Notes under the pieces: generated by a model
What the model was told of the DNA's origin: nothing
The model's database searches: none
The model's input: only the letters and a program-made list of their open reading frames with translations
Assembly: GCA_041649715.1 (NCBI GenBank)
Contig: JBAZMP010000002.1
Location: 132,964 to 196,963, forward strand
Direction: 5' to 3'
Source of the DNA: Patescibacteria group bacterium
GTDB taxonomy: Bacteria; Patescibacteriota; Patescibacteriia; JAXHNJ01
DNA length: 64,000 nucleotides
In this document: positions 1 through 64,000 of the stretch, piece by piece
How positions within the stretch are numbered: position 1 is the first letter of the stretch
Layout of the letters: the number at the start of each line of letters is the position of its first letter
Made by a program: the position numbers and the translations under genes

Positions 1-1
1 G

Positions 2-2053
2 AATCTTTTCGGTTGGGGAAAATTCATCTTTCCTTTCTTGCTTTTGATCATCGGCTATTTTCTTCTGAAACCGGAGCAGTATCGTCTTAAGTCTGCCAAT
101 TATCTTGGCCTTATTTTCTTTATCCTGAGCTTTTCTGGTCTTCTCCACCTCTTTATAAAATTGGAAGAAGCCGTAGAAAAAATACCCGAAGGAGTCGGGG
201 GCGGCTACGCCGGGTTGGTTTTAAGCTATCCCCTTCAAAAAATCATGGGTTTTTGGGCCAGCCTTATCGTTCTGCTAGCCATTTTTGTCATTTCCCTGTT
301 GGTCATGTTCAATACTTCTTTGCAGAATATCGCGGATAAAAGAGGTTGGATCAATTATTTTTTTGGAAGAATCGGAGCCATTTTTTCCCGTCCTCCTAAA
401 CTCTCCGAATCTTATGAACCGACCAGTTTTACCCGGCGGGATATTGCTAAAGAAGTTATGGAGAGGGAAGAAGAAAAATCCGCCAAAGGCGAATCCGCCT
501 CGGGCGGAGAAAAGAAAGGTCAAACCGCCATACCTACGTTAGAAAAACCGAAAAAAATCCGGCGCGAAGTTCATATTTCTTTGGATCTTCTGGATAGTTC
601 TTCAAGTAAACCTAGAAGTGGCGACATAGAGTTGAATAAGATGAAAATCAAAAAGACTCTGGAAAATTTCGGCATCGCCGTGGAAATGGGCGATGTGAAT
701 GTCGGGCCGACGGTCACTCAATTCACGTTGAAACCCTCGGAAGGGGTAAAGCTTTCCCAAATAACAAGCCTTCAAAATGATATTGCCTTGGCCTTGGCCG
801 CCCACCCCATCCGGATGGAGGCGCCGATTCCGGGAAAATCTCTGGTCGGGATCGAAGTGCCAAACCAAACCGTGGCTTTAGTCAATCTCAAAGAGGTTTT
901 GTCCTCTGATTCTTTCCGTAACCGCCGGTCTAATCTAAGTTTTGCCCTGGGTAAGGATGTTTCCGGCCGGCCTTTATGCGCGGACCTGGATCCTATGCCT
1001 CATCTTTTGATTGCCGGCGCCACTGGATCGGGCAAGAGTGTCTGTATCAACAATATAATCACGAGCTTCATGTTTGCCAACTCGCCGGACGATCTGAAGT
1101 TTATTTTAGTAGATCCGAAAAGAGTGGAATTGACGGTTTATAACAATAATCCTTATCTTTTGTCGCCGGTCATTACCGAGGTTAAACAGACGATTAACGC
1201 CTTAAGGTGGTTGGTTTCCGAAATGGACCGGCGTTTTCAAATTCTCTCGAAGACCGGCAAGAGGGATATTCACGTGTACCACCGGGAAGTGGAAGACGGC
1301 ATGCCCTATATCATTTTGATCATTGATGAATTGGCGGATCTGATGTCAGTCGCTTCGGTGGAAGTAGAATCGGCGATTATCCGTTTGGCCCAGATGGCCC
1401 GGGCGGTCGGTATCCATCTGGTTCTGGCCACTCAGCGGCCGTCAGTCAATGTCATTACCGGGCTCATTAAGGCTAACATCACCGCACGCATTGCTTTTAA
1501 TGTTGCTTCGGCCGTGGATTCGCGCACCATCCTTGATAGCAGCGGCGCGGAGAAGCTTTTAGGGAAAGGCGACATGCTTTTTATTAATTCCGAGTTGTCC
1601 AAGCCTAAGCGGCTGCAAGGTTCGTACGTTTCCGATAAGGAAATTGAAAGAGTGGTGAGTTTTGTCCATGATCAGGCGAAAACCGAATACAATGAAGAAA
1701 TCACGGAAAAATTACAGGAATCACCCCTGGGCTCCAGTATGGAGGATTTGGGTGACGATGCACTGATGAGTCAGGCAAAAGAAGTAATTGCTCGAGCCGG
1801 CAAAGCCTCGGCTTCGCTTTTGCAGCGACGTTTGCGGGTCGGCTATGCCCGGGCGGCCAGAATATTAGATCTAATGGAAAAGCAGCATCTAATCGGCCCG
1901 GCCGACGGCGCCAAACCGCGGGAAGTTTATTTCCGTCTTCCGGATCGGGGAATGGGGCCGGTTGAAAGTAGCGAGCCGGAAGAGAATATTTCTGAAGAAG
2001 AAGCTTTAGATAAACAAGGCGAAAGCGAAAATGAAAACGAAATAGAGGAATAA
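2..2053 (+). CDS. ftsK: DNA translocase FtsK/SpoIIIE (5'-partial; the reading frame is open to the window edge)
   Basis: Walker A motif GATGSGKS, the FtsK motor signature ATQRPSVNVITGLIKANI, and a C-terminal winged-helix gamma domain (LLQRRLRVGYARAARILDLME). No in-frame stop upstream, so the N-terminus lies outside the window. Confidence 0.9.
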   Translation, partial: NLFGWGKFIFPFLLLIIGYFLLKPEQYRLKSANYLGLIFFILSFSGLLHLFIKLEEAVEKIPEGVGGGYAGLVLSYPLQKIMGFWASLIVLLAIFVISLLVMFNTSLQNIADKRGWINYFFGRIGAIFSRPPKLSESYEPTSFTRRDIAKEVMEREEEKSAKGESASGGEKKGQTAIPTLEKPKKIRREVHISLDLLDSSSSKPRSGDIELNKMKIKKTLENFGIAVEMGDVNVGPTVTQFTLKPSEGVKLSQITSLQNDIALALAAHPIRMEAPIPGKSLVGIEVPNQTVALVNLKEVLSSDSFRNRRSNLSFALGKDVSGRPLCADLDPMPHLLIAGATGSGKSVCINNIITSFMFANSPDDLKFILVDPKRVELTVYNNNPYLLSPVITEVKQTINALRWLVSEMDRRFQILSKTGKRDIHVYHREVEDGMPYIILIIDELADLMSVASVEVESAIIRLAQMARAVGIHLVLATQRPSVNVITGLIKANITARIAFNVASAVDSRTILDSSGAEKLLGKGDMLFINSELSKPKRLQGSYVSDKEIERVVSFVHDQAKTEYNEEITEKLQESPLGSSMEDLGDDALMSQAKEVIARAGKASASLLQRRLRVGYARAARILDLMEKQHLIGPADGAKPREVYFRLPDRGMGPVESSEPEENISEEEALDKQGESENENEIEE

Positions 2054-2060
2054 CCTTAAG

Positions 2061-2741
2061 ATGGATTTCAAGCATAAAAAAATTCTGGAAAATAATACTT
2101 TGGGGGAAAAGCTGAAAGGTTTAAGGGAAGAGGCCGGTTTTTCCTTAGAAAAAATAAGTGAAAAATTGGGAATTACAGAAAACTATATCCGGTTTTTAGA
2201 GGAGGGGCATTATGAAAATTTGCCGGGAGAGGTTTACACAATTAGTTTCTTAAAAAAATATGCCCAAGCCCTGTCGATTAACGAAGACAAGGTGATGAAG
2301 TTATACGCCGACGAACGAAAGGTGTATCAAAAACTTAAAAGCAGTGATCATAACATTTATCTGCCGCCTAAAGCAAAAGTGCATTTTTCTTCCTTTAATC
2401 CCAAATTCTTCCGGAACGCCGTCATCGTTCTATTTGTCCTAGCGATTTTGGCCTACTTGGGCTGGGAATTAATGCATGTAATGGCACCCCCTCGCCTGGA
2501 AATCACTTTTCCGCCGGAAAGATATACGACCAGTGAGGAAAATCTTAAAATAACTGGCCAGACCACGCCCGAATCAAAGGTCCTGGTGAATGGCAAGGAA
2601 GTCAGCGTGGACACGGAAGGCAAATTTGCCGAGGAGATTGTTTTAAAAGAAGGGGTGAACGAGATTAAAATCTCCGCTTATAAAAAACAGGATAAAGTCA
2701 GCACCATTACCCGGATGATTTTATACCAATTAGACAAATAA
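2061..2741 (+). CDS. RodZ-like protein: N-terminal XRE-type helix-turn-helix, one TM helix, C-terminal periplasmic domain
   Basis: An HTH segment ([36 protein letters not shown]) is followed by a hydrophobic helix ([15 protein letters not shown]). Confidence 0.55.
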
Positions 2742-2775
2742 ATTATTAATTTTGGTGGCGGAAAGGATAAAATAT

Positions 2776-3810
2776 ATGGTGAAAGAAAAAATAAAAAAGG
2801 ACAAATCATCAGACCGGTCAAAGGCGGCCTTACTGGCCATTGAGCAGATTAAGGAGAGATTTGGCGCTGGCTCCATCATGAAGTTCGGCGAGGCAAGGAG
2901 CGCGGACGTGCCGGCCGTTTCCACCGGTTGTCTTTCTCTGGATATCGCCCTGGGCGTCGGGGGATTACCGAGGGGTCGCGTGGTGGAAATTTTCGGGCCA
3001 GAAGCTTCTGGAAAGACGACTTTAGCCCAGCACGTGGTGGCGGAAGTGCAGAAGATCGGCGGTTTGGCCGCCTTTATTGACGCGGAACACGCTCTGGATC
3101 CCGTTTATGCCCGTAAAATCGGAGTTAACGTGGACGAACTTTTGATTTCACAGCCTGATACCGGGGAACAAGCCCTGGAAATTTTAGAGACGCTGGTGCG
3201 CTCAAACGGCGTCGACATAGTCGTCATTGATTCGGTAGCGGCTTTAACCCCCAAAGCGGAGATAGAAGGGGAAATGGGTGATCAGCATATGGGCCTGCAA
3301 GCAAGGCTAATGAGCCAGGCTCTGCGTAAACTTACTTCCATTGTCTCAAAATCAAAAACCATCGTCGTTTTCATCAATCAGGTGAGAATGAAGATCGGCG
3401 TTTTTTTCGGTAACCCGGAAACGACCACCGGCGGTATGGCCTTGAAATTTTATTCTTCCGTAAGGATTGAAACCCGAAGGATCGGCCAGATCAAAAAAGG
3501 CGAACAGATCGTGGGCAACCGGACCCGGGCCAAGGTGGTGAAAAATAAGGTGGCGGCTCCCTTTAAATCCACCGAATTTGATATCATGTATAATGAAGGA
3601 ATTTCGGCGGCCGGCGATACGCTAGATACCGCCCTGAATTATGGCGTAATCGTTAAGACTGGAAACAGTTTTACTTACGGCCAGATAAAGTTAGGAGTCG
3701 GCCGTGATAACTCCCGCGATTATCTAAAAGAACATCCGGAGTTGATACAGGAGATTAAAACAAAGGTCTGGGAAGTGGTGAAAAGCCGGGAAAAAAGCGA
3801 CAATACATAA
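2776..3810 (+). CDS. recA: Recombinase RecA
   Basis: [11 protein letters not shown]-loop and RecA core motifs. Start moved to the ATG at 2776, which has an AAAGGA Shine-Dalgarno; the ORF-track GTG at 2752 has none. Confidence 0.95.
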
Positions 3811-3833
3811 TCACAACTTACATAATATAGAAA

Positions 3834-3872
3834 AAACCCACCGGCGGCCAGGCGCTTGTCAGTGGGTTTTTA
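3834..3872. terminator. GC hairpin plus T-run after recA; can also serve the convergent gene
   Basis: aaaacccac...gtgggttttt stem-loop. Confidence 0.5.
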
Positions 3873-4481
3873 GGTTTGAAAAAAGAAAAATTTCAAGAAA
3901 AGAGCGGTCAGGACGGGTACCAGCAGATTGTCGTTGACTTGATAACTAAGGAACTTAATTTCCAAGGCTTCAATAAAGGTGGCGAAAAGGCTGACGGATA
4001 GCCAGATTTTCATCCAGCTCGGCTCGGGAAAAAGAAATTTGAGCGTGAAGAGGCTTAAGGCAAGCCCGGTCAGAAAAAAACCAAAACTGCCGCCCCAAGT
4101 TTTATGACTGCTCGGGAAATGAGGAGAGAAGATATGATGACCGAAGATTTCGGCCATCGGGTCGGCAAAGCCGGCGTAAATTACGGCTAGACAGACGATC
4201 TCTTTTTCCGGAATAAAACTGATGATAAGGTAGCCCAGGGTCAGCCAGAGAGAGCCGGTGAAACGGGTTTTTTCGATTTCTCTAAGGCAGAGGCGCCAAG
4301 GACCCCGGTGGTATTCTTTCAGATGCGGTTCTTTCAGCCGCCTTAAGTCAAGGATCAACATGATAAGAAAAACAGCGCCCGCCAAGCCGATCCTGAAAGG
4401 ATACGGGGCAAAATAGCCGATGAAAAAAGCGCCGGCGGAAGCGGCCCAGTGAAAATATTTCCGTGGCATCAGCAGAGCCAT
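3870..4481 (-). CDS. Polytopic membrane protein, possibly of the CTP-dependent polyprenol/dolichol-kinase / CdsA-like family
   Basis: Six or more hydrophobic helices and a GFADPMAEIFG motif resembling the cytidylyltransferase-like family. Weak assignment. Confidence 0.4.
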   Translation of the reverse strand: MALLMPRKYFHWAASAGAFFIGYFAPYPFRIGLAGAVFLIMLILDLRRLKEPHLKEYHRGPWRLCLREIEKTRFTGSLWLTLGYLIISFIPEKEIVCLAVIYAGFADPMAEIFGHHIFSPHFPSSHKTWGGSFGFFLTGLALSLFTLKFLFPEPSWMKIWLSVSLFATFIEALEIKFLSYQVNDNLLVPVLTALFLKFFFFQT

Positions 4482-4554
4482 GAATGATTACCTCCTTTTA
4501 AGGGTTTTAAAGAGCGGTTTAATATCTTAACACATAAATAATTTTTCTGCAAAA

Positions 4555-4577
4555 AAATGGCCGGTGGCCATTTTAGA
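4555..4577. terminator. Perfect palindrome aaaatggcc-gg-tggccatttt followed by a T-run on the minus strand; likely efp terminator
   Basis: Seen directly in the sequence. The AT-rich palindromic neighbourhood (agatatctagatat) may additionally hold operator/promoter signals for the downstream membrane-protein gene. Confidence 0.4.
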
Positions 4578-4657
4578 TATCTAGATATTAAGATATCAAG
4601 TGGTGGGGCAAGATCGATATCGCAATATCTTAATCGCTCAATCGCTTAATATCTAAA

Positions 4658-5227
4658 TTACTTATTCACCCTTTCCAAGTATTTTCCCGTTTCCGTATTA
4701 ACCAGGATATCCTCCCCGTTTTTAATGAAGAGAGGCACCTTGATATTATGGCCGGTCTCCAAAATCGCTTCTTTCATCACGGATCCTTGGGCGGTGTCGC
4801 CTCTGACTCCTTCGCTGGTTTGGGTCACTTTCAAGACCATTTTAATCGGGATGACCAGATTGATAGGCCGCTCTTCAAAGCGGAGTATTTCCACATCCGA
4901 ACCCTCTTTGATAAAATTTGCTTTTTCGCCGATCTGTTTTTTATTAAGGGAAAATTGATCGTAGGTGGCGTTATCCATGAAAAAATAGTTTTCTCCTTCT
5001 TTATACAGGAAATTAGCCTTGGTTTGGTTGAGATCGGCTTCTTCGAATTTTTCTCCGCCGCCTTTAAATGTTTTTTCGACGATTGAACCGGTGATCAGAT
5101 TTTTTATTTTAGTGCGCAAGATACCCTTGCTTTGGGCCATTTTGATATGGTCAGAATAGACGACTTGGCAGGGTTCGCCGTCTAATTTAATAAAAACACC
5201 GACTTTTAGATCGTTGAGGGTAAGCAT
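4658..5227 (-). CDS. efp: Elongation factor P
   Basis: 189 aa with KOW-like N-terminus (VKMAQSKGILRTKIKNLITG) and a typical EF-P domain order. Confidence 0.9.
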   Translation of the reverse strand: MLTLNDLKVGVFIKLDGEPCQVVYSDHIKMAQSKGILRTKIKNLITGSIVEKTFKGGGEKFEEADLNQTKANFLYKEGENYFFMDNATYDQFSLNKKQIGEKANFIKEGSDVEILRFEERPINLVIPIKMVLKVTQTSEGVRGDTAQGSVMKEAILETGHNIKVPLFIKNGEDILVNTETGKYLERVNK

Positions 5228-5239
5228 AGCGCATTAATA

Positions 5240-5491
5240 TTATTTGGGCGTAAAAGGCAATAAGGCCATAAAGCGCGCCCTTTTGATCGCTTCGGCCAGC
5301 TTTCTTTGGTGTTTCATGCAGACGCCTGAACGCCGTCTCGGCGCGATTTTGACGTAAGAGGAAATGAAGCGTTTAATGGTGGCGATATCCTTATAGTCAA
5401 TATCGCTTTGGTTATTGACGCAAAAATAGCAGGGTTTAATTTTTTGTTCTGTCGGGGGTTTAAACATATTAAAAGGGGATATCTTCCACAT
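5240..5491 (-). CDS. rpsR: 30S ribosomal protein S18
   Basis: CYFC...DYKD...LKRFISE-like motifs. Confidence 0.9.
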
Positions 5492-5894
5492 TAATTTCTT
5501 CTTCGTTTCCTTCCGCCGCCGGCGTTTCGCCGGGAGTTTCGGCCGCCGGTTGAGGAGCCGTCTCGCCTTTTTTATCCAGCATGATCATGTTGGAAATCAC
5601 GATTTCGGTCCGGTATTTTTTCACCCCTGTCGGGTCGTCCCAGGAGCGGGTTTGCAAACGACCTTCGACATAAACCTTGCTGCCTTTTTTCAAATAAGCG
5701 GAGCAGGTTTCGGCCATTTTGCCCCAGGCGACTATATTGTGAAATTCCGGCTTGTTTTGTCTTTCGCCGGCCTGGTTTTTCCAGACGCGGTTGGTTGCCA
5801 CGCCGAAAGAGCAGACGCTTTGGCCGGAAGGAGTGCTCCGCATTTCCGGATCACGGGTGACATTGCCGATAAGCATGGCTTTATTTAGATTCAT
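5469..5894 (-). CDS. ssb: Single-stranded DNA-binding protein
   Basis: OB-fold core ([12 protein letters not shown]...[14 protein letters not shown]) and an acidic C-terminal DIPF tail. Confidence 0.9.
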
Positions 5895-5925
5895 AAGGGT
5901 TGGTCTTAATTAGTTATATTGTTAA

Positions 5926-6390
5926 TTATTCTTTTACGACGTCATCGCCCAAAATTTCATCCAATTTTTTATCCAATTCTTCAATACTCACTTTCTGAAG
6001 TTTTTCCTTGGTCTTTTCTTTAGCCGGTTCCTTCTTAAATATGCGCGGAGCCGGAGCTTCAATGGTCACCGGTCTAGGACGGATTACCTTGGGTTTTTCC
6101 TTAACCGGTTTTTTAATAACCAGCAAAAAACGAAGAATTTCCGTCAACAGTCTTAATTTTTGTTCAAGCGCCGGAAGTTTAGACGGTTCCAGGTCAAAAG
6201 ACAGGAGGTTATAATAGCCCGCGACGGCTTTTTTGATCGGATAAGCCAGCTTTTTTTTGCCCATCATTTCGGTGGCCGTGGCGGTGCCGCCGTCGTTTTT
6301 CACCAAGTTTTCTATTTCGGCCGCCAGTTTGGCGTGTTCTTCGTCAGTAAAATCCGGCCGGATAATATAGAGCATTTCGTAATGTTTCAT
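5926..6390 (-). CDS. rpsF: 30S ribosomal protein S6 with a basic C-terminal extension
   Basis: MKHYEMLYIIRPD start and the conserved rpsF-ssb-rpsR operon context. Confidence 0.85.
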   Translation of the reverse strand: MKHYEMLYIIRPDFTDEEHAKLAAEIENLVKNDGGTATATEMMGKKKLAYPIKKAVAGYYNLLSFDLEPSKLPALEQKLRLLTEILRFLLVIKKPVKEKPKVIRPRPVTIEAPAPRIFKKEPAKEKTKEKLQKVSIEELDKKLDEILGDDVVKE

Positions 6391-6573
6391 AGGGTATCGG
6401 AATAGGTTAAAGATAAAAAAATAAGCGATTTTTTGCTTAAGAATATTCTAGCACAGACCCGTAAATTAGGCAAGCCTATCAGAGAAGGGAGGTAAAAAAG
6501 CGGGATGAAGGTTAGTTATTATCGGAAAAAAAGACTTTATTTATTCGCTAAAAAGCCGTATAATTGATTTACC

Positions 6574-7836
6574 ATGAACCGTTATTTTTTCATCCTCGGC
6601 CGCAATCAAGCCTTGTCTCTGGCGGAAAGCGCCGCTTTTTTTAGCCGCGAACAGATGGTTTTTAATCCGCTTTATTTAGGCCGGGATTTTTTGGTCTGGG
6701 AGACGGAAAATAAAATTGATTTGAAGGCACTGAATAACCGGTTGGGAGGAGTGATTAAAGCCGGAGAAATATGGGCGGAAAGGCCGAAAAAGCCGGATCT
6801 GCTCGCCGACCTTTCCGAAGCCCTGGGCTTTTCCACTATCAGTAAATTTCTGCCTGTCGGCGCAGAAAAATTATTCTTAGGCTTTAGTCTGTATTTTGAC
6901 GAGGGCAAGAGCTTCATTTATCTGCAAAAAGGCTTGGAAAGGCATTTTTTAAGCCTAAAAAAAGAGATAAAGGAAACCGGCCAAAAATTGCGCTTGGTCA
7001 CTTCGCGCGGCCAGACTCTTTCTTCCGTGGTGGTGAAGAAAAATAAATTATTGACGGCCGGGGCGGAAATCGTCATTTTTGTCACACCCGAAAAAATGTT
7101 TATCGGGAAAACTTCAAGCGTCCAAGATTTTGAGGGTTATAGTTTCCGGGATTTCCAGCGGCCCGGACGGGATATGCGGATCGGTTTGATGCCGCCAAAA
7201 GTTGCCCAAATCATGGTAAATTTAGCGCAGGCCCGGGAAAGTGAGGTCATCTTGGATCCTTTTGCCGGCTGCGGCACGATTTTGCAGGAAGCGATACTCT
7301 TGGGCTATAAAAATTTGGTCGGTTCGGATAATAACCCGCGGGCCTTAAGCCAGACCCGGCAGAATTTAGAATGGTTATGCAGAAATTATAAGATTGACGA
7401 GAAAAAAATCAATGTAAAATTAATGCCGATCGATGTCCGGCAGATATACAAAGACTTAAGCCCCAATTCAGTGGACACAATTGTGACCGAACCATATCTG
7501 GGGCCGGCGCTTGATGATCGACCGGGGGAAGGCAAAATAAGAATGGTGGCGGCTAATCTGAGCCAGCTTTACTTGGATTTTTTCACCGCCATTAAAAGAG
7601 TTTTGAAACCCGGCGGCAAAATAGTCATGATCTGGCCGGTTTTCCGCACTCCGGCCGGCAAGCAGTTTTTGCCGATCTTGGAAAAAGTTCTGGCCAAGGG
7701 TTTTGAAAAAATCAACCTGATTCCCGAAGTTTTTAAGGCCAACGATCTGGAGGAACTAACAAGCCGGGGCTCGATTCTATATTCCCGGGAAGACCAGAAT
7801 GTTTTAAGGGAAATTTTCGTTTTTAAAAATGTTTAG
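6574..7836 (+). CDS. SAM-dependent RNA (guanine-N2) methyltransferase, Trm11/RlmL-like, with an N-terminal RNA-binding region
   Basis: Motif I (VLDPFAGCGTILQEA) and a DPPY-like motif IV (VTEPYLGP). Confidence 0.6.
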   Translation: MNRYFFILGRNQALSLAESAAFFSREQMVFNPLYLGRDFLVWETENKIDLKALNNRLGGVIKAGEIWAERPKKPDLLADLSEALGFSTISKFLPVGAEKLFLGFSLYFDEGKSFIYLQKGLERHFLSLKKEIKETGQKLRLVTSRGQTLSSVVVKKNKLLTAGAEIVIFVTPEKMFIGKTSSVQDFEGYSFRDFQRPGRDMRIGLMPPKVAQIMVNLAQARESEVILDPFAGCGTILQEAILLGYKNLVGSDNNPRALSQTRQNLEWLCRNYKIDEKKINVKLMPIDVRQIYKDLSPNSVDTIVTEPYLGPALDDRPGEGKIRMVAANLSQLYLDFFTAIKRVLKPGGKIVMIWPVFRTPAGKQFLPILEKVLAKGFEKINLIPEVFKANDLEELTSRGSILYSREDQNVLREIFVFKNV

Positions 7837-8890
7837 AAAAATAAGGCATTTTTGGGTATTTAGCGCCATTTTAGTCGTGGTTGGCGTATTTTTTATTTTT
7901 TATTTTCAGGCGATCGGGGCCCTGAATACGGAGTCAAATTTTAGGGCTGGGGTCGTAAAAATCCCGGAAGAATCCGTTAAGGAAACGTCCGTAATTTTCG
8001 GGGGCGATATCATGCTCGCGCGGACCGTGGAACAAAAGATATTGGCGACCGGGGATTACGCCCTGCCTTTCCGGAAAATATATCAGGAATTTAAAAAAGC
8101 CGATCTGGCCCTTGCTAATTTGGAGTCGCCTTTTTCAGACGGCGGTTCGGCGACCCCGAACGGCAGCACGGTATTCCGGGCCCTGCCCAGAACAATAGAG
8201 AGTTTAAAATTAGCCGGCCTCGATGCGGTTACCTTAGCGAACAACCATTTTGGCGATCAGGGCAATAAAGGCAAACTTTACACCTTTAAGCATTTAACCG
8301 ATAACGGTATTGAATATTGCGGAGCGGGCAATGATTATGACGAAGCGCATACGCCGGTGATTAAAGAGGTTAATGAGATCAAGATCGGTTTTTTGGGCTA
8401 CGGATATCCGGAAACGATGTATGTGGCAACCGGCGATTCGCCGGGGCTCGCCAATATGGATATTGAACAGATGAAAAAAGATATTGAGCGATTAAGCGAT
8501 TCAGCGGACTTTATTGTGGTGACCATGCACGCTGGCGCGGAATACACGCATACACCCGGCAAATCGCAAATCGCATTTTCGCATGCGGCTATAGACGCCG
8601 GCGCCAATTTAGTGATTGGTCATCATCCCCACGTGGTTCAATCAACGGAAAAATATAAAGACGGCTATATTATTTACAGCTTGGGCAATCTGGTTTTTGA
8701 CCAGATGTGGTCAGAGGAAACCCAGCAGGGAGTCGTCGTTAAAGTGATTCTTTCTGATAATAAACTAAAATCAATAGAATTTAAACCCATCCATATTTAC
8801 GATTATAATCAGCCGGATTGGGTCGTCGGCAGCGAAGCGGAAAAGATTTTAGGGGATATGGGATTAAACTCGTTTACCCTGTCATTCTGA
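7829..8890 (+). CDS. CapA/PGA_cap-family metallophosphatase (poly-gamma-glutamate capsule synthesis-like)
   Basis: GGDIMLAR, ANLESP and TLANNHFGD motifs, plus a signal/TM N-terminus. Confidence 0.7.
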   Translation: MFRKIRHFWVFSAILVVVGVFFIFYFQAIGALNTESNFRAGVVKIPEESVKETSVIFGGDIMLARTVEQKILATGDYALPFRKIYQEFKKADLALANLESPFSDGGSATPNGSTVFRALPRTIESLKLAGLDAVTLANNHFGDQGNKGKLYTFKHLTDNGIEYCGAGNDYDEAHTPVIKEVNEIKIGFLGYGYPETMYVATGDSPGLANMDIEQMKKDIERLSDSADFIVVTMHAGAEYTHTPGKSQIAFSHAAIDAGANLVIGHHPHVVQSTEKYKDGYIIYSLGNLVFDQMWSEETQQGVVVKVILSDNKLKSIEFKPIHIYDYNQPDWVVGSEAEKILGDMGLNSFTLSF

Positions 8891-8964
8891 GGCCAAAGGC
8901 CGAAGAATCTCGACATTAATAATTTCACATACGTGAGATTCTTTGCTTCGCTCAGAATGACAAT

Positions 8965-9016
8965 AAAAAATCCTTCGGCGCCAATAAAAAAGCCCGGGAA
9001 ACTGGATTCTCGGGCG
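8965..9016. repeat. Copy 1 of a ~50-bp direct repeat (ttcggcgccaataaaaaagcccgg + hairpin)
   Basis: A 23-nt exact match to 9871-9918, followed in both copies by a near-palindromic gcccgg...ctcgggc hairpin. Confidence 0.7.
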
Positions 9017-9262
9017 TACTTCATTGAGGAAAGATCCCTTAATTTTTTCTTTTTGTTTTCCGACTGATCAATGTTTCGATCAGTCCCTTGAATAATAGAA
9101 GAAATTGATTAAATGCCATTTCCGCATTACACAGCAGGGAGTTGTTCTTGTCTCCTATGATTACCATTATTCCTTCTTTCTTCTGATTTTTGTTGAAGAA
9201 CAGACTTATTTAATTAATTCACATTTATCAAAATTTTTGTATTGTGTCAATAGCATATAAAT

Positions 9263-9290
9263 AACCCCGGGAAATCCGTTTCCCGGGGTT
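9263..9290 (-). terminator. Perfect hairpin aaccccggg-aaatccgt-ttcccggggtt downstream of the minus-strand gene 9328-9786
   Basis: A 9-bp GC stem. Confidence 0.6.
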
Positions 9291-9327
9291 AGCGAAGGTT
9301 AGGGGTGAATGTTATTGAATTCCAGAT

Positions 9328-9786
9328 TCACCGAGTTTTCTTCTTGGGGGGAGGGTAAATTTCTTCTCCTATCTTTTTGAAGATTTGGGATTTCTTCAGC
9401 GATTCGAGTAACGCCTTATGGCTTCTTAGAGAGAGAACGGTTTTTCTTTCCCGGTAGATCGCGAGGGCGAGCAGGCCCGCGTACAATTGCGCAGGGATTT
9501 CACGGTGCTTGTAATCTGAACACTTCGGGTTGAACAGGGCGTAGGGTTTGATGCCAGCGATCGGAATGAATTCGGCGATTATTTTCACCGCCGGCAGGCC
9601 GTGTTCCGAGGCCATGATTCTTTTCGTTTTGACTTCGATCCGGTCAAAGGTTTTTCTGTCTGTCGTCCTTATTTCCATCTCTGTCCCGAATACGTAGTCT
9701 ATCTGTCTCGCCAACACCCTCGCACACAATAAGCGCAGAATATTTTCAAGTTCATTCCGCGATAATTTCTTCTTTCTTTTTGTCAT
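9328..9786 (-). CDS. Hypothetical basic 152-aa protein; possible small PD-(D/E)xK-fold nuclease
   Basis: Residue spacing E..D..EVK inside GTEMEIRTTDRKTFDRIEVKTKR. The gene lies between two copies of a 50-bp direct repeat and has its own terminator. Confidence 0.35.
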   Translation of the reverse strand: MTKRKKKLSRNELENILRLLCARVLARQIDYVFGTEMEIRTTDRKTFDRIEVKTKRIMASEHGLPAVKIIAEFIPIAGIKPYALFNPKCSDYKHREIPAQLYAGLLALAIYRERKTVLSLRSHKALLESLKKSQIFKKIGEEIYPPPKKKTR

Positions 9787-9870
9787 TTTCCCGGCCTCCT
9801 TGGGGAAAGTTCGTGTCCAGATTCTTTGAATGTGCGCGTAAGTATCTTATTCCACTAATATAAAATTGTC

Positions 9871-9918
9871 AAGAATCTTTCGGCGCCAATAAAAAAGCCC
9901 GGTAGTGATTTCTCGGGT
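9871..9918. repeat. Copy 2 of the ~50-bp direct repeat; also works as a terminator hairpin for ychF
   Basis: See 8965-9016. Confidence 0.7.
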
Positions 9919-9930
9919 AATTTTTTTATA

Positions 9931-11037
9931 TTAAGCCTTAAAAAGATAATGCATCACATCGCCGTCCTGGACAACGTAGTCCCGGCCGACAATTTTCATG
10001 AGGCCCTTTTCCCGGGCGGCCAATTCTGAGCCGGCTTCGTATAATTCCTTCCAGTTGAAGACTTCCGCTTTGATAAAGCCTTTCTCAAAATCAGAATGGA
10101 TGATGCCAGCCGTCTCCGGCGCCAAGGCCCCTTTAACAAAGGTCCAGGCTCGTACCTCGTCTTCGCCGCCCGTCAGAAAAGTCTGGAAATCCAGCATTTC
10201 ATAACCGAGTTTGATCAATTTATTCAAACCTGACTCGGCGAGGCCGAGGTTTTTCAGGAATTCTTTCTTTTCCGATTCGGAAGACAGATCAGCGATTTCC
10301 GATTCCAGCTGGCAGGAGATGACTACGACGGCCGAGCCGTTCTTTTCGGCAATCTCGCGCACTTGTTTGACGAAAAGATTGTCTTCCAGAAAATTTTCAT
10401 CCACATTACAACAGTAAATCTGTTTTTTCAAAGTGATTAAAGCCAGATCAGAGACCATTTTTATTTCTTCTTCGGAAAAGCCAAGGCTTCGGGCGGCAAG
10501 GCCTTTTTTCAGGGCTTCTTCCAGTTTTGTAAGCAAGGCAAGCAAGGGCGTGATCTTTTTCAAGGTTTCTTTATCCGCCGCTTTCAGCTGTTTAGAAAGA
10601 TTATCTTTTCTTTTGCTGACGATTTCCAGGTCGGATAAAGCCAGCTCAACTTCAATGGTTTCGATATCATCGACAGGATTAACGTTGCCAGTGACGTGAA
10701 TTATGTCACTGTTATCAAAACACCGGACCACGTGGCAGATGACTTTGGTCTGGCGGATATTTTCCAAAAATTTATTGCCCAAGCCTTCTCCTTTGGAAGC
10801 GCCCTTGACCAAGCCGGCAATATCCAGGAATTCCACAATAGCGGGCACGATTTTTTTAGGATGATAAAAACTGGCCAATTTCTCCAGCCGTTCATCGGGG
10901 ACGGTAACAATGCCCACATTCGGTTCAATAGTGCAAAAGGGATAATTTTGAATATCCACTGACTGTTGGGTCAGGGCTTTAAATAAAGTGGACTTGCCGA
11001 CATTGGGAAGCCCGACAATTCCTATTGAGAAAGACAA
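9931..11037 (-). CDS. ychF: Ribosome-binding ATPase YchF (Obg-family GTPase)
   Basis: [24 protein letters not shown] and a C-terminal TGS domain. Confidence 0.9.
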
Positions 11038-11093
11038 GTGGTTGATTAGTTAATTAATAAGGTGGTTTTGGTTTTTGATTATTGGGTATGGTC

Positions 11094-11600
11094 TCAGATC
11101 TTTATCTCGCAATATGACTGGCTTAGTCTTTTAGCTTTTGAGAGAGAAAGTAATTTTATTATTATTGCGTGTTCAAGTTTCGCCTCTTTTAAAGAAATTT
11201 TCCGGTCAATTGTTTCAAGCTCAATAAATTTTCCCAGGTCTTTTACGATATCCAAGTGTATGCGGGTATTTTTATATAACCATAGATAGCGGACTTTTTT
11301 GATTATGTTTTTGACGCCGAAAGCATCTTTAAAAAGTTTTTTAAGAGATTCAACCTGATTACTTTTTAGATTAATAACCTGTAAATTTGAAATCTTGGGT
11401 TTATCTATGTCCGGCCGCTGATAATATATTAGTTCGAAACAACGATTATTTATTTCTCTGATTTTTAAACGGCCCTTTTGGCAATAATAGTAGGTATCCA
11501 GCTGATTTAACTTTCCCGCATATTTTGCCTTTATTCTTTTAAGTGATATTTTTATTTCGTCAAACTCTCTAAGCTTGAATTTTGACTCGACGTTTTTCAT
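11094..11600 (-). CDS. CYTH-domain protein (triphosphate-tunnel metalloenzyme; class IV adenylate cyclase / thiamine-triphosphatase-like)
   Basis: N-terminal ExKF signature (VESKFKL) and a beta-barrel-like alternation. Very AT-rich gene. Confidence 0.55.
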   Translation of the reverse strand: MKNVESKFKLREFDEIKISLKRIKAKYAGKLNQLDTYYYCQKGRLKIREINNRCFELIYYQRPDIDKPKISNLQVINLKSNQVESLKKLFKDAFGVKNIIKKVRYLWLYKNTRIHLDIVKDLGKFIELETIDRKISLKEAKLEHAIIIKLLSLSKAKRLSQSYCEIKI

Positions 11601-11608
11601 AACAGCAT

Positions 11609-12205
11609 TTACTTTTTCAGCTTTTTATACGTCATTTTTTTCAGGCCTTGCCACCAATCGGTGGAGGAGGATTTTTCAATGACTTTAAGTATTTCTTTGG
11701 CTGAGGGAGTTTCTAGCGCTTTCCGGACATTATCAATCCAGTTCTGCATGGCGGGATAACCCTGTTCGATGAATTCCTTGGCCGAAACCGCGGTTTCCAA
11801 CCAGTCCGCGTCCTGGGCGATAACACCTTCTTTGGTGTTTCTTTTATTTTTTTCATGATAAAGCTTCAGCCAGGTATCACGTGTTTTATTAGGCAGGGCG
11901 CTGATTTGCTCCAAGAAGGCTTTTTTCTCAGCCGGGCCCGTATCTATATAGCGCGCGGAAACTTTATGGTGGTCGCCGGTCCGAATTTCCGGGAAATCAT
12001 GGATCAGACACATTATACAGGTTTTTTCCGGATTAACATTTTCCAAATCAGCCAAGAGGTAGGCAATGGTCGCGGTCCGGACGGTATGATCCGCCAGACT
12101 GGTTAAATCATTGACGCCGGCAAGCAGTGGCCCGGTGTGTTTTTGCCTTTTGAGCAGGCCGAGTTCAAAAAAGAAATCGGCGATCTTTTTATAATTTGTG
12201 GTCAT
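11609..12205 (-). CDS. HD-domain phosphohydrolase (YfbR/HD_3-like)
   Basis: H...HD...D motifs (HTVRTATIAYLL ... LIHDFPEIRTGD). Confidence 0.7.
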   Translation of the reverse strand: MTTNYKKIADFFFELGLLKRQKHTGPLLAGVNDLTSLADHTVRTATIAYLLADLENVNPEKTCIMCLIHDFPEIRTGDHHKVSARYIDTGPAEKKAFLEQISALPNKTRDTWLKLYHEKNKRNTKEGVIAQDADWLETAVSAKEFIEQGYPAMQNWIDNVRKALETPSAKEILKVIEKSSSTDWWQGLKKMTYKKLKK

Positions 12206-13043
12206 ATGGTTGTTTATTTAAATATTCAGAATTAAGATAAGTGTTTTCCAGCAAGTATGCCACGGTCAAGGGTCCCACGCCGCCCGGAACAGGGGAAAGC
12301 CAGGCCGCCTTGTTTTTGACGTCCTCAAAATCCACATCGCCGACCGTTTTTCCTTCTTCCGTGCGGTTGGTGCCGACATCGATCAGGATCGCTTTTTCCT
12401 TGATCACATTGGCTTTAATGAGCAGCGGTCGGCCGTAGGCGGCAATCACGATATCGGCCTCGCGGATGGCATCCTGGAAGTAGTCACCGGATTTTTTGAA
12501 CGTAACTTCCGCTTTCTTTTTTCCTAAGATGAACTTTAAGGGTTGGATGAAAACATCGCTGTTCGCCAGAATAACCGCTTTTTTCCCCCTGAGATTAACC
12601 TTGGTTTCTTTTAATAATGTCAAGATGCTCTTGATTAATCCCGGAACGATCACTTTTTGGCCCAGAATAAGATTTTTGATATTAAAGGGATGAAAGCCGT
12701 CGGCATCTTTCTGCCAATTTATCTGTTTAATGATATTATCTTCGTCCAGATGGCGGGGTAGAGGAAGTTGAACAATAATGCCGTGGATCTTGGGATCATG
12801 GTTAAGATTTTCTATTTTTTCGATAATTTCCTTTTCCTGGGTATAGGTGCTAAAGAAGTGTTTTTCAAAATATATTCCTACTTCTTTGGCCGCTTTTTCC
12901 TTGAGTTTGACGTAAAGTTGGGAAGCGGGGTCATCGCCGACTAAAATCACGGCCAGGCCGGGAGCGTAAGTCAGTTGTGAAACTTGAGTTTTTAGCTTGC
13001 CGAGGATTTTTGAGGCTAAAGATTTACCGTCAATAAGCTTCAT
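12189..13043 (-). CDS. folD: Bifunctional methylenetetrahydrofolate dehydrogenase/cyclohydrolase
   Basis: LAVILVGDDPASQLYVKLK and GGVGPLTVA motifs. Confidence 0.9.
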   Translation of the reverse strand: MKLIDGKSLASKILGKLKTQVSQLTYAPGLAVILVGDDPASQLYVKLKEKAAKEVGIYFEKHFFSTYTQEKEIIEKIENLNHDPKIHGIIVQLPLPRHLDEDNIIKQINWQKDADGFHPFNIKNLILGQKVIVPGLIKSILTLLKETKVNLRGKKAVILANSDVFIQPLKFILGKKKAEVTFKKSGDYFQDAIREADIVIAAYGRPLLIKANVIKEKAILIDVGTNRTEEGKTVGDVDFEDVKNKAAWLSPVPGGVGPLTVAYLLENTYLNSEYLNKQPYDHKL

Positions 13044-13050
13044 AAAAATA

Positions 13051-13590
13051 TTATTTTTTATTAGTAGAATTATTAACGTTATTTCCCCCCTTCTTTAATA
13101 TAGTAGTAATGGTTGCAACAATAATTAGAAAGACGGACCCCAAAATATACATTAAAAGGAGATAGTTAGGCTTATTCTGATTTGTTACGTCTAAGAGAAA
13201 ATAAGGCGGTTGATACCAATCACTCTCAGAGTCTTTGAATATTCTGCCTTCAATTTTTTGGCCAATACTAATAGGATTTTTGTCGTATTCTTCGGCCGTT
13301 AGTTCTACTTGTTGTATATTTTGGGTAAATTTTTCGTCGCAAGGTGGTCCCTGTCCTTTCCTTTTATCAATATTTGTGATATTTAGATTCACAAGATAAT
13401 AATCTCTGTAGGTAAATAAACCTGCCATGTAATAAGCGTCATCTGGCCCATCAAATTTTTTGAATTCTATGTTTGTTATGGTTGCCGTGATTTTACAAGA
13501 GCTTGTATCTCCAGCCGCGGCCCTAGCTTCTTTTGCTAAAAAAGAGACAAAAAGTATTATTAAAAGGAAGAGTAGTTTATTCGCTTTCAT
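13051..13590 (-). CDS. Hypothetical exported protein with a signal peptide and a C-terminal TM anchor; AT-rich
   Basis: N-terminal hydrophobic signal ending ...AKEARA, and a C-terminal helix. Confidence 0.4.
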   Translation of the reverse strand: MKANKLLFLLIILFVSFLAKEARAAAGDTSSCKITATITNIEFKKFDGPDDAYYMAGLFTYRDYYLVNLNITNIDKRKGQGPPCDEKFTQNIQQVELTAEEYDKNPISIGQKIEGRIFKDSESDWYQPPYFLLDVTNQNKPNYLLLMYILGSVFLIIVATITTILKKGGNNVNNSTNKK

Positions 13591-13594
13591 TATA

Positions 13595-14836
13595 TTATAT
13601 TAATTCTGGATAAAGCGGATATTTTTCGGTTAAATCGTGAACTATTTTTAGCACTTCTTTTTTAACCGTATCATCGGTTGGATTCTTTAAAACCCTGGCG
13701 ATCAATTTTCCGATAATTACCATATCGTCTTCTTTAAACCCGCGGGTCGTTAAAGCCGGTGTACCTAATCTAATACCAGAAGGATCCAGAGGTTTTCTCG
13801 GATCATCGGGGATCATATTTTTGTTGACCGTAATTTTAACCGAGTCCAGTAGCTCTTGGGTTTGTTTGCCGGCCAGGCCAAAAGGCGTGACGTCGGTTAA
13901 GATTAAGTGATTCTCGGTCGTGCCGAAACAAATTTTAAAACCCTCATTTTTTAAGGTGTCACAAAGAACTTTAGCGTTCTTTTTGACTTGTCTGGCATAT
14001 TCTTTGAATTCCGGCTGCAAAGCTTCTTTAAAAGCCACGGCTTTGGCGGCGATATTGTGCTCGTGCGGCCCGCCCTGAAAACCGGGAAACACGGCTTTAT
14101 CAATGGCGCTGGCATATTTTTCTTTGCACATGATCAGGCCGCCTCTGGGGCCGCGCAAGGTTTTATGAGTGGTGGTCGTTATTACATCGAAAATCGGCAC
14201 GGGATTGTTCATTTCTCCGGCCGCGATCAAGCCGGCGATATGGGCGACATCTGCCATGGTAATGGCGCCTATTTCATCCGCGATTTCCTTGAATTTTTTA
14301 TAATCCAAATCCCGAGAATAGGCGGAGTAGCCGCACAAAATTATTTTTGGCTTATATTCATGCGCTAATTTTCTGACCATTCCGAAATCGATCAAGCCTT
14401 CCGGCGTGGTCTTGTACCTCACGAATTTAAAAAGTTTGGCCATATAAGTCACGGGGTGGCCGTGCGTCAAATGTCCGCCGTGGGAGAGGTCCATGCCCAA
14501 AACCGTGTCGCCGGGCGAAAGTAAGGCGAAATAAACCGCCACGTTGGCCGGCGCTCCGGAGAGCGGCTGGACATTGACGTGCTCCGCGCCAAAAAGTTTT
14601 TTCGCCCGATCAATGGCGATCTGTTCCACCGTATCCACATTTTCCGTGCCGCCGTAATATCTTTTGCCGGGGTAGCCTTCGGAGTATTTATTGGTCAAAA
14701 CGCTGCCCAGAGCCTCCAAGACGGCCAGGGAAACGAAATTTTCCGAAGGGATCATTTCCAGGCCTTCTTGTTGGCGTTTGATTTCGGCCGCGATGGCGCG
14801 GGCAATTTCCTTATCTTGTTTTTCCAGCTGTTTCAT
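13595..14836 (-). CDS. glyA: Serine hydroxymethyltransferase
   Basis: [10 protein letters not shown] start and the PLP-lysine region [14 protein letters not shown]. Confidence 0.95.
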
Positions 14837-14876
14837 AAACGTGATTATTTTAGCACAAAAAGCCAGATTTTACGAG

Positions 14877-14905
14877 TTGACAAGGAATAATATCCATGAT
14901 AAAAA
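14877..14905 (+). promoter_or_regulatory. Putative sigma70 promoter (TTGACA, 17-nt spacer, TAAAAA) ahead of the 14961 gene
   Basis: Hexamers read directly from the sequence. Confidence 0.35.
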
Positions 14906-14960
14906 GATGACAAATATCAAAGTCGCTCATTAGCAACGAAACGAAAAAGGAGGGGAAATA

Positions 14961-15347
14961 ATGGCGCAAGAAAAACGCGTCTTGGTTGTTTGTCATGTGG
15001 AAGCCGTGCTTTGGCCGATAGTCAGAAGATACAAAGAAGCGGGCTGGCAGGTGCAAGCGGCGAGTAATTTGCCTTCCGGCATGAGGATTTTTGAGGCCAA
15101 TCCAATCGGGTTCGACCTGGTGATCATGGATGAAGATCATGGCTGCGAGAATGGTTCTTTCCGCGACGTGCTGGCTGGCCTGCGCGAGATCAGGTGTTTG
15201 AATGGCCAGTGCGTGGTTATTGCCATGACGACCATAGCCAGAAGCAAAGTGGAAGTCAGGGATCTGAAAGAATGGGTCAATAAGGTTATAGACAGAAAGT
15301 CTTGGCCCACTCTCGTTGCTCTGTCGGCGCAGTATTTCAAGAAATAA
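14961..15347 (+). CDS. Atypical CheY-like receiver-domain protein; the N-terminal Asp-Asp pair is replaced by Cys-His
   Basis: Strong AGGAGG Shine-Dalgarno. Receiver-like signatures RVLVVCHVE, DLVIMDED and VVIAMTT. Confidence 0.45.
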   Translation: MAQEKRVLVVCHVEAVLWPIVRRYKEAGWQVQAASNLPSGMRIFEANPIGFDLVIMDEDHGCENGSFRDVLAGLREIRCLNGQCVVIAMTTIARSKVEVRDLKEWVNKVIDRKSWPTLVALSAQYFKK

Positions 15348-15380
15348 TAATTGTTTACAAGATCCAAGGAGGTGAATCTG

Positions 15381-15752
15381 ATGGGAGAGGAATTCCGGTA
15401 TGAACTGCGGGTGCTTAGTGACACCGACTATAACGGTTTCGCCGAAGTGATGTTCTGGTACTTCGCGAATGGGGTTCAGTCGGCGACACACGCGAGCAGC
15501 CATTCGGTCAGACGCAAGTTTCCGTCGGGGACCCTTGTTCTCTGCCGCTTGAAAGCGGGCAAGGATAAAGATGGTCAACCCGGTTATTTCATGGCCGGTT
15601 TCGCCGAAGTCAAGCAGTCGGAGGCTAATGGCCGGCCGGTGGAATTCGGAGAAACGCTCAGTAATTCGGGTGTCGATGATTGGCAGCCGCCGGACAAGGA
15701 TACGCCGATCTTCGACTGTCGCACCAAAGGGGAGGCCAAGCAAATTCAATAG
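15381..15752 (+). CDS. Hypothetical protein (124 aa), co-transcribed with the receiver-like gene
   Basis: AGGAGG Shine-Dalgarno 8 nt upstream of the ATG. Confidence 0.45.
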   Translation: MGEEFRYELRVLSDTDYNGFAEVMFWYFANGVQSATHASSHSVRRKFPSGTLVLCRLKAGKDKDGQPGYFMAGFAEVKQSEANGRPVEFGETLSNSGVDDWQPPDKDTPIFDCRTKGEAKQIQ

Positions 15753-15765
15753 AAATATTTCCTAC

Positions 15766-15823
15766 GGGCACCGATAAACGGTGCCTTTTTCTATTGACAA
15801 AAGAGTTAACTTGTGATAAGAAA
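15766..15823 (+). promoter_or_regulatory. Terminator hairpin (gggcaccgataaacggtgcc + T-run) directly fused to a TTGACA -35 element; copy 1 of a duplicated terminator-promoter module
   Basis: About 34 nt nearly identical to 16404-16461. Confidence 0.55.
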
Positions 15824-15873
15824 AAGGCAGACTTTTGTTCATTGAGTCTTTACAGAATTAAAGGAGGGCACGC

Positions 15874-16383
15874 GTGGGTCGAATAATGTTCGTGATCCTG
15901 GTTATTTTAGCAGGTATTGGTCTGATGAGTTGCGGCAAGAGTGGCGATCAGGTCGTTCGGGAACAGCTGGCTGGCCGGCCGGCTGATACCTTGACCACGT
16001 TTACCGTGGATTCACGCGAATTGTCTGAATGTCTTGCGAGCATGAGGGATTTTTACGGCCAGAAGATGGAACGGCCAAAATATGTCCTTTATCGCGACAA
16101 GAAATGGCAGTTTCATTTCGTCAGCCCGGCGGTCATGGGTCAGGCAGTGATCGAATTCTGCGAGGAGCAATTTGATCGGGACCTGATTCCCCGGGATCAG
16201 AAATGGGGCAAGGAATTTGCCCAGCACTATATAGTTTTGTCCTACGCGACCAGAGAGTGGCCGGACGCGAAAAAAAACAAGGAAAAGGCCAAACTTTTTG
16301 ACAAGATATTTTCCAGCATTTGCGGCATAGATGATTTGACGAAAAATCATCTTGTTCAGGGAGGCGGAACTCTACTCGAGTAA
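15874..16383 (+). CDS. Putative lipoprotein (169 aa)
   Basis: AGGAGG Shine-Dalgarno + GTG start, and a signal peptide with an L-M-S-C lipobox. Confidence 0.5.
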   Translation: MGRIMFVILVILAGIGLMSCGKSGDQVVREQLAGRPADTLTTFTVDSRELSECLASMRDFYGQKMERPKYVLYRDKKWQFHFVSPAVMGQAVIEFCEEQFDRDLIPRDQKWGKEFAQHYIVLSYATREWPDAKKNKEKAKLFDKIFSSICGIDDLTKNHLVQGGGTLLE

Positions 16384-16403
16384 AGCCCAGAAGTGAAAAC
16401 AGG

Positions 16404-16461
16404 GGCACCCGTAAAACGGTGCCTTTTTTCTATTGACTGAATATGTGTTTTATGATAAAAA
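16404..16461 (+). promoter_or_regulatory. Copy 2 of the terminator-promoter module (ggcacccgtaaaacggtgcc + T-run, TTGACT, 17-nt spacer, TAAAAA)
   Basis: Repeat of 15766-15823. Confidence 0.55.
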
Positions 16462-16499
16462 GTCTTTATTCAGCGTTCTTTAACAAAGAGGTGATAATC

Positions 16500-16919
16500 A
16501 TGAAAAAGCTGGTCAGACCAACGGAGCCGACGCCTTTCGCGAAGTGGATGGGCGTCAAAAAGCTGGGAGAATATGACGGGATCAAACATACTTACGTTGT
16601 CGTAGCGCAGGTTCCCCCGGAGGCGCTTAATTTTTTCGGCACCGTGCATGGCGGTTATCTGGCCGGCTTGTTTGATGATGCATTCGGGATGCTGGCTTAC
16701 TTCATTTACGGAGTTAATTCCGCGACGACATTCGATGGAAACGTGAAGCCTTTGAAAATGTTAAGGCTGTCCGGCGGTAACAGTTTAGTGTTCGAAACTC
16801 GTTTCAAGGAAGAATCGGATTGTGTCATTCAGCTGGAGGGTTCGGTGAAAAGAGGAAACATTATCATGGCAGAAGCGGTAAGTTTCTGGCTCTTGAGAAA
16901 GAATCGAGGCGGGAAATGA
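16500..16919 (+). CDS. Hotdog-fold thioesterase (PaaI / 4HBT-like)
   Basis: HGGYLAGLFDDAFG motif; AAAGAGG Shine-Dalgarno. Confidence 0.65.
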   Translation: MKKLVRPTEPTPFAKWMGVKKLGEYDGIKHTYVVVAQVPPEALNFFGTVHGGYLAGLFDDAFGMLAYFIYGVNSATTFDGNVKPLKMLRLSGGNSLVFETRFKEESDCVIQLEGSVKRGNIIMAEAVSFWLLRKNRGGK

Positions 16920-17008
16920 AAAAGAGAAGAATACCGGATTGGGTTTGGTTTATTGCGGGATTTTTAGCCGCATGGTTAATATTGGGTTTGATCCTTGGGG
17001 GCTGCTAG
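16916..17008 (+). CDS. 30-aa hydrophobic peptide, ATGA-coupled to the thioesterase stop
   Basis: Sequence MKKRRIPDWVWFIAGFLAAWLILGLILGGC, a single TM helix. Confidence 0.3.
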   Translation: MKKRRIPDWVWFIAGFLAAWLILGLILGGC

Positions 17009-17023
17009 AAAAGGAGAAGAAAA

Positions 17024-17491
17024 ATGAAAAGAATGGGCGGAATGATCGGACTGGTTATATTGTTGTTTGCTATTCTCTTGTTCTTTTATTTTGATACGCC
17101 CAGGCTTCAGACCTGTAAGATTAGCTCTCAATCGCAGGCGACTCAAATCTATGCCGCTTTGCTCCGGGCCGAAACAAAAGGGGAAAAAGCCCAGGGATAT
17201 CTTCTTGTTTTTAAAGACCACGGCCGGGGTTGTCAAATTCGGGGCGAGGCGGCGGTGGACGCGCTGGTCGTCTATCACGAAAAAATCGCCCAGGCCTTGC
17301 CTGATAGCCTGGTCGGATTCCTCTCGGGCCGGATTGAGCTGATAAAATCCGAAAAAGAACAGTGGCGCAAGGCTAAGGGCAAATTGCAAAGACGAATGGC
17401 TTTGGGCCATATTTGCGGCGCTCTGGAGATTCTTAATAACCGGGAAGAGGTTTACGAGATAAGGGCGGTCAAGGACCGATTGTTCGATTGA
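17024..17491 (+). CDS. Hypothetical membrane-anchored protein (155 aa)
   Basis: AAGGAG Shine-Dalgarno and an N-terminal TM helix. Confidence 0.45.
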   Translation: MKRMGGMIGLVILLFAILLFFYFDTPRLQTCKISSQSQATQIYAALLRAETKGEKAQGYLLVFKDHGRGCQIRGEAAVDALVVYHEKIAQALPDSLVGFLSGRIELIKSEKEQWRKAKGKLQRRMALGHICGALEILNNREEVYEIRAVKDRLFD

Positions 17492-17512
17492 ACCAAAAAG
17501 AATTATTTCTAA

Positions 17513-17545
17513 GCAAGGTCGCTTTAAAAGAGCGGCCTTTTTATA
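17513..17545 (+). terminator. Rho-independent terminator (aaggtcgct...agcggcctt + T-run)
   Basis: Stem with one G-U wobble pair, followed by five Ts. Confidence 0.5.
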
Positions 17546-17616
17546 TCGAAAGAAATTGAATTTTCTTACGGGATTAATATCTTGCCTTTTATGGCGCAAA
17601 ACGCTAATATAAAAAC

Positions 17617-18306
17617 ATGACGAAAAAAGGCCAAAAAATCATCATTATCGTAATCGTGGTCCTGGTGGCCATCATCGGTTTCTTGGTAATCGCCCGCCTA
17701 ATAACAGGCGAGGATACTTGGATATGCTCAAACGGCGAATGGGTAAAACATGGTCAGCCTTCGGCCGCCAAACCGACCAGCGGCTGTGGAAATGTTAACA
17801 CTAACCTTAGTAATAGCAATAGTGATGCCAATACTAATTCGAGCGAGAATACCAATTCTACGGCCGGCAGTTTTGATGCCTGCGTGTTAGCGGGCAATCC
17901 AGTGCAGGAAAGCTATCCGCGGAGATGCGCCATGAACGGTCAAACATACACGGAAGATATCGGCAACGAACTGGAAAAAGCGGACTTGATTACGATTACT
18001 TCGCCGCGCCCTAACGCCATAGTGACTAGCCCCATGAGCGTTTCCGGGCAGGCAAAAGGTACCTGGTTTTTTGAGGGCGTTTTTCCGGTCAAATTAACGG
18101 ACGAGAATAATAATGTTCTGGCGGAAACGCAAGCGCAGGCTTCCGGCGACTGGATGACGGAAAATTTCGTCGAGTATACCGCCACTTTGACTTATACGAC
18201 GCCTCTTTCCGGTAAATTATATATGATCTTAAGCAAGGCCAATCCTTCCGGTTTGGCCGCCAACGCCGACGAATTGAAAATTCCCCTGAAATTGTCTAGT
18301 GATTAA
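17617..18306 (+). CDS. Membrane-anchored secreted protein with a Ser/Asn-rich linker and a C-terminal Ig-like (Gmad2/GerMN-like) domain
   Basis: N-terminal TM helix, a low-complexity NSNS linker, and a C-terminal GTWFFEGVFPVKLTDENNNVL...GDWMTENFVEY pattern. Confidence 0.4.
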   Translation: MTKKGQKIIIIVIVVLVAIIGFLVIARLITGEDTWICSNGEWVKHGQPSAAKPTSGCGNVNTNLSNSNSDANTNSSENTNSTAGSFDACVLAGNPVQESYPRRCAMNGQTYTEDIGNELEKADLITITSPRPNAIVTSPMSVSGQAKGTWFFEGVFPVKLTDENNNVLAETQAQASGDWMTENFVEYTATLTYTTPLSGKLYMILSKANPSGLAANADELKIPLKLSSD

Positions 18307-19948
18307 TTAATGCTTTCGCCATATAGGTATTTTCCAGACGGTACCCTGATTTTCGGTAATATTCTCTGACGCCGATGCCAGAAATGACGGCGATTTTTTT
18401 ATAGCTTTTTTTACGAACAATCTTTTCCGCTTCTTGCATTAATTTATAACCGAGGCCTGAGTGTTGGACGGCAGAGCGGATTTGGGAATCCGCTCTTCTC
18501 CGGAGCGGGAGGGATTGGCCGTAGGTGTGGAGTTCGCGGATCAGGGCGGTGTCGGATAACATCGCAGACTGGAAAGTCTGCGATGTGGGGTAAGGAGGAT
18601 GTGATGACGACATCCTATTTATTCCCAGCGCAGGCTTTCTAGCCTGCGCGTCATAAATTTGTGGCAGACGCAACCTTAAAAAAGCATAAAGCGTTTTTTT
18701 ATCTTTTGATTCAAGGCTTAGAAAGATTTCCTGGCCGCCAGAAGCATAATATTGTCTTTTAACTAAGATGATATCTTTCCCTTCAATTGTTTTGCTTTTT
18801 GCTTCCCGGCAGCGGATACATTGGCATTTAACCTTTTTATCCTGTAAAAGCTGGCGCAAATTGGTGATTTTATTACCAGCGATGATGCTGTCTCCGGGAA
18901 TATCGCGGATAAGGCGGTTAATCCGGACATAAGGCGGAACAACCTTTTTGATTTTAACCAACAGCTCATTCAGGGTTTTCGGCGAATATGGTTTGAATTG
19001 GCCCTGTTTGTATGATTTGTAAAGTGGCGCGGTTCTTAAAACTACACACGGGTATATTTTAAGCATATCCGGCTGAAAGCGTTCATCGGAAAATATGGTT
19101 TTAAACATCTTTAAGTCTTTGGCGGGTGTGGAGCCGGGTAAATTCGGCATCAGGTGATAAACGATCTTAAAACCAAAATCTTTCAGGATTTTGGTGGCTT
19201 TCACTATGTGTTCAACGGTATGGCCGCGCTTTATTTTCCTTAAAACTTCCGGATAAATACTTTGGATGCCCAGTTCCAAGCGGGTGATCCCTAATTCCCG
19301 CATTTTCCAGGCTTCTTTTTCGGTGACCAAGTCCGGCCGGGTTTCCACGGACAAACCAATAATTCTGTGTCTGGCTTTTTCATTATCTTTTTGCGCTTTT
19401 GGCAAATCAGAGGCCGGCCGGCCATTTGCGGCTTCAAATAATCTTTTCACAAACCACGCTTTGTATTTTTCCGGATAAGCGGTCCAGCTGCCGCCCAGGA
19501 TAATCAGTTCAATTTTATCGGTTGGATGGCCGGTTTTATTCAGAGCCACAATCCGCATTTTCACTTGTTTATACGGATCAAATTTATTCAAAAAAGCGCG
19601 CTGGGCGGCGGGTTCGTTTTTCAGATAGCTTTTCGGCATCCCTTTTTCGCTCGGGCAATACACGCATTTTCCCGGGCAAGGAAAAGGTTTGGTTAAGACC
19701 GTTATTACGCTGACCCCGGATAAAGTCCGGATTTCTCTTCGCTTCAACAATTTCTCAATTCTCTCAATCCTCTTAATACTTCTTTTAGACACCATTTGCC
19801 GATAAACAGCCAAAAGGGTAATATTAGAGAGGAGAGGTGCCTTATATTCTTTAGAGAATTTACGTTTTAACTGAAGTAATTGAGACAGAGAGGTTGTTCT
19901 TGCTCGAACAAGTTTGTTAATGAATTTTTCTTTAATTTTTTCCTTCAT
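18296..19948 (-). CDS. elp3: Elp3-like radical-SAM / GNAT acetyltransferase (tRNA U34 cm5-modification-type enzyme)
   Basis: Radical-SAM Cys cluster CPGKCVYC, the Elp3 core, and a C-terminal GNAT (GLGYKLMQEAE). Confidence 0.75.
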   Translation of the reverse strand: MKEKIKEKFINKLVRARTTSLSQLLQLKRKFSKEYKAPLLSNITLLAVYRQMVSKRSIKRIERIEKLLKRREIRTLSGVSVITVLTKPFPCPGKCVYCPSEKGMPKSYLKNEPAAQRAFLNKFDPYKQVKMRIVALNKTGHPTDKIELIILGGSWTAYPEKYKAWFVKRLFEAANGRPASDLPKAQKDNEKARHRIIGLSVETRPDLVTEKEAWKMRELGITRLELGIQSIYPEVLRKIKRGHTVEHIVKATKILKDFGFKIVYHLMPNLPGSTPAKDLKMFKTIFSDERFQPDMLKIYPCVVLRTAPLYKSYKQGQFKPYSPKTLNELLVKIKKVVPPYVRINRLIRDIPGDSIIAGNKITNLRQLLQDKKVKCQCIRCREAKSKTIEGKDIILVKRQYYASGGQEIFLSLESKDKKTLYAFLRLRLPQIYDAQARKPALGINRMSSSHPPYPTSQTFQSAMLSDTALIRELHTYGQSLPLRRRADSQIRSAVQHSGLGYKLMQEAEKIVRKKSYKKIAVISGIGVREYYRKSGYRLENTYMAKALINH

Positions 19949-20671
19949 ATGAAACCGGATTACGCGAAATATTTAATCGATAAAGGGCGTAATGATTATA
20001 ATAAAATCGCCCAGCATTTTGCCGAAACTCGCTATCATCTTTGGCCGGATTTTGAAATCTTCCGGCCGTATTTTAAGGATGGCGATACAATTTTAGACGC
20101 GGGCTGCGGCAATGGGAGATTATCAGAAATTTTTGAAAAAATCAAGGTTAACTATATCGGAATTGATTCCAGTGAGAGATTAATCGCCACGGCACGGGTT
20201 AAATATCCCAGCCTGAAATTTGAAGTAGCGGATATACTAGAATTGATTTTTCCCGATGGGCAGTTTGACGTAGTTTTTTTAATCGCGGTTTTACAGCATG
20301 TTCCTTCTAATGAACTGCGGCTTGAGGCTTTTAAAAATATCTATCGCATTTTAAAACCGGATGGCCATCTTTTAATGACTAATTGGAATCTCTGGCAGGA
20401 TATTTTTCGGATGAACCGGTTAAAAAATAACTTAAAAAAACTCCTTGGTTTTAGTCAGCTAGACAAGAATGATATCTTCAAGACTTGGAAATCACCGCAA
20501 GGAGAAATTATCGCGGAGCGTTATTTGCACGCTTTTAATCTTCCAGAAATTGAGGAACTGATGAGTCAAGCCGGTTTTAAAGTTATGAAGAATTTTTATT
20601 CTTTTAAGGGTCGGACCGTTGGACAAAAAGAAGGCCGCAATATTATTACTATCGGTCAAAAAATAGATTGA
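19949..20671 (+). CDS. Class I SAM-dependent methyltransferase
   Basis: ILDAGCGNGRLS motif I. Start set at the ATG at 19949, which abuts the elp3 start on the other strand. Confidence 0.7.
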   Translation: MKPDYAKYLIDKGRNDYNKIAQHFAETRYHLWPDFEIFRPYFKDGDTILDAGCGNGRLSEIFEKIKVNYIGIDSSERLIATARVKYPSLKFEVADILELIFPDGQFDVVFLIAVLQHVPSNELRLEAFKNIYRILKPDGHLLMTNWNLWQDIFRMNRLKNNLKKLLGFSQLDKNDIFKTWKSPQGEIIAERYLHAFNLPEIEELMSQAGFKVMKNFYSFKGRTVGQKEGRNIITIGQKID

Positions 20672-20724
20672 AATATAAGGATAAAAATGTTAAGATTTAA
20701 AAGCTTAATTACCAATAAAATACC

Positions 20725-21945
20725 ATGAAAAAACTCTTTATTTTTCTGTTCGTTTGCGCTTTATTGCCTTTTACAGTCAGCGCTTTGACCGACGAGGAAG
20801 AGACAAATATCCTTATTCCTGAAAGTCAGACCGTAGACGATAATTATGTTAAGGCCGGGTATATTTTTGACCTTCGCGGCCAGTTCAAGGGTGACGTGAT
20901 CGTCGTCGGCTCCTCGGTCGATATCAGCGGCAAGGTGGAGGGGGATGTTATCGCCGCCGCCGCCAATATAACCATCAGCGGCGAAGTTTTGGGTAATGTC
21001 CGAGTTGCGGGGAGCAACGTTACGATTAACGGTAAGGTGGGAAAGAATGTGAATATTTTTGCCGCGACCGCCGAACTTGGCAAGGGCTCTCAAGTTGGCG
21101 GCAGTGCCGTAGTTTTTGCCGGCACAGCGAATTTTAAAGGAACAATAACGGGAAAAATTGACGGCGGAGCCGGAAATATTGTCATCAGCGGGACGGTAAA
21201 AAAAGATATTACTTTAAGATTTGACACCGGGAAGCAAGAAACCAATTATTCAAATCTGTCCGTAATGTCGACAGCGGTGATTGAAGGGAATTTGAACTAT
21301 TATGGCTGGAATATGGCTCGGATAGACAGCGGCGCGAAAATTTCCGGTCAGGTGACCAGGCATGAACCAGCCAGCGTTGTCAAAGAAACGAAAGATTTCT
21401 ATAATTCTTTATGGTGGTTTGTCCGGATTGCCGGTTTATTCGGTCTTCTGATTGTGGGTTTGGTTATAATCAATCTTTTTAAAAAGCAAGCAAGAGAAAC
21501 GCCGGTCCTGATGTTAAAAAGTCCGGGGCGATGCATGTTGAGGGGTCTGGCGATTTTATTTCTAACGCCTGTTGTTTGTTTCTTCCTTTTATTTACCGTC
21601 ATCGGCATACCCCTCGCTCTTATTGTGATGGTATTATACGTCATCATTATCTATACTGCCCAGATATTTATCGGTCTTTTCATCGGTCAAAAAATCTTGG
21701 CGTATTTTCAGAAAAGATCAATCGACAACATGGCGGAGAAAAAGGAAATATCTCTTTTTTGGTCAATGGTTTTAGGGGTGTTTGCCTATCTTTTAGTGAC
21801 CGAATGGCTTTTGAGCGCCAATTGGCCGGGGGTCTGGGGCTGGTTCGGGTTTTTGGGTGGCCTGGTCAAGTTTGTCGCTCTAATCTGGGTTTTGGGGGCG
21901 ATCTATCTGCAGAAAAGAGAAAAGACAATGACGGTGGCTAAATAA
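20725..21945 (+). CDS. Bactofilin-like beta-helix repeat protein with a signal peptide and a C-terminal polytopic membrane domain
   Basis: Repeated G(D/N)V...ISG(K/E)V units typical of polymer-forming cytoskeletal (bactofilin) folds, followed by four or more TM helices. Confidence 0.45.
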   Translation: MKKLFIFLFVCALLPFTVSALTDEEETNILIPESQTVDDNYVKAGYIFDLRGQFKGDVIVVGSSVDISGKVEGDVIAAAANITISGEVLGNVRVAGSNVTINGKVGKNVNIFAATAELGKGSQVGGSAVVFAGTANFKGTITGKIDGGAGNIVISGTVKKDITLRFDTGKQETNYSNLSVMSTAVIEGNLNYYGWNMARIDSGAKISGQVTRHEPASVVKETKDFYNSLWWFVRIAGLFGLLIVGLVIINLFKKQARETPVLMLKSPGRCMLRGLAILFLTPVVCFFLLFTVIGIPLALIVMVLYVIIIYTAQIFIGLFIGQKILAYFQKRSIDNMAEKKEISLFWSMVLGVFAYLLVTEWLLSANWPGVWGWFGFLGGLVKFVALIWVLGAIYLQKREKTMTVAK

Positions 21946-21963
21946 GAATATTATTCGTTAATC

Positions 21964-24177
21964 ATGCCAGAACATAAAAAAAATTTTGCAAACCCCAAAG
22001 AAAGGCAGAAATATTTGCAGATTCTGCAAGAAGAATATTTCGCCGGGATAGAAAAATCTACCCCCCTGGAATATAGAGAGGAACCGATTATTGAATTGAG
22101 CAATACGGGCGAGATTAAGCTTACTATTACTAAAGAAAAAATTGAAAAGTGGGATCTGGAAGGCTGGCTGAAGAATTACAAAAAGGAGGCGGAGCAGTCA
22201 ACCGGCGGCATCAGGGGGCCGCAAAATATCTTGTATTATTGGGATCCGCGTTTCCCCCTGAATCAAATTGGGGTGGCGCTGGCGACTCTAGGGAAAAGTC
22301 TGGTCTTAAAGGATAAAATCAAAGATCATCCGATTAATAAGATTGTTTCCGGCGAGGTACGCTATAATACAAAAAAATATATTGAGCTTATTTCTCGCAT
22401 ACACGCGGCCCAGGGGATAGTCACCCATCAAGTTCCCAATAACGGGACAACGGCCATTTGGCTGGTCTCTTTTCTTGTTTTTATGCTTGATTACGACGGC
22501 GGAGAGTTTGTCACTTCCAGTCACGCGATCAGCAGCAAGATTGCGACTAAGGATTTGGATGATCAGGGAAGCCAATTTTTGCCGGAGATGTCTTTGGCTT
22601 TCATCGCCAAAATCGAGGAGATCATTAAAAAAGCCAAAGAATCGCCGGCGGGCTATACTCTCACTCTGGCCCCGGAAAAAAACGATTTTACGATTCAGGA
22701 TTTTTCTGGCCTTGACCTTTACGCGGATTATCTCCGTAAGGGGGTGGCGAGTGAAGAAAATTTAGCCCTGATAAAGAAGGCGGCTAAGCAGGGTTTGCGC
22801 CTGATGTATGAAACGGTCGGCGGCTGCATGTATCAAACAATGGTGCCGTTGCTTAAGAAATTTGATATCTTAGAGCTATTTGACTGGAATAATCAGGAAG
22901 AGGATCCGTATTTTCACGGCGTCGGCAAAACCCGCCGGGTTAATCCGAAAACCGGCCATGAGGAATTTTTTGATCTTTCCTGCGACGCCTGTTTGCCTGA
23001 AGTGGTGGATACTATGTATTATGAATATTTATTGAGAGATAAGCCGATCGGCTACGTGGTATTGATCACCGATCCCGATGGCGACCGTCTAGTGATCGGC
23101 CAGGTGGAACCGGCCGCCAATGCTAAGCTGATCGATGATCTAGGCATCTATTATATTCGAATAAATGAAGAAAAGATCGTCACTATTTATCATCCCACTT
23201 TTACCTTTTTGATGATTATGGACTTTCACATGAAGCAGCTGAAGAAAACCGGCCATTGGCCGAAACATGACCGTTTTATGATCACGACCACACCTTCTTC
23301 GCGCGCCTGGGATGAATGGGCGAAAAAACACGGAGTTGCTATCTTGACCACTCCGGTCGGTTTCAAGGAAATCGCCACCATCATGAAAAAAGTGGAGAAA
23401 AAACTTTTTGCGGAACCAAACAAAGACGTAATCTTGCCCGATATCCGCGGTAAAAAGGTTAATATCGGGGCCGATCCGCGTATTGCCTTTGCCGGCGAAG
23501 AGAGCGGTGGGATGATTATCGGGCCCGAAGAACCCATTGAGAGCAAAAGAGGACGAAAAGCCTTGGCGATGCGGGAAAAAAGCGCAGGCGAAGCCTCTAT
23601 TATCGCCACGGCTTTAGCGGCGCAGCTTTATTTGGAAAATAAATCCATGACTGAATACTTGCAGGAGATATTTGCGGAGTGCGGCACGGTCTATCGTTAT
23701 TATAAAAGGGCAGATATTGTTTATTACAACGAAAGTGAACCGGATCCGGTTAAGTTGTTAAAGGATAAGTTAGAGGGTGAGAAGAAGAGGGATAAAATCG
23801 ACCAGTATTGTTTAGGAATCGCCCTGGCTATAAAAGAGGGTTTGATTACTTTATTCGAGGCGAAGGATATATTAACTGAAGCCATGCCCGAGCTAGACTT
23901 TTCCTCTTTGGAAGAAGTGTTTTTCACGGGTGATGCCACTTATTTCGGCTTTAGGAATATGTTTGTCCAGATCCGCCGTTCGGGGACCGACGCCAAGCTG
24001 CGCGCCTACAGCAACGGCGATGATAAGGATAAAGTTGCGCGTTACATGACGACGATGGTTAATTATTCAGGCGAAATAAATCCTCTTTACGATAAAAAAA
24101 TACCCGTCATTTTCCGTCAGGATATCTATAGAAAAACAAAAAAATTATATCAAGATTATCTTTATCAGGGTTTGTAG
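21964..24177 (+). CDS. Alpha-D-phosphohexomutase family protein (phosphoglucomutase / phosphomannomutase-like; large 737-aa form)
   Basis: GGIRG, metal-binding loop DPDGDR, and sugar-binding GEESGG. Confidence 0.6.
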   Translation: MPEHKKNFANPKERQKYLQILQEEYFAGIEKSTPLEYREEPIIELSNTGEIKLTITKEKIEKWDLEGWLKNYKKEAEQSTGGIRGPQNILYYWDPRFPLNQIGVALATLGKSLVLKDKIKDHPINKIVSGEVRYNTKKYIELISRIHAAQGIVTHQVPNNGTTAIWLVSFLVFMLDYDGGEFVTSSHAISSKIATKDLDDQGSQFLPEMSLAFIAKIEEIIKKAKESPAGYTLTLAPEKNDFTIQDFSGLDLYADYLRKGVASEENLALIKKAAKQGLRLMYETVGGCMYQTMVPLLKKFDILELFDWNNQEEDPYFHGVGKTRRVNPKTGHEEFFDLSCDACLPEVVDTMYYEYLLRDKPIGYVVLITDPDGDRLVIGQVEPAANAKLIDDLGIYYIRINEEKIVTIYHPTFTFLMIMDFHMKQLKKTGHWPKHDRFMITTTPSSRAWDEWAKKHGVAILTTPVGFKEIATIMKKVEKKLFAEPNKDVILPDIRGKKVNIGADPRIAFAGEESGGMIIGPEEPIESKRGRKALAMREKSAGEASIIATALAAQLYLENKSMTEYLQEIFAECGTVYRYYKRADIVYYNESEPDPVKLLKDKLEGEKKRDKIDQYCLGIALAIKEGLITLFEAKDILTEAMPELDFSSLEEVFFTGDATYFGFRNMFVQIRRSGTDAKLRAYSNGDDKDKVARYMTTMVNYSGEINPLYDKKIPVIFRQDIYRKTKKLYQDYLYQGL

Positions 24178-24263
24178 ATGAAAACTCGGTAAAAAAACAG
24201 AGTTTTGTCGCCAGTAATAAAATATTGCATAAAAAATATTAAATATCATTAACCAATAAAACT

Positions 24264-25052
24264 ATGATCGGTATTTTCGACTCGGGTTTGGGGGGATTAA
24301 CCGTGGTCAAGGAATTTTTTCAAAAATTCCCCGCCTATGACACCATCTATTTCGGTGACACCGCCCGCACGCCCTACGGCAACAAGGGGCCGGAAGTGAT
24401 CGAAGCTTATGCCAATGAAGACGCCCGGTTTCTGCTCAATAGGGGGGCGGATATGATTATTGTTGCCTGTAATACGGTTTCCGCGGTGGCTTATCCTGGC
24501 CTGAAAAAAAAGTTTAACATGCCGATTTTTGAAGTGATCAATCCGGCGGTCGAAGCGGCGGTCAAGGCCACAAAAAACAAGAAAATCGGCGTGATCGGCA
24601 CCCGGGCGACCGTAAATAGCGGCATGTATGAGAAGTTAATAAAGCGTCTCGATCGGAATATTCAGGTTTTTTCAAATCCGGCCCCCTTACTCGTGCCTTT
24701 AGTCGAAGAAAATTGGCTTTCCAAGGCGGAGACCAAGATGATCCTGAAAAAATACTTATACCCCCTGCAATTGAAGCAAGTGGATACTTTGATCTTAGGC
24801 TGCACGCATTATCCTTTTTTGAAAAGCGCGATCGCCGAAAAAATGGGCAAACGGGTCACTTTAATCGATTCGGCGGAGGAAGTGGTGAAAAACGTCGCCA
24901 AGCATTTAAAAGAAAATCCGGCCCTAGAACGAAAATTAAGCAAATCCGGCAAGCATCAGTTTTATGTTTCCGACTTGACCCCGCAGGCGGAAAGCCTGGC
25001 GAAAAAATGGTTTGACAACAAAGTAAAGTTGGAATACTATTCACTATCATAA
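24264..25052 (+). CDS. murI: Glutamate racemase
   Basis: IGIFDSGLGGLTV, VACNTVSA and GCTHYP motifs. Confidence 0.9.
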   Translation: MIGIFDSGLGGLTVVKEFFQKFPAYDTIYFGDTARTPYGNKGPEVIEAYANEDARFLLNRGADMIIVACNTVSAVAYPGLKKKFNMPIFEVINPAVEAAVKATKNKKIGVIGTRATVNSGMYEKLIKRLDRNIQVFSNPAPLLVPLVEENWLSKAETKMILKKYLYPLQLKQVDTLILGCTHYPFLKSAIAEKMGKRVTLIDSAEEVVKNVAKHLKENPALERKLSKSGKHQFYVSDLTPQAESLAKKWFDNKVKLEYYSLS

Positions 25053-25106
25053 TCAGCGTCATTATAAAAGAAAAAACCAAGACTTTTTTCAAAAAGGAGG
25101 AATCGC

Positions 25107-25265
25107 GTGTCTTCTAGCAACTCCTATGAATTGGCGGAAAAGTGGGAAGAAAAACCTCTTTTTCTTCAGATTCTGGTTCATCTTGTTCTTTGCCCTTTAT
25201 TGACTCTTATTCTGGCTTTTGGTTGCGCCGCATACTGTTTGTATGCCAAGACGATTGCTCGCTAG
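25107..25265 (+). CDS. Small membrane peptide (52 aa) starting at a GTG with a strong AAGGAGG Shine-Dalgarno
   Basis: Shine-Dalgarno 7 nt upstream; hydrophobic core LVHLVLCPLLTLILAFGCAAYCL. Preferred over the overlapping ORF-track frame 25142-25357. Confidence 0.35.
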   Translation: MSSSNSYELAEKWEEKPLFLQILVHLVLCPLLTLILAFGCAAYCLYAKTIAR

Positions 25266-25319
25266 GTAGCGGGGGAAATAGAAACGATCGCCCGGGTTTC
25301 CGAAAGAAGGAGGAAGAAT

Positions 25320-25589
25320 ATGTTTTCCCTGGGAAAAAGATTGCTTTCAGCCCTTGAATTCTGTTTCGGAGCTTTTCTATTGTTCTTGATTTTTACCGTC
25401 GGTTCATTCATTTTCTGTTTTTCAAACCTGAAAATGATCGTTGGGGGAATTCTGATCATCGCCTACTTTCTCACTCTTTTGCCCCTAACGGCGCTTATCA
25501 TCGGCTTGAGTTTGTGGGCGTTGGTCATTTTTACGTTAATTCTCGGCCAGCCGGTCATCATGGATGACGGGGCGTGGATATTGAACTAG
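25320..25589 (+). CDS. Small polytopic membrane protein (89 aa)
   Basis: GAAGGAGG Shine-Dalgarno and three hydrophobic helices. Confidence 0.5.
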   Translation: MFSLGKRLLSALEFCFGAFLLFLIFTVGSFIFCFSNLKMIVGGILIIAYFLTLLPLTALIIGLSLWALVIFTLILGQPVIMDDGAWILN

Positions 25590-25599
25590 AATAGTGAAT

Positions 25600-25635
25600 C
25601 AGAAAACGGCTCGTTTCGCGACGAGCCTTTTTTAT
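25600..25635 (+). terminator. Rho-independent terminator (cggctcgtttcgcgacgagcc + T-run)
   Basis: Perfect 8-bp stem. Confidence 0.6.
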
Positions 25636-25723
25636 AAATTATTGAATTTAAAAAAGGTTCGACCATCATTCATTTTTATAATGAATTCAGCCGAACCTCA
25701 ATGATCCAATCTTCTGAAGAGTC

Positions 25724-26107
25724 TTATCGTTCTCGTCTTGCGGGATTTATCGCTTGCTGAAAAGCTGGACCGGCGCTACCAAGGCCAACGAATGGCGTCG
25801 CATTCGATCTGCGACTTTTTTTCTCCGCCTGTTTCTTAAGAATCAAATTCGTCTGTAGCTTGCCGCCCAGCAAGTAGGGAATGCCGGCGAGAACGGCGAC
25901 AAAGCCTTTCCAGGGCATGGGCGTTAGCCACATGATCACCAGGCCTAGTATTCCGGATAGACCGACGAGGCCGTACCATAGGAATTTGCGGGCGACGGGA
26001 TCGTTTTTGGCGCGACAGAGTCGGTACCAATTGAAGGAGACAATCGGATAGAATATGAGCGTTAGCATCATCCCTAGTGTTTGAAAGAACAGAGTTATTT
26101 TTTTCAC
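25724..26107 (-). CDS. Hypothetical membrane protein (127 aa)
   Basis: GGAGG Shine-Dalgarno + GTG start and four TM helices. Confidence 0.45.
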   Translation of the reverse strand: MKKITLFFQTLGMMLTLIFYPIVSFNWYRLCRAKNDPVARKFLWYGLVGLSGILGLVIMWLTPMPWKGFVAVLAGIPYLLGGKLQTNLILKKQAEKKSRRSNATPFVGLGSAGPAFQQAINPARRER

Positions 26108-26241
26108 ACTTCACCTCCATCTAAGGCGTGGGTGCAGGTTTTCATTTAGACGATAAGATTCTGATATCAAATAAAGGTAGCAGCTATGGTTATAATTGTC
26201 AAGAGCGGATTCTGAATCCGTTCTTCTCGTTGGATAATAGA

Positions 26242-27384
26242 TTATATCAAACCCATTTTTTGCTTGACCTCGCGCAGGGTTTTTACCGCGATCGGCCGGG
26301 CTTTGGCCGCGCCGGCTTCAAGTATTTTTTTGACCTCTTCGGTTTTTAAAGCCGCGCGTTTTTTACGGAAATCAGCGAAAAAGTCTATAATATCTTGGGC
26401 TAATTGCTGTTTTAATTCGGAATATTTGATTTTTTTCTCTTGTTCTTCTTTCTCAAATTTCATATAAACTTTCGGGTCGGAAAATTCTTTTAATAAAAGA
26501 AAAAGATTTTTAACGCCCGCTGATTGAGTGCCGCCGGTCGTGGCGGTCACGGCGGACATTATTTTTTCTTTTATCATATCTGGGCTATCAGAAAGAAAAA
26601 TACATGATTTTTCATTATCCGTCTTGGACATTTTTTTTGTCGGCTCTGTCAGTGACATAATACGTTTTGCATGAGTTATTTTTGCTTTTGGTTCAGGAAA
26701 AGTCTGGCCGAAAGTGCCATTAAATTTGCGAGCCAAAACGCGGGTTAATTCCACATGCTGAACTTGGTCTTCGCCGACGGGCACCACTTGGGCTTTATAA
26801 AGCAGGATGTCAGCCGCCATTAATACGGGATAGTTCAAAAGACCTGCTTTTGCGGTACTTCTTAATTTTTCAATTGTCGAGCTAATAAATTCTGTAAATT
26901 TGTTCGATGAAACAAACTTATTAAGTGTTTTGCTAATTTCATTAATAGCCTCGGCTGATTTAATATCATGTTTCATTATTTCATTGATCGCTATTTCTGA
27001 CGCTTTGTCTAGAAAGATTTTTTTTATTTTATTAGACTGGATGCCAGCCTTATCTTTAAATTGTGTCATTCGTTCCAGCTCAGCTACGGATGTTAAGGTA
27101 TTTAATAGCCACATCAATTCGGTGTGTTCTGGAATATGGGATTGGATAAAAATCGTGCTAGTTTTCGGGTCGAGGCCGGCAGCCAGATAATCGAAAGCAA
27201 TATTCATTATTGTGTCCTGCATTTTTTCCGGGTCATAGGCTTCCGTAATCGCATGAAGATCAACAATGCTAAAAAAACTTTCGTATTTATCTTGAAGTTC
27301 AACCCATTGTTTGAGGGCCCCTAAATAGTTACCGATATGTAATTCATTGCTCGGTTTAATGCCGGAAAATATGCGTTCTTTCAT
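26242..27384 (-). CDS. trpS: Tryptophan--tRNA ligase
   Basis: PSNELHIGNYLGALKQWV (HIGH-type) and KMSKT (KMSKS-type) motifs. Confidence 0.85.
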   Translation of the reverse strand: MKERIFSGIKPSNELHIGNYLGALKQWVELQDKYESFFSIVDLHAITEAYDPEKMQDTIMNIAFDYLAAGLDPKTSTIFIQSHIPEHTELMWLLNTLTSVAELERMTQFKDKAGIQSNKIKKIFLDKASEIAINEIMKHDIKSAEAINEISKTLNKFVSSNKFTEFISSTIEKLRSTAKAGLLNYPVLMAADILLYKAQVVPVGEDQVQHVELTRVLARKFNGTFGQTFPEPKAKITHAKRIMSLTEPTKKMSKTDNEKSCIFLSDSPDMIKEKIMSAVTATTGGTQSAGVKNLFLLLKEFSDPKVYMKFEKEEQEKKIKYSELKQQLAQDIIDFFADFRKKRAALKTEEVKKILEAGAAKARPIAVKTLREVKQKMGLI

Positions 27385-27409
27385 ATTTCATATTTTATCA
27401 ATATATGGC

Positions 27410-29125
27410 TTAAACTTCAATCAAGACGGGCAGAACCATCGGTCTTCTTTCGGTCTTGTTGAAAAGATACTGGCCGATGTCGTCGCGGATTTTCCCCTGT
27501 AAGGGGGCCCAATAACTGGTTTTGCGGTGAGGCGAACTGTTGAAGATATCCTTGACCTTTTGTTTTGTTTCGGCCATCAGCCTGTCTGAACCTTTCATGT
27601 AGACGAAGCCGCGGGAAATAATATCGGGTTCATCCACCAGCTGTTTTTTCTTGTCGTCAATTTTGACAATAATGACGACCATGCCGTCCTGGGCCAGAAC
27701 ATTGCGATCGCGCAAAACCACTTCGCCCACATCCCCGATGCCTAAACCGTCAACCATCACATAGTTAGAAGGGATCTTGTTGGCTAAGAGCCGTGGACGG
27801 CCGTCAAGGAATTCCAAGACGGAGCCATTATCCAAAACAAAGATATTATCTTTGGGAAAACCGGCTCCTGTCGCCAGTTTGGCCGCTTCTTTCAGAAAAT
27901 AGTGGTTGGCATAAACAGGCAAGAGGTAGGTCGGCTGGATTTGTTTGATGATTTCCACCATATCGGCGGCCGTGCTGTGCCCGGAGGTGTGGACATCCAT
28001 GATGTCCGAGTGGATGACGTTATCGCTCAAGCGGTAAATGCTGTCCTTAAGCCGCTGGATGGTTCTTTCGTTGCCCGGGATAATGGAGGAGGAAAAAATG
28101 ATGGTGTCCTGTTTTTTTATCTCCACGTATTTGTGGGAGCCGTCTACCATGCGGGAAAGAACGGCTTCCGGCTCGCCTTGCGCGCCGGTGCAAAGGATGA
28201 GGATCTTGTTGTCATGATAATCAGAGATTTTTTTGATCGGAATGACAGTGTCTTTCTGGAATTTGATATAGCCTAATTTTCGGGCGACTTCCACGTTCAT
28301 CCGCATGCTGTAGCCGTCAAAAGCGATCTTCCGGCCGTATTTTTCCGCCATCGGAATCAGATTTTTTATTCTTTCGATCTGGGAGGAAAAAGTGCCGATA
28401 ATTATCCGGCCGGGAGCTGAAGCGATCAATTTTTCCAAATTAGCATATACCGTTTTTTCCGGAACATGAGGGCGGGTGTTGGTGGCGGCCAGGCTTTCGA
28501 TCATCAAAACGGAAGGTTTTTTTAAACCGGCAAGTTGATGATAGGAAACCGCCGGCCGGCCGTAAGGGTCTTCCTCATAGGTCCAGTCGCCGGAATGGAT
28601 AATGGTCGCTTTTGGAGTTTCCAAGACCACGCCCACGGCATCCATTATCGAGTGATCAACCGGGAAAAAGTGGACGGTAAATTCGCCCAGCCGCAGCCGG
28701 TCACGGGTGGATTTTATGACGATGGTCTTTAATTTTTTGGCGGAATTCTTTTTTAGATCTTCCTGCCGGTTTTTGACCAGCGCCAGCGTCAGGGGTCGTC
28801 CGATGATGACAGGATTGCCGAGTTTTTCCAAAAGGATCGGCGCCGCCCCGATATGATCCATGTGGCCATGAGTGAAGATAACGCCGCGGATCTGTTTTTC
28901 CCTGCCTCTCAGATATTTAGTATTAGGTATAATATAATCAATACCCGGCATGTTTTCTTCGGGAAATTGGATACCCATGTCGATAATGACGATATCCTGT
29001 CCGTATTCAAAAACGGTCATGTTGCGGCCGACTTCCTCCTGGCCGCCCAAAGGGATGATACGAAGGATTTTTCCCTCGTGTTTTTTCGGCAGGAATTTTA
29101 TTTTTTTCTTGTGTTTTTGTGTCAT
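27410..29125 (-). CDS. rnj: Ribonuclease J (metallo-beta-lactamase / beta-CASP RNase)
   Basis: HGHMDH motif, beta-CASP region, and typical RNase J length. Confidence 0.9.
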   Translation of the reverse strand: MTQKHKKKIKFLPKKHEGKILRIIPLGGQEEVGRNMTVFEYGQDIVIIDMGIQFPEENMPGIDYIIPNTKYLRGREKQIRGVIFTHGHMDHIGAAPILLEKLGNPVIIGRPLTLALVKNRQEDLKKNSAKKLKTIVIKSTRDRLRLGEFTVHFFPVDHSIMDAVGVVLETPKATIIHSGDWTYEEDPYGRPAVSYHQLAGLKKPSVLMIESLAATNTRPHVPEKTVYANLEKLIASAPGRIIIGTFSSQIERIKNLIPMAEKYGRKIAFDGYSMRMNVEVARKLGYIKFQKDTVIPIKKISDYHDNKILILCTGAQGEPEAVLSRMVDGSHKYVEIKKQDTIIFSSSIIPGNERTIQRLKDSIYRLSDNVIHSDIMDVHTSGHSTAADMVEIIKQIQPTYLLPVYANHYFLKEAAKLATGAGFPKDNIFVLDNGSVLEFLDGRPRLLANKIPSNYVMVDGLGIGDVGEVVLRDRNVLAQDGMVVIIVKIDDKKKQLVDEPDIISRGFVYMKGSDRLMAETKQKVKDIFNSSPHRKTSYWAPLQGKIRDDIGQYLFNKTERRPMVLPVLIEV

Positions 29126-29147
29126 ATTATTAATTGGTAATTATAAT

Positions 29148-29231
29148 GGTGCCCTGGGGGAGATTTGAACTCCCATCCCGTGAGGGACACGCTCCTGAAG
29201 CGTGCGCGTATGCCAGTTCCGCCACCAGGGC
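29148..29231 (-). tRNA. tRNA-Leu (anticodon CAG), type II with a long variable arm; CCA encoded
   Basis: Manual cloverleaf fold: acceptor gccctgg/ccagggc, anticodon stem cacgc/gcgtg with loop ttCAGga, T-arm gggag-ttcaaat-ctccc. Confidence 0.85.
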
Positions 29232-29288
29232 ATATTGATAATTTTTTAATGAAGGTATAAGATGTTTTTATGGAAAAGGAGGCGGGTT

Positions 29289-29405
29289 ATGAGCCAGGAA
29301 AACGGCTTACTTTGCCCGAATTGTGGCCAACCAGTATCCGAAGAAGAGACAATTTGTCCCGCTTGCGGTGAAGCGATCGCCGCCGCGGAAAAAACCGTTT
29401 AACCT
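29289..29405 (+). CDS. 38-aa zinc-ribbon peptide (CPNCG...CPACG)
   Basis: AAAGGAGG Shine-Dalgarno 7 nt upstream of the ATG; two CxxC pairs. Confidence 0.4.
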
Positions 29406-29417
29406 TGATCGATCTTT

Positions 29418-29452
29418 GCCCCTCCCCGTATCCGGGCGGAGGGGATTTTATT
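29418..29452. terminator. Bidirectional terminator hairpin (cccctcc...ggagggg) between convergent genes
   Basis: Seen directly in the sequence. Confidence 0.5.
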
Positions 29453-31274
29453 ATTTCCAGACCCTTTGGGTCTTTATGTACCAAGAAGCCGCATCCGTGA
29501 AACGGTCCTGGGGGCTGACGATCTTCTCCAAATCAAAACCCTTGACCTTTTTGGCCAGCCCGTAGGTATAATAGGGGGAATAAAGGAAAATGGCCGGCAG
29601 TTCATCGGAGAGCAAATTTTGGAATTCCACGTATTTTAAAGCTCTTTCCTTTTCATCGGTGGTGACGCGGGCTTGTTCCAAAACCTTGTCAATCTGCTTA
29701 TTATAGTAAATGGCCAGATTCAGGCCGGGGTCTTTTTCCTGCGAAGAATGCCAGAAAGGGTAAGGGTCGGGATCATAACCCAGGATCTCGCCGTAGAGCA
29801 GGGCGTCGTAAGTCCGGGGCTTGATCACCTCTTTTTGGATGCGGGCACTTTCCACAATATTCAGTTCGACGGTATAACCCGCTTTTTCCCAGGAAGCTTT
29901 TAAGATTTCCGCCGCTTTGGCGTAATCGGTTTGGTCAACAGTGGTCAGCGTGAATTTTAATTCTTCGTTATTTTTCACGCGTTTGCCCGCCTCATTTTTC
30001 TTCCAGCCTGCATCATCTAATATTTTTTCCGCGGCCGCCAGGTCGTAATTATATTTTTTTATGTCCGGATGATAACCCAAGAAACCGGTTAAGATGGGGC
30101 CATTGATTATTTTTCCCTTTCCATTAAGCACTTCATTCAGGATCTGTTCGCGGTCAGAAGCAAGGGCGAGGGCTTGGCGCACCTCTTTGTTTTTCAGGAC
30201 ATTATTTTTTGTGTTAAAGAAAATGGCGGTGTATTGGGGCAAGGTCAGATTATAATAGTTGATATTGAGCCTTGCCGGAAGTTTTTCTTCGTATTCTTTG
30301 GAAAGATAACTGATTCCTTCCACATTTTTGTTTTTTAAGGCTTCTACCCCCGAAGCCATGTCGGGATAGAAACGGAAAATGAGGTTATCAAGATAGGGGA
30401 TATCCCCGTAATAATCGCTGTTTTTTTCCAGGGTGTATGACTTGATATTACCCAGACTTTCCCGGGTCAAGGATTTAAATTTAAAAGGGCCGGAACCGAC
30501 CGGTTTTAAATTATATTCCACCAGACTGAAGTTTTCCGGCAGAATGTCCATGAATAAATGCAGGGGCAATATGCCGAAGTTTAAACTGGAAATAAAGGGA
30601 GCGAAAGGCTCTTTAAGGGTCAGTTTAAAAGTATAATCATCCACTTTTTCCGTGGTCACTCCGTTTAAGTTGTAGTAGAGCGGACTTTTGAACTCCGGAT
30701 CCTGGATGGTTTCAATAGTGAAGAGCGCGTCATTGGCATTCAGGTTTTCTCCGTCATGCCATTTGACGTTTTTTTTCAAATAAAAAGTATATGTTTTTTG
30801 ATCCTCGGAAACCTCATATTTTTCCAGCAGGTCCATGGTTAGCTGGCCCTGTGAATCATACTTTATCAGGGAGGAAAAAATTAGCTTGACCAGATCCTGG
30901 TCGACATCGCTGGTTTGAGAAAGAACGGGATTGACGTACTTAGGGGCGCCGATCATCGCTTCGACATACTTCCCGCCTTTTTCGGGCTGGAAACTGATGT
31001 GACGCTGGTAATATCTTAAACCCAGAAAGATCAGACAGAGAATAAAAATCGTCAGGCCGGTATTTACGATGAATTTTTCCTTCAGGCTGAAAGTGTTTTT
31101 CAGGTAACGCCACTGGTCTTTCGCGGGCAGTCTTTTTTTAGCCAGGCCGAAGACGAGTTTTTTGTCCAGGTCCTTTTTTCCTTCGTAGGGATTGGACGAT
31201 AAATTTGTTTTTTTATCCTTAATACCAAAAAGTGATTTTAGACGTTCTAAAATTTTAGCTAATGTGAACTTCAA
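29451..31274 (-). CDS. ABC-transporter substrate-binding protein, family 5 (oligopeptide/dipeptide OppA/DppA-like), membrane-anchored
   Basis: N-terminal TM anchor, typical SBP_bac_5 length and composition. Confidence 0.75.
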   Translation of the reverse strand: MKFTLAKILERLKSLFGIKDKKTNLSSNPYEGKKDLDKKLVFGLAKKRLPAKDQWRYLKNTFSLKEKFIVNTGLTIFILCLIFLGLRYYQRHISFQPEKGGKYVEAMIGAPKYVNPVLSQTSDVDQDLVKLIFSSLIKYDSQGQLTMDLLEKYEVSEDQKTYTFYLKKNVKWHDGENLNANDALFTIETIQDPEFKSPLYYNLNGVTTEKVDDYTFKLTLKEPFAPFISSLNFGILPLHLFMDILPENFSLVEYNLKPVGSGPFKFKSLTRESLGNIKSYTLEKNSDYYGDIPYLDNLIFRFYPDMASGVEALKNKNVEGISYLSKEYEEKLPARLNINYYNLTLPQYTAIFFNTKNNVLKNKEVRQALALASDREQILNEVLNGKGKIINGPILTGFLGYHPDIKKYNYDLAAAEKILDDAGWKKNEAGKRVKNNEELKFTLTTVDQTDYAKAAEILKASWEKAGYTVELNIVESARIQKEVIKPRTYDALLYGEILGYDPDPYPFWHSSQEKDPGLNLAIYYNKQIDKVLEQARVTTDEKERALKYVEFQNLLSDELPAIFLYSPYYTYGLAKKVKGFDLEKIVSPQDRFTDAASWYIKTQRVWK

Positions 31275-31295
31275 TTCTTGAAATAAAATTAATTA

Positions 31296-31586
31296 CTAAA
31301 TAATAAAATTGGCTAGCGCTACTCCCAAAAAGAGTACGGCCAGCACAATCGTAGAGATAAAGACCACTTTTTCCACTCCCCGTTTGGTTTGATAAACGTT
31401 GCCTTCGCCACCGAAAACGCCACCCAAACCCGCTCCCCGGGATTGTAGAAGAATGGCGGCAGACAAGCCGATTGCTAAGGCGATTTCAATGATATTTAAA
31501 TAAAAACCCATAATAGATTGGTTTAATAAACTGAGATATAGCATAGCAACGGCGGGGTGAATTGTCAATGAACGGGCGATAGCCAA
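31296..31586 (-). CDS. secG: Preprotein translocase subunit SecG; the true start is probably an internal Met at about 31511 or 31544
   Basis: LLQSRGAGLGGVFGG signature between two TM helices. Confidence 0.65.
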   Translation of the reverse strand: MAIARSLTIHPAVAMLYLSLLNQSIMGFYLNIIEIALAIGLSAAILLQSRGAGLGGVFGGEGNVYQTKRGVEKVVFISTIVLAVLFLGVALANFII

Positions 31587-31597
31587 GCGTAACCCGT

Positions 31598-31744
31598 CTA
31601 TTTAGTGTCTTTTTTTACAATCAGTTTTTGTAAGCGGAAAACGCTTTTGCCAGTGACTTTCATCGTTGGTCTTTTTTTCTTTTCCCGGCGTTTGATCTTT
31701 TTTTCAAGCTTTTTTTCCAAAGCTTCAAGGTCGTTTTTTTTCAT
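31598..31744 (-). CDS. Small, highly basic 48-aa ORF whose ATG overlaps the uvrC stop (ATGA)
   Basis: Sequence MKKNDLEALEKKLEKKIKRREKKKRPTMKVTGKSVFRLQKLIVKKDTK. No Shine-Dalgarno, so it relies on translational coupling. Confidence 0.25.
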   Translation of the reverse strand: MKKNDLEALEKKLEKKIKRREKKKRPTMKVTGKSVFRLQKLIVKKDTK

Positions 31745-33519
31745 AAATAAGTTTTTAGGGTTTGAAAAAGTTTATTTCCGATTAATTTTAATATTTCCGA
31801 ATCCGGGGCTTTTTTTATATTTTCCACCGAACCGAATTTAGCCATAAGCTTTCTTTTTGTTTTGGGGCCCAGTCCGGGGACTTCATCCAAAAGAGAATGA
31901 TAGCTTGTCTCATCGTGTTTTTGCCGGAAGAAGCCAACGGCAAAGCGATGGGCCTCATCCCGGATATTCTGCAGCAAATATAGCGCGGGCGAATCGGCGG
32001 GCAAAATCAAGGAATTTTTCCGGCCGGGCCGGAATATTTCTTCCAGTCTTTTTGCCAGGGTAATAAGGGGGATTTTCAAACGCATTTTTTTCAAAACTTT
32101 AAGCCCGGCGCCCAGCTGGGCCTTGCCACCGTCAAGCAAAATCAGATCGGGTGTCGGCCATTCTTTGTTTTTCAGCCTTCGGGCCAGGATCTCCGCCAGC
32201 ATGGCCGGGTCGTTGGCCCCGACCACGGTTTTGATCTTGAATTTTCGGTAATCGGACTTTTGGGGTCGGCCTTCGCCGAATACGATCATAGAACCGACCG
32301 GATTTACCCCCTGGATGTTGGAAATATCATAGGCCTCTATTCTTTCGGGCGATTTTTCCAGCCCAAGGTTTTTTTTCAAAGCGAGAAGGGCGTTTCTTTT
32401 TTTTAATGTCGATTTTTCCTCAAATAATTGTTTTTTCTCCAAAAAGTCGTCCGCATTTTCTCGCCCGAGTTTTATCAACTGGTAGTTTTTGCCTCTTTGG
32501 GCGCTAATGATTTTTGTTTTATTTAATTTTTCCAGGATATTTTTATTTTTTAAGATCAAGGGCAGAACGATTTCTTCGGGCTTGTCCGTCACCTGGGGAT
32601 AGTATTGGTTAATAAAGGAGGAAAAAATCTCATTTTCCGGCGTTAGGCGGGCATGATGGAGGATGAGGGTTTTTTTGTCCAGCAATTTTCCCTGGCGGAT
32701 GGAAAAAAGATTCATGGCCGCTTCCCCCTCTTTTTGCGCCAGGCTTAAGATGTCCTGGTTCAAGTTTTTGGGGGAGATGATCTTTTGTTTTTCCAAAACT
32801 TTTTCCAGGGTAAAAATCTGATCTCGGAGCTTAGCCGCTTTTTCGAAAACTTTAAGGGCGGCCGCTCTTTCCATTTCTTTTCTCAGTCCTTTCAGCACCT
32901 CATCCAGATTGCCTTTTAGGAACTGGATAATTTTGGCGATATTTTTCCAGTACTCCTCTTTCTTTATCTGTTTATCGCAAGGCGCCGGACAATAACCCAG
33001 ATGATACATTAAGCAAGGTTTTCCGGGAAGACGGCGGCAGGTTCGAAAAGGAAAAATTTTTCTTAATATGTAAAGGGTTTCCCGGGCGGATCTGGCGGAT
33101 AAATAAGGGCCAAAATAACGGGCCTTATCCTTGGCGATTTTTCGGCCCAGAGTAATGAGGGGGAAATCTTCGGCCGTGATCTTTATATAGGCGAAGTTTT
33201 TATCGTCTTTCAAGATGATATTGTATTTTGGCTGGTATTTCTTGATCAGATTGGATTCCAAAAAGAAGGCCTCGGTTTCCGAAGAAGTGATGATGTGCTC
33301 AAGATTATTGGCGTTCTCAAGCATCTCCGGCTTTTGGGGCGAGCTTATTTTCTGGAAATAGGAGGCCACTCTTTTTTTTAGGTTTTTCGCTTTGCCGACA
33401 TAGAGGACGGTCTGATCTTTTTTAAATAAATAAACCCCGGGTTTAGCCGGCAATGATTTTAATTTTTCCCTTAATTTATCCATCAATTTAAGTATAGCAA
33501 GTTTTAACGAGGTTGACAT
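31741..33519 (-). CDS. uvrC: Excinuclease ABC subunit C
   Basis: N-terminal GIY-YIG (PGVYLFKK...LYVGKAKNLKKRV), UvrBC-binding region and a C-terminal HhH. Confidence 0.9.
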   Translation of the reverse strand: MSTSLKLAILKLMDKLREKLKSLPAKPGVYLFKKDQTVLYVGKAKNLKKRVASYFQKISSPQKPEMLENANNLEHIITSSETEAFFLESNLIKKYQPKYNIILKDDKNFAYIKITAEDFPLITLGRKIAKDKARYFGPYLSARSARETLYILRKIFPFRTCRRLPGKPCLMYHLGYCPAPCDKQIKKEEYWKNIAKIIQFLKGNLDEVLKGLRKEMERAAALKVFEKAAKLRDQIFTLEKVLEKQKIISPKNLNQDILSLAQKEGEAAMNLFSIRQGKLLDKKTLILHHARLTPENEIFSSFINQYYPQVTDKPEEIVLPLILKNKNILEKLNKTKIISAQRGKNYQLIKLGRENADDFLEKKQLFEEKSTLKKRNALLALKKNLGLEKSPERIEAYDISNIQGVNPVGSMIVFGEGRPQKSDYRKFKIKTVVGANDPAMLAEILARRLKNKEWPTPDLILLDGGKAQLGAGLKVLKKMRLKIPLITLAKRLEEIFRPGRKNSLILPADSPALYLLQNIRDEAHRFAVGFFRQKHDETSYHSLLDEVPGLGPKTKRKLMAKFGSVENIKKAPDSEILKLIGNKLFQTLKTYL

Positions 33520-33592
33520 ATTTTTTCAAAGAGTTAGGGTATATGTATAAGAGGTTTTTAAGGTTGTCCTTTCTTTTCTAGGGGGTGCCAAT

Positions 33593-33820
33593 ATGTCCAT
33601 ACCCATTGGTTGGCTGGTCTTTTTATTCGTGTTTATTGCCTTGCTCTGTTTGGTGACATGGAGAGTGTATCGCAAACCGCGTTGTTGCGGACATGAAATG
33701 AGGGAAAAATCCATCAAGGATGGTATCAGAACGTATATTTGTCCGGTTTGCGGACGTGAATTTTCCCGGCTGGAGGCTGAACCGGATGATTACTTCTTTG
33801 TGAATCGCTTTCCTCTTTAA
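33593..33820 (+). CDS. Small membrane-anchored zinc-ribbon protein (75 aa)
   Basis: AGGGGG Shine-Dalgarno; one TM helix followed by CC...CPVC. Confidence 0.4.
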   Translation: MSIPIGWLVFLFVFIALLCLVTWRVYRKPRCCGHEMREKSIKDGIRTYICPVCGREFSRLEAEPDDYFFVNRFPL

Positions 33821-33840
33821 GAGTGGGGCATAATAAATAG

Positions 33841-33873
33841 CCGAGGCCCTTCCTAAAAAGGCCTCGTTTTTTT
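33841..33873 (+). terminator. Rho-independent terminator (ccgaggccc...gggcctcg + seven Ts)
   Basis: Seen directly in the sequence. Confidence 0.6.
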
Positions 33874-34004
33874 ATTTGTTAATATTTATAGCAGGAAGGG
33901 GTTGACACATTTTAAAATTTGTGTTAACATTGGCTGTTCGTTCGTTCCATATTTTATACCTTAATTCACCGTAAGTAACCCAGGGTTTCTGAGCAAGGAG
34001 GTAG

Positions 34005-35198
34005 TGCGTGTTGAAAACGATAGCGGTTCATCCGAGTCCGGACGTGGACGCCTGTATCTGTGCTTGGTTGGCGACACGGTTCGGCCGGAAGCATTTCCCG
34101 GGAATCGAGACGGCGAAAGTCGAGGCTTGGCCTACGGGCCGGCCGCCTGAAGGTATGAAGCCCGAGGATTTGGCCGAAGTGCTGGCGGTTGACGTGGGCT
34201 TTGGCATTTACGATCACCATAATCCGGAATTGGCGGAGGCCAACAAGAGCTCCGCCGACCTGGTGGCTCAGGCGATCGGTCGCATCCATGACGGCAGCTT
34301 GGCAAACTTGCTGGAATTCTGTCGGTTGCAGGACGGCGAGGCCAGGGGATATCTGACGGGCGGCGATCGGAACGCCCGCATGATCAGCTTGGTCAACACG
34401 ATCAAAGGATGGAACCTGCTTTATCCGGACGATCCCCAGAAGGTAGTGGAACTTGCCGGCCTCTGCCTGGACGGGATTTACGCCATGGAAAAAGACGAGT
34501 TCCAGGCCAACTGCGATTACGCCCGCGCCGAGTTCAAGGTGGTCAGAGGGGCGATGAGGATCGGCTTCGTCATTTCTTCGACCAACCTGATTTCCGGCGT
34601 GATGCGTCAGGGCGGACCGAAGAAGGATCAGGCGGAAAGATGCCAGGTCGTCATCGTTTCCCATCCCGAGACCGGCCATGTTCGGATCGAAGCCCATCGG
34701 GATCTTGATCTAGCGGCGGTCAGATTGCGCCTTGTCATCCTTGAGGCCTACTACCGTAAAATCGAACTGGCAGGACGCTGGGCGGATCTTGAACAATTGG
34801 CCACCTGCCGGACGGTTGAGCCGGTGCCGAACATTTATTTTCATGCCCAGAATCTGATCCTTAACGGCAGCCTGACCCATCCCGAGGTCGAACCGATGAT
34901 GATCGACAGGAATCGGTTGCTGCAGATCACGGCTGACGCTCTGGCCGACCGCTTGCCCTCCGATTATCCTTGCGCAAAGGATCAGTCTTGCGCCAGAAAA
35001 AGGGGTTGCCCTTTCGGACCGTTTAACTTGCGGCTTTGCCGCGAATATCGTCAGGTACGGTGGGAGGCGTATCAGCGGAGTCTGGCGGAAGGAAAAACCG
35101 GCGCAGAGGAAACGGAAGAAGTTTCCGAAGCGGAGAATCCGCAAGTGGTCATTCACCTCGACGGGAGAAGGGGTGAGAAAAAAGCCGGCGAAGCCTAA
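34005..35198 (+). CDS. DHH-family phosphoesterase (NrnA/RecJ-like catalytic core) with a Cys-rich C-terminal extension; high-GC gene
   Basis: DHH motifs I/II (IAVHPSPDVDACICAWLA) and III (GIYDHHNPE). AAGGAGG Shine-Dalgarno ahead of a GTG/TTG start. GC is clearly above that of the neighbours. Confidence 0.55.
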   Translation, partial: CVLKTIAVHPSPDVDACICAWLATRFGRKHFPGIETAKVEAWPTGRPPEGMKPEDLAEVLAVDVGFGIYDHHNPELAEANKSSADLVAQAIGRIHDGSLANLLEFCRLQDGEARGYLTGGDRNARMISLVNTIKGWNLLYPDDPQKVVELAGLCLDGIYAMEKDEFQANCDYARAEFKVVRGAMRIGFVISSTNLISGVMRQGGPKKDQAERCQVVIVSHPETGHVRIEAHRDLDLAAVRLRLVILEAYYRKIELAGRWADLEQLATCRTVEPVPNIYFHAQNLILNGSLTHPEVEPMMIDRNRLLQITADALADRLPSDYPCAKDQSCARKRGCPFGPFNLRLCREYRQVRWEAYQRSLAEGKTGAEETEEVSEAENPQVVIHLDGRRGEKKAGEA

Positions 35199-35229
35199 AT
35201 TCGCCTGAGTTTGCCCTTTTATACATCCC

Positions 35230-35266
35230 TGTCCTGGGGTCTTCCGGGACAGGGTTTTTTTAATTA
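35230..35266 (+). terminator. Rho-independent terminator (ccctgtcctgg...ccgggacaggg + T-run)
   Basis: Perfect 10-bp stem. Confidence 0.6.
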
Positions 35267-35377
35267 TTGACACGTTTTGATCCCGCACTATCCTTTCCTT
35301 GTGAAGGTTGCGGGACCGGGACTCAAAGAAACAGTGTCTATCTTTGCTGGCTAGCTTCATTGCTAAAAAAGTTGGGT

Positions 35378-35406
35378 TGACAGAGCTTGACAAGGGGTGT
35401 ATACTT
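35378..35406 (+). promoter_or_regulatory. Putative sigma70 promoter for uvrA (TTGACA, 17-nt spacer, TATACT)
   Basis: Consensus-like hexamers with optimal spacing. Confidence 0.45.
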
Positions 35407-35444
35407 TCTCAAGTCTTATACACAGATGAATTTTGGGGAATCTT

Positions 35445-38336
35445 ATGGCCGATAAAATCATTATCCGGGGCGCCCGGGTCCATAACTTAAAGAATGTCAG
35501 TCTGGAATTGCCTCGGGATAAATTCATCGTGATCACCGGCATTTCCGGTTCGGGCAAGTCTTCCCTGGCTTTTGACACGATCTATGCCGAGGGGCAGAGA
35601 CGATATGTTGAGTCACTCTCTTCCTACGCCCGGCAGTTTTTAGGGTTGATGGATAAGCCGGATGTGGATCAGATTGAAGGCTTGTCGCCGGCCATTTCCA
35701 TCGACCAGAAATCAGTTTCCCATAATCCGCGTTCCACGGTCGGCACCTCGACGGAGATATACGATTATCTCCGGCTTTTGTTCGCCCGCGTGGGCGTTCC
35801 GCACTGCCCGCAATGCGGCCGCGTCGTTTCTAAGCAGACGATTGATCAGATCGTGAAGCAGGTTTTCAAATTGCCCAAAGAAACAAAAATCATAATTCTC
35901 GCTCCTTTAATTCAGGATAAAAAGGGCGAGCACAAGAATATTTTGAAAGATATAAGGAAGGCCGGTTATGTCCGGGTGCGTTTTGACGGCGAAATGTATA
36001 GCATCGAAGAGGCGGAGGATTTGACGGTCGATAAAAACAAGAAGCACAGTCTGGAAGTGATCGTAGACCGTCTGACCGTCAAAGAAGGAGAGGAAAAAAT
36101 AGAAGACGAAAAAGAAACGAAATTGAGACTGGCCGATTCCTTAGAAACCGCCCTGGATCTAGGCGACGGCAAGGTTGTTGTCCAAATGGCCGATAAAAAA
36201 GAAGATCTGCTTTTCAGCGAACATTTGGCCTGCCCGCACTGCAATATCAGCTTGGAAAATATCGAGCCAAGGAATTTTTCTTTTAATTCTCCTCATGGCG
36301 CTTGTCCCGAGTGCACGGGCTTGGGCACTAAACTGGAAATCGATCCTAAATTGATTATCCCTAATCCACGTTTGACTCTGGCGGAAGGAGCAATCCGGCC
36401 TTGGTCGCGGACCTCTTCCAATCAAACTTGGTATTTTCAGATATTAAAGACCGTGGCTGAAGAAAACGGTTTTTCCATTGATACGCCGGTGGAAAAACTG
36501 TCGGCCAAAGCGGTGGAGATTGTTTTGTACGGCACGGGCGAAAAACGATATAAATCTTCCTATTCCTCCCCGCGTTTTGACGGTGACTTATACACGACTT
36601 TTGAGGGAGTCATCCCCAATTTGATGCGCCGCTACAAAGAAACAGACTCTGACTATATCCGAGCGGAAATTGAAAGATACATGCGCATCTATTCCTGCCC
36701 GACCTGCGGCGGCAAACGGCTAAAACCGGAAGTATTGGCGGTAACCGTGGGCGGAAAAAATATATTTGAGGTCGTTGACCAGCCGATCGACAAGGTAAAA
36801 GAATTTTTTGAGGGCTTGGAAAGCAAGAAAAATCAGGATTCTCCCCGTCTTTCCGAAAGGGAGCAAAAGATCGCCCGGCAAGTCTTAAAAGAGATCAAGA
36901 ACCGTCTTTTGTTTTTGCATAATGTCGGTCTGGACTATTTGACTTTAGACCGGGCCACTTCCAGTTTGGCCGGCGGAGAGGCCCAGCGCATCCGTTTGGC
37001 CACCCAAATCGGTTCGTCTCTGGTTGGTGTTATTTACATATTGGACGAGCCTTCGATCGGTCTTCATCAGCGGGATAACGCTAAGCTGATCACGACCCTG
37101 AAAAAATTAAGGGATTTAGGTAATACCGTCATTGTCGTGGAACACGACGAAGCGACGATGCTGGCCGCTGATTATCTGGTGGATATCGGCCCCGGGGCCG
37201 GGGATCACGGAGGAGAAGTGGTGGCCTGCGGCACCCCGGCCGAGATCAAAAAACACCCGCACTCCTTAACCGGCAAATATCTTTCCGGAAAACTAAAAAT
37301 CGACGTACCCAAGGAATACCATCGTGGCAATAGCAAGAATATCTTAATTAAGGGAGCCCAAGAATTCAATCTAAAGAATATTGACGTGAAAATCCCTTTG
37401 GCAAAGTTTGTCTGCATCACGGGAGTTTCCGGGTCGGGCAAATCGACCCTGATGATCGATATCCTGGCGAAAGCAATGGGCCAGTATTTTTACAAATCCA
37501 AGGACCTCCCGGGCATGCACAAGGAGATCAAGGGACTGGAAAATTTGGACAAGGTGATTCATATCGACCAATCGCCCATCGGCCGCACGCCGCGCTCCAA
37601 TCCCGCCACCTACACCGGCGTTTTTACCTATATCCGCGAGCTTTTTTCTCAGTTGCCGGAAGCGAAAATCAGGGGCTACGATCCTGGCCGTTTCAGTTTT
37701 AATGTTAAAGGCGGCCGGTGCGAAGCCTGCCAGGGCGATGGCATGGTGAAGATAGAAATGCATTTTCTGCCGGATGTCTACGTGGAATGCGAAGAATGTA
37801 AGGGTAAAAGATACAACCAGCAGGCTCTGGAAATTCATTATCATGGAAAAAATATTTCCGATGTCTTGAATATGACGGTCGAAGAGGCCATGGAATTCTT
37901 CAAAAATATTCCGGCCATCAAGCAAAAATTGGAAACCTTGCACGAAGTCGGCTTAAGCTACATGCATTTGGGGCAGTCGGCCACCACTTTATCCGGTGGT
38001 GAGGCTCAAAGAGTGAAATTGGCGACCGAGCTTTCCCGTCGGGCGACCGGCAAAACTTTGTATATTCTTGATGAACCGACGACTGGCCTGCACGTGGATG
38101 ATATAAAGCGTCTTTTGAGCGTCATTAAAAAATTGGTGGACAAAAGCAATACGGTATTGGTCATCGAGCATAATCTAGAGGTGATCAAATCTGCCGACTG
38201 GATAATTGACTTGGGTCCGGAGGGGGGAGATCGAGGGGGGTATCTCGTGGCCGAAGGCACGCCGAAAGAAGTGGCCAAAGTGAAAAAGAGCTATACCGGT
38301 CAATATTTAGCCAAGATTTTAAATAATAAAAAATAG
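35445..38336 (+). CDS. uvrA: Excinuclease ABC subunit A
   Basis: Two ABC ATPase modules ([10 protein letters not shown] / [10 protein letters not shown]) and zinc-finger Cys quartets. Confidence 0.95.
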
Positions 38337-38360
38337 TCCTTTTGGAAAAAGGAGGAGGGG

Positions 38361-38477
38361 ATGATAATCGCGCGTTGTCTCGGGTTTGTCGGCCGCTACA
38401 TCGTGGAGCCGATCGCGGAAGCCTATGGCTTCATCTTCATGCTCTGCGCTTACGCGTACTGTCTCTGGGGGAAATAA
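38361..38477 (+). CDS. 38-aa hydrophobic peptide with its own Shine-Dalgarno and terminator
   Basis: AAGGAGGAGGGG Shine-Dalgarno; sequence MIIARCLGFVGRYIVEPIAEAYGFIFMLCAYAYCLWGK; hairpin + T-run at about 38503-38530. Confidence 0.3.
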   Translation: MIIARCLGFVGRYIVEPIAEAYGFIFMLCAYAYCLWGK

Positions 38478-38828
38478 CTTTCCCCATCTTTGGAAGTAAA
38501 GGCATCGGTTTAGCCGGTGCTTTTTTCAAAAAAGAAAAACTCCCGTTGTATGAAAACGGGAGTTATGCCAAAGATCATTGATCTATCGTCCGTGCCAAGC
38601 CAGATCACTCAGCAGGTTTTTTAGCCGTGCTTGGCATTCGGGGCAGTGATCGACATGTTCTTGTTGCTCAGCGGGGAGTGGTTTGCTATGGTTGACATGG
38701 GCAAAGAGGCTGTTTTTATCCGGGTGAAAGTCCGATGGAGAAACCGAGGGTTCGGCCACTAGACACCTCCTTTGCGCAGAATAACCAATTAAACTATAAT
38801 AAATGTATAAGAACTTGTCCCTATTTTA

Positions 38829-39799
38829 TGCCAACCGCAAAATTTAGTCAATTGGAAAAAGCCATTTTGGCCGGCCTATGCTATTATGATGTCTTTGATT
38901 ATCCTTTGACCGCGGAGGAAATCTGGCGTTGGCTTTACGTCAAGGACGGAAAAACGGATTTTCCCAAGGATTTAAACGCGGTATTGGAAGTTTTAGAAAT
39001 GAGCAAAAACTTGAAAGAAGTGATGGAGACCGATGAAAATTATTACTATTTGAAGGGCAGGCGGGAGATCGTGGAGACGAGAAAGGAAAGGTTTGAAGCC
39101 GATAAGAATAAATGGCGGATCGCCAAATCGGCTATGGGTTTTTTGCGGATGGTTCCTTTTTTGAAATACGTCGCGGTCTGCAATAACGTGGCCATCAATA
39201 ACGCCAAGGCGGAAAGCGATATTGATTTTTTTATCGTGGCTTCGACCGGCCAGCTCTGGACCTGCCGTTTTTTCACCACCTGGTTTACCTGGATGCTGGG
39301 TTATTGGCGGCATAAGAATAAGATAAGGAACAAAATTTGTCTGAGTTTTTATGCCGCTGAAGAATCTCTGGATTTTCAGCCGCTCTTGTTAAAAGAAGGT
39401 GACCCTTATTTTAATTTCTGGGTCGATCAGCTGGTGCCGCTTTTTGACCGCGGGGGAACAGGCGAAAAGATCAAAGCCCAGAATACCTGGGTATTAAAGC
39501 AGCTGCCCAACGCTTTGGCCGGCCAGAAAGAGAGCCTGGTAAAACCGGATTCGCTGACCGCCATGATCCAGCAGTTTTTTGAGATAGTTTTTATCAATCC
39601 TATTTTAGGGCCCTGGCTGACGAACTTTATCCGGCACAACCAGATGAAAAAAATGGGAAAGAATCAAGAAAGCGTAGCGAAAGAAAATAATACCAAGGTG
39701 GTTATTGCCGATTCCGTTCTGAAGTTCCACGAAACGGATAAGAGAGAATTTTATCGGCAGAAATTCTACGAAAGGTTAAAAACTCAAGGGTTAGAATAG
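38829..39799 (+). CDS. Hypothetical protein, possibly a nucleotidyltransferase fold (SDID-type motif)
   Basis: NAKAESDIDFFIVAS resembles the Pol-beta-type NTase core. Start uncertain; the ORF track begins at 38735. Confidence 0.35.
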
Positions 39800-39924
39800 A
39801 TATTGATTGAGATATTAAGATATTAACATACCGAGTTATTAGGGAATACTAAGTAAAAATACCTATTCTCCGGTTGTGGAAAACTTGACGAGTCTGGAAA
39901 ATTAGCCTAACATTCAATAATAAT

Positions 39925-39951
39925 ATACCCTTTTAGCACTCTTGACTAAGG
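39925..39951 (+). promoter_or_regulatory. CIRCE operator (HrcA binding site) upstream of groES-groEL
   Basis: TTAGCACTC-N9-GAGTGCTAA, an exact match to the CIRCE consensus. Confidence 0.9.
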
Positions 39952-40003
39952 AGTGCTAATTGGTTAAAATGTGTATTACGAGCTTAATAATTAAGAAAAA
40001 GAT

Positions 40004-40294
40004 ATGAATCTAAAACCCCTAAACGACAAAGTCATTGTTAAAGGTTTGACCGGCGATGAAATGACCAAGGCCGGCATTATTTTGCCTGACACGGCGGAAA
40101 AAGAGAAACCGGAAAAAGGCGAGGTTTTGGCCGTCGGCCCGGGCAAACTTTTGGAAAATGGCCAAAGATCGCAGATGTCCGTTAAGGTCGGCGACAAAGT
40201 TTTGTTTAAGAAATACGGGCCGGATGAGGTGAAGATTGATGATAAAGAGTTGTTAGTGGTGAGCGAAGAAGATATTATTGCGATTATCGGGTGA
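40004..40294 (+). CDS. groES: Co-chaperonin GroES
   Basis: A 96-aa cpn10. Confidence 0.95.
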   Translation: MNLKPLNDKVIVKGLTGDEMTKAGIILPDTAEKEKPEKGEVLAVGPGKLLENGQRSQMSVKVGDKVLFKKYGPDEVKIDDKELLVVSEEDIIAIIG

Positions 40295-40399
40295 TTCGTT
40301 ATTCGAGACTCGAGATTCGGAATAGAGCCGAGTCACCAATCACAAATTTCGAATTCCGAAATTATAAATTATACTTTATAAATTATTAATTACAAAACT

Positions 40400-42037
40400 A
40401 TGGCTAAACAAATCTTATTTCGGGAAAAAGCGCGCGCCGCTTTGAAGAAAGGTGCGGATCAGCTGGCGGCCGCCGTGCGCGTGACCTTGGGTCCCAAGGG
40501 CCGCAACGCGGTGCTGGACAAAGGTTTCGGGGCGCCGACTATCACCAATGACGGCGTCACGATCGCTAAAGAAATCGAATTAGAGGATAAATTCGAAAAT
40601 ATGGGTGCGGAACTAATTAAGGAGGTCGCTTCCAAGACCAATGATGTCGCCGGTGACGGAACCACGACGGCCACTATACTCGCGGCCAGCATTATTCAGG
40701 AAGGTCTCAAGAATGTGGCGGCGGGAGCCAACCCTCTCGTAATCAAGCGCGGCATCGAAAAAGGCGTTATAACGATTGTCGAAGGTCTTAAAAATATTTC
40801 CAAACCGGTCAAGACCAACGAAGAAGTGGCTCAGGTCGCGTCCATCTCCGCTAACGATAAAACAATCGGCGAAATAATTGCCAAGGCTTATGAAAAAGTG
40901 AAAAAAGACGGAGTGATCACCGTGGAAGAATCTCAGTCTTTCGGTCTGGAGCTAGAAGTCGTGGAAGGCATGCAGTTTGACAAGGGTTATGTTTCACCCT
41001 ATATGATCACGGAAGCCGAACACATGAAGGCGGAATACGAGGATTGCCACATTTTGATTACCGATAAGAAAGTTTCCGCTTTATCGGAAATTCTGCCTCT
41101 TTTAGAAAAACTGGCTCAGGCCGGAAAGAAAGAATTAGTGATTATCGCTGACGAAATAGAGGGCGAGGCCTTGGCGACTTTTGTCGTGAACAAGCTGCGG
41201 GGCACGTTCAATGTCTTGGGTATTAAGGCCCCGGGTTTCGGCGATCGCCGGAAAGAAATGCTGGCCGATATTGCCATTTTGACTGGGGGTAAAATGATCA
41301 CCGAGGAAATGGGCTTGAAACTGGAAAATACGGAGATCGCCGATCTCGGCCAGGCCCATAAAGTCATCGCCACCAAAGAGAATACCACGATCGTTGAAGG
41401 CAAGGGCGATGAAAAAGTGATTAAAGACAGAATCGCCCAGATTAGAACCGAACTTAAAGATTCCACTTCAGAGTTTGATAAAGAAAAATTAGAGGAAAGA
41501 CTGGCCAAGCTGGCCGGGGGCGTTGCCGTCATTAAAGTCGGCGCGGCCACGGAAACGGAAATGAGAGAGAAAAAACACCGGGTGGAAGACGCCAAAGAAG
41601 CGACGAAAGCCGCCATGGAAGAAGGCATTGTCCCGGGTGGCGGTGTGGCCCTGATCAGGACCTTGCCTCTGCTGGAAGCTTTGGCTATTACCGATCCGGA
41701 AGAGAAGATCGGCCTTGATATTCTGAAAAAGGCGGTGGAAGAACCCCTCAAGCAGATCGCTACCAACGCCGGCAAAGAAGGTTCGGTGATTGTCGAAGAG
41801 GTGAAAAAATTAAAGGGCAATCAGGGTTATAATGCTGCTTTGGATAAATTCGAAGATTTGGTGGCGGCCGGTATTGTCGACCCCACCAAAGTGACCCGTT
41901 CGGCTTTGCAGAACGCGGCTTCTGTTTCGGCCATGCTTCTGACCACGGAAACGGCCATCACCGATAAACCGGAAGAGAAAGATAAAGGGATGGGTATGCC
42001 GGGCGGGATGCCCGGCGGCATGCCGATGGGGATGTAA
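40400..42037 (+). CDS. groEL: Chaperonin GroEL
   Basis: Equatorial domain with [10 protein letters not shown], and a C-terminal GGM-type tail. Confidence 0.95.
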
Positions 42038-42115
42038 ATAACTATTACTTCAAATACGGGGAGGTGGACCAATCAGTCTGCCTTCCTTTATATTTAAAGG
42101 TAATAAATTTCTTGT

Positions 42116-42646
42116 TTGTCAGAAACGGGGAAATTTACTATAATAAATCGTATGATAGAAGAGGGCGAAAAAGAAGGGCATGTCAGACCGCCAGAAGGGA
42201 TTTCCGGAGATTTGTTCGGTAAAACTATCGGGTTTTACTTCTCGCTTTTTAGATGGCCGGTTTTAGCCGCCCTGGTGATAGAGATTTTCTTGATTGTTTT
42301 TGATCAGAGGTTGATTTATATTTGGTTCGTGAATCTGATAATTTTTGTCTTTTTGGCCTTGTGGGGGAGAAAAATTAACCAGCTACGTTTGGGACAGATA
42401 TTATTCTTGGGCTTTAGCGCCGGATTGGTTTTGGGCCTGCTTGTGGCTATTTTTAAACTGATCTGGCTGCACAAATTTTACCTCTTTTTTAATCTTATGT
42501 TTGAGGCGGTTGTGACCGCCCTGGCCGGACTGCTTCTTTGCGGCGGGACTTATCTGTTGATGACGAAAGAGTATAAAAATCAAAATTCATTTTCAAAATA
42601 TCTTAAAAAAAACAAGAAAGGGGGTGGAGAAAATGGAAGAAAATAA
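42116..42646 (+). CDS. Hypothetical polytopic membrane protein
   Basis: Four hydrophobic helices. Confidence 0.4.
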   Translation: MSETGKFTIINRMIEEGEKEGHVRPPEGISGDLFGKTIGFYFSLFRWPVLAALVIEIFLIVFDQRLIYIWFVNLIIFVFLALWGRKINQLRLGQILFLGFSAGLVLGLLVAIFKLIWLHKFYLFFNLMFEAVVTALAGLLLCGGTYLLMTKEYKNQNSFSKYLKKNKKGGGENGRK

Positions 42647-42941
42647 ACCGATAATGGGCGACACCCAGGAGAACAAATTACTGGCGGCCATTTCTTATCT
42701 TTGGATTGTAAGCATCATAATGCTTTTGATCAAGAAAGACAGCAAATTGGTCCAGTTTCACGCGAAACAAGGCTTAGTTTTATTCATTGTTTCGATCGTA
42801 TTGTGGTTTATTCCGGTAATCGGCTGGATCTTGAATCTCTTGGTGGTGGTGGCGATTGTCATCGGGTTCATCAAAGCCTTGTCCGGCGAGTACTATAAGA
42901 TACCCGCTGTTTCTATTATCGCCGAAAAAATAAACTTCTAG
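42624..42941 (+). CDS. Small membrane protein (DUF4870-like)
   Basis: AAGGGGGTGGAG Shine-Dalgarno and two TM helices. Confidence 0.45.
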   Translation: MEKMEENKPIMGDTQENKLLAAISYLWIVSIIMLLIKKDSKLVQFHAKQGLVLFIVSIVLWFIPVIGWILNLLVVVAIVIGFIKALSGEYYKIPAVSIIAEKINF

Positions 42942-43262
42942 TTTATTGTATATAATTCGGTACTCTTCTTTTTTTCAAGAGGAGTACTCATATTGTATGT
43001 CAATTACTAGTTGTGGTTTTAGGTGGTAGGGCGTGGCGGCTAGTATGGTTGTAGGGCAGGGTCATAGGTCATTTAATAGTCCGAAGCACAAAGCTCAAAA
43101 CTCAAAGCACAAAACAAATCTAAATATATAAATCCAAAATTCAAAAAGTCGGCCGGGTTTAGATATTTGAATTTTGAACAATTAATATTATTTTGGATTT
43201 TGGGCTTTGCGCTTTGAATTTCAAATGCCGAATATAAATATAAATAAGAGAAATAAACTTAT

Positions 43263-45686
43263 ATGTCTAAAAAGAAAAGTACGGCAAAAAAAGCTAAGAA
43301 GACAATCATGTGGTTTTCCCAGATCAGGAATACCGACGTGCCATTGGTCGGCGGCAAAAACGCCTCTTTGGGCGAGATGTATTCGACTCTGACCAAAAAA
43401 GGCATCCTGGTGCCTAATGGTTTTGCCATCACGGCAAATGCCTACCGGGATTTTTTAGAAAAAGGCGGTATAAAAAAAGAGATTAAAAAGATTCTCTCCG
43501 ATTTAAATACGCACAATATCAAGAATCTGCAGGCTAGAGGAAAAGCCGCGCGGGAATTAATGATAAAAACTGATTTTCCCAAAGATTTGGACGAAAAGAT
43601 TGCGGCGGCTTACCATAAAATGGAAGAAGAGTATGGCCAAAACGTGGATGTGGCCGTAAGGTCAAGCGCCACTGCCGAAGATTTGCCAGACGCTTCTTTC
43701 GCCGGCCAGCAGGAAACTTACCTCAATATCAGGGGTAAAGAGGAACTGCTTAAGGCCTGTAAAAAATGTTTTGCTTCGCTTTTCACTAATCGGGCGATTT
43801 CCTACCGTCAGGATAAAAAATTTGATCATTTTAAAATCGCCTTATCCATCGGCGTTCAGAAAATGGTCCGCTCGGACAAGGCTTCCTCGGGCGTGATTTT
43901 CACCATAGATACGGAAACCGGTTTTGATAATGTCGTCTTAGTCAGCGGCATCTGGGGCCTGGGAGAGAATATTGTCCAGGGCAATGTTAACCCGGATCAA
44001 TGGTATGTTTTTAAGCCTACTTTGCAGAAGGGTTATAAATCGATTATTTTCCGCAGTTGCGGCACGAAGGCGATAAAAATGGTATACACGGGTGACAAAG
44101 GCCGACCGACCCGGAATATTTCAGTGGAGGACAAGAATCGGCACGTCTTTGTTTTAAATGACAAAGAGGTTTTGGATTTGGCTCGCTGGGCGGTGGTGAT
44201 TGAAAAACATTACGGCAAGCCGATGGATATTGAATGGGCCAAGGACGGTTTTAATAACAAATTATATATTGTTCAGGCCCGGCCGGAAACAGTGGTCTCA
44301 AGGAAGGACCTATCCGTTTTGGAAGAATATGTCATTGAAAAGAAGGGCCGGAAGTTGTTAATCGGTTCGCCGGTCGGGGCGAAAATCGGCGCCGGCAAAG
44401 TGCATATAATAAAAGATCCGCGTCAGATCGGCCAATTCAAGAAAAACGAAGTTTTGGTTACGGATATGACTGATCCTGACTGGGAGCCCATCATGAAAAT
44501 AGCCTCGGCTATTGTTACCGACCGCGGCGGCCGGACCTGCCATGCGGCTATTGTCAGCCGGGAACTCGGAATTCCTTGCATTGTCGGGACGGGGAACGCG
44601 ACCCGGAAACTGAAAAACGGCCAGACCGTGACTGTTTCCTGCGCCGAAGGAGAAAAGGGCTTTGTTTATGAAGGCAGGGCCAAATATCGATTGAAAAAGA
44701 CCAGCTTGAAGACGATTGAACGGCCGAAAACCAAGATCATGATGAATATCGGCAGTCCGGATATTGCGTTCGCCAATTCATTCATTCCCAATGACGGCGT
44801 CGGTTTAGCCCGGGAAGAATTCATTATCAATGATTTCATCCAGATTCATCCGCTGGCGCTGATCAATTTTGAAAAACTAAAAGATGAAAAAGTAAAGAAA
44901 CAAATTGAAGAGATTACCATCGGTTATCATAATAAGATCCAGTTTTTTGTCGACATGCTCGCTTCGGGCGTGGCCATGATCGGCGCCGCCTTTTATCCAA
45001 AGGACGTGATCGTCCGCCTCTCGGATTTTAAAAGTAATGAATACGCCAATCTCATCGGCGGCAAACAATTTGAACCGGTTGAGCCGAATCCAATGATCGG
45101 CTGGCGGGGGGCAAGCCGCTATTACGATCCGAAATTTAAAGCCGCTTTTGCCCTGGAATGCCAAGCCATCAAAAAAGTGCGCGACGTAATGGGCCTGAAT
45201 AACGTGAAGGTGATGATTCCTTTTTGCCGGACGCCGGAAGAGGGAAAAAGAGTTCTGAATGAGATGGAAGTGAACGGCTTGAGAAAAGGCGAGAACGGAC
45301 TTGAGGTTTACGTGATGTGCGAAATTCCCTCCAACGTGATATTGGCCGAGCAATTCGCCGAGATATTTGACGGATTTTCCATTGGTTCCAATGATCTGAC
45401 CCAATTGACCTTGGGCTTGGACCGTGATTCCGAGCTAGTCTCGCATGTCTATGACGAAAGAAATCCGGCCGTGTTAAAGCTGGTTTCTCAGGTGATCAAA
45501 GTCTGCCGGGAAAAAGGGCGGAAAATCGGTATCTGCGGTCAGGCTCCATCGGATTACCCGGAATTCGCCCGATTTCTGGTGGAACAGAAAATTGATTCTA
45601 TTTCCTTAAATCCCGATACCGTTATCAAAACCACCTTGGATCTTCTGAAAACAGAGAAAAGGTTGCGGCGCCATAAGAAAGGATAG
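43263..45686 (+). CDS. ppsA: Phosphoenolpyruvate synthase (pyruvate, water dikinase)
   Basis: ATP-grasp N-domain, phospho-histidine swivel domain (GGRTCHAAIVSRELGIPCIVG) and a PEP-utilising C-domain. Confidence 0.9.
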   Translation: MSKKKSTAKKAKKTIMWFSQIRNTDVPLVGGKNASLGEMYSTLTKKGILVPNGFAITANAYRDFLEKGGIKKEIKKILSDLNTHNIKNLQARGKAARELMIKTDFPKDLDEKIAAAYHKMEEEYGQNVDVAVRSSATAEDLPDASFAGQQETYLNIRGKEELLKACKKCFASLFTNRAISYRQDKKFDHFKIALSIGVQKMVRSDKASSGVIFTIDTETGFDNVVLVSGIWGLGENIVQGNVNPDQWYVFKPTLQKGYKSIIFRSCGTKAIKMVYTGDKGRPTRNISVEDKNRHVFVLNDKEVLDLARWAVVIEKHYGKPMDIEWAKDGFNNKLYIVQARPETVVSRKDLSVLEEYVIEKKGRKLLIGSPVGAKIGAGKVHIIKDPRQIGQFKKNEVLVTDMTDPDWEPIMKIASAIVTDRGGRTCHAAIVSRELGIPCIVGTGNATRKLKNGQTVTVSCAEGEKGFVYEGRAKYRLKKTSLKTIERPKTKIMMNIGSPDIAFANSFIPNDGVGLAREEFIINDFIQIHPLALINFEKLKDEKVKKQIEEITIGYHNKIQFFVDMLASGVAMIGAAFYPKDVIVRLSDFKSNEYANLIGGKQFEPVEPNPMIGWRGASRYYDPKFKAAFALECQAIKKVRDVMGLNNVKVMIPFCRTPEEGKRVLNEMEVNGLRKGENGLEVYVMCEIPSNVILAEQFAEIFDGFSIGSNDLTQLTLGLDRDSELVSHVYDERNPAVLKLVSQVIKVCREKGRKIGICGQAPSDYPEFARFLVEQKIDSISLNPDTVIKTTLDLLKTEKRLRRHKKG

Positions 45687-45764
45687 GGAGACTCCATCTT
45701 GACCCCGTTAGAAATGATGGGGCGAGAATATATATTTTTGTATATCATTATTACAAAAAGGGTT

Positions 45765-45797
45765 GACAATTATTTTTGTTTAGATTATAAATAAGAA
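45765..45797 (+). promoter_or_regulatory. Putative promoter (TTGACA, 17-nt spacer, TATAAA)
   Basis: Consensus-like hexamers. Confidence 0.35.
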
Positions 45798-45898
45798 TTG
45801 TTCTTTTCACGGTCGAAAAGGAAAGGAGGCGCTGATTTCAAAGATTAATCTGGTCCAAATCGAAGAGCCAAGGTGCTTTTTAAATCAAGGAGGAAAAC

Positions 45899-46247
45899 CT
45901 TGAGGGGACGCGGTTCGTTCAATCCCAAGAACGCCAAGCTGGACGGTAAGGGTCTGCCCATGCCGACCAAAGTGTCTTCCACCGAAGAATTTCTCGCCCT
46001 GATGGGTATCCGCACGAAAGGACCGGCCCACCGGCTGGTCGAACACGTCAAAGATCCGTGTGAAATCGATGAGGCCTATTGCCAGGAAGGAAAAAAGCTT
46101 TTTAGCACGACCGTGAATTTGTTTCATGAAGCCTGCGGTTGTCCGAAAAAAGCCGCCGAAGCGGCCCGCCGGCTGGTCCGCGTGGCCACCAACGATATGC
46201 CCGTAAGACGCGGCGTCTGGAGCAATATCGTCGGCCGGCCCGGCTGA
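45899..46247 (+). CDS. Hypothetical Cys-motif protein (~116 aa) from a TTG start
   Basis: AGGAGG Shine-Dalgarno 7 nt upstream of a TTG; a C...C...CGC pattern; GC-rich. Confidence 0.35.
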
Positions 46248-46274
46248 CAAGAATTTCAAAATTAGATCTTCGGT

Positions 46275-46305
46275 AAACCCCGTTTCCAGTGGGAACGGGG
46301 TTTTC
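46275..46305 (+). terminator. Rho-independent terminator (aaaccccgtttcc...ggaacggggtttt)
   Basis: Perfect 12-bp stem. Confidence 0.6.
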
Positions 46306-46384
46306 TTTTAGCCAAAAATATGTTATGGTATAATGCACTTGCAGAATGGAAAAATGAAGGTGGGCAGAGCGGAGGGTTCGCATA

Positions 46385-46475
46385 TCACCGCAAAGCGGGA
46401 CCCCCCCGCAATGCGGGGTGGGTGGTCTAGTGCGCTTGCTTGTCCCGCAAAGCGGGATGCCGCTCTGCGGCAGAG
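46385..46475 (+). repeat. tRNA-Ser 5'-portion fragment (D-arm to anticodon-stem 5' side) embedded in three copies of a cccgcaa(a/t)gcggg mini-hairpin plus a gccgctctgcggc hairpin
   Basis: ggtggtctagtgcgcttgcttg at 46420-46442 duplicates 46570-46591 of the intact tRNA-Ser. Confidence 0.6.
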
Positions 46476-46557
46476 AGCCGGAAAATAAGCATATGTATTC
46501 TGTCTGCATATAAAAGTTATAAAGGCGGTTTGCAATTTAATAAGTAGCGGAAAGAAC

Positions 46558-46644
46558 GGAGAGGTCGCATAGTGGTCTAGTGCGCTTGCTTGGAGAGCAA
46601 GTAGACCTTCACCGGTCTCGCGAGTTCAAATCTCGCCCTCTCCG
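46558..46644 (+). tRNA. tRNA-Ser (anticodon GGA), type II
   Basis: Acceptor ggagagg/cctctcc, anticodon stem cttgc/gcaag with loop ttGGAga, long variable arm, T-arm gcgag-ttcaaat-ctcgc. No CCA encoded. Confidence 0.85.
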
Positions 46645-46752
46645 TTCTTCCCGCTACAATCTTGCCCTCTCCGCCAATTATTTTAAATAAAAAAATCGCA
46701 AAAGTCTTGCATTTTTCTGGCGGGTGTTTGTTAAGATAAATTAAGTCGCAAT

Positions 46753-47910
46753 TTGATTGGTATGAATTTCTATGACCTTAGGAATAAAATAGGCCGCTAT
46801 AAAAAATTTTCCCTTGTTACGACACTAGAAAAAAGCTCTGTAGTAAACGAAGCCTATCCGGGCCAATTTAATCTTAGCTTCACTGAATCAAAATGGCTGG
46901 ATAAATTTGACAATTATATAGATGTAAATGAAGATTTTTTCTTTAGTACCATACAGCCCGTTATTAGATACAACGACTTCAAAAATCAAATCTTAACAAA
47001 TAAGACTGCGCACAAACATCTAGCGTTATTTGATATGGCAGATTTGGTCGGAGCAGGAGTTTTTGTTGATAAGAATTCGGGCAATAACTTTACAATACTT
47101 GAGATTCAAGAATTTATTAAATTATTTTTGGAGCTAAAAATTTCTCTCGACAGAGTATATGTTAGTAGCTTTGCCGGCGCGAAAGTAAATGAGGCTACAA
47201 GAGGGAAATATAAATTTGAAAAATTTATACCACCATTTGAATTCGGAAGAAATCAGTGGGTGAAAAACGGGATACCTTCAAAAAATATTATTCCCGATAA
47301 GTCTCGTGACACATTTCTAGCTCTTAATCTTTATGGAAGACCAACGCCCTGGGGTTATCGCAACGAAATTTATATTAAATCTTCCGCCGGCGAATTAATT
47401 GATATCGCTACGTTAGAACATTTAATTTGGTGCCCCGTTTTTAAAGACGGCGAGATTATTGATTTAGTTGACTATGAACATTTCGTAGGTTTGAATGTTA
47501 TTGGAGTCGAAAGGTTATGCATGATCATTAATGATTTCACTAATATTTCTCAATGTGAACATATTTATCCTCTAATCTTAGCGATTAAAAAAGTTTCATT
47601 AAATTACAATTACCATTCGGCTTTTACCGTTGTCGAGAGTGTGCGGGCGGTACATAGGATTATTGCGGATATCGACAAACCAAGCAATCTGTCAAAAACG
47701 CGTCATACAAAATTTAATGATTATTTAGAGGCTTTATACATTCATTTGAATATGCTTAAAATATCAGATAAGATGGGTGTGTTAGAGAAAATATTTGAAT
47801 TAAATGCGAAAATCAATCCGCATTATCCGGAATTACAAAGTGCGGCTAACAATGCTAAAAAAACAGTAGAAGCATATTTTGAGGTAAGATTTAAAAATAG
47901 GGATTGTTAA
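46753..47910 (+). CDS. Stand-alone, diverged paralogue of the alanyl-tRNA-synthetase catalytic core (class II aaRS, AlaRS N-domain only); AT-rich
   Basis: Colinear blocks matching the E. coli AlaRS N-domain from memory: TIQPVIR ~ SQRCVRA; KTAHKHLALFDMADLVGAG ~ TARHHTFFEMLGNFSFG; DRVYVSSF ~ ERLWVTVY; GIPSKNIIP ~ GIPRERIIR; VIGVERL ~ GMGLERI; RAVHRIIADIDKPSN ~ RACAFLIADGVMPSN. The gene stops before the tRNA-recognition, editing and C-Ala domains. Confidence 0.55.
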   Translation: MIGMNFYDLRNKIGRYKKFSLVTTLEKSSVVNEAYPGQFNLSFTESKWLDKFDNYIDVNEDFFFSTIQPVIRYNDFKNQILTNKTAHKHLALFDMADLVGAGVFVDKNSGNNFTILEIQEFIKLFLELKISLDRVYVSSFAGAKVNEATRGKYKFEKFIPPFEFGRNQWVKNGIPSKNIIPDKSRDTFLALNLYGRPTPWGYRNEIYIKSSAGELIDIATLEHLIWCPVFKDGEIIDLVDYEHFVGLNVIGVERLCMIINDFTNISQCEHIYPLILAIKKVSLNYNYHSAFTVVESVRAVHRIIADIDKPSNLSKTRHTKFNDYLEALYIHLNMLKISDKMGVLEKIFELNAKINPHYPELQSAANNAKKTVEAYFEVRFKNRDC

Positions 47911-47942
47911 AGAAAAACTTAAAATAATACTAATAATATTCC

Positions 47943-49106
47943 ATGAGACAAGAATTTGAAACAGATTTAAGAGATTTCGGCCAGGTGGCCAAAGAAGAGT
48001 TAAATACGGAAGAAAAACTTTCAGGGGGCAACTTCGAGAGTTTGTCTGCCGTTTCACGCCAGGATGAAGCGGCCAAAAGGCAGCATACCTCCCGCGAAAC
48101 GCAGCGTGAGATTTATGATATCCAAAAAGAAAAGCAAAAGATAATGCAGGCCTTAAAGGAACAACTGGCATGTCTGGACAACCCTGAGGGCAGACTGGAG
48201 CGGGAAAGAGGCGAACGGACGGTTTCTTTTGACGAAGCAGAGGGTGTTTTCGTTTATCAAGATGACCGGGGCCGCCGGCAAAAAGCGACTTTCGGGGAAA
48301 TCATGACCGACATGGATTGGAATGTTCTTTACCACCTGGATAAAGATTCAGCGCCGCGGCCCATGGTAAAGAAATACCTGGTGGAAAGAGCCAAGGCAAA
48401 ATTGTCGGCTCTGCTGGATCTGCAGATCATCAAAAGCGAGTCCGGAAGCAGTGTGGTCCACGAAAAAAAACAACAGGCTTACCGCCGCATTGAAATGGAC
48501 AGACAAAGCGGGGCGGTCAAGGAAAGCTGGGGCTTGGTTTCCGAGTTGATCGTCAAGGACTTTTTAAAAAAATTGAGCCTGGACAAGGATTTCCCTTTCA
48601 AGATCAAGGAAGCGGATGTTTTTCAGGACGTGGAGGAAAAAATCGATTTCATCATCCACCTAGAGAAGAAAAAACGGGGCGTTAACGTGGAGACCGACGA
48701 AAAAGCCAAGGATATCGGCATCCAGTTCACCGTTTCCCCGGAGGTGGCGCCGCACAAGGAGCAACAGCTGCAAAAAGCCAGGCAGGATGTCAAAAAGCAA
48801 GGAGAACGCATTGACGATATCGTCTTGGTCGTCTTTCCCCTGAAAATGGCCAGCGCCTTGCAGCGGCAATGGCGGCACGAGGGCCGCCCGGCCGGCGGGC
48901 CGGATAAATTTTTGTACCGGCAGGAGGCAGAAAAGCTCTTCAAGGAATTGCTGCAGGGCGTGCTTAAACCCGAGGAAATTGCCCAATATTGGGCGACTGT
49001 CCAGAACAATTGGGAAGAAGACCCGCAAATTATCGAGGAAAGAAAAACGCAGCGGGCCAGACACCAAATGAGTCAGCAAGCCTTAAAAAATAAAAATCAG
49101 CAGTGA
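47943..49106 (+). CDS. Hypothetical charged / coiled-coil protein (387 aa)
   Basis: No recognisable motif; Glu/Lys/Arg-rich. Confidence 0.35.
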   Translation: MRQEFETDLRDFGQVAKEELNTEEKLSGGNFESLSAVSRQDEAAKRQHTSRETQREIYDIQKEKQKIMQALKEQLACLDNPEGRLERERGERTVSFDEAEGVFVYQDDRGRRQKATFGEIMTDMDWNVLYHLDKDSAPRPMVKKYLVERAKAKLSALLDLQIIKSESGSSVVHEKKQQAYRRIEMDRQSGAVKESWGLVSELIVKDFLKKLSLDKDFPFKIKEADVFQDVEEKIDFIIHLEKKKRGVNVETDEKAKDIGIQFTVSPEVAPHKEQQLQKARQDVKKQGERIDDIVLVVFPLKMASALQRQWRHEGRPAGGPDKFLYRQEAEKLFKELLQGVLKPEEIAQYWATVQNNWEEDPQIIEERKTQRARHQMSQQALKNKNQQ

Positions 49107-49139
49107 TTAGAGTGTTTAGAGAATTGAGGTATTGAAAAT

Positions 49140-49496
49140 ATGAAAACCACCCTTAAAATTTTATACGGCCTGCTTTTTCTTTTAACCGCTTTCTGGCTGG
49201 CGGCGGGTTTTTACATGTTATTTAAAGAGGTAAAGGCGGAAATTTTCTGGCCGGCAAAAATCATCGCGATTCTCATGATCGGCAATGCTTTTATTTTCTT
49301 GGTTTTGGCCTGGGGAGTTTGGAAAAAGAAAAAATGGCTTTTCTATCCCGGTCTGATCTATCTGGCGATAAACGTCATTTTAAGCATAGCTGACCAGCTG
49401 GGATTCTGGGATTTTGTCGGCCTTGGTATCAGCCTGATAACTTTAATTTTTTTCTACAAAGCAAAAGCGGTTTTCAAAGAAACAAAGCCGGCCTGA
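49140..49496 (+). CDS. Hypothetical 4-TM membrane protein
   Basis: Hydropathy pattern. Confidence 0.4.
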   Translation: MKTTLKILYGLLFLLTAFWLAAGFYMLFKEVKAEIFWPAKIIAILMIGNAFIFLVLAWGVWKKKKWLFYPGLIYLAINVILSIADQLGFWDFVGLGISLITLIFFYKAKAVFKETKPA

Positions 49497-49599
49497 CTTG
49501 GACAAAACAGGAGAAATATGTCGCAATATGAGCCGAGCGTGGCTTTTTTTGCAAATATTGCTATAATATTAGGGCCTATTTGTCTGATAATATATTAAG

Positions 49600-49899
49600 A
49601 TGCCTAGCCCAGAAGAAAATAAATTTCAAGAAACAGAAGAGGATAATTTGGAATTAAAGCAATACAGGGAGTTTGATTTGGAATCTTTGCGACAAATGCA
49701 GGGTCGTTTAATGGTCAAGATAGAAGAAACAAGAGCACTTATAGCGGACAAGCAGCAGGAGATTAAGATAAAAGAAGAGCAAAAAGATGATGATGGTGTT
49801 TATGTCTGCGGATTGGAGTTAAGGCAAAAAGAGACGGTTCTCGGGGGCCTTGAGGAGAATTTAAAAATGTTGAATATGGCAATAGAAGAAAAAATATAA
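49600..49899 (+). CDS. Hypothetical coiled-coil protein (99 aa); AT-rich
   Basis: An extended -10 (TGcTATAAT) at about 49551. Confidence 0.3.
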   Translation: MPSPEENKFQETEEDNLELKQYREFDLESLRQMQGRLMVKIEETRALIADKQQEIKIKEEQKDDDGVYVCGLELRQKETVLGGLEENLKMLNMAIEEKI

Positions 49900-49917
49900 A
49901 TCATAACTAATAAAACT

Positions 49918-50250
49918 ATGCCCAGAGAACACGAAGGGGAAAATCCCGAAGAATCGTTTAGCGAAACAGACAGAGAAAATGAAAAAGAAATATCAGTCAC
50001 ATTATCTCGGGAATCGACATTTGCCGACCTGTACAGATTGATGGAAAATCATGAAAATAGTGAAGAATTGAAGGATTTGTTTGATCAGGAATTAATCGAT
50101 AATTTCGGCCAAGAAATAGTTGATGAAGTTATGGCTTTTGAAGAATCTGCTAACCCTGAAGCGGCCAAAACAAAAGTAATTGATTTCTTCGTGGAGCGCG
50201 GTTATGAAAAAGGGGATATTATTGCTTATTTGCCCGTTGAATTTAAGTAA
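49918..50250 (+). CDS. Hypothetical acidic protein (110 aa)
   Basis: Glu/Asp-rich sequence with no recognisable motif. Confidence 0.3.
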   Translation: MPREHEGENPEESFSETDRENEKEISVTLSRESTFADLYRLMENHENSEELKDLFDQELIDNFGQEIVDEVMAFEESANPEAAKTKVIDFFVERGYEKGDIIAYLPVEFK

Positions 50251-50258
50251 TACAAAAC

Positions 50259-50318
50259 GTCACCTCGAGGTATCCTTCGACGCGGCTCAGGGCTCAGCCT
50301 GACAATATGGACTAAGCC
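50259..50318. repeat. Half-copy (right arm) of the MITE-like inverted-repeat element
   Basis: Matches the right arms of the copies at 50808, 51904 and 52559. Confidence 0.5.
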
Positions 50319-50354
50319 TTTTTTTGCCCGGGGTTTGGGGGGGAACAAAAAGCT

Positions 50355-50819
50355 ATGCGCGACCCGAAGCTTGAAACATCAGGAAAAATAATCGGCTTTT
50401 ATGAAAGGGAGTTTTATTGTTTTTCCAATTTTTCAAGTTTTAAAGTGGAGTGGCAGGGTAAAATCTGGATGACCTCGGAACATGCCTATCAGGCGGCCAG
50501 ATTCTTGAAAACCGCGCCGGCCATCGCGGAAGAGATTTATAAGGCCAGGTCCGCCCACGAAGCGAAAAAGATCATGGAAAGAAACCGGGCCAAAGAGGAG
50601 CCGAACTGGGAGACCAAGAAGGTTGGCGTGATGGAAGAAATATGCTCTAATAAACTCAAGCAGAACCCTTATATCCAAAAGAAGCTGCGGGAAACCGGAA
50701 CAAAAGATATTGTGGAGGATTCGCCGGTGGATGGTTTCTGGGGCTGGGGTCCTGATCGCAAAGGCAGAAATGAACTTGGGAAGATTTGGATGAGATTAAG
50801 AGAGAAACTGTCACCCTGA
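50355..50819 (+). CDS. NADAR-domain protein (YbiA-like; ADP-ribose / riboflavin-intermediate N-glycosidase family)
   Basis: FY...FSNF...F...WxTSEHAYQAxKF signature. Confidence 0.7.
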   Translation: MRDPKLETSGKIIGFYEREFYCFSNFSSFKVEWQGKIWMTSEHAYQAARFLKTAPAIAEEIYKARSAHEAKKIMERNRAKEEPNWETKKVGVMEEICSNKLKQNPYIQKKLRETGTKDIVEDSPVDGFWGWGPDRKGRNELGKIWMRLREKLSP

Positions 50820-50913
50820 GGTGCGGAGCCTCGAAGGGTGACGCCTGAAAAAAGGCACATTGTCTATGCTTCGAGACGCCCGCCGGGCTCCTCAGCATGA
50901 CAATGTGGGCTAG
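50808..50913. repeat. MITE-like element copy A (long imperfect inverted repeat, ~105 nt)
   Basis: Left arm ctgtcaccctgaggtgcggagcctcgaagggtgac, right arm ...cctcagcatgacaatgtgg. Confidence 0.6.
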
Positions 50914-51027
50914 CCTTTTGAGCCCGTGGTTTGGGGGGCGACGGAGATATCAAGATATTGTCCGCCCAAGGCGGATCCGCCTCTGGCGGAAGATGTCGAG
51001 AACTAGTTAAGTAAAAGGCTTACATTT

Positions 51028-51243
51028 ATGATAAAAAAGAATACCAAAGCCATTTTTCTTGACGGTGATTACAAAGGCGAATATGACTGGCAAGGAGGCA
51101 TCCCTCTTTTTGAAGGAGAAATTATGTCCGTCAAAGTTAAAGGGAAAGTGCTTCCTTACAAGTTAATTAAGAAGGAAGTTTCTTGTGAAGCAGAAAGCGA
51201 TGATCAGGTAATTGAGGCTGTTTATACTTTCAAACTGACATAA
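51028..51243 (+). CDS. Hypothetical 71-aa protein
   Basis: ORF sitting between repeat copies; weak. Confidence 0.3.
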   Translation: MIKKNTKAIFLDGDYKGEYDWQGGIPLFEGEIMSVKVKGKVLPYKLIKKEVSCEAESDDQVIEAVYTFKLT

Positions 51244-51311
51244 AAAACTTCTCGGGGTTTGGGGGAGGAAAAATAATTAACTAATATATTAATATTAAGG
51301 AGGCAAAATAT

Positions 51312-51896
51312 ATGACAAAAACAATCGAAAATTTAACTAAAGCGTTTATTGGCGAATCTCAAGCAAGGAACAGGTATACCATCTATGCGGCGCAAGCGAA
51401 AAAAGAGGGCTATGAACAATTAGCGGGAATTTTTGAAGAGACCGCCAATCAGGAGTTTGAGCATGGTGAGTGGAATTTCAAAATGCTCAAAGAATTGCTG
51501 GCCAAAGAAGGTTTAGGCATGCCGGAGCTAAAAGTGGAAGCCGGGGCGCCGACCACCTGGGGCAGCCTGATTGAAAACCTGCAAGGTGCGATCAAAGGGG
51601 AAAACTGGGAGCACACGACCATGTATCCGGAATTCGCGGAACAGGCCAAGAAAGACGGTTATCCGGAAGTGGCCAAGCGCTTACTTTCCATTGCCAAAGC
51701 GGAAGAGCATCATGAAGAAAGATATTTAAAGTACGTGAAAGTGCTGGAAGACGGCACGGTTTTCAAGAAAGAGAAAAAAGTCTGGTGGTACTGCCGCAAG
51801 TGCGGATACATGCATTTTGGCGAAGAAGCGCCGACGACTTGTCCGTCCTGTGGTCATGCGCAAGGGTTTTATCAGATGAAGTGTGAAGAGTACTAA
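51312..51896 (+). CDS. rbr: Rubrerythrin (ferritin-like di-iron domain + C-terminal rubredoxin-like domain)
   Basis: ExxH di-iron ligands and a C-terminal CxxC...CxxC. Confidence 0.85.
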   Translation: MTKTIENLTKAFIGESQARNRYTIYAAQAKKEGYEQLAGIFEETANQEFEHGEWNFKMLKELLAKEGLGMPELKVEAGAPTTWGSLIENLQGAIKGENWEHTTMYPEFAEQAKKDGYPEVAKRLLSIAKAEEHHEERYLKYVKVLEDGTVFKKEKKVWWYCRKCGYMHFGEEAPTTCPSCGHAQGFYQMKCEEY

Positions 51897-51903
51897 ATAG
51901 TAA

Positions 51904-52028
51904 CTGTCACCCTGAGGTGCGGAGCCTCGAAGGGTGACCCTTTAATAAGCTTCCGCTGTCTATACTTCGACACCTTCGCCCTTCGATGCCACTCAGGGCT
52001 CGGGCTCAGTATGACAGCGGACTAAGGA
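51904..52028. repeat. MITE-like element copy B
   Basis: Same arms as copy A. Confidence 0.6.
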
Positions 52029-52038
52029 GACAAACGAC

Positions 52039-52554
52039 ATGGCCAAGCTCTGGCGCTGCGAAATCTGCGGAGATTGCTATATCGGCGAAAAACCGCCGAC
52101 CAACTGCCCTTTTTGCGGAGCGCATCAAAAATATTTTAAGATCGCCAAAATAGCCAAGGCTAACTTTGACGTGAAGCTGAATGAAAAAGACCTGGCCAAC
52201 GCCGAACACGCCTTAGCCGTGGAAGTCTCCAATTTCACTTTCTATTTCTGCGCGGCCAAGAAAACGGATGATGAAGAAGGTAAGCTGTTATTCAAAGCTT
52301 TGGGCAAGGTGGAGCTGGAGCATGCGACAATCTGGAAGAAAATCTTAAAAAATGCCGCTATTCCGGCGGGCAATGACCAGTGCCATACGGCCAATAAGGA
52401 AAATCTTTCCGACTCGCACGCCCGAGAAACCAAGGCCATTGAATTTTATGCCAAAGCGGCCGGGGAATCGACAGACTCAAGGATCAAGCAGATTTTTGTC
52501 GCCTTAGTGGAAGTGGAGACGGATCATTTACACTTATCCGAGGAACGTTTATAA
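52039..52554 (+). CDS. Reverse rubrerythrin (N-terminal rubredoxin-like CxxC pair + ferritin-like domain)
   Basis: CEICGDCY...CPFCGA followed by ferritin-like helices. Confidence 0.75.
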   Translation: MAKLWRCEICGDCYIGEKPPTNCPFCGAHQKYFKIAKIAKANFDVKLNEKDLANAEHALAVEVSNFTFYFCAAKKTDDEEGKLLFKALGKVELEHATIWKKILKNAAIPAGNDQCHTANKENLSDSHARETKAIEFYAKAAGESTDSRIKQIFVALVEVETDHLHLSEERL

Positions 52555-52558
52555 TATA

Positions 52559-52665
52559 TTGTCACCCTGAGGTGCGGAGCCTCGAAGGGTGACGCTTTGA
52601 TAAATACTACTGCCATACTTCGAGGCACTTCGCTTTCGCTCGTGCACCTCAGTATGACAGTATGG
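52559..52665. repeat. MITE-like element copy C
   Basis: Same arms as copies A and B. Confidence 0.6.
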
Positions 52666-52711
52666 TAAAAACTTAACTTCTCAACAACTTAACAACTCAA
52701 CAACTAACAAC

Positions 52712-53092
52712 ATGACCCAACTCAAACAAATCTACAAATGCGCGGTTTGCGGAAATATCGTGGAAGTGGTCCATGACGGGGTCGGCCAGCTTGTTTGTTG
52801 CGGCCAGCCCATGGATTTATTGGAAGAAAAGACGGAAGATGCTGGTAAAGAAAAACATGTGCCGGTGATCGAGAATAAAGAAGGCAAAGTCTTGGTGAAA
52901 GTCGGCAGCATCCCGCATCCTATGGAAGAAAAGCATTTTATTGAATGGATCGAGCTGAATACGGATGGGGTGGTCCGACGGAAATTCTTAAAACCAGGGG
53001 ACAAGCCGGAAGCGGAATTCTGCGTCTGCGACGCTAAGGAATTGTCAGCCCGGATTTACTGCAACGTGCACGGACTCTGGAAGAATATATAA
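52712..53092 (+). CDS. dfx: Desulfoferrodoxin (2Fe superoxide reductase)
   Basis: N-terminal desulforedoxin CAVCGN...CCG and the SOR centre (HVPV...HPMEEKH...CNVHGLW). Confidence 0.85.
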
Positions 53093-53110
53093 ATAAACAA
53101 TTTTAAGAAT

Positions 53111-53875
53111 ATGGAAACTCAGCCTATTTATAAATATATTTGGTTTGGAACTTGTCTTCGTTTTCTTCAAGACGTAACTTCAAATACAAAAATTCATGGA
53201 GATGGACTAGTTCTAGCTAATATTAATGGATTTTTAGAATATTTAGATATATTAGGATTGATAGTTACAAAAAGAGCTTCAGCTAAATTAGTTCAGTTTA
53301 AAAAAGAAATAGAAAACTTGCCAACCCATTCCAATTTAACTGTTGATCAAGCAGTTAAGTTAAGAGGTTTAATGGATAGTATACGTAATACGCTAAGTGC
53401 AGAGGCGGAAGGAGTTTTGATTTTTGTAGTAACATCTAAAAGATTAGATGTGAATAAGTTGCTCAATGAAGTTTCTAATCTTTTTGCTCCGGATGTTTTT
53501 AAAAATTTACCAGATGTTGCTCGCTTTGATTTTAATGAAGCAGGTAAATGTATAGCTTTTTATAGGCCCACTGCCGCCGCTTTTCATTTATTAAGAGGCA
53601 CAGAGGCAATGTTGAGGGAGTTTTATTGTAGATTGATTAAACAAAAGCGTCTCAAAGAACTTTTGTGGGGTCCAGTAGTGGATAACCTAAGGTTGCGTCA
53701 GAAAACAAAAAAATATGATACATTGTATAATAATTTAGATAATATACGTCTTTCATTCAGAAATCCGACACAGCATCCAGAAAAAGTTTATGATATTGAT
53801 GAAGCACAAGATCTTTGGTCATTATGCATTGATGTTGTAAATAGAATGTCTAAAATATTAATGGAAAATTCATAA
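53111..53875 (+). CDS. AT-rich hypothetical protein with an Rx4H (HEPN-like) motif; possible Abi-type RNase
   Basis: RNPTQH near the C-terminus at the start of a predicted helix. Composition sharply below that of dnaG, which begins 1 nt after its stop. Confidence 0.35.
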   Translation: METQPIYKYIWFGTCLRFLQDVTSNTKIHGDGLVLANINGFLEYLDILGLIVTKRASAKLVQFKKEIENLPTHSNLTVDQAVKLRGLMDSIRNTLSAEAEGVLIFVVTSKRLDVNKLLNEVSNLFAPDVFKNLPDVARFDFNEAGKCIAFYRPTAAAFHLLRGTEAMLREFYCRLIKQKRLKELLWGPVVDNLRLRQKTKKYDTLYNNLDNIRLSFRNPTQHPEKVYDIDEAQDLWSLCIDVVNRMSKILMENS

Positions 53876-55681
53876 ATGCCAGATTCGCAAGTAGACGAAA
53901 TAAAACAGCGTCTTAATATCGCCGAAGTTATTGGCGAATACATCAAGTTGACGCCGGCGGGGACGAATTTTAAGGCGAGGTGCCCGTTTCACAACGAAAA
54001 GACGCCTTCTTTTATGGTCTCTACCGATAAGCAGATCTGGCATTGCTTCGGCTGCGACAAAGGCGGGGACATTTTCACTTTTGTCCAGGAGATCGAAGGA
54101 GTCGATTTTCCGGAAGCCCTGGGGATTTTGGCCAAAAAAGCCGGCGTAAAACTGGTCGCCCGGAATCCTCTCGTGGCCAGTCAGAAGACGAAGCTTTTGG
54201 AAATCATAAAATGGGCGGCTGCTTATTATTACAAAACATTGCTGGATTCGCCGCGGGCGGATAAGGCCCGCGCCTATCTGAAAAGCCGGGGAGTGAGCGA
54301 AGAGATGATCGATGATTTTAAATTAGGCTACGCCCTTATGGATTGGGAAAACCTGAATAATTTTTTGAAGAAGAAGGGCTATGCCGAAGAGGATATCTTT
54401 TTGGCCGGCCTGACCATCAAAAAAGAAAGAGGGGTGGGTTTTTATGACCGTTTCCGCGGCCGCCTTCTTTTTCCCATTGCCAATGTTCACGGCGAGATCA
54501 TCGGTTTTTCCGGCCGCCTTATCGAACAAGAGGAAGGCAAGGAAATGGCCAAATATATCAATACACCCAATACTTTGGTCTATAACAAAAGCCAGGTCCT
54601 TTTCGGGCTGGATAAGGCCAAGACCGCGATCAAAGAAAACAAATTGGCGATTTTGGTGGAGGGGAACATGGATGTCTTGTCTTCTTATCAGGCGGGAGTG
54701 AAAAACGTGGTCGGTTCTTCGGGTACGGCTTTGACCGCGGAACAGGTGGGCCTTTTAAAACGTTACAGCCCGAACTTCGCTTTTTGTTTTGACACGGATG
54801 CGGCCGGCCAGCAGGCGACGTTAAGGGGCCTGGAGGAGGTTTTTAAACAGGGAGTGAATATCAAGATTATTGAACTGCCTTTTGGCAAGGATCCGGACGA
54901 ATGCATCAAAAAAGACAAAGATTTATGGGTGAAAGCGGCGCAAGAAGCGAAATCAGTGATGGAATATTATTTTTCCCTGGCGGAGAAAAAATTTGATTTT
55001 ACCCAGCTGGAAGATAAAAAAGAGGCGGCCAAATTGCTTCTTTCTTTGATTTCCAAACTGACCGATTCCATCGAACAGACACATTATCTGCAGAAACTAA
55101 GCGGTTTGATCCGGGTGGAAGAGAATATTCTGCGTGACAGCCTGAACAAAATTATCAGGCAGAAGAAATATTCTTCCGAGGGCGGAACGGAAGGAGCCAA
55201 GCCCTTTGCGCCTAAGAACAAGGAGAAAAATTTAATGCTCAGCGAGATGATCCTAGGGCTGGGCCTAAAGTTCAGTCAAGAACTGCCCCACATCATAAAC
55301 AGCTTAAAAGCCGAGGCGGTCCATGATTCTCTCCACTCTCTTTACAAAAGACTGATAATTTATTATAATCAGAAGCACGAGCTAAATTTAGAGGAATTCA
55401 GGTCTGAAGCGCGGGAGGCGGATCCTGATTTTGGCCAAAAAATTGATTATTTACTTCTTTTGGCGGAAAAAGAGCTTGCCGAAGAGCCGGATGAAAAATG
55501 GCTGGAAAACGAAAGAAAAGAAATGGTTAAATCATTGAATAAAGAACATATCACCGGCCAGATCAAAGAGCTTAGTTTAAAAATAAAAGAGTCGGAAAAA
55601 ATGCAGGATAAGGCGTCATTAGTCCAATTATATCAGGAATTCAGCCAATTAACCGAAGAATTAAAAAATCTTCGCTCTTAA
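53876..55681 (+). CDS. dnaG: DNA primase DnaG
   Basis: CHC2 zinc finger (CPFHNEKTPSF...WHCFGCDKGG), RNAP core and TOPRIM. Confidence 0.9.
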   Translation: MPDSQVDEIKQRLNIAEVIGEYIKLTPAGTNFKARCPFHNEKTPSFMVSTDKQIWHCFGCDKGGDIFTFVQEIEGVDFPEALGILAKKAGVKLVARNPLVASQKTKLLEIIKWAAAYYYKTLLDSPRADKARAYLKSRGVSEEMIDDFKLGYALMDWENLNNFLKKKGYAEEDIFLAGLTIKKERGVGFYDRFRGRLLFPIANVHGEIIGFSGRLIEQEEGKEMAKYINTPNTLVYNKSQVLFGLDKAKTAIKENKLAILVEGNMDVLSSYQAGVKNVVGSSGTALTAEQVGLLKRYSPNFAFCFDTDAAGQQATLRGLEEVFKQGVNIKIIELPFGKDPDECIKKDKDLWVKAAQEAKSVMEYYFSLAEKKFDFTQLEDKKEAAKLLLSLISKLTDSIEQTHYLQKLSGLIRVEENILRDSLNKIIRQKKYSSEGGTEGAKPFAPKNKEKNLMLSEMILGLGLKFSQELPHIINSLKAEAVHDSLHSLYKRLIIYYNQKHELNLEEFRSEAREADPDFGQKIDYLLLLAEKELAEEPDEKWLENERKEMVKSLNKEHITGQIKELSLKIKESEKMQDKASLVQLYQEFSQLTEELKNLRS

Positions 55682-55722
55682 GCTAACTAAAATCCCAAAG
55701 GTAAGTTAGGTATTTTTACTTT

Positions 55723-56910
55723 ATGTCCAGGCAGGCAAAAAAGAAGAATAAATCAAAAAAATCTTTTAATAAAAAAAAGGCCGCTAAACCAAGAAAGACG
55801 CCGAAAGAGAAGTATCTAAAGGCGGATTTTCCCCGGGAAAAAATCGAAGATTTGATCAATAAGGGCCGTTCGCGCGGTTTTATCACCGAGACGGAGGTTC
55901 TTTATGTTTTGCCGGATTTAGAGGATTATTTGTTGGAATACGAGCAATTGATGGATAAATTTGAAAATCTCGGCATTGTCATCGTGGAATCGCCGACCTC
56001 TATTTTAGCGACAAAAAAAGAAAAGGAAGAATACCAGGAAAAATTCGGGCACGGGAAGGACGCCCGCCGTTTTGACCTGGGCGACATTTCCGATGATTCC
56101 ATCCAGATGTATTTAAGGGAAATCGGCAAAGTCCATCTTTTAAAGACGGAAGAAGAGGTCAGTCTGGCCAAAAGGAAGGAAAAGGGGGACATGGAAGCGC
56201 AAAAAAAACTCGTGGAAGCGAATTTGCGTTTAGTGGTGTCCATCGCCAAAAAATTTACCGGCCGTTCATTGTCCCTGTTGGATTTGATTCAGGAGGGCAA
56301 TATCGGTTTATTCCGGGCCGTGGAAAAATTTGATTATCGCAAGGGCTATAAATTTTCCACTTATGCCACCTGGTGGATCAGGCAGGCGATCACCCGGGCG
56401 CTGGCCGATCAATCCCGCACCATCCGTATTCCCGTTCATATGGTGGAGACGATAAATCGTTTCCAGCAGGTGGAAAGACAATTGATTCAGGATCTGGGCC
56501 GCGAGCCCCTGCCGGAAGAGATTGCCGCCGAAATGGGCGAACCGGTGGAAAAAATCCGCCACATCATCAATATTTCCCAGGATACTGTCTCTTTGGAAAC
56601 CTCGGTGGGCGACGAAGAAGAAGATTCCACTTTGGGTGACTTTATCGAAGACGTAAAAACCATCACGCCGGACCGGGTGGCCGCTTTACAACTCCTGAAG
56701 GATCACGTAAAAGATATTATCAAGGAATTGACCCCCCGCGAGCAGAAGATATTGGAAATGCGTTTTGGATTGCTTGACGGCGTGGCCCATACCTTGGAGG
56801 AAGTAGGCAAGGAATTCGGGGTGACTCGCGAAAGGATCCGCCAGATCGAGGCCAAGGCTTTGGAGAGAATCCAGGAACATCACGGGATGAGAAAGCTGAA
56901 GGATTACTAA
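55723..56910 (+). CDS. rpoD: RNA polymerase sigma factor RpoD (sigma-70)
   Basis: Region 2 ([13 protein letters not shown]), regions 3 and 4, and the classic dnaG-rpoD linkage. Confidence 0.9.
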
Positions 56911-56936
56911 TAATTAGTACCCAAAGCTCCGCGATA

Positions 56937-57008
56937 GCTCAATGGTAGAGCAACCGGCTGTTAACCGGTAGGTTGTCGGTCCGAATCCGACTCGCGGAGC
57001 TTTGGGTA
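56937..57008 (+). tRNA. tRNA-Asn-like gene (anticodon GTT) with an atypical T-loop (UCCGAAU: C at position 55)
   Basis: Cloverleaf tccgcga / ta / gctc-aatggta-gagc / accgg-ctGTTaa-ccggt / aggtt / gtcgg-tccgaat-ccgac / tcgcgga-g. U1-A72 as in E. coli tRNA-Asn. Confidence 0.55.
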
Positions 57009-57039
57009 TTTTATTTATTTATGGTATCCCTGGTTGCCG

Positions 57040-57232
57040 CTGCAACCGGGACCCCGGCGCGAAGCGCCAGGGGGAGCAGCCGGCTGTTAACCGGTAGAGT
57101 CTGTCCTGAGTGGCAACGAAGGATTGTCGGTCCTGCGCCCGAGGCGCACCCGCCTTGGGCGGGGAATCCGACTCGCCCCGTACCAAAGCGCTTGCGCTTT
57201 GGTACGGGGCTCGCGGAGCTGGCGAGATTATT
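57040..57232 (+). repeat. Degenerate duplicate of the 56937 tRNA (D-loop to 3' acceptor), interrupted by four GC-rich hairpin insertions
   Basis: Colinear blocks atggta...ggagcagccggctgttaaccggtag...ttgtcggtcc...gaatccgactcgc...ctcgcggagct with intervening perfect hairpins. One of them (cccgtaccaaagcgcttgcgctttggtacgggg) is flanked by a duplicated ctcgc. Confidence 0.6.
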
Positions 57233-57257
57233 TTTTTGTCGTCTAGCCAGAATTAAA

Positions 57258-57282
57258 AAGCCCCTTTTAGCAAAAGGGGCCT
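57258..57282. terminator. Bidirectional hairpin (gcccctttt-agc-aaaaggggc)
   Basis: Perfect 9-bp stem just past the stop of the minus-strand gene 57296-57622. Confidence 0.5.
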
Positions 57283-57295
57283 AGTTTTTGGGGGA

Positions 57296-57622
57296 TTATG
57301 CTCCCAATATCTGATGACGAGGCAAGAGCTTTTTCAGGAGAGCAGGCGTCGCATTTTCCAGCTGGAAAGCCTGGCGGAAAGGTTTCGCAATCTTGGGGTG
57401 AAAAAGGCTCAAGACTTCTTCCAGACTGCCTTCTCTTCGGGTTCCCCCGTGCTCGGGATCTTGAGCGATGGCCACGAAAGATTTTTCTTGCCGGGTGATG
57501 GAGATGGTAAGGCAAGGTTCCAGATTCCAGAGGGTATATTCCTCGATTTCGACCACTTGGCCGTTTATTACCTGGATGGTATCCGGTGGCAGTTTTGCCC
57601 TATCGGCTAATCCTGGTTCCAT
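57296..57622 (-). CDS. Hypothetical 108-aa protein
   Basis: GAGGAGG Shine-Dalgarno 5 nt upstream of the ATG on the minus strand; a promoter and palindromic operator lie upstream. Confidence 0.5.
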   Translation of the reverse strand: MEPGLADRAKLPPDTIQVINGQVVEIEEYTLWNLEPCLTISITRQEKSFVAIAQDPEHGGTRREGSLEEVLSLFHPKIAKPFRQAFQLENATPALLKKLLPRHQILGA

Positions 57623-57692
57623 ATTTCCTCCTCTCGAGTTTGGGCGGAAAGAACGAATTTATAAGGTATCTAGATGTTATTAAAATAAGATA

Positions 57693-57716
57693 CATTTGTC
57701 AATATCTTGACAAATG
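57693..57716. promoter_or_regulatory. Perfect 10-4-10 palindrome CATTTGTCAA-TATC-TTGACAAATG overlapping the -35 (TTGACA) of the promoter for the 57622 gene; putative repressor operator
   Basis: Perfect dyad symmetry. Confidence 0.45.
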
Positions 57717-57746
57717 CGGCTCATTTGCTCTAAGATGTAATTACTT

Positions 57747-57803
57747 ATGAAACTTGCGAAGCAAAATCTGAATAACAATAATAACCGTCTTTTGGCCGGG
57801 TGA
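57747..57803 (+). CDS. Putative 18-aa leader peptide MKLAKQNLNNNNNRLLAG (6 Asn codons), overlapping a 9-bp stem and followed by a terminator-like hairpin
   Basis: ORF read by eye. No convincing Shine-Dalgarno, so confidence is low. Attenuator-like alternative stems at 57793-57860. Confidence 0.2.
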   Translation: MKLAKQNLNNNNNRLLAG

Positions 57804-57970
57804 GTTTCATTTAATTTGTAATTATGAGGAAACCCGGCCAAATGAGCCGGTTTTTTTGTTTATAGCCGGGCGCCGCGCTCAGGGGTAGTTGAGCTGGTAC
57901 CCCGCATAACTCACTGTGTTCGTATGCGGGGCAGGCAACGCCGGTAATATATTTTAATGATTATTCCAGC

Positions 57971-58043
57971 TCTCCTGTAGTTTAATTGGTAAAACGCTGC
58001 ACTGTTAATGCAGAGATTGGAGGTTCGAGTCCTCCTGGGAGAG
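57971..58043 (+). tRNA. tRNA-Asn (anticodon GTT), canonical
   Basis: tctcctg / ta / gttt-aattggta-aaac / g / ctgca-ctGTTaa-tgcag / agatt / ggagg-ttcgagt-cctcc / tgggaga-g. Very close to E. coli tRNA-Asn. Confidence 0.85.
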
Positions 58044-58294
58044 CTGGGATAATCATTGTAGCACTGCTTGTCCCGTAGGAACAGAAAGCGACTTACGGGA
58101 TTAATGCGGAGACCGCTGGTTCGAATCCAGCCCCCTGAGCGCGGCGCCAGTGTTTCGTCTGTCCGTCGAAACCCTGAAAGGGTGAAGGCGGAAGCCCACC
58201 TGGAGGAGCCAAATATTATTTAAATATTTGGTAGAAAAGAAAAACGCCCCACGAAGCGACAATTGTTTTGTGCTTTGTCGGGCGTGTACTGAGA

Positions 58295-58510
58295 TCAGGC
58301 TTGTGCCTTCCCCTTTCTTTTTTCTTTGTATTCGTCGAGGTTTTCGGCGAGAAATACCCACTTTTCTTCGCCTGTATTTATGATGCCCCCAGATTCTTTG
58401 CGATAAACCGCTTTACAGGCCTTGCATGCTTTTACTCTTCCGAATCCTCCGCAACCGCCGCTTTCGAGATGTTCCCAATCACTTTTTCCACACTTTGGGC
58501 AAAATTCCAT
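58295..58510 (-). CDS. Small zinc-ribbon protein (71 aa; CPKC...CKAC)
   Basis: GGGAGGG Shine-Dalgarno ahead of the ATG; two CxxC pairs. Confidence 0.5.
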   Translation of the reverse strand: MEFCPKCGKSDWEHLESGGCGGFGRVKACKACKAVYRKESGGIINTGEEKWVFLAENLDEYKEKRKGKAQA

Positions 58511-58698
58511 GATTTACCCTCCCTTCAATTAGTTACAGTTAGGTGAATTCCATATCTAATGTACAGTTAATATGTAAATTTATTATATCTACATTAATTT
58601 GTCAAGTTCCCGCAGCTCGGCGCCTTTAGTTGACAAGTCTTATTAACCAAATTAAAATAGTTAATCAAGATAAGCCTTTTTTATTCAAAGGAGTGGTC

Positions 58699-58935
58699 AT
58701 GTCAAAAAAGAAAAATAGGGGAAGTCTCCAAAAGCTTGGCGGTACGATCGGCAGCCGGAAACACGGGAAAAGCGGCCATGTTCATAATGAACAGCATTTT
58801 ACAGGCACGAAGGCCGGGAAAAGGCAGCGCCGAAACCGGAGAAAGAGCAAAAAGGGAAGCGAGGCTTTTTCTCTCACGCGCAAGGAAAGGCACGCCAAGA
58901 GAAGAACGCACGTGAACAAATACCGGACAAATTAA
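58699..58935 (+). CDS. Extremely basic 78-aa protein (Lys/Arg/His-rich with no hydrophobic core); probable nucleic-acid binder
   Basis: AAAGGAG Shine-Dalgarno; a terminator follows immediately at 58942-58972. Confidence 0.4.
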   Translation: MSKKKNRGSLQKLGGTIGSRKHGKSGHVHNEQHFTGTKAGKRQRRNRRKSKKGSEAFSLTRKERHAKRRTHVNKYRTN

Positions 58936-58941
58936 TTCCGG

Positions 58942-58972
58942 ACCGCTGGCTCTTGCCGTCAGCGGTTTTTTC
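58942..58972 (+). terminator. Rho-independent terminator (accgctg...cagcggt + T-run)
   Basis: Seen directly in the sequence. Confidence 0.55.
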
Positions 58973-59000
58973 TTATTCAGAAATATGTTAGAATAATTAT

Positions 59001-59462
59001 ATGGACCCAAACGCCATTAATTTTTTAAGAGATTCGCTGGCTCACCACCATAATTTGAGGAATTCTTTGGACGGCAAAGCCTCTTTTTTATTGGCCATTG
59101 CCGGGGTGGTTTTCGGCTTAAGCGTTATCAGACTGGAAAAAGTCCAGTTTGTGGTGATTGCCATTACCGCTTTTCTGACCATTCTTTTGACGGTCTTCGC
59201 CGTCTTTCTGCCTTACCGCGGGAAAATGAAAGAGAAAATCGGCCTGATGTGCTGGTGGGGTTTCGCCGGAAAAAGTTATGAAAGCTACCAGGAAGAAGTT
59301 AATCGAGTTATTAAAACTGACGAAGCGATTGCCGACGAATATAAGAAGGAGATCTGGAATCTGGCCAATTATTCTCTAAGACCGAAGTCAGTCTTGCTGA
59401 AATGGGCGAGTTTCGTTCTGACGGTCGGGCTTTTGGCCGGGTTTGTTCTGTTTTTCGTTTAA
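59001..59462 (+). CDS. Small 3-TM membrane protein (153 aa) with an N-terminal amphipathic helix; resembles 2TM/SLATT-type effector architecture
   Basis: Helices ASFLLAIAGVVFGLSVI, FVVIAITAFLTILLTVFAVFL and ASFVLTVGLLAGFVLFFV. Sits immediately upstream of the primase-fusion gene. Confidence 0.45.
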   Translation: MDPNAINFLRDSLAHHHNLRNSLDGKASFLLAIAGVVFGLSVIRLEKVQFVVIAITAFLTILLTVFAVFLPYRGKMKEKIGLMCWWGFAGKSYESYQEEVNRVIKTDEAIADEYKKEIWNLANYSLRPKSVLLKWASFVLTVGLLAGFVLFFV

Positions 59463-59606
59463 ATAATAGAATCAAAATAGCCGAATTTTAGGGCTATTTT
59501 TTTGTTTGACTAAAAATCATTCTTATGGTAAGAAACATTAACGCCCTTTGACAGTTTTATAATTTTTCAAGTCACAAAACACAGAAATCTTCAAGAAAAC
59601 AAGGAG

Positions 59607-62501
59607 GTGGAGATGGAAGAGAATCATGGTTTTAACCTGGAAACGCCCCTGGCTGTGACCCCTGATGATATTAAGAGCATTTCTGATCCATCTCCGCGTT
59701 TTCGGAGCTGGGCCTGGCAAATGTATCTTCGCCGCGAGCTTAACCTGATCGTGGAGGCGGTCATCTGGTTGGGCAAAGCGGCCAATATCATCGAAGCCCT
59801 TGCTTATCTTAACCGTCTGACGGTTGAGTATCCGGAAACCGAGCTGAAGGTCGTGGTCAAGGATCTGGAGAATATCCGAGATCCCGGCCCGAAAATGGTG
59901 AAGCTAAGAACCCTCGTGAGAGGGATCAGAGCCAAAGCGAAGGATCCGCAGCTCACGCGCGGCGCCTTGACGCATCAGGCGGTCAATGACCTTTTTAGCG
60001 GTCGGCTGATGTCTTCCGGCGGGAGAAGAACCGACAAGACTTCTTCTCAGCTTGAATTGTTCAAGCTTGAGAAAAGCCGTCAGATTCTTCTTTTTGATGA
60101 ATTCGCCGAGGAGTCAGTTCAAAGCGAAAAATCGGAAAAAATGCGTCTGAGCCGCACCCGAGTGCTTAATCGGATTCAGCATCACTGGAAAGTGATAAGG
60201 TCGGCCATCGAAAAGCAGGGTTGGCCGGCCTGGCGACGGAAAAGGCGAAACGTCAATTGTCTGGAAAAATGGCTGGCGATTCTTTTCGGCGAACACGCCG
60301 TTAAGCTTGGCGCCGAAGTAGGCTTCGGCGAACACTTTAAGGTGTTGACCGAGCTGACTTGGGCCGCCGCCGCGAGCTATTGGCTGAGAGAAAGACAAAG
60401 GCCGATGATTTTGTTCCGGGAGATAAACGTGATTGCCTCGCGTCATCACCTTGGCGGCGGACGCATTGACGCTCTTGAGGTGCGTCGCATCGGCGGAAAG
60501 TTGCCGAATCGGAGGCAAGACCGGATACTTACCGAAATGAGCCGTAACCGCTATAAATCCGTCGGCCATCTGATCATGGAGCTTGGCAAACGCTTTGACC
60601 AGCCGGTTGAAGTGACGGTCATCGACTGGAAATCTTTGGTCGGCGACGTGGTCACCGGGGATAAAGAATGGTCTTCGACGGATTTAAAAAAAGAACCCCA
60701 ATTCGCCGATCAGGAACAGATGAAGAGGTATCTGACGCTGATCCCTCTGGATTGCTACTTGGTCGGTCAAAAAGGTGAGCTTTGGCGACCCGAAGACGTG
60801 ACTCTGCGCGGGGAACTCTGGTATTTGATGCCTGACCAGGCGCCCATTGTTCATGAAGTGAGCATGGCCGTCGAGCAAATGCAGGATTATTTTTTGAATT
60901 ACGTCGTGCTTGAGTGGCCCGAAGCTTCCCGGCGGGCTTTGGCCAGGGAAGTCAATAACATTTTCCTTCGCCATCTGGTCGAGATCCATGAAAAAGGGGA
61001 AAGTCGCCCGAAGAAAGGAGCTTTCGGCAATAATCATAACGGGAATCAGGCTCTGCCACTTTTCCCGGAAGAAAAAGTAAAAGTCGTGTCCGTCCGGGAG
61101 ATAATCCGAGCGCATCGGGATAAATATCCGCTCTTTGCCGACCGCCGGCAGATTCTCCAGATTGTGGGCAAGCGCCGCAAGACAGGGACCCATAAATTGG
61201 AGATGAATTACAGCAAGCTGCTAGAGGCCATGGCAAAAGGGGAGGTAAAAACCTACAGTTGGTCGGATCCCGCCCAGCCTTTTACCGTGCAGTGCCTGAT
61301 GGACGATCACCGGGATTCTGACCCTTCCATGCGTATTTATCCCGACTGGTTACGTTTCTGGTGTTTCGGTTGCCGCACGGGCGGAAGCATTGCCATTGAA
61401 TCCGTGCCGGGCGACCTCGCCAATCGACTGGCGCCAAAATGGCAGGAAATCAGCCGCCAGCCCACTAAGCTTGACTGGTCGGTCTTGCCGGTTATTCCCG
61501 AAGAACATGACCGGATTATGCGCCGCGCCCAGCAGTTGCTGGCCTTATCTTTTTGGCCTAGTCCGGCGGTGGAATATCTGCGTCAAGAAAGGAGAGTAGA
61601 TCCTTCCCTGGCTTATGAATACGGCGCGGGTTACGGCAATAACAGCTTGATCATCGGGTTGATGAGTGAAGGTTATTGCTTAGATGATCTGATCCGCTAC
61701 GGATTCGTAAAAATCACGCCTAATTTCTGGCGGGCCAGCAGTCTGATCGGATTGTTGCAGGAAGAGTTCGGTCTTTCCGCTCAGGAAATCACGCGCGAGT
61801 ACTTATCTAAGAAGACTCAGCGGACGGAAATTGGTTATCCCTATTCAGTTCTGGCTGGCCGCGTGACTTTCCCTTTGAAGCTTGAAGGCAAACACACCAA
61901 TTTCTATGGCCGGATAATTCCGCCTACAGAGGAGATGCTGACGCACATCAAGCTTTCGATGCTGGGCGAAAAAGTCGTCCAGGGCGGCTTCAATACCGAC
62001 ATTCTTTTGTCAGACGCTAAGGAGGTGAAATTTGCCGAAGCGGTCATTGATACTCTGACCTTAGCCCAGATGGGTTATCGGAACGTGATCGCTTTGGTCG
62101 GCACCGAGAATGTCGAGATTCTCAAAGCGGCGATCCGGGCCCGCAAGAATATTGGCTTGTCCCTTGATTACGACAAGTTCGGCCGGAAGCTGACCCTGAG
62201 GACGATCAGGCGTTATTTGGCCACGGTGAATTTGGGCGGCGAAAAAGTCTGGCGGGAAATTGATCAGTATGTCCGCGAGATTGAAGAAGCGATCAAGAGG
62301 GAGGAAACGGGAGAAAAAGAAGCTCTTCATTTCGGGGAATATTTCCGCCGGCTGGGTTACCTGGGGATTGAGGATTTCACCGCTAGATTCGTGGCTGACC
62401 ATCGGGAATGTCTTGGTCGTGAATTTGATTTCAACACCTGGTGGCAGAGATTCGGTTGTCAAAACGCACCTTTATCTTGGGAGGAAGACAATAACGCGTA
62501 G
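59607..62501 (+). CDS. 964-aa fusion protein: unknown ~560-aa N-terminal region + complete DnaG-type primase (CHC2 zinc finger, RNAP core, TOPRIM)
   Basis: AAGGAGG Shine-Dalgarno. CLMDDHRDSDPSMRIYPDWLRFWCFGCRTGG parallels the dnaG zinc finger at 53876. TFPLKLEGKHTNFYGRIIPP parallels LLFPIANVHGEIIGFSGRLI. A TOPRIM-like block is AVIDTLTLAQMGYRNVIALVGTE...SLDYDKFG. Confidence 0.6.
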   Translation: MEMEENHGFNLETPLAVTPDDIKSISDPSPRFRSWAWQMYLRRELNLIVEAVIWLGKAANIIEALAYLNRLTVEYPETELKVVVKDLENIRDPGPKMVKLRTLVRGIRAKAKDPQLTRGALTHQAVNDLFSGRLMSSGGRRTDKTSSQLELFKLEKSRQILLFDEFAEESVQSEKSEKMRLSRTRVLNRIQHHWKVIRSAIEKQGWPAWRRKRRNVNCLEKWLAILFGEHAVKLGAEVGFGEHFKVLTELTWAAAASYWLRERQRPMILFREINVIASRHHLGGGRIDALEVRRIGGKLPNRRQDRILTEMSRNRYKSVGHLIMELGKRFDQPVEVTVIDWKSLVGDVVTGDKEWSSTDLKKEPQFADQEQMKRYLTLIPLDCYLVGQKGELWRPEDVTLRGELWYLMPDQAPIVHEVSMAVEQMQDYFLNYVVLEWPEASRRALAREVNNIFLRHLVEIHEKGESRPKKGAFGNNHNGNQALPLFPEEKVKVVSVREIIRAHRDKYPLFADRRQILQIVGKRRKTGTHKLEMNYSKLLEAMAKGEVKTYSWSDPAQPFTVQCLMDDHRDSDPSMRIYPDWLRFWCFGCRTGGSIAIESVPGDLANRLAPKWQEISRQPTKLDWSVLPVIPEEHDRIMRRAQQLLALSFWPSPAVEYLRQERRVDPSLAYEYGAGYGNNSLIIGLMSEGYCLDDLIRYGFVKITPNFWRASSLIGLLQEEFGLSAQEITREYLSKKTQRTEIGYPYSVLAGRVTFPLKLEGKHTNFYGRIIPPTEEMLTHIKLSMLGEKVVQGGFNTDILLSDAKEVKFAEAVIDTLTLAQMGYRNVIALVGTENVEILKAAIRARKNIGLSLDYDKFGRKLTLRTIRRYLATVNLGGEKVWREIDQYVREIEEAIKREETGEKEALHFGEYFRRLGYLGIEDFTARFVADHRECLGREFDFNTWWQRFGCQNAPLSWEEDNNA

Positions 62502-62613
62502 ACTCGTTTGGTTTATTGCCAAATGGTTCTGCGCGTTTTTTTATGGGCTTATTATTGTAATATTGGGCCGATTCTTTTATAATTATCTGGTGATATAATT
62601 AAATATAAAACCT

Positions 62614-63111
62614 ATGAAAAAATCTGTTATTTTCGCACTTTGCCTGTTGGCGGGCACCGCTTTGATCCTGACCGGCTGCGGCAAAAGCGCGGCGGAAAAA
62701 GCCGCCGAAAAAGCAGCGGAATCGGCGACCAACGGCCAGGCGGATGTTGATTTGAGCAATCAGAAGATAACGGTAAACACCAACGGATCCACGATCGAGG
62801 TCGGCGGAGATATCGCTTTGCCCTCCGGTTTTCCGGAAGATGTTTATGTCGTTGACGGCACCATCAAGTCGGCTTCCACGGTCAACGAGGGCAAGGGTTA
62901 CAGCGTCATGATCGAAACAAATCAGAGTGTGGCCGATCTCAAGGATCTCTATGACGCAAAGCTGAAAGAGGAGGGCTGGAATATCACCTTCAGCATGAAC
63001 TTGGGCGACAGCTTCACCATGGCTGCGGAAAAGGGTAACCGTACCGCCAATGTCACTCTCGGCCAGGGAGAAGAAGCCAATACCGTCCTTATCGGGACAA
63101 GCGAAAAATAA
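62614..63111 (+). CDS. Putative lipoprotein (165 aa)
   Basis: Signal peptide with an L-T-G-C lipobox. Confidence 0.55.
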   Translation: MKKSVIFALCLLAGTALILTGCGKSAAEKAAEKAAESATNGQADVDLSNQKITVNTNGSTIEVGGDIALPSGFPEDVYVVDGTIKSASTVNEGKGYSVMIETNQSVADLKDLYDAKLKEEGWNITFSMNLGDSFTMAAEKGNRTANVTLGQGEEANTVLIGTSEK

Positions 63112-63205
63112 TATTTTACCGTCTATGTTAATAAATTGCCTCTTTTCAAAGAGGCGATTTATGGTTAAGATTACGACATTGATAAGGTAACAATATTTTT
63201 GATTT

Positions 63206-63685
63206 ATGAACAGTGCCATAAAAAAGGGTTTCGGCTTCGGCCTGACTTCTGGCGTCATCACCACCCTGGGGATGATCGTCGGTTTACAAGCCGGCACCGG
63301 TTCGAAAACGGTGGTCTTGGGCGGCATTTTTATCATTGCTTTAGCCGATGCCCTTTCTGATGCCTTGGGCACGCATATTTCTGAAGAATCGGAAGACCAG
63401 CATTCAAATAAAGAAATTTGGCAGGCGACTTTCGCCACGTTCGTCGCCAAGCTGATAGTTGCTCTTACTTTTGTCGCGCCCGTGCTTTTATTCAGTTTGA
63501 CGACGGCTATCTGGATCAGTATTGTCTGGGGTCTTTCCCTGATCATAATTTTCAGTTATTTGATTTCCCGCGCTCAAGGCCTTAAGTCGGCGGCTTACGT
63601 CGTTTTTGAACATCTGATTATCGCGGTTTTCGTCATTATCGCCACCCATTATATCGGCGACTGGGTGAATAAGATTTTCGTGTAA
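63206..63685 (+). CDS. VIT1/CCC1-family (vacuolar iron transporter-like) membrane protein
   Basis: GLTSGVITTLGMIVG...ALADALSDALG signature and five TM helices. Confidence 0.65.
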   Translation: MNSAIKKGFGFGLTSGVITTLGMIVGLQAGTGSKTVVLGGIFIIALADALSDALGTHISEESEDQHSNKEIWQATFATFVAKLIVALTFVAPVLLFSLTTAIWISIVWGLSLIIIFSYLISRAQGLKSAAYVVFEHLIIAVFVIIATHYIGDWVNKIFV

Positions 63686-63737
63686 AGAATATTTATCTTG
63701 AAGTTATATTAATGATATGCTTTGTTTTTTTCGTATA

Positions 63738-63775
63738 AAAAACAGGGGTTCGTCACGCTTGGCGTGACTCGCCCC
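63738..63775 (-). terminator. Hairpin gtcacgcttggcgtgac flanked by gggg/cccc, with a T-run on the minus strand
   Basis: Lies downstream (on the minus strand) of the partial ORF. Confidence 0.5.
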
Positions 63776-63793
63776 CGATTGTCGTTTGTCTGT

Positions 63794-64000
63794 TTACTCC
63801 TCGATGGAAAAACCTTGCTTTTTGGCTATTGCTTCCACGAGCATCTTGTTTTTTGAAGCGCCTCCGTGGAAGGTTGAAATTGCGTCACTGATCTTACCTC
63901 TTTTATGCCAAGGCTTTCTCACCGCTTCAGCCAGATTGTCTGCCAATATCCACAGCCTTTTGTACCCTCCGAGGATATCTTCAATGTACCTTTGTGCATT
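63794..64000 (-). CDS. 3'-partial ORF (C-terminal 68 aa visible; N-terminus beyond the window), unknown function
   Basis: Open minus-strand frame ending ...GGASKNKMLVEAIAKKQGFSIEE*, with a terminator just downstream. Confidence 0.3.
   Translation of the reverse strand, partial: NAQRYIEDILGGYKRLWILADNLAEAVRKPWHKRGKISDAISTFHGGASKNKMLVEAIAKKQGFSIEE

What the first reader, a model, noticed from the sequence alone, without database searches (positions are those of the whole stretch)
46753..47910. Stand-alone, highly diverged alanyl-tRNA-synthetase catalytic-core paralogue next to tRNA-Ser
The 385-aa AT-rich protein is colinear with the AlaRS aminoacylation domain (blocks listed in the feature evidence). 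It lacks the tRNA-recognition, editing and C-Ala domains entirely, and it replaces the conserved Gly-rich GDTGPCGPC loop with YGRPTPWGY. It lies directly downstream of tRNA-Ser(GGA) and of a tRNA-Ser fragment, in a compositionally foreign island. Truncated class II aaRS cores are known to have been recruited as amino-acid:carrier-protein ligases, tRNA-dependent transferases or toxin/immunity components. An AlaRS-core paralogue of this kind is not something I recognise as described.
Basis: partly seen in the sequence, partly recalled or inferred. Interest (0 to 1): 0.75.

Follow-up and report, generated by a model that had tools for sequence, protein, structure and literature searches.

The report
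AlaRS-derived enzyme linked to odd tRNAs
This gene encodes a shortened, heavily altered copy of the enzyme that normally loads alanine onto tRNA; it is not the cell's working alanine enzyme, and in related ultra-small bacteria and archaea it sits next to its own peculiar tRNA-like genes, which suggests an undescribed enzyme-tRNA pair.

Summary
The ORF is real (46753/46762..47910, +). Its kinship to alanyl-tRNA synthetase (AlaRS) holds up: profile-profile E = 7e-19, and an AF2 model (pLDDT 96.7) matches AlaRS catalytic fragments at E ~1e-17, TM ~0.76. The protein keeps most of the helical tRNA-recognition domain, since it aligns to AlaRS residues 1-373. It lacks only that domain's tail, the editing domain and C-Ala.

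It belongs to a small, unannotated family in Patescibacteria and DPANN archaea. It is not the housekeeping AlaRS. The family is rare (51 of 185,579 species genomes). One Pacearchaeota contig carries it alongside a complete 597-aa AlaRS. The Asp that anchors the alanine amino group is hydrophobic in all 59 members. The ATP-binding motifs stay invariant.

Across 129 loci, 33 tRNA genes lie within 300 nt, all on the gene's strand. They are mostly anticodon UAU or UAC. Many lack G18G19 and the T-loop TΨC, or have non-decoding anticodon arms. None of 32 distant tRNAs does. A TrmB-like regulator is often adjacent, and sometimes fused.

The window copy has only a canonical tRNA-Ser upstream.

Best reading: an AlaRS-derived ligase working on dedicated tRNA-like RNAs. 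Its substrate is unknown.

The parts
46762..47910 (+). AlaRS-like gene (382 aa from the ATG; the ORF opens at a TTG at 46753). It belongs to an unannotated family found in Patescibacteria and DPANN.
46762..47529 (+). Class II aminoacylation core (residues ~4-259), homologous to AlaRS residues ~1-250.
   Evidence: hhalign and Foldseek; secondary structure
46966..46968 (+). Arg72, the motif-2 arginine (E. coli AlaRS Arg69 equivalent). It is invariant in 59/59 members.
47176..47238 (+). Family-specific insertion (residues 142-162, GG.V..T.GKY.F..IP.D) that is absent from AlaRS.
   Evidence: gap in the hhalign alignments; column profiles
47338..47370 (+). RPTPWGYRNEI signature, which replaces the AlaRS GDTGPCGPC(S/T)EI loop. 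W200, G201, Y202, R203 and E205 are invariant.
47491..47493 (+). Leu247, the position opposite AlaRS Asp235 (the alpha-amino anchor). It is I/V/L/G/F in the family and never acidic.
   Evidence: HMMER alignment; column profile; role of Asp235 from PMC12143591
47503..47514 (+). Motif 3, G251-V-E253-R254, invariant in the family (AlaRS GLER).
47530..47907 (+). Helical domain (residues ~260-385), equivalent to the AlaRS tRNA-recognition ('ATL') domain up to about residue 373. It has S314 in place of Asn303, and the segment that would hold Asp400 is absent.
46557..46645 (+). Canonical tRNA-Ser(GGA) on the same strand, 108-117 nt upstream. It has G18G19 and a TTC T-loop. The same arrangement is found in L003, L004, L020 and L054.
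46422..46442 (+). Exact 21-nt duplicate of tRNA-Ser positions 46572-46592, lying inside a GC-rich branched structure.
46658..46673 (+). 16-nt near-duplicate (94%) of the tRNA-Ser 3' end (46629-46644).

Best explanation
The gene encodes a non-housekeeping descendant of alanyl-tRNA synthetase. It keeps the class II adenylate-forming core and the acceptor-stem-binding helical domain, but its amino-acid pocket has been rebuilt.

The most likely mechanism has three steps. First, the enzyme binds ATP as AlaRS does. This is inferred from conservation: the motif-2 Arg, the adenine-stacking Phe93, E205 and motif-3 GxER are all invariant. Second, it activates a carboxylate that is not bound the way AlaRS binds alanine. 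The sequence shows that the Asp235 equivalent is hydrophobic, that Trp170 has no conserved equivalent in a shortened loop, and that new invariant residues appear (D217, E222, W200, Y202, R203). Third, it transfers that group to the 3' end of a tRNA or tRNA-like RNA that it recognises by the acceptor stem alone. This step is inferred. The protein has no anticodon-binding, editing or elbow-binding (C-Ala) module.

In related subfamilies the partner RNA is encoded right next to the gene. These are dedicated tRNA(UAU/UAC)-like and Leu-like genes with an N1-GGGG acceptor stem, a frequent G5.U68 wobble and A73. Their elbows are degenerate, and some have anticodon arms that cannot decode. A divergently transcribed TrmB-family regulator probably controls the module.

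The window's own copy belongs to a sister subfamily. It lies behind a canonical tRNA-Ser(GGA), and no dedicated tRNA-like gene is present within the 64 kb. Its RNA partner, if it has one, is either encoded elsewhere or is an ordinary tRNA.

Whether the charged RNA feeds the ribosome (NUA codons) or a non-ribosomal acyl transfer is not resolved.
For: Homology and architecture:
- The family profile hits AlaRS in the PDB.
- hhalign aligns residues 2-385 to AlaRS 1-373, prob 99.2%, E 7e-19.
- The AF2 model has pLDDT 96.7, and its top 27 Foldseek hits are all AlaRS fragments, TM 0.71-0.77.

ATP motifs are invariant, and Asp235 is replaced by a hydrophobic residue in 59/59 members. The role of Asp235 comes from PMC12143591.

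Not the housekeeping AlaRS:
- 51 loci in 185,579 species genomes.
- 523 clusters among 1.84 billion representatives.
- A complete small-AlaRS lies on the same contig as a family member in L021.

tRNA linkage:
- First locus set: 12/49 family genes against 30/433 control ORFs have a tRNA within 300 nt, p = 3.5e-4.
- Combined 129 loci: 33 tRNAs within 300 nt, all on the same strand.
- 19/33 near tRNAs have UAN anticodons, against 1/32 distant ones.
- 13/33 near tRNAs lack GG in the D-loop against 0/32, and 10 have a TGC T-loop against 0.
- 15 of the 16 tRNA(UAU) genes in 1.16 Mb lie within 1.8 kb of the family gene, including archaeal intron-containing ones.
- Extra tRNA-like genes missed by ARAGORN were found by a covariance model in L008, L023, L025 and L049, and the pattern was replicated in metagenome loci.
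- The stems covary: 94.7% of cells paired against ~50% in slid controls, with 9 pairs showing double changes.
- Several anticodon arms are non-decoding, and several loops violate U33/R37.
- In L027 the flanking tRNA(UAU) differs in acceptor stem and elbow from the canonical tRNA-Ile(UAU) 4 kb away.
- The linkage persists at 23-50% protein identity while the flanking protein-coding genes differ.

TrmB partner: present in ~22/52 loci, and its C-terminal domain is fused to the enzyme in the 523-543-aa members.
Against: - There is no biochemical evidence at all. Substrate and acceptor are both inferred.
- The window copy and its 81% ortholog L004 have no dedicated tRNA-like gene nearby, even with unfiltered covariance-model searches.
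- The largest (DPANN) subfamily of 65 loci has essentially none adjacent.
- Pocket mapping rests on sequence alignment, which is ambiguous around the strand at 215-231. I could not superpose coordinates.
- Same-strand adjacency is partly expected in genomes with strong strand bias.
- Loci are not phylogenetically independent; there are roughly 9 or more lineages at below 60% identity.
- tRNA genes are known integration hot-spots, and the gene looks horizontally acquired.
- The flanking anticodons (NUA) match codons over-used by this AT-rich gene.
- Conserved CUUAUAC anticodon loops are unexpected for an enzyme that ignores the anticodon.
Confidence: 0.5

Rival explanations
1. It is an aminoacyl-tRNA-dependent transferase like AcmF. 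The host's IleRS, ValRS and LeuRS would charge the dedicated tRNA-like RNAs. The AlaRS-like protein would bind their acceptor end and pass the amino acid to a small molecule or a cell-envelope precursor, without forming an adenylate itself.
For: AcmF has the same two-domain architecture and is a proven Ala-tRNA-dependent transferase. The Ile/Val-like tRNA-likes keep UAU/UAC anticodon loops, which IleRS and ValRS read. The Leu-like ones, whose synthetase ignores the anticodon, have aberrant loops. The alpha-amino anchor Asp is lost, as in AcmF where the corresponding residue is changed. Degenerate elbows resemble the staphylococcal non-proteinogenic tRNAGly used for cell-wall bridges. One homologue is inserted between mraY and murD, and several lie by Wzy, flippase or glycosyltransferase genes.
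Against: AcmF lost most ATP-binding residues. This family keeps the motif-2 Arg, Phe93, E205 and motif-3 GxER invariant in 59/59 members. No acceptor-substrate gene, biosynthetic cluster or Fem/MprF-type partner is conserved nearby. Envelope-gene neighbours are common in CPR genomes anyway, and this association was not tested statistically.
Confidence: 0.2
2. It is a tRNA-independent ligase or other repurposed enzyme, comparable to AsnA or the SerRS-like amino-acid:carrier-protein ligases. On this view the tRNA neighbours are incidental: scars and hitch-hikers of horizontal insertion at tRNA genes, or 'helper' tRNAs for the NUA codons of an AT-rich imported gene.
For: The gene is compositionally foreign in GC-richer hosts: GC3 0.31 against 0.55-0.60 in the window, and lower than its flanks in 32/45 loci. 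tRNA-fragment duplications flank the window's tRNA-Ser. The window gene over-uses ATA, GTA, TTA and CTA. The big DPANN subfamily and the Rokubacteria/Deltaproteobacteria homologues have no adjacent tRNA, and the latter sit in glycosyltransferase or CapK-like clusters and diverge after residue ~307.
Against: Retention of the acceptor-stem-binding domain, with AlaRS-conserved residues, argues for an RNA substrate. Non-canonical elbows occur only next to the family gene (13/33 against 0/32), the stems covary, and linkage survives deep divergence. Most hosts that carry the tRNA-likes are themselves AT-rich (flank GC 0.32-0.39) and do not need helper tRNAs; L027 already has a canonical tRNA-Ile(UAU). 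tRNAs with loops of 3-6 nt cannot help decoding.
Confidence: 0.2
3. It is the organism's real AlaRS, either a mini-AlaRS or the catalytic subunit of a split enzyme, with the editing and C-Ala functions supplied in trans.
For: The viral mini-AlaRS shows that a catalytic domain plus a tRNA-recognition domain can be a working AlaRS. No other alaS lies in the 64-kb window. N. equitans has a split AlaRS (from memory; a 'secondary fragmentation' of AlaRS is mentioned).
Against: The Asp235 equivalent is hydrophobic in every member. Asn303 is not conserved and the Asp400 segment is absent. The family is present in well under 1% of CPR/DPANN species. L021 carries both the family gene and a complete small-AlaRS. 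The window protein does not reach any Pfam PF01411 score.
Confidence: 0.04

Closest known systems
Alanyl-tRNA synthetase catalytic fragment (E. coli AlaRS 1-441, PDB 3HXU; A. aeolicus 1RIQ; human 4XEM/5KNN)
   Same: Same fold over the whole length (TM 0.71-0.77). It shares the class II motifs 2 and 3, the FEM adenine-stacking segment, and the helical acceptor-stem domain with conserved D/E-x-x-R...D...R residues.
   Different: The Asp235 alpha-amino anchor is replaced by I/V/L. The GPCGPC loop is replaced by PWGYRNE. Trp170 has no conserved equivalent. A 20-residue insertion is present. Asn303 is not conserved. The last ~70 residues (including Asp400), the editing domain and C-Ala are absent. 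The family is rare and accessory rather than universal.
AcmF, the AlaRS-like Ala-tRNA-dependent transferase of ascamycin biosynthesis (Zheng et al. 2024; review PMC12945691)
   Same: A truncated AlaRS-like protein with only the aminoacylation and tRNA-recognition domains. The key alanine-activating residues are altered, and it is not a housekeeping synthetase.
   Different: AcmF lost most ATP-binding residues and sits in a Streptomyces nucleoside-sulfamate cluster with a resistant AlaRS (AcmD). This family keeps the ATP motifs, lives in CPR/DPANN with no such cluster, and is linked to its own tRNA-like genes. Direct sequence relatedness to AcmF was not tested.
Tupanvirus mini-AlaRS and CPR/DPANN/Asgard 'small-AlaRS'
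   Same: Naturally shortened AlaRS architectures: catalytic + ATL, or catalytic + ATL + editing. The latter occurs in the same kinds of organisms, and an example was found in L021.
   Different: Those are bona fide alanine enzymes with canonical motifs. The L021 small-AlaRS has FFEMLGNWS, GPCGP and VDTGMGVER. The present family has none of the alanine-specific residues, and it co-exists with small-AlaRS.
PylRS-tRNAPyl (pylS-pylT)
   Same: A class II synthetase that ignores the anticodon and is gene-linked to a dedicated tRNA lacking G18G19, with an altered T-loop and a lengthened anticodon stem.
   Different: tRNAPyl reads a stop codon, and the cassette includes pyrrolysine biosynthesis genes. 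Here the anticodons are sense (UAU/UAC) or the loops are non-decoding, no biosynthesis genes are linked, and the enzyme derives from AlaRS.
Non-proteinogenic tRNAGly of staphylococci (Fem-dependent cell-wall bridges), and the B. cereus pseudo-tRNA 'tRNA-Other'
   Same: Extra tRNA copies with the G18/G19 and U55/C56 elbow contacts lost, working outside translation.
   Different: Those are charged, if at all, by ordinary housekeeping-type synthetases and are not paired with a dedicated, remodelled synthetase paralogue.
GluQRS (YadB)
   Same: A truncated aaRS catalytic domain lacking the anticodon-binding domain. It still adenylates an amino acid and acts on a tRNA (from general knowledge).
   Different: It is a class I enzyme, it keeps its parental amino acid (Glu), it modifies queuosine in the anticodon of tRNA-Asp, and it has no dedicated tRNA gene.

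Membership tests
Housekeeping alanyl-tRNA synthetase (AlaRS, class IIc) | Class IIc aminoacylation fold with the motif-2 Arg and motif-3 GxER | tested here: met
   Foldseek TM 0.71-0.77 to AlaRS fragments. R72, G251, E253 and R254 are invariant.
Housekeeping alanyl-tRNA synthetase (AlaRS, class IIc) | Conserved acidic residue (E. coli Asp235) that binds the alpha-amino group of alanine | tested here: not met
   HMMER aligns family column 247 (I26 V15 L7 G5 F3) to that Asp. The role of the residue comes from PMC12143591.
Housekeeping alanyl-tRNA synthetase (AlaRS, class IIc) | G3:U70 readers Asn303 and Asp400 in the tRNA-recognition domain | tested here: not met
   Position 314 is S/G. The alignment ends at AlaRS ~373, so the Asp400 segment is absent. 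The roles of these residues come from PMC10036535.
Housekeeping alanyl-tRNA synthetase (AlaRS, class IIc) | Editing domain (HxxxH...CxxxH) and C-Ala domain | tested here: not met
   The protein ends at residue 385, which corresponds to AlaRS ~373. In contrast, the L021 small-AlaRS has the editing domain.
Housekeeping alanyl-tRNA synthetase (AlaRS, class IIc) | Passes the curated family model (Pfam PF01411 gathering score) | tested here: not met
   The window protein has no PF01411 hit at E <= 1. Only 14/59 family members match, best E 3.9e-10.
Housekeeping alanyl-tRNA synthetase (AlaRS, class IIc) | Universal and the sole alanine-charging enzyme of its genome | tested here: not met
   51 loci in 185,579 species genomes. 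It co-occurs with a complete AlaRS in L021. Not testable for the window's own genome, since only 64 kb is available and it holds no other alaS.
AcmF-type AlaRS-like aminoacyl-tRNA-dependent transferase | Only the aminoacylation and tRNA-recognition domains are present | tested here: met
   AcmF architecture
AcmF-type AlaRS-like aminoacyl-tRNA-dependent transferase | Loss of most ATP-binding and alanine-activation residues | tested here: not met
   The ATP motifs are invariant. Only the amino-acid-binding residues have changed.
AcmF-type AlaRS-like aminoacyl-tRNA-dependent transferase | Sequence relatedness to AcmF, and location in a nucleoside-sulfamate biosynthetic cluster with a resistant AlaRS copy | not tested
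No such cluster was seen in any of the loci inspected.
Dedicated synthetase-tRNA pair (PylRS/tRNAPyl type) | Synthetase gene genetically linked to a dedicated, structurally atypical tRNA gene | tested here: inconclusive
   Met for subfamilies 10 and 11 (16/19) and for others. Not met for the window copy or L004, which have only a canonical tRNA-Ser.
Dedicated synthetase-tRNA pair (PylRS/tRNAPyl type) | The enzyme charges that tRNA with a specific (non-canonical) amino acid, which is then used in decoding | not testable with these tools
   This needs aminoacylation assays and proteomics.
TrmB-regulated module | Adjacent, divergently transcribed TrmB-family wHTH gene | tested here: inconclusive
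   Present in ~22/52 loci (PF01978, E 4e-13 to 1e-16), with fusions of its C-terminal domain to the enzyme. No TrmB homologue is present in the window.

The most novel reading that the evidence does not exclude
The family and its flanking RNAs form a horizontally mobile, self-contained synthetase-tRNA pair shared between CPR bacteria and DPANN archaea. On this reading, an AlaRS-derived class II enzyme reads a GGGG/G5.U68/A73 acceptor stem and ignores the anticodon. It loads a non-alanine amino acid onto dedicated tRNA(UAU)/(UAC) molecules. This would give either a plug-in route for decoding AUA (and other NUA) codons, sense-codon recoding, or a private aminoacyl carrier for non-ribosomal chemistry.
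Probability: 0.2. Interest if true: 0.95.

Novelty: new variant of a known kind. Interest (0 to 1): 0.78.

Why it matters
AlaRS is regarded as one of the most architecturally conserved synthetases, and repurposed copies of it are only just being recognised (AcmF in 2024).

This is a whole family of such copies. It has spread between ultra-small bacteria and archaea. It keeps the machinery for ATP use and acceptor-stem binding but has a rebuilt substrate pocket, and in several lineages it is wired to its own atypical tRNA genes.

If the enzyme charges those RNAs, it would be a natural synthetase-tRNA pair that does not depend on the anticodon. That bears on three questions: how AUA and other NUA codons are read in reduced genomes, whether sense-codon recoding occurs in CPR/DPANN, and whether new orthogonal pairs can be found for genetic-code engineering. 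If instead it feeds non-ribosomal chemistry, it would reveal a new tRNA-dependent pathway in organisms whose cell-surface biology is almost unknown.

Either way, the hypothesis can be tested directly with one recombinant protein and a few RNA transcripts.

Tried and rejected
1. Single-sequence searches of the window protein against Pfam, NCBIfam and PDB gave nothing. Only profiles and structure revealed the AlaRS relationship.
2. Known defence (PADLOC) and phage (PHROGs) libraries gave no hit. The family is absent from 2.9 million viral contigs. I therefore dropped the phage-borne and defence-system ideas.
3. I looked for a conserved protein partner by all-against-all clustering of neighbours in 54 loci. 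Only the TrmB-like gene recurs. Reading the neighbours in tRNA-bearing loci showed no Fem, MprF, L/F-transferase, cyclodipeptide synthase or PEARL-like gene.
4. It has no homologue in any related locus and no family hit. Rejected.
5. Split or mini housekeeping AlaRS: rejected, as explained under the rival explanations.
6. I searched for a dedicated tRNA-like gene in the window with ARAGORN (with and without introns), Rfam and a purpose-built covariance model with filters off. None was found apart from tRNA-Ser.
7. Bacterial GlyRS alpha-subunit kinship: GlyRS alpha is a far weaker structural match (E ~2e-5, TM ~0.36) than AlaRS.
8. allo-tRNA identity for the odd tRNAs: they have a normal 7/5 acceptor/T arrangement, not 8/4 or 9/3.
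9. I could not superpose the AF2 model on AlaRS-ligand structures, because coordinates are not exposed. Pocket residues other than the Asp235 equivalent therefore remain uncertain.
Full report
**The observation**

The window has a 385-codon ORF at 46753..47910 on the + strand. It opens with TTG. The ATG at 46762 gives the 382-aa protein that NCBI lists as 'hypothetical protein WC528_04110, Patescibacteria group bacterium', on a contig of about 255-262 kb.

tRNA-Ser(GGA) lies at 46557..46645 on the same strand. An exact 21-nt copy of part of that tRNA sits at 46422-46442, and a 16-nt near-copy of its 3' end at 46658-46673.

The gene is very AT-rich for this genome: GC 0.336 and GC3 0.306, against GC3 0.55-0.60 in GroEL, PpsA and the next ORF. 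The AT-rich stretch is only the gene itself. The ORFs on both sides are GC-rich, so 'island' overstates it.

**Is it AlaRS-like?**

Single-sequence searches saw nothing in Pfam, NCBIfam or PDB sequences.

A search of 5.8 billion proteins found 109 relatives of about 370-400 aa. All were unnamed or 'hypothetical', from Patescibacteria and DPANN archaea, and about a dozen carried precomputed PF01411 hits.

- A 59-member profile (A1) returned AlaRS as its top 12 PDB hits (15 of the 16 matches at E <= 1), best E 4.6e-6.
- 14 of 59 members hit PF01411 on their own.
- hhalign against E. coli AlaRS plus a DPANN AlaRS gave prob 99.2%, E 7e-19, aligning residues 2-385 to AlaRS 1-373. It behaved as expected against PDB-derived alignments and against L021.
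- The AF2 model is very confident, with pLDDT 96.7 and pTM 0.93.
- Its 27 best PDB matches are all AlaRS catalytic fragments (E ~1e-17, TM 0.71-0.77 over ~400 columns). The next class II enzymes fall to E ~1e-5 and TM ~0.3.

The homology claim is therefore confirmed.

The domain claim is not. Residues ~260-385 are five helices that align to the AlaRS tRNA-recognition ('ATL') domain and keep AlaRS-conserved residues (E295, R298, D306, R317). What is missing is the last ~70 residues of that domain, the editing domain and C-Ala.

**What is kept and what is changed**

Invariant in all 59 members:
- R72, the motif-2 arginine.
- F93 within the (V/L)F(E/D)M segment, which corresponds to AlaRS FFEM.
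- E205, D217, and G251/E253/R254 (motif 3).

E222 is present in 58 of 59 members. These residues are the ATP-handling core of a class II synthetase (general knowledge of the class).

In AlaRS, Asp235 anchors the alpha-amino group of Ala, Ser and Gly adenylates (PMC12143591). HMMER's own alignment places family column 247 opposite this Asp. That column is I/V/L/G/F and is never acidic.

Other changes:
- The GPCGPC loop becomes the invariant PWGYRNE.
- The position aligned to Trp170 is a gap in 45 of 59 members.
- A conserved 20-residue insertion (142-162) is new.
- Of the two G3:U70 readers of E. coli AlaRS, Asn303 and Asp400 (PMC10036535), the first corresponds to S/G and the second lies beyond the end of the protein.

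The alignment around strand 215-231 is ambiguous, and I could not superpose coordinates. Only the Asp235 statement is firm.

**Not the housekeeping AlaRS**

- A pattern scan of one genome for each of 185,579 species found 51 loci.
- An exhaustive HMM search of 1.84 billion cluster representatives found 523 proteins at E <= 1e-3. This makes it a small accessory family.
- No other alaS lies in the 64-kb window.
- In locus L021 (Pacearchaeota) the family gene (7650-8786) lies 5 kb from a complete 597-aa AlaRS (13830-15623). That AlaRS has every canonical motif (FFEMLGNWS, GPCGP, WNDVLMQ, VDTGMGVER, PSNTERGY) and an editing domain.
- This 597-aa protein matches the 'small-AlaRS' described for CPR/DPANN (bioRxiv 10.1101/2023.05.29.542759).
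- Some homologues are in large genomes, for example on a 4-Mb Rokubacteria contig.

**Genomic context of the family**

Protein neighbours are not conserved, with one exception. In about 22 of 52 loci a ~247-aa TrmB-family winged-helix gene lies immediately upstream and divergent (PF01978, E 4e-13 to 1e-16). Its C-terminal domain is fused to the enzyme in the 523-543-aa members.

Surface-glycan genes recur within 10 kb. One homologue is inserted between mraY and murD. I did not test this association statistically.

**The tRNA neighbours**

This was the unexpected result.

*Adjacency.* In the first locus set, 12 of 49 family genes had a tRNA within 300 nt, against 30 of 433 control ORFs (p = 3.5e-4). 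All 24 tRNAs more than 250 nt away had a normal elbow (GG in the D-loop, TTC-type T-loop). Of the 18 within 250 nt, 10 lacked GG and 8 had a TGC T-loop.

*More copies and replication.* A covariance model built from eight of these tRNAs found further copies that ARAGORN had missed, abutting the gene in L008, L023, L025 and L049. In an independent set of 80 metagenome loci it found the same arrangement in at least eleven more.

*Combined result over 129 loci:*
- 33 tRNAs lie within 300 nt, all on the gene's strand.
- Their anticodons are UAU 11, UAC 5, UAG/UAA 3, against one UAU among 32 distant tRNAs.
- Non-canonical D-loops: 13/33 near against 0/32 distant.
- TGC T-loops: 10 near against 0 distant.
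- With intron-aware scanning, 15 of the 16 tRNA(UAU) genes in 1.16 Mb lie within 1.8 kb of the family gene. These include intron-containing archaeal ones.

*Shared features.* The odd tRNAs share an N1-GGGG acceptor stem, A73 and often a G5.U68 wobble pair (GU 7, GC 5, AU 1). Their acceptor, D and T stems covary: 94.7% of cells are paired against ~50% in slid controls, and nine pairs show changes on both sides.

*Signs that they do not decode.* Several have anticodon arms of 8-11 bp with loops of 3-6 nt. Five of eight 73-nt copies break the U33/purine-37 rule. Leu-like long-arm copies have loops of 5, 6 or 13 nt. Rfam scores the 73-nt forms as tRNA and misses the aberrant ones.

*Distinct identity.* In L027 the flanking tRNA(UAU) differs in acceptor stem, D-loop and T-loop from the ordinary tRNA-Ile(UAU) 4 kb away.

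*Subfamily distribution.* Linkage is concentrated in subfamilies 10 and 11, where 16 of 19 members have it. It persists at 23-50% protein identity although the flanking protein genes differ. The large DPANN subfamily of 65 loci lacks adjacent copies.

**The window copy**

It forms its own small subfamily with L004 (81% identity), and this subfamily is nearest to subfamily 11. It shares the upstream canonical tRNA-Ser with L003, L004, L020 and L054. In L003 and L020 an odd tRNA also follows the gene.

No odd tRNA is present in the window or in L004, even with unfiltered searches. The surrounding genes are housekeeping: UvrA, GroES/EL, PpsA, rubrerythrins, DnaG and RpoD. There is no TrmB homologue in the window.

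**Interpretation**

Shown:
- It is an AlaRS-derived two-domain paralogue.
- It has intact ATP motifs and has lost the alanine anchor.
- It is rare, horizontally spread between CPR and DPANN, and compositionally foreign in GC-richer hosts.
- In several subfamilies it is tightly linked to atypical tRNA-like genes.

Inferred: it adenylates a substrate other than alanine and loads it on the acceptor end of those RNAs. AlaRS-type recognition needs only the acceptor stem, and the module that binds the tRNA elbow (C-Ala) is absent.

Precedents for parts of this picture:
- AcmF has the same architecture but is ATP-dead and acts as an Ala-tRNA-dependent transferase (PMC12945691).
- PylRS/tRNAPyl is a class II enzyme that ignores the anticodon and has a linked tRNA lacking G18G19 with a lengthened anticodon stem (PMC7609411).
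- Staphylococcal non-proteinogenic tRNAGly lack G18/G19 and U55/C56 (PMC4574755).
- The B. cereus pseudo-tRNA 'tRNA-Other' works outside translation (PMC3399842).

Open questions:
- What the substrate is.
- Whether the protein is a ligase or an AcmF-like transferase. The pattern 'Ile/Val-like copies keep their anticodon, Leu-like copies do not' fits charging by host IleRS, ValRS and LeuRS.
- Whether the RNAs feed the ribosome or another pathway.
- Whether the window copy has an RNA partner at all.

A mundane reading also cannot be excluded for part of the signal. tRNA genes are insertion hot-spots, and NUA 'helper' tRNAs could accompany an AT-rich imported gene. However, this reading does not explain the covarying but degenerate elbows, the non-decoding loops, or the presence of these RNAs in AT-rich hosts.

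**Novelty**

I found no description of this family. Every database name is 'hypothetical', and literature searches returned only AcmF, mini-AlaRS and small-AlaRS.

I rate it a new variant of a known kind, namely a repurposed synthetase paralogue. Its potentially new feature is a dedicated set of tRNA-like partners.

Noticed in passing
window 46350-46485: A GC-rich segment between the upstream ORF and tRNA-Ser folds into a branched structure closed by a 9-bp stem (GCAGAGCGG/CCGCUCUGC), z = -2.6. It contains three CCGCAAAGCGGGA-type hairpins and the 21-nt tRNA-Ser fragment. It has no Rfam match. It may be a decayed or rearranged tRNA-Ser copy, or an unknown small RNA.
   Followed up: partly
window 46544-46567 and 46634-46657: The leader and trailer of tRNA-Ser(GGA) are complementary for 24 nt (92%). 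This extends the acceptor stem by about 13 bp beyond the mature ends and could be a processing signal.
   Followed up: no
window 46246-46260 and 47947-47961: A 15-nt direct repeat (GACAAGAATTTCAAA, 14 of 15 matching) sits at the stop of the upstream ORF and again at the start of the 387-aa ORF. It brackets the 1.7-kb block holding the structured RNA, tRNA-Ser and the AlaRS-like gene. This could be chance, or the footprint of insertion of the whole block.
   Followed up: no
window 47943-49106: A 387-aa ORF rich in Glu, Lys and Gln (GC 0.50) lies 33 nt downstream. It has no Pfam, NCBIfam, PADLOC or PHROG match and no homologue in any related locus, so it is not a partner of the family.
   Followed up: yes
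window 56928-57000 and 57971-58044: Two tRNA-Asn(GTT) genes lie 1 kb apart. The first has a TCC T-loop in place of TTC. A 2026 paper reports group I introns in Patescibacteria tRNA-Asn genes (PMC13011429, seen).
   Followed up: no
L021 5100-15700: In this Pacearchaeota contig the family gene is clustered with a TrmB-like gene, a tRNA-splicing-endonuclease-like ORF, LeuRS and a 597-aa small-AlaRS. The neighbourhood is rich in translation genes.
   Followed up: partly
L001 8715-12537: A Patescibacteria homologue (P0018, gene GC 0.34 against flank 0.45) is inserted exactly between mraY and murD of a dcw cluster (mraY-X-murD-ftsW-murG-murC-murB).
   Followed up: partly
P0013, P0029, P0031, P0034 (523-543 aa): These are natural fusions of the AlaRS-like protein to the C-terminal (non-HTH) domain of the TrmB-like neighbour. 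They suggest that the two proteins interact physically or share a ligand. The fold of that domain was not determined.
   Followed up: partly
L008 2756-2833: The tRNA-like gene downstream of this family member carries both G3.U70 (the classical AlaRS identity pair) and G5.U68.
   Followed up: no
L031 1006-1101; L040 1132-1249; L083 2115-2242; L047 12205-12356: Several DPANN loci hold intron-containing tRNAs. Three or four of them are tRNA-Ile(UAU) genes within 1-1.8 kb of the family gene.
   Followed up: partly

What the first reader, a model, noticed from the sequence alone, without database searches (positions are those of the whole stretch)
57040..57232. A tRNA-Asn-like gene followed 32 nt later by a partial duplicate of itself riddled with GC-rich hairpin insertions
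Blocks of 56937-57008 (D-loop, anticodon arm with GTT, T-arm, 3' acceptor) recur in order at 57040-57232. They are split by four perfect GC-rich hairpins, for example cccgtaccaaagcgcttgcgctttggtacgggg, gcgcccgaggcgc and cccgccttgggcggg. One hairpin is flanked by a 5-bp duplication (ctcgc|hairpin|ctcgc), as if inserted like a miniature mobile element. The 'parent' tRNA itself has an unusual UCCGAAU T-loop. This is either an integration scar (att-type tRNA 3' duplication) later colonised by hairpin repeats, or a tRNA-derived structured RNA.
Basis: seen in the sequence. Interest (0 to 1): 0.6.

Follow-up and report, generated by a model that had tools for sequence, protein, structure and literature searches.

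The report
Hairpin-riddled relic copy of tRNA-Asn
Next to a working tRNA-Asn gene of an uncultured Patescibacteria (CPR) bacterium lies a broken partial copy of that gene split by short GC-rich hairpin repeats; relatives carry similar tRNA fragments, often beside a tiny GIY-YIG nuclease gene, which suggests a selfish element that invades tRNA genes.

Summary
Window 57021-57219 repeats linear positions 15-73 of tRNA-Asn1 (56928-57000) in five ordered blocks, 57 of 59 bases identical. Four insertions split the blocks and carry six hairpins. ARAGORN and Rfam find no tRNA or other RNA family in this copy, here called B.

B is not a one-off. In 10 of 11 related Patescibacteria genomes, the tRNA-Asn locus after rpoD holds 5' and/or 3' tRNA-Asn fragments with hairpin insertions, often nested around an intact tRNA in a covarying flanking stem. 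About 3% of unrelated tRNA-Asn loci show any fragment.

In relatives and other CPR lineages, a 78-99 aa GIY-YIG nuclease gene sits between a hairpin-bearing fragment and the intact tRNA (Asn, Ser, Gln, Thr). The window has no such gene.

Two hairpin types in B belong to families found elsewhere in the window's intergenic DNA. The largest hairpin is a recent insertion with a 5-bp duplication, absent from the ortholog.

Best reading (about 0.55): B is a relic 3' part of a tRNA-Asn gene left by insertion or duplication aimed at the tRNA gene, later colonised by mobile hairpins, with its end now forming a terminator-like hairpin. A functional tRNA-like RNA is not excluded (about 0.2), because B is 92% identical to its ortholog and no difference breaks a stem.

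Seen in passing: an Asn-codon leader-peptide attenuator directly upstream of a second tRNA-Asn gene.

The parts
56918..57008 (+). Intact tRNA-Asn(GUU) 'A' (tRNA 56928-57000, T-loop UCCGAAU) inside a perfect 17-bp stem. The stem is the 7-bp acceptor stem plus 10 bp of flank (TACCCAAAGC / GCTTTGGGTA). No CCA is encoded.
   Evidence: ARAGORN. Rfam tRNA 71.9 bits. Inverted repeat I2. The same tRNA in L084 and L082 has entirely different but still complementary flanks.
57009..57020 (+). AT-rich 12-nt spacer between A's stem and the partial copy
   Evidence: Sequence. Nearly identical in L084.
57021..57026 (+). B block 1: ATGGTA, matching D-loop positions 15-20 of A
   Evidence: Alignment
57027..57073 (+). 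Insertion 1 (47 nt) at the boundary of D-loop and 3' D-stem. It holds hp1 (57029-50) and hp2 (57052-73, one bulged A).
   Evidence: In L084, hp1 has a compensated U-A to C-G change plus loop changes, and hp2 is identical.
57074..57096 (+). B block 2: 3' D-stem strand plus the complete anticodon arm with GTT. One change from A (A27 to G) keeps a G.U pair.
   Evidence: Repeat D3, 23 of 24 identical..
57097..57121 (+). Insertion 2 (25 nt) in the variable loop. It holds hp3 (57104-23), TCCTGAG-TGGCAA-CGAAGGA, a stem with tandem G.A pairs.
   Evidence: The motif CTGAGNNGCNNCGAAG occurs 4 times in the window against 0.2 expected. It is also found in L082 and L084 at sites unrelated to tRNAs.
57122..57133 (+). 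B block 3: variable-loop end, 5' T-stem strand and the first three T-loop bases (GATTGTCGGTCC)
   Evidence: Repeat D13, 10 of 10..
57134..57163 (+). Insertion 3 (30 nt) inside the T-loop. Two abutting 15-nt hairpins: hp4 TGCGCC-CGA-GGCGCA and hp5 CCCGCC-TTG-GGCGGG.
   Evidence: The differences from L084 lie only in the loops. A 30-nt insertion that aligns by eye at the same T-loop site, with degenerate stems, is in L210. The same 15-nt hairpin type occurs at 46404-72, 50961-90 and 494-508.
57164..57171 (+). B block 4: GAATCCGA, the rest of the T-loop and part of the 3' T-stem strand
   Evidence: Repeat D7..
57172..57209 (+). Insertion 4 (38 nt): CTCGC plus the 33-nt hairpin hp6 (57177-57209). 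The arms reach 17 bp if flanking bases are counted. CTCGC is repeated at 57210-14.
   Evidence: Inverted repeat I3. Longest perfect hairpin in the 64-kb window. Absent from the L084 ortholog, which reads CGACTCGCGGAGC. The arm GTACC-AAAGC resembles A's flank GTACCCAAAGC (read directly from the sequence).
57210..57237 (+). B block 5 (CTCGCGGAGC, the 3' acceptor strand plus discriminator, 57210-19). It is re-used as the 5' arm of a terminator-like hairpin CTCGC-GGAGCTG-GCGAG (57210-26) followed by a T-run.
   Evidence: Repeat D4. Terminator-like site.
57258..57282 (.). Bidirectional terminator-like hairpin that closes the unit against the convergent 108-aa ORF (57296-57622, minus strand)
57869..58148 (+). 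Sister case 'C': a complete second-type tRNA-Asn(GUU) gene (57879-58139) in a 17-bp stem, interrupted by three insertions. These are 57900-35 (D-loop hairpin), 57944-58061 and 58067-58100 (anticodon-loop hairpin). The second insertion contains intact tRNA-Asn2 (57971-58044) in its own 20-bp stem.
   Evidence: Inverted repeats I1 and I4. Fold z-score -7.5. The joined exons are called tRNA-Asn by ARAGORN. Orthologs are uninterrupted in L082, L210 and L212. L214 has the same interrupted layout with decayed exons.

Best explanation
B (57021-57219) is a non-functional leftover: the 3' four-fifths (linear positions 15-73) of a tRNA-Asn gene copy. I infer that it was separated from its 5' end when an intact tRNA-Asn unit (A with its flanking stem) was inserted or duplicated at the D-loop region.

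In relatives the same kind of event leaves 5' and 3' fragments around a nested intact tRNA. In several genomes a 78-99 aa GIY-YIG nuclease gene lies between fragment and tRNA. The likely driver is therefore a selfish, homing-type element that targets tRNA genes and carries or duplicates a replacement copy. In this window the nuclease gene has been lost.

The fragment was then invaded by short GC-rich palindromic repeats of families that also occur elsewhere in this genome's intergenic DNA. hp6 is the most recent arrival and came with a 5-bp target duplication. Identity of the tRNA-derived blocks to A is most simply explained by gene conversion from the adjacent intact copy. The last block now forms a terminator-like hairpin with a T-run and may end the tRNA-Asn1 transcript.

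**Shown:** the duplication, the insertions, their presence or absence in relatives, the genome-wide hairpin families, the clade-wide pattern, and the GIY-YIG adjacency in relatives.

**Inferred:** the order of events, the role of the nuclease, gene conversion, and terminator use.
For: **B is not a tRNA.**
- ARAGORN and Rfam do not call it.
- Its joined blocks alone give no tRNA. Adding A's first 14 nt gives tRNA-Asn.

**The pattern runs through the clade.** 10 of 11 related genomes have hairpin-interrupted tRNA-Asn fragments downstream of rpoD.
- L082 and L210 have a 5' fragment, an intact tRNA in a stem, then a 3' fragment.
- L215 has a 'naked' 3' fragment of about the same extent as B, without hairpins.
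- L131 has a B-like fragment whose two halves come from different alleles. Its 3' acceptor strand TCACGGAG exactly complements the 5' fragment CTCCGTGA upstream of the inserted unit.

**Control.** Only 5 of 116 unrelated tRNA-Asn loci have any fragment of 12 nt or more. Two of those five are CPR cases with a GIY-YIG gene.

**GIY-YIG genes sit at tRNA genes.**
- They lie directly upstream of intact tRNAs, with a hairpin-bearing 5' fragment upstream of the ORF, in L131 and L148 (Asn), L085 (Ser), L217 (Gln) and L218-221 (Thr). In L067 they flank a tRNA-Ser on both sides.
- The family has more than 1500 homologs. The source names given are mostly Patescibacteria/CPR lineages.
- The window's own tRNA-Ser has the same layout. 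A short remnant resembling the start of the nuclease ORF (ATGTAT) lies between its fragment and the tRNA.

**The hairpins behave as mobile repeats.**
- Family counts exceed chance.
- hp6 and a nested CUGAG hairpin are present in one close relative and absent in another.
- The 43-nt hairpin in the tRNA-Thr fragments of L218 resembles the T-loop insertion of L131's B-like fragment by eye.

**Outer interrupted genes decay.** L214's version of unit C has a mismatch in the D-, anticodon- and T-stems.
Against: - No GIY-YIG gene or remnant lies next to A or B in the window (tblastn). The link to the nuclease rests on relatives.
- No 5' fragment lies upstream of A in the window or in L084. The rpoD stop codon is 7 nt from A's stem.
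- B's core (57009-57169) is 147/160 (92%) identical to the L084 ortholog, while third codon positions of rpoD are only 62% identical. No difference disrupts a stem, and one stem change is compensated. This is more conservation than expected for junk. One other hairpin-rich intergenic region is also 90% identical. Palindromes can also correct themselves using the opposite arm as template.
- A T-loop insertion that appears shared with L210 (RpoD 83% identical) implies long persistence of the fragment in small genomes.
- The nuclease family has not been characterised. A 78-aa protein has no obvious DNA-recognition domain.
Confidence: 0.55

Rival explanations
1. B is a functional tRNA-derived structured RNA. 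It would be co-transcribed with tRNA-Asn1 and keep an Asn anticodon arm and a T-arm extended by selected hairpins. Possible roles are a 3' trailer or terminator, a processing or folding scaffold for the precursor, or a decoy or regulator for a protein that binds tRNA-Asn.
For: - B's core is 92% identical to its L084 ortholog, against 62% at rpoD third codon positions.
- Every difference lies in a loop or a spacer, is compensated, or turns a pair into G.U.
- The fold z-score is -6.0.
- B ends in a terminator-like hairpin plus T-run, as do the fragments in L084 and L082.
- 3' fragments of the form GGTYC[insertion]GAATCCGACTCGCGGAGC recur in six genomes of the clade.
Against: - Fragment content differs sharply among the closest relatives. 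L082 (RpoD 94% identical) has 5' and 3' fragments and no anticodon arm. L084 has an extra 66-nt AT-rich insertion and a third fragment. L214 and L085 have no 3' fragment.
- The hairpins belong to families that occur in unrelated intergenic DNA.
- hp6 is a recent insertion.
- The insertion in L210 that aligns with hp4/hp5 has lost its pairing.
- No Rfam family matches.
- Only two or three orthologs are available, so covariation cannot be tested statistically.
Confidence: 0.2
2. B is a classical att-type scar. An integrase-bearing element integrated into the 3' part of tRNA-Asn, duplicated it, and was later deleted almost completely.
For: - A direct repeat of the tRNA's 3' portion next to the intact gene is the textbook signature (established knowledge of integration at tRNA genes).
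- An accessory region follows the tRNA-Asn cluster: a PycTM protein and a 964-aa Toprim/CHC2 protein at 59001-62501.
- About 3% of unrelated tRNA-Asn loci show short 3' pieces.
Against: - Only 12 nt lie between A's stem and B.
- No integrase family is listed within 10 kb.
- The repeat starts in the D-loop, which is unusually far 5'.
- Relatives have 5' fragments upstream of the intact tRNA and fully nested arrangements, which 3'-end integration does not produce.
- The gene found inside such arrangements is a GIY-YIG nuclease, not an integrase.
Confidence: 0.1
3. The hairpins are intervening sequences removed from RNA, like archaeal multi-intron or split tRNAs or the intervening sequences of rRNA. 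B, joined to a 5' piece, or unit C would then yield a working tRNA-Asn.
For: - Unit C's exons join into a perfect tRNA-Asn cloverleaf.
- The tRNA-derived blocks in fragments are nearly always identical to the intact tRNA.
- This clade does hold a true group I intron in a tRNA-Asn anticodon loop (L208, 61.6 bits).
Against: - B lacks positions 1-14 and no partner is found nearby.
- The insertions do not match group I introns.
- One insertion lies in the 3' acceptor strand and one in an anticodon stem.
- L214's outer exons have decayed.
- An intact tRNA-Asn is always present beside or inside the interrupted copy, so nothing forces splicing.
- No bacterial machinery is known for such excision (established knowledge).
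Confidence: 0.04

Closest known systems
Partial tRNA duplications (attL/attR) left by integrase-mediated insertion of phages and genomic islands into tRNA genes
   Same: An intact tRNA gene is followed by a direct repeat of its 3' part. The gene stays functional because a replacement portion is supplied.
   Different: There is no integrase and no element between the repeats. The repeat starts in the D-loop. Relatives carry 5' fragments and fully nested tRNA-in-tRNA layouts. The fragments are split by hairpin insertions.
Free-standing GIY-YIG homing endonucleases in tRNA gene clusters (phage T4 SegB; PMC2330249, PMC13096335)
   Same: A GIY-YIG nuclease gene sits among tRNA genes. The associated tRNA region is unstable and prone to duplication.
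   Different: These proteins are only 78-99 aa, a bare catalytic domain. They are chromosomal in Patescibacteria, and no close relative was found in viral contigs. They are accompanied by hairpin-interrupted fragments of the adjacent tRNA. Their activity is untested. None is present in this window.
REP/BIME-type intergenic palindromic repeats and hairpin-forming MITEs
   Same: Short GC-rich palindromes occur in many intergenic copies. They often abut or nest, and their presence varies between close relatives.
   Different: The units are very small (15-33 nt). They are enriched inside tRNA gene fragments. No associated transposase was identified. hp6 has a 5-bp flanking duplication.
Disrupted tRNA genes of Archaea: multiple-intron, split and tri-split tRNAs, and transposing tRNA introns (summarised in PMC10714607)
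   Same: tRNA sequences are interrupted at several non-canonical positions by short structured inserts. Similar inserts appear in different tRNAs.
   Different: The organism is a bacterium. B is incomplete. There is no evidence of splicing. An intact copy always accompanies the interrupted one, and the outer exons decay in L214.

Membership tests
Canonical tRNA gene (Rfam RF00005 / ARAGORN) | Complete cloverleaf with a paired 7-bp acceptor stem, detectable by covariance model | tested here: not met
   B is not called by ARAGORN or Rfam, even with lax filters. Its joined blocks alone are not called either. Positions 1-14 are missing.
att-type integration scar at a tRNA gene | Direct repeat of the tRNA's 3' part next to the intact gene | tested here: met
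   Five ordered blocks cover positions 15-73, 57 of 59 identical.
att-type integration scar at a tRNA gene | An integrated element, or its remnant with an integrase gene, lies between the two repeats | tested here: not met
   The spacer is 12 nt. No integrase Pfam family is listed within 10 kb.
att-type integration scar at a tRNA gene | Fragments lie only on the side predicted by 3'-end integration | tested here: not met
   5' fragments lie upstream of the intact tRNA in L082, L085, L131, L210, L213, L214 and L215.
Partial gene duplication associated with a homing endonuclease (free-standing GIY-YIG) | An endonuclease ORF adjoins the target gene and its fragment | tested here: not met
   Not met in the window: tblastn finds no GIY-YIG. 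It is met in the relatives L131, L148, L085, L067, L217 and L218-221. Membership of B is therefore inferred by homology of the arrangement, not shown.
Partial gene duplication associated with a homing endonuclease (free-standing GIY-YIG) | Site-specific cleavage of the allele that lacks the element, followed by copying of the element | not testable with these tools
   This needs biochemistry or crosses. Only a Pfam GIY-YIG domain and a weak match to the group I intron endonuclease family TIGR01453 (22 bits, below its cutoff) are available.
REP/MITE-like palindromic repeat family | Multiple related copies in intergenic DNA, beyond chance | tested here: met
   The hp3 motif occurs 4 times against 0.2 expected. 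Perfect GC-rich hairpins with stems of 6 bp or more (the hp4/hp5 type among them) number 16 against about 3 in shuffles. hp1, hp2 and hp6 have no second copy in the window.
REP/MITE-like palindromic repeat family | Presence or absence varies between close relatives, with an intact empty site | tested here: met
   hp6 plus the CTCGC duplication is present in the window, and the empty site is present in L084. A nested CUGAG hairpin is present in L084 and absent in the window.
REP/MITE-like palindromic repeat family | A cognate transposase (for example a RAYT or IS200/IS605 TnpA) is encoded in the genome | not tested
   Only 64 kb of the genome was available. No search for such a gene was made.
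Group I intron | Match to the catalytic core model (Rfam RF00028) | tested here: not met
   B has no match. As a positive control, the insertion in L208's second tRNA-Asn scores 61.6 bits.
Archaeal-type multi-intron or split tRNA | Exons that join into a complete tRNA | tested here: not met
   Not met for B: nothing is called without A's first 14 nt. It is met for sister unit C, but the equivalent exons in L214 are degenerate.
Archaeal-type multi-intron or split tRNA | Bulge-helix-bulge motifs at the junctions and a splicing endonuclease gene | not tested
   No formal scan for the motif was run and the whole genome was not available.

The most novel reading that the evidence does not exclude
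The tRNA-Asn cluster is a working 'tRNA-within-tRNA' precursor system. On this reading the hairpin insertions and nested tRNAs are tolerated or removed at the RNA level. The long covarying flank stems would be cut (for example by RNase III) to release the inner tRNAs. Interrupted copies such as unit C, or B paired with another piece, would still contribute RNA function. That would be a bacterial counterpart of archaeal disrupted tRNA genes, created and spread by a minimal GIY-YIG/hairpin element that targets tRNA genes across the Patescibacteria.
Probability: 0.08. Interest if true: 0.9.

Novelty: new variant of a known kind. Interest (0 to 1): 0.55.

Why it matters
On its own, B is a pseudogene-like relic. 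It is also a visible trace of something I could not find described in the literature searches.

In a clade of Patescibacteria, and apparently in other CPR lineages, tRNA genes are repeatedly invaded:
- They are left as hairpin-interrupted 5' and 3' fragments around a nested intact copy.
- Minimal 78-99 aa GIY-YIG nuclease genes often sit at the junction.
- The intact copy is wrapped in a 9-14 bp flanking stem (10 bp around A). Its sequence differs completely between close relatives, but the two sides always pair.

If confirmed, this would define a new kind of tRNA-targeting selfish element in very small genomes. It would explain some assembly breaks and tRNA mis-annotations in CPR genomes. It would also raise a concrete question about how tRNAs buried in long perfect duplexes are processed.

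The neighbouring Asn-codon leader peptide upstream of a tRNA-Asn gene is a possible case of attenuation control of a tRNA gene. It deserves its own study.

Tried and rejected
1. **Insertion into tRNA loops.** I thought by eye that the hairpins insert into cloverleaf loops. Scoring 30 insertions against predicted cloverleaves gave 15 strictly and 19 leniently at loop junctions, against 47% expected. The idea is not supported. Recurrent sites exist instead: the 5' side of the D-arm, position 20/21, the T-loop at 54-56, 60/61 and 63-68.
2. **Known RNA families.** Rfam at gathering and lax thresholds gave nothing for B.
3. **Degenerate group I intron.** No match for B. The first multi-locus scan also missed the true intron in L208 because of speed filters. 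A targeted scan recovered it.
4. **Viral origin.** The A/B pattern and the GIY-YIG protein gave no confirmed match in viral contigs.
5. **Metagenome DNA scan.** The anticodon-arm pattern was too general: 120 mostly unrelated tRNA-Asn genes and only one relevant locus, L131. I re-used those loci as a background control.
6. **Other copies of hp6.** None in the window.
7. **Neighbouring ORFs.** The 108-aa and 71-aa ORFs have no Pfam or NCBIfam match.
8. **Literature.** Searches on GIY-YIG with tRNA in CPR, on tRNA gene fragments, and on leader peptides upstream of tRNA genes found no description.
9. **Neutral calibration of B's conservation.** Ambiguous. One other intergenic region is 90% identical and another 68%.
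Full report
**What is there.** The window comes from a Patescibacteria (CPR) metagenome contig (ENA ERZ27247363 k141_1136829, 255 kb). Its RpoD is 94% identical to two other uncultured genomes, and names given for relatives include Kerfeldbacteria and 'Patescibacteria group'. After dnaG (53876-55681) and rpoD (55723-56910) comes tRNA-Asn(GUU) 'A' at 56928-57000 (ARAGORN; Rfam 71.9 bits). Its T-loop is UCCGAAU, so the near-universal U55 is a C. The tRNA sits inside a perfect 17-bp stem, which is the acceptor stem plus 10 bp of flank.

**The duplicate.** Twelve bases after that stem, the segment 57021-57219 ('B') repeats linear positions 15-73 of A in five ordered blocks, 57 of 59 bases identical. 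Insertions of 47, 25, 30 and 38 nt separate the blocks. The insertions hold six hairpins, and the fold is far more stable than shuffled sequence (z = -6.0). B starts at 57021, and there are six hairpins, one of them imperfect.

**B is not a tRNA or a known RNA.** ARAGORN and Rfam do not detect it, even with lax filters. The joined blocks alone give nothing. Adding A's first 14 nt gives tRNA-Asn. B lacks the 5' acceptor strand and the 5' D-stem strand.

**Orthologs.** I fetched the rpoD-linked locus from 10 further related genomes through RpoD homologs and one DNA pattern scan.
- L084 (RpoD 94%) has the identical tRNA A, but its flank stem is CCCCGCCCGC/GCGGGCGGGG instead of TACCCAAAGC/GCTTTGGGTA. 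The stem has changed sequence while keeping its pairing.
- L084 also has an ortholog of B with the same first three insertions. All differences in those three insertions lie in loops or spacers, apart from one compensated U-A to C-G pair in hp1.
- hp6 is absent from L084, which reads CGACTCGCGGAGC. In the window hp6 is flanked by a CTCGC duplication, so it is a recent insertion.
- L084 in turn has a 66-nt AT-rich insertion in the 3' T-stem strand and a further fragment with three different insertions.

**A pattern across the clade.**
- L082/L083 (94%) and L210/L211 (83%) have a 5' fragment with a D-arm hairpin. An intact tRNA-Asn in its own flank stem follows. A 3' fragment with a T-loop insertion at the same site as hp4/hp5 comes last.
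- L210's 30-nt T-loop insertion aligns with hp4/hp5 by eye, but its stems are degenerate.
- L215 has a 5' fragment, the intact tRNA, and a 'naked' 3' fragment of about the same extent as B.
- L213 has two decorated 5' fragments. L214 has one, plus a copy whose T-arm is replaced by a hairpin.
- In L131 the B-like fragment is a chimera of two alleles joined in the T-loop. Its 3' acceptor strand TCACGGAG exactly complements the acceptor strand CTCCGTGA of a decorated 5' fragment that lies upstream of the inserted unit. These look like the two ends of one older gene split by the insertion.
- In all, 10 of 11 genomes have such fragments. The eleventh (L208) has a second tRNA-Asn copy with a true group I intron in the anticodon loop (61.6 bits, E = 1.7e-15).
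- As a control, only 5 of 116 unrelated tRNA-Asn loci have any tRNA-Asn piece of 12 nt or more outside tRNA genes. Two of those five are CPR loci of the same kind.

**The same thing elsewhere in the window.**
- Unit C (57869-58148) is a complete second-type tRNA-Asn gene in a 17-bp stem, interrupted by three insertions. The middle insertion contains the intact tRNA-Asn2 (57971-58044) in its own 20-bp stem. The joined exons are called tRNA-Asn.
- The orthologous gene is uninterrupted in L082, L210 and L212. L214 has the same interrupted layout with decayed outer exons.
- tRNA-Ser(GGA) at 46557 has a hairpin-decorated 5' fragment (46371-46478) and a flank stem. Its original 3' end CCCTCTCCGCCA is displaced 20 nt downstream.

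**Link to a nuclease.**
- In L131 a 78-aa GIY-YIG ORF lies between a 5' fragment and the intact tRNA-Asn.
- tblastn over all held loci finds relatives only in L148 (Asn), L085 (Ser, two tandem fragment-nuclease units) and L067 (both sides of a tRNA-Ser). Every one is next to a tRNA.
- The family has more than 1500 homologs at E of 1e-8 or better. The source names given are mostly Patescibacteria/CPR lineages.
- Two further members, chosen for contig number, sit in the same arrangement at tRNA-Gln and tRNA-Thr.
- The 43-nt hairpin in the tRNA-Thr fragments resembles L131's T-loop insertion by eye.
- The window has no such gene. At its tRNA-Ser locus the spacer keeps a short remnant resembling the start of the ORF.

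**The hairpins.**
- hp3's motif (CUGAG-N6-CGAAG, a stem with tandem G.A pairs) occurs 4 times in the window against 0.2 expected. It also sits directly after the rubrerythrin genes.
- hp4 and hp5 are 15-nt units of the CCGCC-N3-GGCGG type. Perfect GC-rich hairpins with stems of 6 bp or more number 16 in the window against about 3 in shuffles, and include other abutting pairs.
- Presence varies between close relatives.
- hp1, hp2 and hp6 have no second copy in the window. hp6's arm resembles A's flank stem (GTACC-AAAGC vs GTACCCAAAGC).
- An apparent preference for cloverleaf loops did not survive counting.

**Interpretation.** The best-supported reading is that B is the relic 3' part of a tRNA-Asn gene copy. 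It would have been produced by insertion or duplication aimed at the tRNA gene, then colonised by mobile hairpin repeats. Its blocks would be kept like A by gene conversion, and its end is now a terminator-like hairpin. In relatives the same kind of event is tied to a minimal GIY-YIG nuclease gene.

The main reservation is conservation. B's core is 92% identical to L084's, against 62% at rpoD third codon positions, and no change breaks a stem. A functional RNA therefore remains possible. However, another hairpin-rich intergenic stretch is equally conserved, and fragment content differs sharply among the closest relatives.

A classical integrase scar is unlikely. There is no integrase, the gap is only 12 nt, and relatives carry 5' fragments. 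RNA-level removal of the inserts is unlikely but not excluded.

**In passing.** Directly upstream of unit C lie, in order:
- a promoter-like site (57707-57736);
- an 18-codon ORF (57747-57803) encoding MKLAKQNLNNNNNRLLAG;
- an intrinsic terminator-like hairpin with T-run (57834-57857).

The 5' arm of that terminator is complementary to the end of the ORF. The arrangement is conserved in four other genomes, with runs of 3-8 Asn codons, always directly before this tRNA-Asn gene. It looks like a leader-peptide attenuator controlling a tRNA-Asn gene. A search found no description of such a thing.

Noticed in passing
window 57707-57862 (+): A promoter-like site is followed by an 18-codon ORF (57747-57803, MKLAKQNLNNNNNRLLAG) and a terminator-like hairpin with T-run (57834-57857). 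The ORF's end, GGCCGGG, can pair with the terminator's 5' arm. The tRNA-Asn unit C follows immediately. The arrangement is conserved, with 3-8 consecutive Asn codons, in L082, L210, L212 and L214. It looks like a leader-peptide attenuator that senses Asn-tRNA and controls a tRNA-Asn gene.
   Followed up: partly
window 57869-58148 (+): A complete tRNA-Asn(GUU) gene is interrupted by three insertions (57900-35, 57944-58061, 58067-58100). The middle one contains an intact tRNA-Asn2 in its own 20-bp stem, a tRNA inside a tRNA. The gene is uninterrupted in L082, L210 and L212. L214 has the same interrupted layout with decayed outer exons.
   Followed up: yes
window 46371-46676 (+): The tRNA-Ser(GGA) locus shows the same pattern. 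A 5' fragment (46371-46478) has hairpin pairs in the D-loop and anticodon loop. A spacer keeps a remnant resembling the start of a GIY-YIG ORF (ATGTAT at 46493). The intact tRNA lies in a stem of about 21 bp. The original 3' end CCCTCTCCGCCA is displaced to 46665-46676. L085 has the full version with two GIY-YIG genes.
   Followed up: partly
window 56918-57008, 57956-58057, 57869-58148, 46543-46659; L082, L084, L131, L210, L212, L214: Intact tRNAs in these loci are wrapped in 9-14 bp perfect extensions of the acceptor stem, with the discriminator paired and no CCA encoded. The extension sequence differs completely between close relatives but always stays complementary. tRNA-Leu (29147-29231, minus strand) has no extension and does encode CCA. 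How such precursors are processed is unclear.
   Followed up: partly
window 56978-56988; L082 7410-7420; L084 7263-7273: tRNA-Asn1 has C instead of U at position 55 (T-loop UCCGAAU). The tRNA is identical in three genomes whose rpoD differs at about 38% of synonymous codons. More distant relatives (L208, L212, L215, L131) have the usual UUCGA.
   Followed up: partly
L208 4382-4605: A group I intron (Rfam 61.6 bits, E = 1.7e-15) lies between U35 and U36 of the anticodon loop of a second tRNA-Asn(GUU) copy in a related Patescibacteria genome. The first multi-locus scan missed it because of speed filters.
   Followed up: yes
window 50275-50290 (-), 51981-51996 (-), 52562-52594 (+), 50961-50990 (+), 494-508: Short hairpin repeat families occur across the genome's intergenic DNA. 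One is CCCUGAG-N6-CGAAGGG, with tandem G.A pairs, often directly after genes such as the rubrerythrin genes. The other is abutting 15-nt CCGCC-N3-GGCGG units. Hairpins are nested inside hairpins in L084.
   Followed up: partly
window 18473-18649 (+): A cluster of three perfect hairpins (10, 12 and 9 bp stems) lies within about 180 nt. It was not examined further.
   Followed up: no
window 57296-57622 (-), 58295-58510 (-), 59001-62501 (+): Accessory genes lie around the tRNA-Asn cluster and are absent from the closest relatives. They are a 108-aa and a 71-aa ORF with no family match, a PycTM-domain protein, and a 964-aa protein with a Toprim domain and a weak, sub-threshold match to a CHC2 zinc finger. 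This may be a defence or mobile island.
   Followed up: no

What the first reader, a model, noticed from the sequence alone, without database searches (positions are those of the whole stretch)
57869..58148. A 17-bp perfect inverted repeat brackets the canonical tRNA-Asn together with two internal hairpins
GGCGCCGCGCTCAGGGG (57869-57885) is exactly complementary to CCCCTGAGCGCGGCGCC (58132-58148). Between the arms lie tRNA-Asn (57971-58043), a 9-bp hairpin (ccccgcata...tatgcgggg) and an 8-bp hairpin (cccgtagg...cttacggg). Just inside the 3' arm there is a tRNA-like T-arm (gctgg-ttcgaat-ccagc) with no cloverleaf partner. This could be an RNase III-type processing stem of a tRNA precursor, the terminal inverted repeats of a small tRNA-carrying element, or a split or permuted tRNA-like RNA.
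Basis: seen in the sequence. Interest (0 to 1): 0.55.

Follow-up and report, generated by a model that had tools for sequence, protein, structure and literature searches.

The report
Intact tRNA nested inside broken tRNA
The 17-bp inverted repeat is the closing stem of an asparagine tRNA gene that has been split open by insertions, one of which carries a second, intact asparagine tRNA gene, and the whole unit lies behind an asparagine-codon leader-peptide switch in an uncultivated CPR bacterium.

Summary
The 17-bp arms are the 7-bp acceptor stem plus a 10-bp leader/trailer extension of an outer tRNA-Asn(GTT) gene. The lone T-arm belongs to that gene. A relative (RpoD 94% identical) has the same promoter, leader and 10-bp extension around an uninterrupted tRNA-Asn at the same place.

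In the window this gene is interrupted twice. A 36-nt hairpin sits in the D-loop. A 157-nt insert replaces 5 nt of the anticodon stem-loop and carries a complete tRNA-Asn with its own 14-bp extension. Joining the outer pieces gives a valid tRNA only if the 5 missing bases are restored, so clean splicing is unlikely.

Extended acceptor stems are typical of this CPR clade (7 of 13 tRNAs, against 0 of 34 elsewhere) and covary strongly. Intact tRNA-Asn cassettes inside tRNA-Asn remnants recur in two relatives.

Upstream is a conserved 18-codon leader ORF rich in Asn codons, with antiterminator and terminator hairpins. This looks like a ribosome-mediated attenuator driving a tRNA gene.

Best reading: an Asn-starvation-inducible transcript that yields the inner tRNA, with the outer gene surviving as a shell. 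TIR-element, group I intron and tmRNA readings are rejected. Processing and regulation are inferred, not shown.

The parts
57707..57736 (+). Sigma-70-like promoter: TTGACA, 18-nt spacer, TAAGAT
   Evidence: 10 of 12 matches. The -35 and -10 boxes are conserved in L088, L095 and L097.
57747..57803 (+). Leader ORF MKLAKQNLNNNNNRLLAG* (6 Asn codons among its 18 codons). It starts 11 nt after the -10 box, so it is probably leaderless.
   Evidence: Homologous Asn-rich ORFs are read in L088 (MKIRQQNLDSNNNRLSAG), L095 (MKFTRQNNNNNNNNRYMAG) and L097 (MRFTRENNNDNNNRFMTG).
57788..57845 (+). Antiterminator helix (57788-57801 pairs with 57832-45). The leader stop codon lies in its 5' strand.
   Evidence: pair I11. 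Folds at -24.9 kcal/mol, z = -5.2. The core GGCCGGG:CCCGGCC pairing is kept in 4 sequences.
57834..57857 (+). Intrinsic terminator CCGGC-CAAATGA-GCCGG followed by T7. It shares its 5' strand with the antiterminator.
   Evidence: Folds at -9.9 kcal/mol.
57869..57878 (+). Outer tRNA: 5' leader strand of the 10-bp extension (GGCGCCGCGC)
57879..57899 (+). Outer tRNA-Asn piece 1: acceptor 5' strand TCAGGGG, TA, D-stem 5' strand GTTG, D-loop AGCTGGTA
   Evidence: Alignment to the intact orthologs.
57900..57935 (+). Insertion 1, in the D-loop: hairpin 1 (9-bp stem, 14-nt loop) plus CAGG. Its stem contains CCGCA/TGCGG, the sequence expected for the outer anticodon stem.
   Evidence: Absent from the L088, L095 and L097 orthologs.
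57936..57943 (+). Outer tRNA piece 2: D-stem 3' strand CAAC, G26, and the first 3 nt (CCG) of the anticodon stem
   Evidence: The 8-mer CAACGCCG is identical in L095 and L097.
57944..58100 (+). Insertion 2 (157 nt), which replaces 5 nt (CACTG) of the outer anticodon stem-loop. It holds an AT-rich linker, the inner cassette, and hairpin 2 (58072-58099).
57956..58057 (+). Inner cassette: tRNA-Asn(GTT) at 57971-58043 with a 14-bp leader/trailer extension (AATGATTATTCCAGC / GCTGGGATAATCATT). No CCA is encoded.
   Evidence: (pair I1). The tRNA core is 86% identical to the L097 Asn-2 gene.
58101..58139 (+). Outer tRNA piece 3: TTAA, anticodon-stem 3' strand TGCGG, variable loop AGACC, T-arm GCTGG-TTCGAAT-CCAGC, acceptor 3' strand CCCCTGA, discriminator G
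   Evidence: (family D2).
58140..58148 (+). Outer tRNA: 3' trailer strand of the extension (CGCGGCGCC)
58602..58624 (+). Solitary remnant of a tRNA-Asn-2 3' end (TCAAGTTCCCGCAGCTCGGCGCC). Its last 16 nt match the 3' end of the L088 gene.
   Evidence: (family D1, pair I14) compared.

Best explanation
The inverted repeat is the closing helix of an interrupted tRNA-Asn(GTT) gene. Seven base pairs are its acceptor stem. Ten are the leader/trailer extension that tRNA genes of this CPR (Patescibacteria, Kerfeldbacteria-like) clade commonly carry.

The gene is a second, separately regulated tRNA-Asn copy, called 'Asn-2' here. In relatives it is intact. In this genome it has a 36-nt hairpin in the D-loop. 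It also has a 157-nt insert in place of 5 nt of the anticodon stem-loop. That insert contains a self-contained tRNA-Asn cassette with its own 14-bp extension.

Inferred mechanism:
- Transcription starts at the conserved promoter.
- A probably leaderless 18-codon ORF with a run of Asn codons is translated.
- If charged tRNA-Asn is plentiful, the ribosome reaches the stop codon. It then covers the 5' strand of the strong antiterminator, and the weak terminator forms.
- If the ribosome stalls at the Asn codons, the antiterminator forms and RNA polymerase reads into the 280-nt nested unit.
- The unit folds into a rod: outer 17-bp helix with T-arm, then the inner 21-bp helix, then the inner cloverleaf.
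- RNase P, a 3' endonuclease and the CCA-adding enzyme release the inner tRNA-Asn, which is the functional product.
- The outer gene cannot give a tRNA. It survives as a base-paired shell that may help stability or processing.

Shown here: the sequence anatomy, the orthology, the covariation and the recurrence in relatives. Inferred: transcription, attenuation, processing, and which RNA is functional.
For: Orthology:
- L088 (RpoD 94% identical) has the same promoter, leader and terminator. They are followed by GGCGCCGAGC, an intact tRNA-Asn, then GCTCGGCGCC.
- L095 and L097 also have the leader plus an intact Asn-2 gene.

The outer gene is a disrupted tRNA-Asn:
- The outer pieces plus the 5 nt CACTG found in L097 give a perfect tRNA-Asn(GTT) in ARAGORN. 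Joining the pieces without those 5 nt does not.

The 17-bp helix is a conserved structure:
- 13 of 17 pairs show changes on both sides, and 94% of cells are paired. Slid controls give about 44% and 0 of 500 shuffles reach the observed values.
- Extensions of at least 6 contiguous bp occur in 7 of 13 clade tRNAs and in 0 of 34 tRNAs from other bacteria.

The inner tRNA looks functional:
- It scores 69.5 bits and has U1-A72, G73 and a GTT anticodon.

Recurrence:
- Nested units of the same design occur in L088 (6260-6520) and L095 (6286-6632). Both are closed by the outer acceptor stem plus extension.

Attenuator:
- Asn-rich leader ORFs are present in 4 lineages.
- The antiterminator folds at -24.9 kcal/mol and the terminator at -9.9 kcal/mol, and they share a strand.
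- The antiterminator pairing is conserved.
- Rfam gives weak matches to Trp_leader and Leu_leader at this spot.
Against: - There are no expression data, so read-through, processing sites and the fate of the outer halves are unknown.
- Only one genome carries this particular nested version, so covariation of the inserted parts cannot be tested.
- All outer stems are still perfect. A hairpin-decorated tRNA-Asn fragment nearby (57009-57170) is 91% identical to L087, while four-fold sites of rpoD are only 56% identical. The 'remnants' may therefore be functional RNAs rather than debris. That would make 'non-functional shell' wrong.
- Pairing of the leader with the 3' end extends the acceptor stem, which is reported to hinder bacterial RNase P (PMC9433436, abstract seen). 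The proposed processing order is therefore uncertain.
- The mechanism that placed a tRNA cassette inside a tRNA gene is unknown.
Confidence: 0.65

Rival explanations
1. The outer gene is a functional intron-containing tRNA. Hairpin 1 and the 157-nt insert (with the inner tRNA) would be removed at the RNA level, giving two tRNA-Asn molecules from one precursor.
For: - A relative (L093) has a tRNA-Asn copy with a true group I intron in the anticodon loop (Rfam RF00028, 61.6 bits against a gathering score of 50).
- All outer stems are intact.
- CPR rRNA genes are known to carry many introns (PMC10714607).
Against: - Joining the flanking pieces does not give a tRNA. Five nucleotides, including G34 of the anticodon, are missing and are not found at either insert border.
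- No group I intron match at E up to 10 anywhere in 56700-58700.
- ARAGORN's intron mode finds no intron-containing tRNA here.
- I found no bulge-helix-bulge motif at the junctions by inspection. Bacteria are not known to have the archaeal splicing endonuclease (my own knowledge).
Confidence: 0.08
2. The unit is a scar of site-specific integration events at tRNA-Asn. Mobile elements that target this tRNA repeatedly integrated and decayed. This left partial tRNA copies (attL/attR-like) and a captured foreign tRNA-Asn. The stems would have no present function.
For: - A second, solitary copy of the tRNA 3' end lies 460 nt downstream (58602-58624, family D1).
- Gene content downstream of the tRNA-Asn genes differs in every relative.
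- Nearby cargo looks element- or defence-like: a PycTM-like protein and a 964-aa primase-like protein.
- Other tRNA-Asn fragments lie around the first tRNA-Asn gene.
Against: - The insert is only 157 nt. It sits in the anticodon stem with a 5-nt loss and no duplicated core.
- No integrase is called within 10 kb downstream or in the 5 kb upstream.
- The outer helix covaries and stays perfect.
- The nested design recurs with the outer stems preserved in lineages whose synonymous sites are saturated.
Confidence: 0.17
3. The 280-nt unit is a small mobile element (MITE-like) with 17-bp terminal inverted repeats that carries a tRNA.
For: Perfect 17-bp terminal inverted repeats, small size, and an internal tRNA.
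Against: - The same arms, with one compensatory pair changed, flank a plain tRNA at the identical position after the leader terminator in L088. They are therefore resident tRNA flanks and not element ends.
- There is no target-site duplication.
- The 17-mer has no other copy in the window.
- A 25-nt pattern covering the T-arm and acceptor strand, and a 36-nt pattern from the inner tRNA, are both absent from viral contigs.
Confidence: 0.02
4. The whole nested RNA is a functional tRNA-like non-coding RNA, in the manner of tmRNA or the bacterial Y RNA YrlA. It would use the outer acceptor/T-arm module as a handle for tRNA enzymes.
For: - The acceptor stem, T-arm and D-loop sequence are retained while the D-stem context and anticodon arm are replaced, as in tmRNA's tRNA-like domain (my own knowledge).
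- The fold is very stable.
- Neighbouring decorated tRNA fragments are conserved.
Against: - ARAGORN finds no tmRNA, even at a relaxed threshold.
- Rfam gives no YrlA, Y RNA or tmRNA match in the window region.
- Close relatives have an ordinary tRNA at this locus.
- No Ro/Rsr or SmpB partner was seen among the neighbouring genes scanned.
Confidence: 0.08

Closest known systems
Disrupted tRNA genes of archaea and red algae (intron-containing, split, tri-split and permuted tRNAs; PMC4390854, PMC3978253, PMC10714607)
   Same: tRNA coding sequence is interrupted at loops (D-loop, anticodon region). GC-rich complementary flanks hold the parts together.
   Different: In those systems the pieces are rejoined at bulge-helix-bulge motifs to make a working tRNA. 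Here the organism is a bacterium, no such motif is seen, 5 nt are missing, and the insert is itself a complete tRNA gene.
Bacterial group I introns in tRNA anticodon loops (Rfam RF00028), present in the relative L093
   Same: Same gene family (tRNA-Asn of this clade) and the same region (anticodon loop) is the insertion site.
   Different: The window insert has no group I match at E up to 10. It holds a tRNA instead of a ribozyme.
Ribosome-mediated leader-peptide attenuators (trpL, hisL, pheL, leuL), including leaderless leader peptides in Deinococcus (PMC4007540)
   Same: A short ORF with a run of codons for one amino acid. Its stop codon lies in one strand of an antiterminator that competes with an intrinsic terminator.
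   Different: The regulatory codons are Asn, and the controlled gene is a tRNA-Asn gene rather than a biosynthetic operon or synthetase. Two full-text searches found no described case.
rRNA-operon processing stems (leader/trailer duplexes cut by RNase III)
   Same: Leader and trailer of a stable RNA pair into a long helix that encloses the mature RNA.
   Different: Here the helix is a direct coaxial extension of a tRNA acceptor stem (8-14 bp). Whether RNase III cuts it is unknown.
tmRNA tRNA-like domain
   Same: Acceptor stem plus T-arm plus a D-loop analogue, with the anticodon arm replaced by a long inserted domain.
   Different: No tag ORF, no encoded CCA, and no ARAGORN or Rfam match. The ortholog is an ordinary tRNA.

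Membership tests
tRNA (Rfam RF00005): inner gene | Cloverleaf scoring above the family threshold, with an anticodon loop | tested here: met
   69.5 bits against a gathering score of 29. ARAGORN calls tRNA-Asn(GTT).
tRNA (Rfam RF00005): outer gene | Contiguous, or cleanly spliceable, cloverleaf with an anticodon | tested here: not met
   Not detected as it stands. The joined pieces give no valid tRNA. Only adding 5 nt gives tRNA-Asn.
tRNA-Asn-2 locus of this clade (orthology) | Same promoter, leader and terminator upstream; same flanks; same T-arm and acceptor sequence | tested here: met
   Alignment with L088 and alignments with L095 and L097.
Group I intron (RF00028) | Match to the catalytic core model | tested here: not met
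   No match at E up to 10 in 56700-58700. The positive control L093 scores 61.6 bits.
Archaeal-type BHB intron or split tRNA | Bulge-helix-bulge motif at both junctions, and exact restoration of the tRNA | tested here: not met
   Inspection of the junctions CCG|GTAAT and GGGA|TTAATGCGG found 3-bp and 4-bp helices but no second bulge and helix. Five nt are missing. This was an inspection only; no dedicated BHB program was run.
MITE / TIR transposable element | Terminal inverted repeats that are absent from the empty site, a target-site duplication, and multiple copies | tested here: not met
   The arms are present around a plain tRNA in L088. No duplication is present. The unit is single-copy.
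tmRNA | tRNA-like domain plus a tag reading frame | tested here: not met
   ARAGORN tmRNA search at 80% threshold finds nothing. No Rfam match.
Leader-peptide transcription attenuator | Short ORF with a run of cognate codons | tested here: met
   Six Asn codons among 18, five of them consecutive. Runs of 3-8 consecutive Asn codons in the three orthologs.
Leader-peptide transcription attenuator | Mutually exclusive antiterminator and terminator, with the ORF end overlapping the antiterminator | tested here: met
   (pair I11).
Leader-peptide transcription attenuator | Read-through responds to the supply of charged tRNA | not testable with these tools
   Needs reporter assays or transcriptomics.
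RNase III processing stem | Cleavage of the leader/trailer duplex by RNase III | not testable with these tools
   Only the duplex itself is shown.

The most novel reading that the evidence does not exclude
In this CPR clade, tRNA-Asn genes would be modular, hairpin-enclosed cassettes that insert into loops of resident tRNA-Asn genes, giving tRNA-in-tRNA nesting. The invaded gene would be retained under selection as a double-stranded shell that serves processing or stability. The nested unit would be switched on by a ribosome-stalling Asn-codon attenuator. That would be the first tRNA gene known to be regulated by the charging state of its own product.
Probability: 0.25. Interest if true: 0.8.

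Novelty: new variant of a known kind. Interest (0 to 1): 0.6.

Why it matters
Disrupted tRNA genes are considered a hallmark of archaea and a few eukaryotes. In bacteria only self-splicing introns are known in tRNA genes. A bacterial tRNA gene enclosing another complete tRNA gene would extend that picture to CPR bacteria, because the design recurs in related lineages with the outer stems preserved.

The clade-wide, covarying extension of acceptor stems by leader/trailer pairing predicts an unusual pre-tRNA processing route. Such pairing is reported to hinder bacterial RNase P.

The Asn-codon leader peptide in front of a tRNA-Asn gene would be a new use of classical attenuation: feedback control of a tRNA by its own aminoacylated form. 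This fits organisms that may make Asn on the tRNA, although that pathway was not checked here.

All three points can be tested directly with metatranscriptomes of these populations.

Tried and rejected
- ARAGORN with intron and tmRNA modes and relaxed thresholds on 57800-58250 gave only the inner tRNA plus spurious low-score calls.
- Rfam, at gathering thresholds and at E up to 10, gave only the two tRNAs and noise. It showed no group I intron, tmRNA or YrlA.
- BLAST against phage records hit only the tRNA-Asn core.
- Viral-contig scans found nothing for the outer T-arm/acceptor pattern, the inner tRNA, or the two neighbouring small proteins.
- The genome-collection scan with RpoD gave only distant relatives (at most 69% identity) without the structure.
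- The metagenome scan with a leader pattern found only the contig already held as L089.
- The homolog of the neighbouring 108-aa ORF (P0002, 38% identity) lies in an unrelated context.
- I looked for an integrase downstream and found none within 10 kb.
- I considered a hammerhead or K-turn reading of the CCTGAG...CGAAGG hairpins. The hammerhead core is not met. It reads best as a hairpin with tandem G-A pairs. This is by inspection only.
- Target-site duplications at the hairpin inserts: one possible 5-nt case (CTCGC around 57172-57210). The L087 insert at the same position has none, so I drew no conclusion.

Full report
**1. Observation**

The arms at 57869-57885 and 58132-58148 are perfectly complementary over 17 nt (pair I5). 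The 17-mer occurs nowhere else in the window, even with 3 mismatches. The tRNA-Asn(GTT) at 57971-58043 is canonical. Both internal hairpins and the T-arm are as described.

The inner tRNA is itself enclosed by a 20-nt inverted repeat (pair I1). This extends its acceptor stem by 14 bp of leader/trailer pairing. The 301-nt segment folds into a nested rod at -140.6 kcal/mol, z = -7.5.

**2. Context and organism**

The window is part of a 255-kb metagenome contig. The neighbouring 108-aa ORF is identical to an NCBI protein from a 'Patescibacteria group bacterium' MAG. The closest RpoD sequences are from Patescibacteria, several of them named Kerfeldbacteria.

The gene order is dnaG, rpoD, a first tRNA-Asn ('Asn1', 56928-57000), a tRNA-like fragment region, and the 108-aa ORF on the minus strand. 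Then come a promoter and leader, followed by the structure studied here.

**3. What the arms are**

The decisive evidence comes from relatives fetched through RpoD homologs. In L088 (RpoD 94% identical), the same promoter, leader and terminator are followed by GGCGCCGAGC, an intact tRNA-Asn(GTT), and GCTCGGCGCC. L095 and L097 (RpoD 83%) also have the leader followed by an intact tRNA-Asn of the same type.

The window's 17-bp arms are therefore the 7-bp acceptor stem (TCAGGGG/CCCCTGA) plus a 10-bp leader/trailer extension of the ortholog of that gene. The 'orphan' T-arm, the AGACC variable loop, the TTAA-TGCGG segment and the AGCTGGTA D-loop are the remaining parts of the same gene.

**4. How the outer gene is interrupted**

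Relative to the orthologs, the window gene carries two interruptions:
- a 36-nt insertion in the D-loop (57900-57935, hairpin 1 plus CAGG);
- a 157-nt insertion (57944-58100) in the anticodon stem-loop.

The 8-mer CAACGCCG (D-stem 3' strand, G26, and the start of the anticodon stem) is identical to L095 and L097. This fixes the left border of the second insertion.

Joining the three outer pieces gives no valid tRNA. Adding the 5 nt CACTG present in L097 gives a perfect tRNA-Asn(GTT). The second insertion is therefore accompanied by loss of 5 nt, including G34. This argues against clean RNA splicing.

**5. The extended helix is a conserved, clade-typical structure**

I compared five sequences: the window outer gene, its three orthologs and the window inner cassette. 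In the 17-bp helix, 13 of 17 pairs change on both sides and 94% of cells are paired. Slid controls give about 44%, and none of 500 shuffles reaches the observed values.

Among ARAGORN tRNAs in loci of this clade, 7 of 13 have at least 6 contiguous pairs continuing the acceptor stem into leader and trailer. Examples are window tRNA-Ser at 46557 and Asn1. In loci from other bacteria the count is 0 of 34. The extension sequences differ completely between close relatives around an identical tRNA:
- CCCAAAGC in the window;
- CCCCGCCCGC in L087;
- GGCGCGAGC in L088.

**6. The nesting is recurrent**

In L088, an intact Asn1 cassette lies between a 5' fragment and a 3' fragment of an Asn1-type tRNA. 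Each fragment is interrupted by a GC-rich hairpin, in the D-loop and the T-loop respectively. In L095, an intact tRNA-Asn of a different sequence type lies between the same kind of fragments. In both loci the minimum-energy fold closes the unit with the outer acceptor stem plus extension, and in L095 this helix is 15 bp.

L093 has a tRNA-Asn copy with a genuine group I intron in the anticodon loop (61.6 bits). tRNA-Asn genes of this clade are therefore frequent hosts of insertions into their loops.

The inner tRNA of the window is 86% identical over its core to the L097 Asn-2 gene. It is a paralog or an import from a related lineage, not a phage tRNA.

**7. The leader is an Asn-codon attenuator**

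This sets the expression context of the finding. Eleven nucleotides after the -10 box an ORF begins: MKLAKQNLNNNNNRLLAG. The orthologs read:
- MKIRQQNLDSNNNRLSAG (L088);
- MKFTRQNNNNNNNNRYMAG (L095);
- MRFTRENNNDNNNRFMTG (L097).

The stop codon lies in the 5' strand of a helix (57788-57801 with 57832-57845) that folds at -24.9 kcal/mol. The 3' strand of that helix overlaps a weaker terminator hairpin (-9.9 kcal/mol) followed by T7. The core of the antiterminator pairing is kept in all four sequences. Rfam gives sub-threshold matches to Trp_leader and Leu_leader at this spot.

This is the anatomy of a his/trp-type ribosome-mediated attenuator. Leaderless leader peptides of this kind are described in Deinococcus for synthetase and biosynthesis genes (PMC4007540). 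Two full-text searches found no description of one that controls a tRNA gene or uses Asn codons. Regulation itself is inferred.

**8. Most likely working**

Asn-tRNA shortage stalls the ribosome in the leader. The antiterminator forms and the 280-nt nested unit is transcribed. The inner tRNA-Asn is released by the usual end-processing enzymes and receives CCA, since none is encoded. The outer gene cannot yield a tRNA.

I consider the outer gene a retained shell. Whether it is neutral or useful for precursor stability or processing is open.

Two facts warn against calling it junk:
- All outer stems are perfect.
- A neighbouring hairpin-decorated tRNA-Asn fragment (57009-57170) is 91% identical to L087, although four-fold degenerate sites of rpoD are only 56% identical.

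**9. Rivals**

- A spliceable intron-containing tRNA is unlikely.
- A TIR element is refuted by the 'empty' ortholog.
- tmRNA and Y-RNA readings find no support.
- Integration scars remain possible as the historical origin. A solitary tRNA 3'-end remnant lies at 58602-58624, and the downstream cargo is variable. This does not explain the preserved, covarying stems, and no integrase is nearby.

**10. Limits**

- This exact nested version is seen in one genome only.
- There are no transcript data.
- The insertion mechanism is unknown.

Noticed in passing
window 57707-57857; L088 about 6535-6690; L095 about 6690-6840; L097 about 6485-6625: A conserved promoter is followed by a probably leaderless 18-19-codon ORF rich in Asn codons (3-8 consecutive). 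Its stop codon lies in an antiterminator that competes with an intrinsic terminator. A tRNA-Asn gene follows directly. This is an apparent Asn leader-peptide attenuator controlling a tRNA gene.
   Followed up: partly
window 57009-57225; L087 6296-6720: Downstream of the first tRNA-Asn lies a copy of that tRNA from about position 18 to 73. It is interrupted by GC-rich hairpins in the variable loop, the T-loop and the acceptor 3' strand, and it lacks a usable 5' half. It is 91% identical between the window and L087, although rpoD four-fold sites are only 56% identical. Either it is a conserved RNA of unknown role or it was recently exchanged.
   Followed up: partly
window 57175-57210 compared with 56917-56927 and 57000-57010: The arms of the 17-bp perfect palindrome GCCCCGTACCAAAGCGC/GCGCTTTGGTACGGGGC contain GTACCAAAGC/GCTTTGGTAC. 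This is nearly the same as the leader/trailer extension around the first tRNA-Asn (GTACCCAAAGC ... GCTTTGGGTA). It looks like an 'empty' version of that cassette's stem.
   Followed up: no
window 50274, 50815, 51911, 51973, 52566, 57105; L087 2490-2530: A small hairpin with the motif CCTGAG-N(3-14)-CGAAGG (a stem with tandem G-A pairs) is a dispersed repeat, with 7 matches against 0.06 expected. In L087 one copy sits inside the loop of another. The orthologous window hairpin (52562-52592) is empty. One copy sits in the variable loop of the tRNA-Asn fragment.
   Followed up: partly
window 46543-46659, 56920-57007; L087 6203-6295; L088 6351-6441; L095 6464-6561; L097 6297-6391; L098 6289-6386: Leader and trailer of many tRNA genes in this clade pair to extend the acceptor stem by 8-14 bp, starting with position -1 paired to the discriminator base. 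The extension sequence differs completely between close relatives around identical tRNAs. The window tRNA-Leu (29147-29231), which encodes CCA, lacks the extension.
   Followed up: partly
L093 6357-6649: A second tRNA-Asn copy in a relative (RpoD 84%) carries a group I intron of about 220 nt between anticodon positions 35 and 36 (Rfam 61.6 bits).
   Followed up: yes
window 58602-58624: A solitary remnant of a tRNA-Asn-2 3' end. Its last 16 nt are identical to the L088 gene's acceptor 3' strand, discriminator and trailer. It lies 460 nt downstream of the nested unit, just before a second divergent promoter pair that shares the ATTTGTCAAG motif with the first.
   Followed up: no
window 57674-57736 and 58577-58658: Two divergent promoter regions share the palindromic motif TTGACAAAT/ATTTGTCAA (pairs I6, I20, I25). 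This may be a common operator. They flank the small ORFs at 57296-57622 and 58295-58510 (a Zn-ribbon-like 71-aa protein).
   Followed up: no
window 57925-57934 with 58069-58078; L088 6310-6317 with 6459-6466: A GGGGCAGGC-type segment upstream of the inner cassette can pair with a GCYTGYCC-type segment downstream. This forms a long-range helix that competes with hairpins 1 and 2. The same pair of motifs occurs in the L088 nested unit.
   Followed up: partly
window 59001-62501: A PycTM-like (Pycsar effector domain) 153-aa protein is followed by a 964-aa protein with a primase-like Toprim and zinc-finger region. This is possible defence or mobile-element cargo next to the tRNA-Asn hotspot.
   Followed up: no
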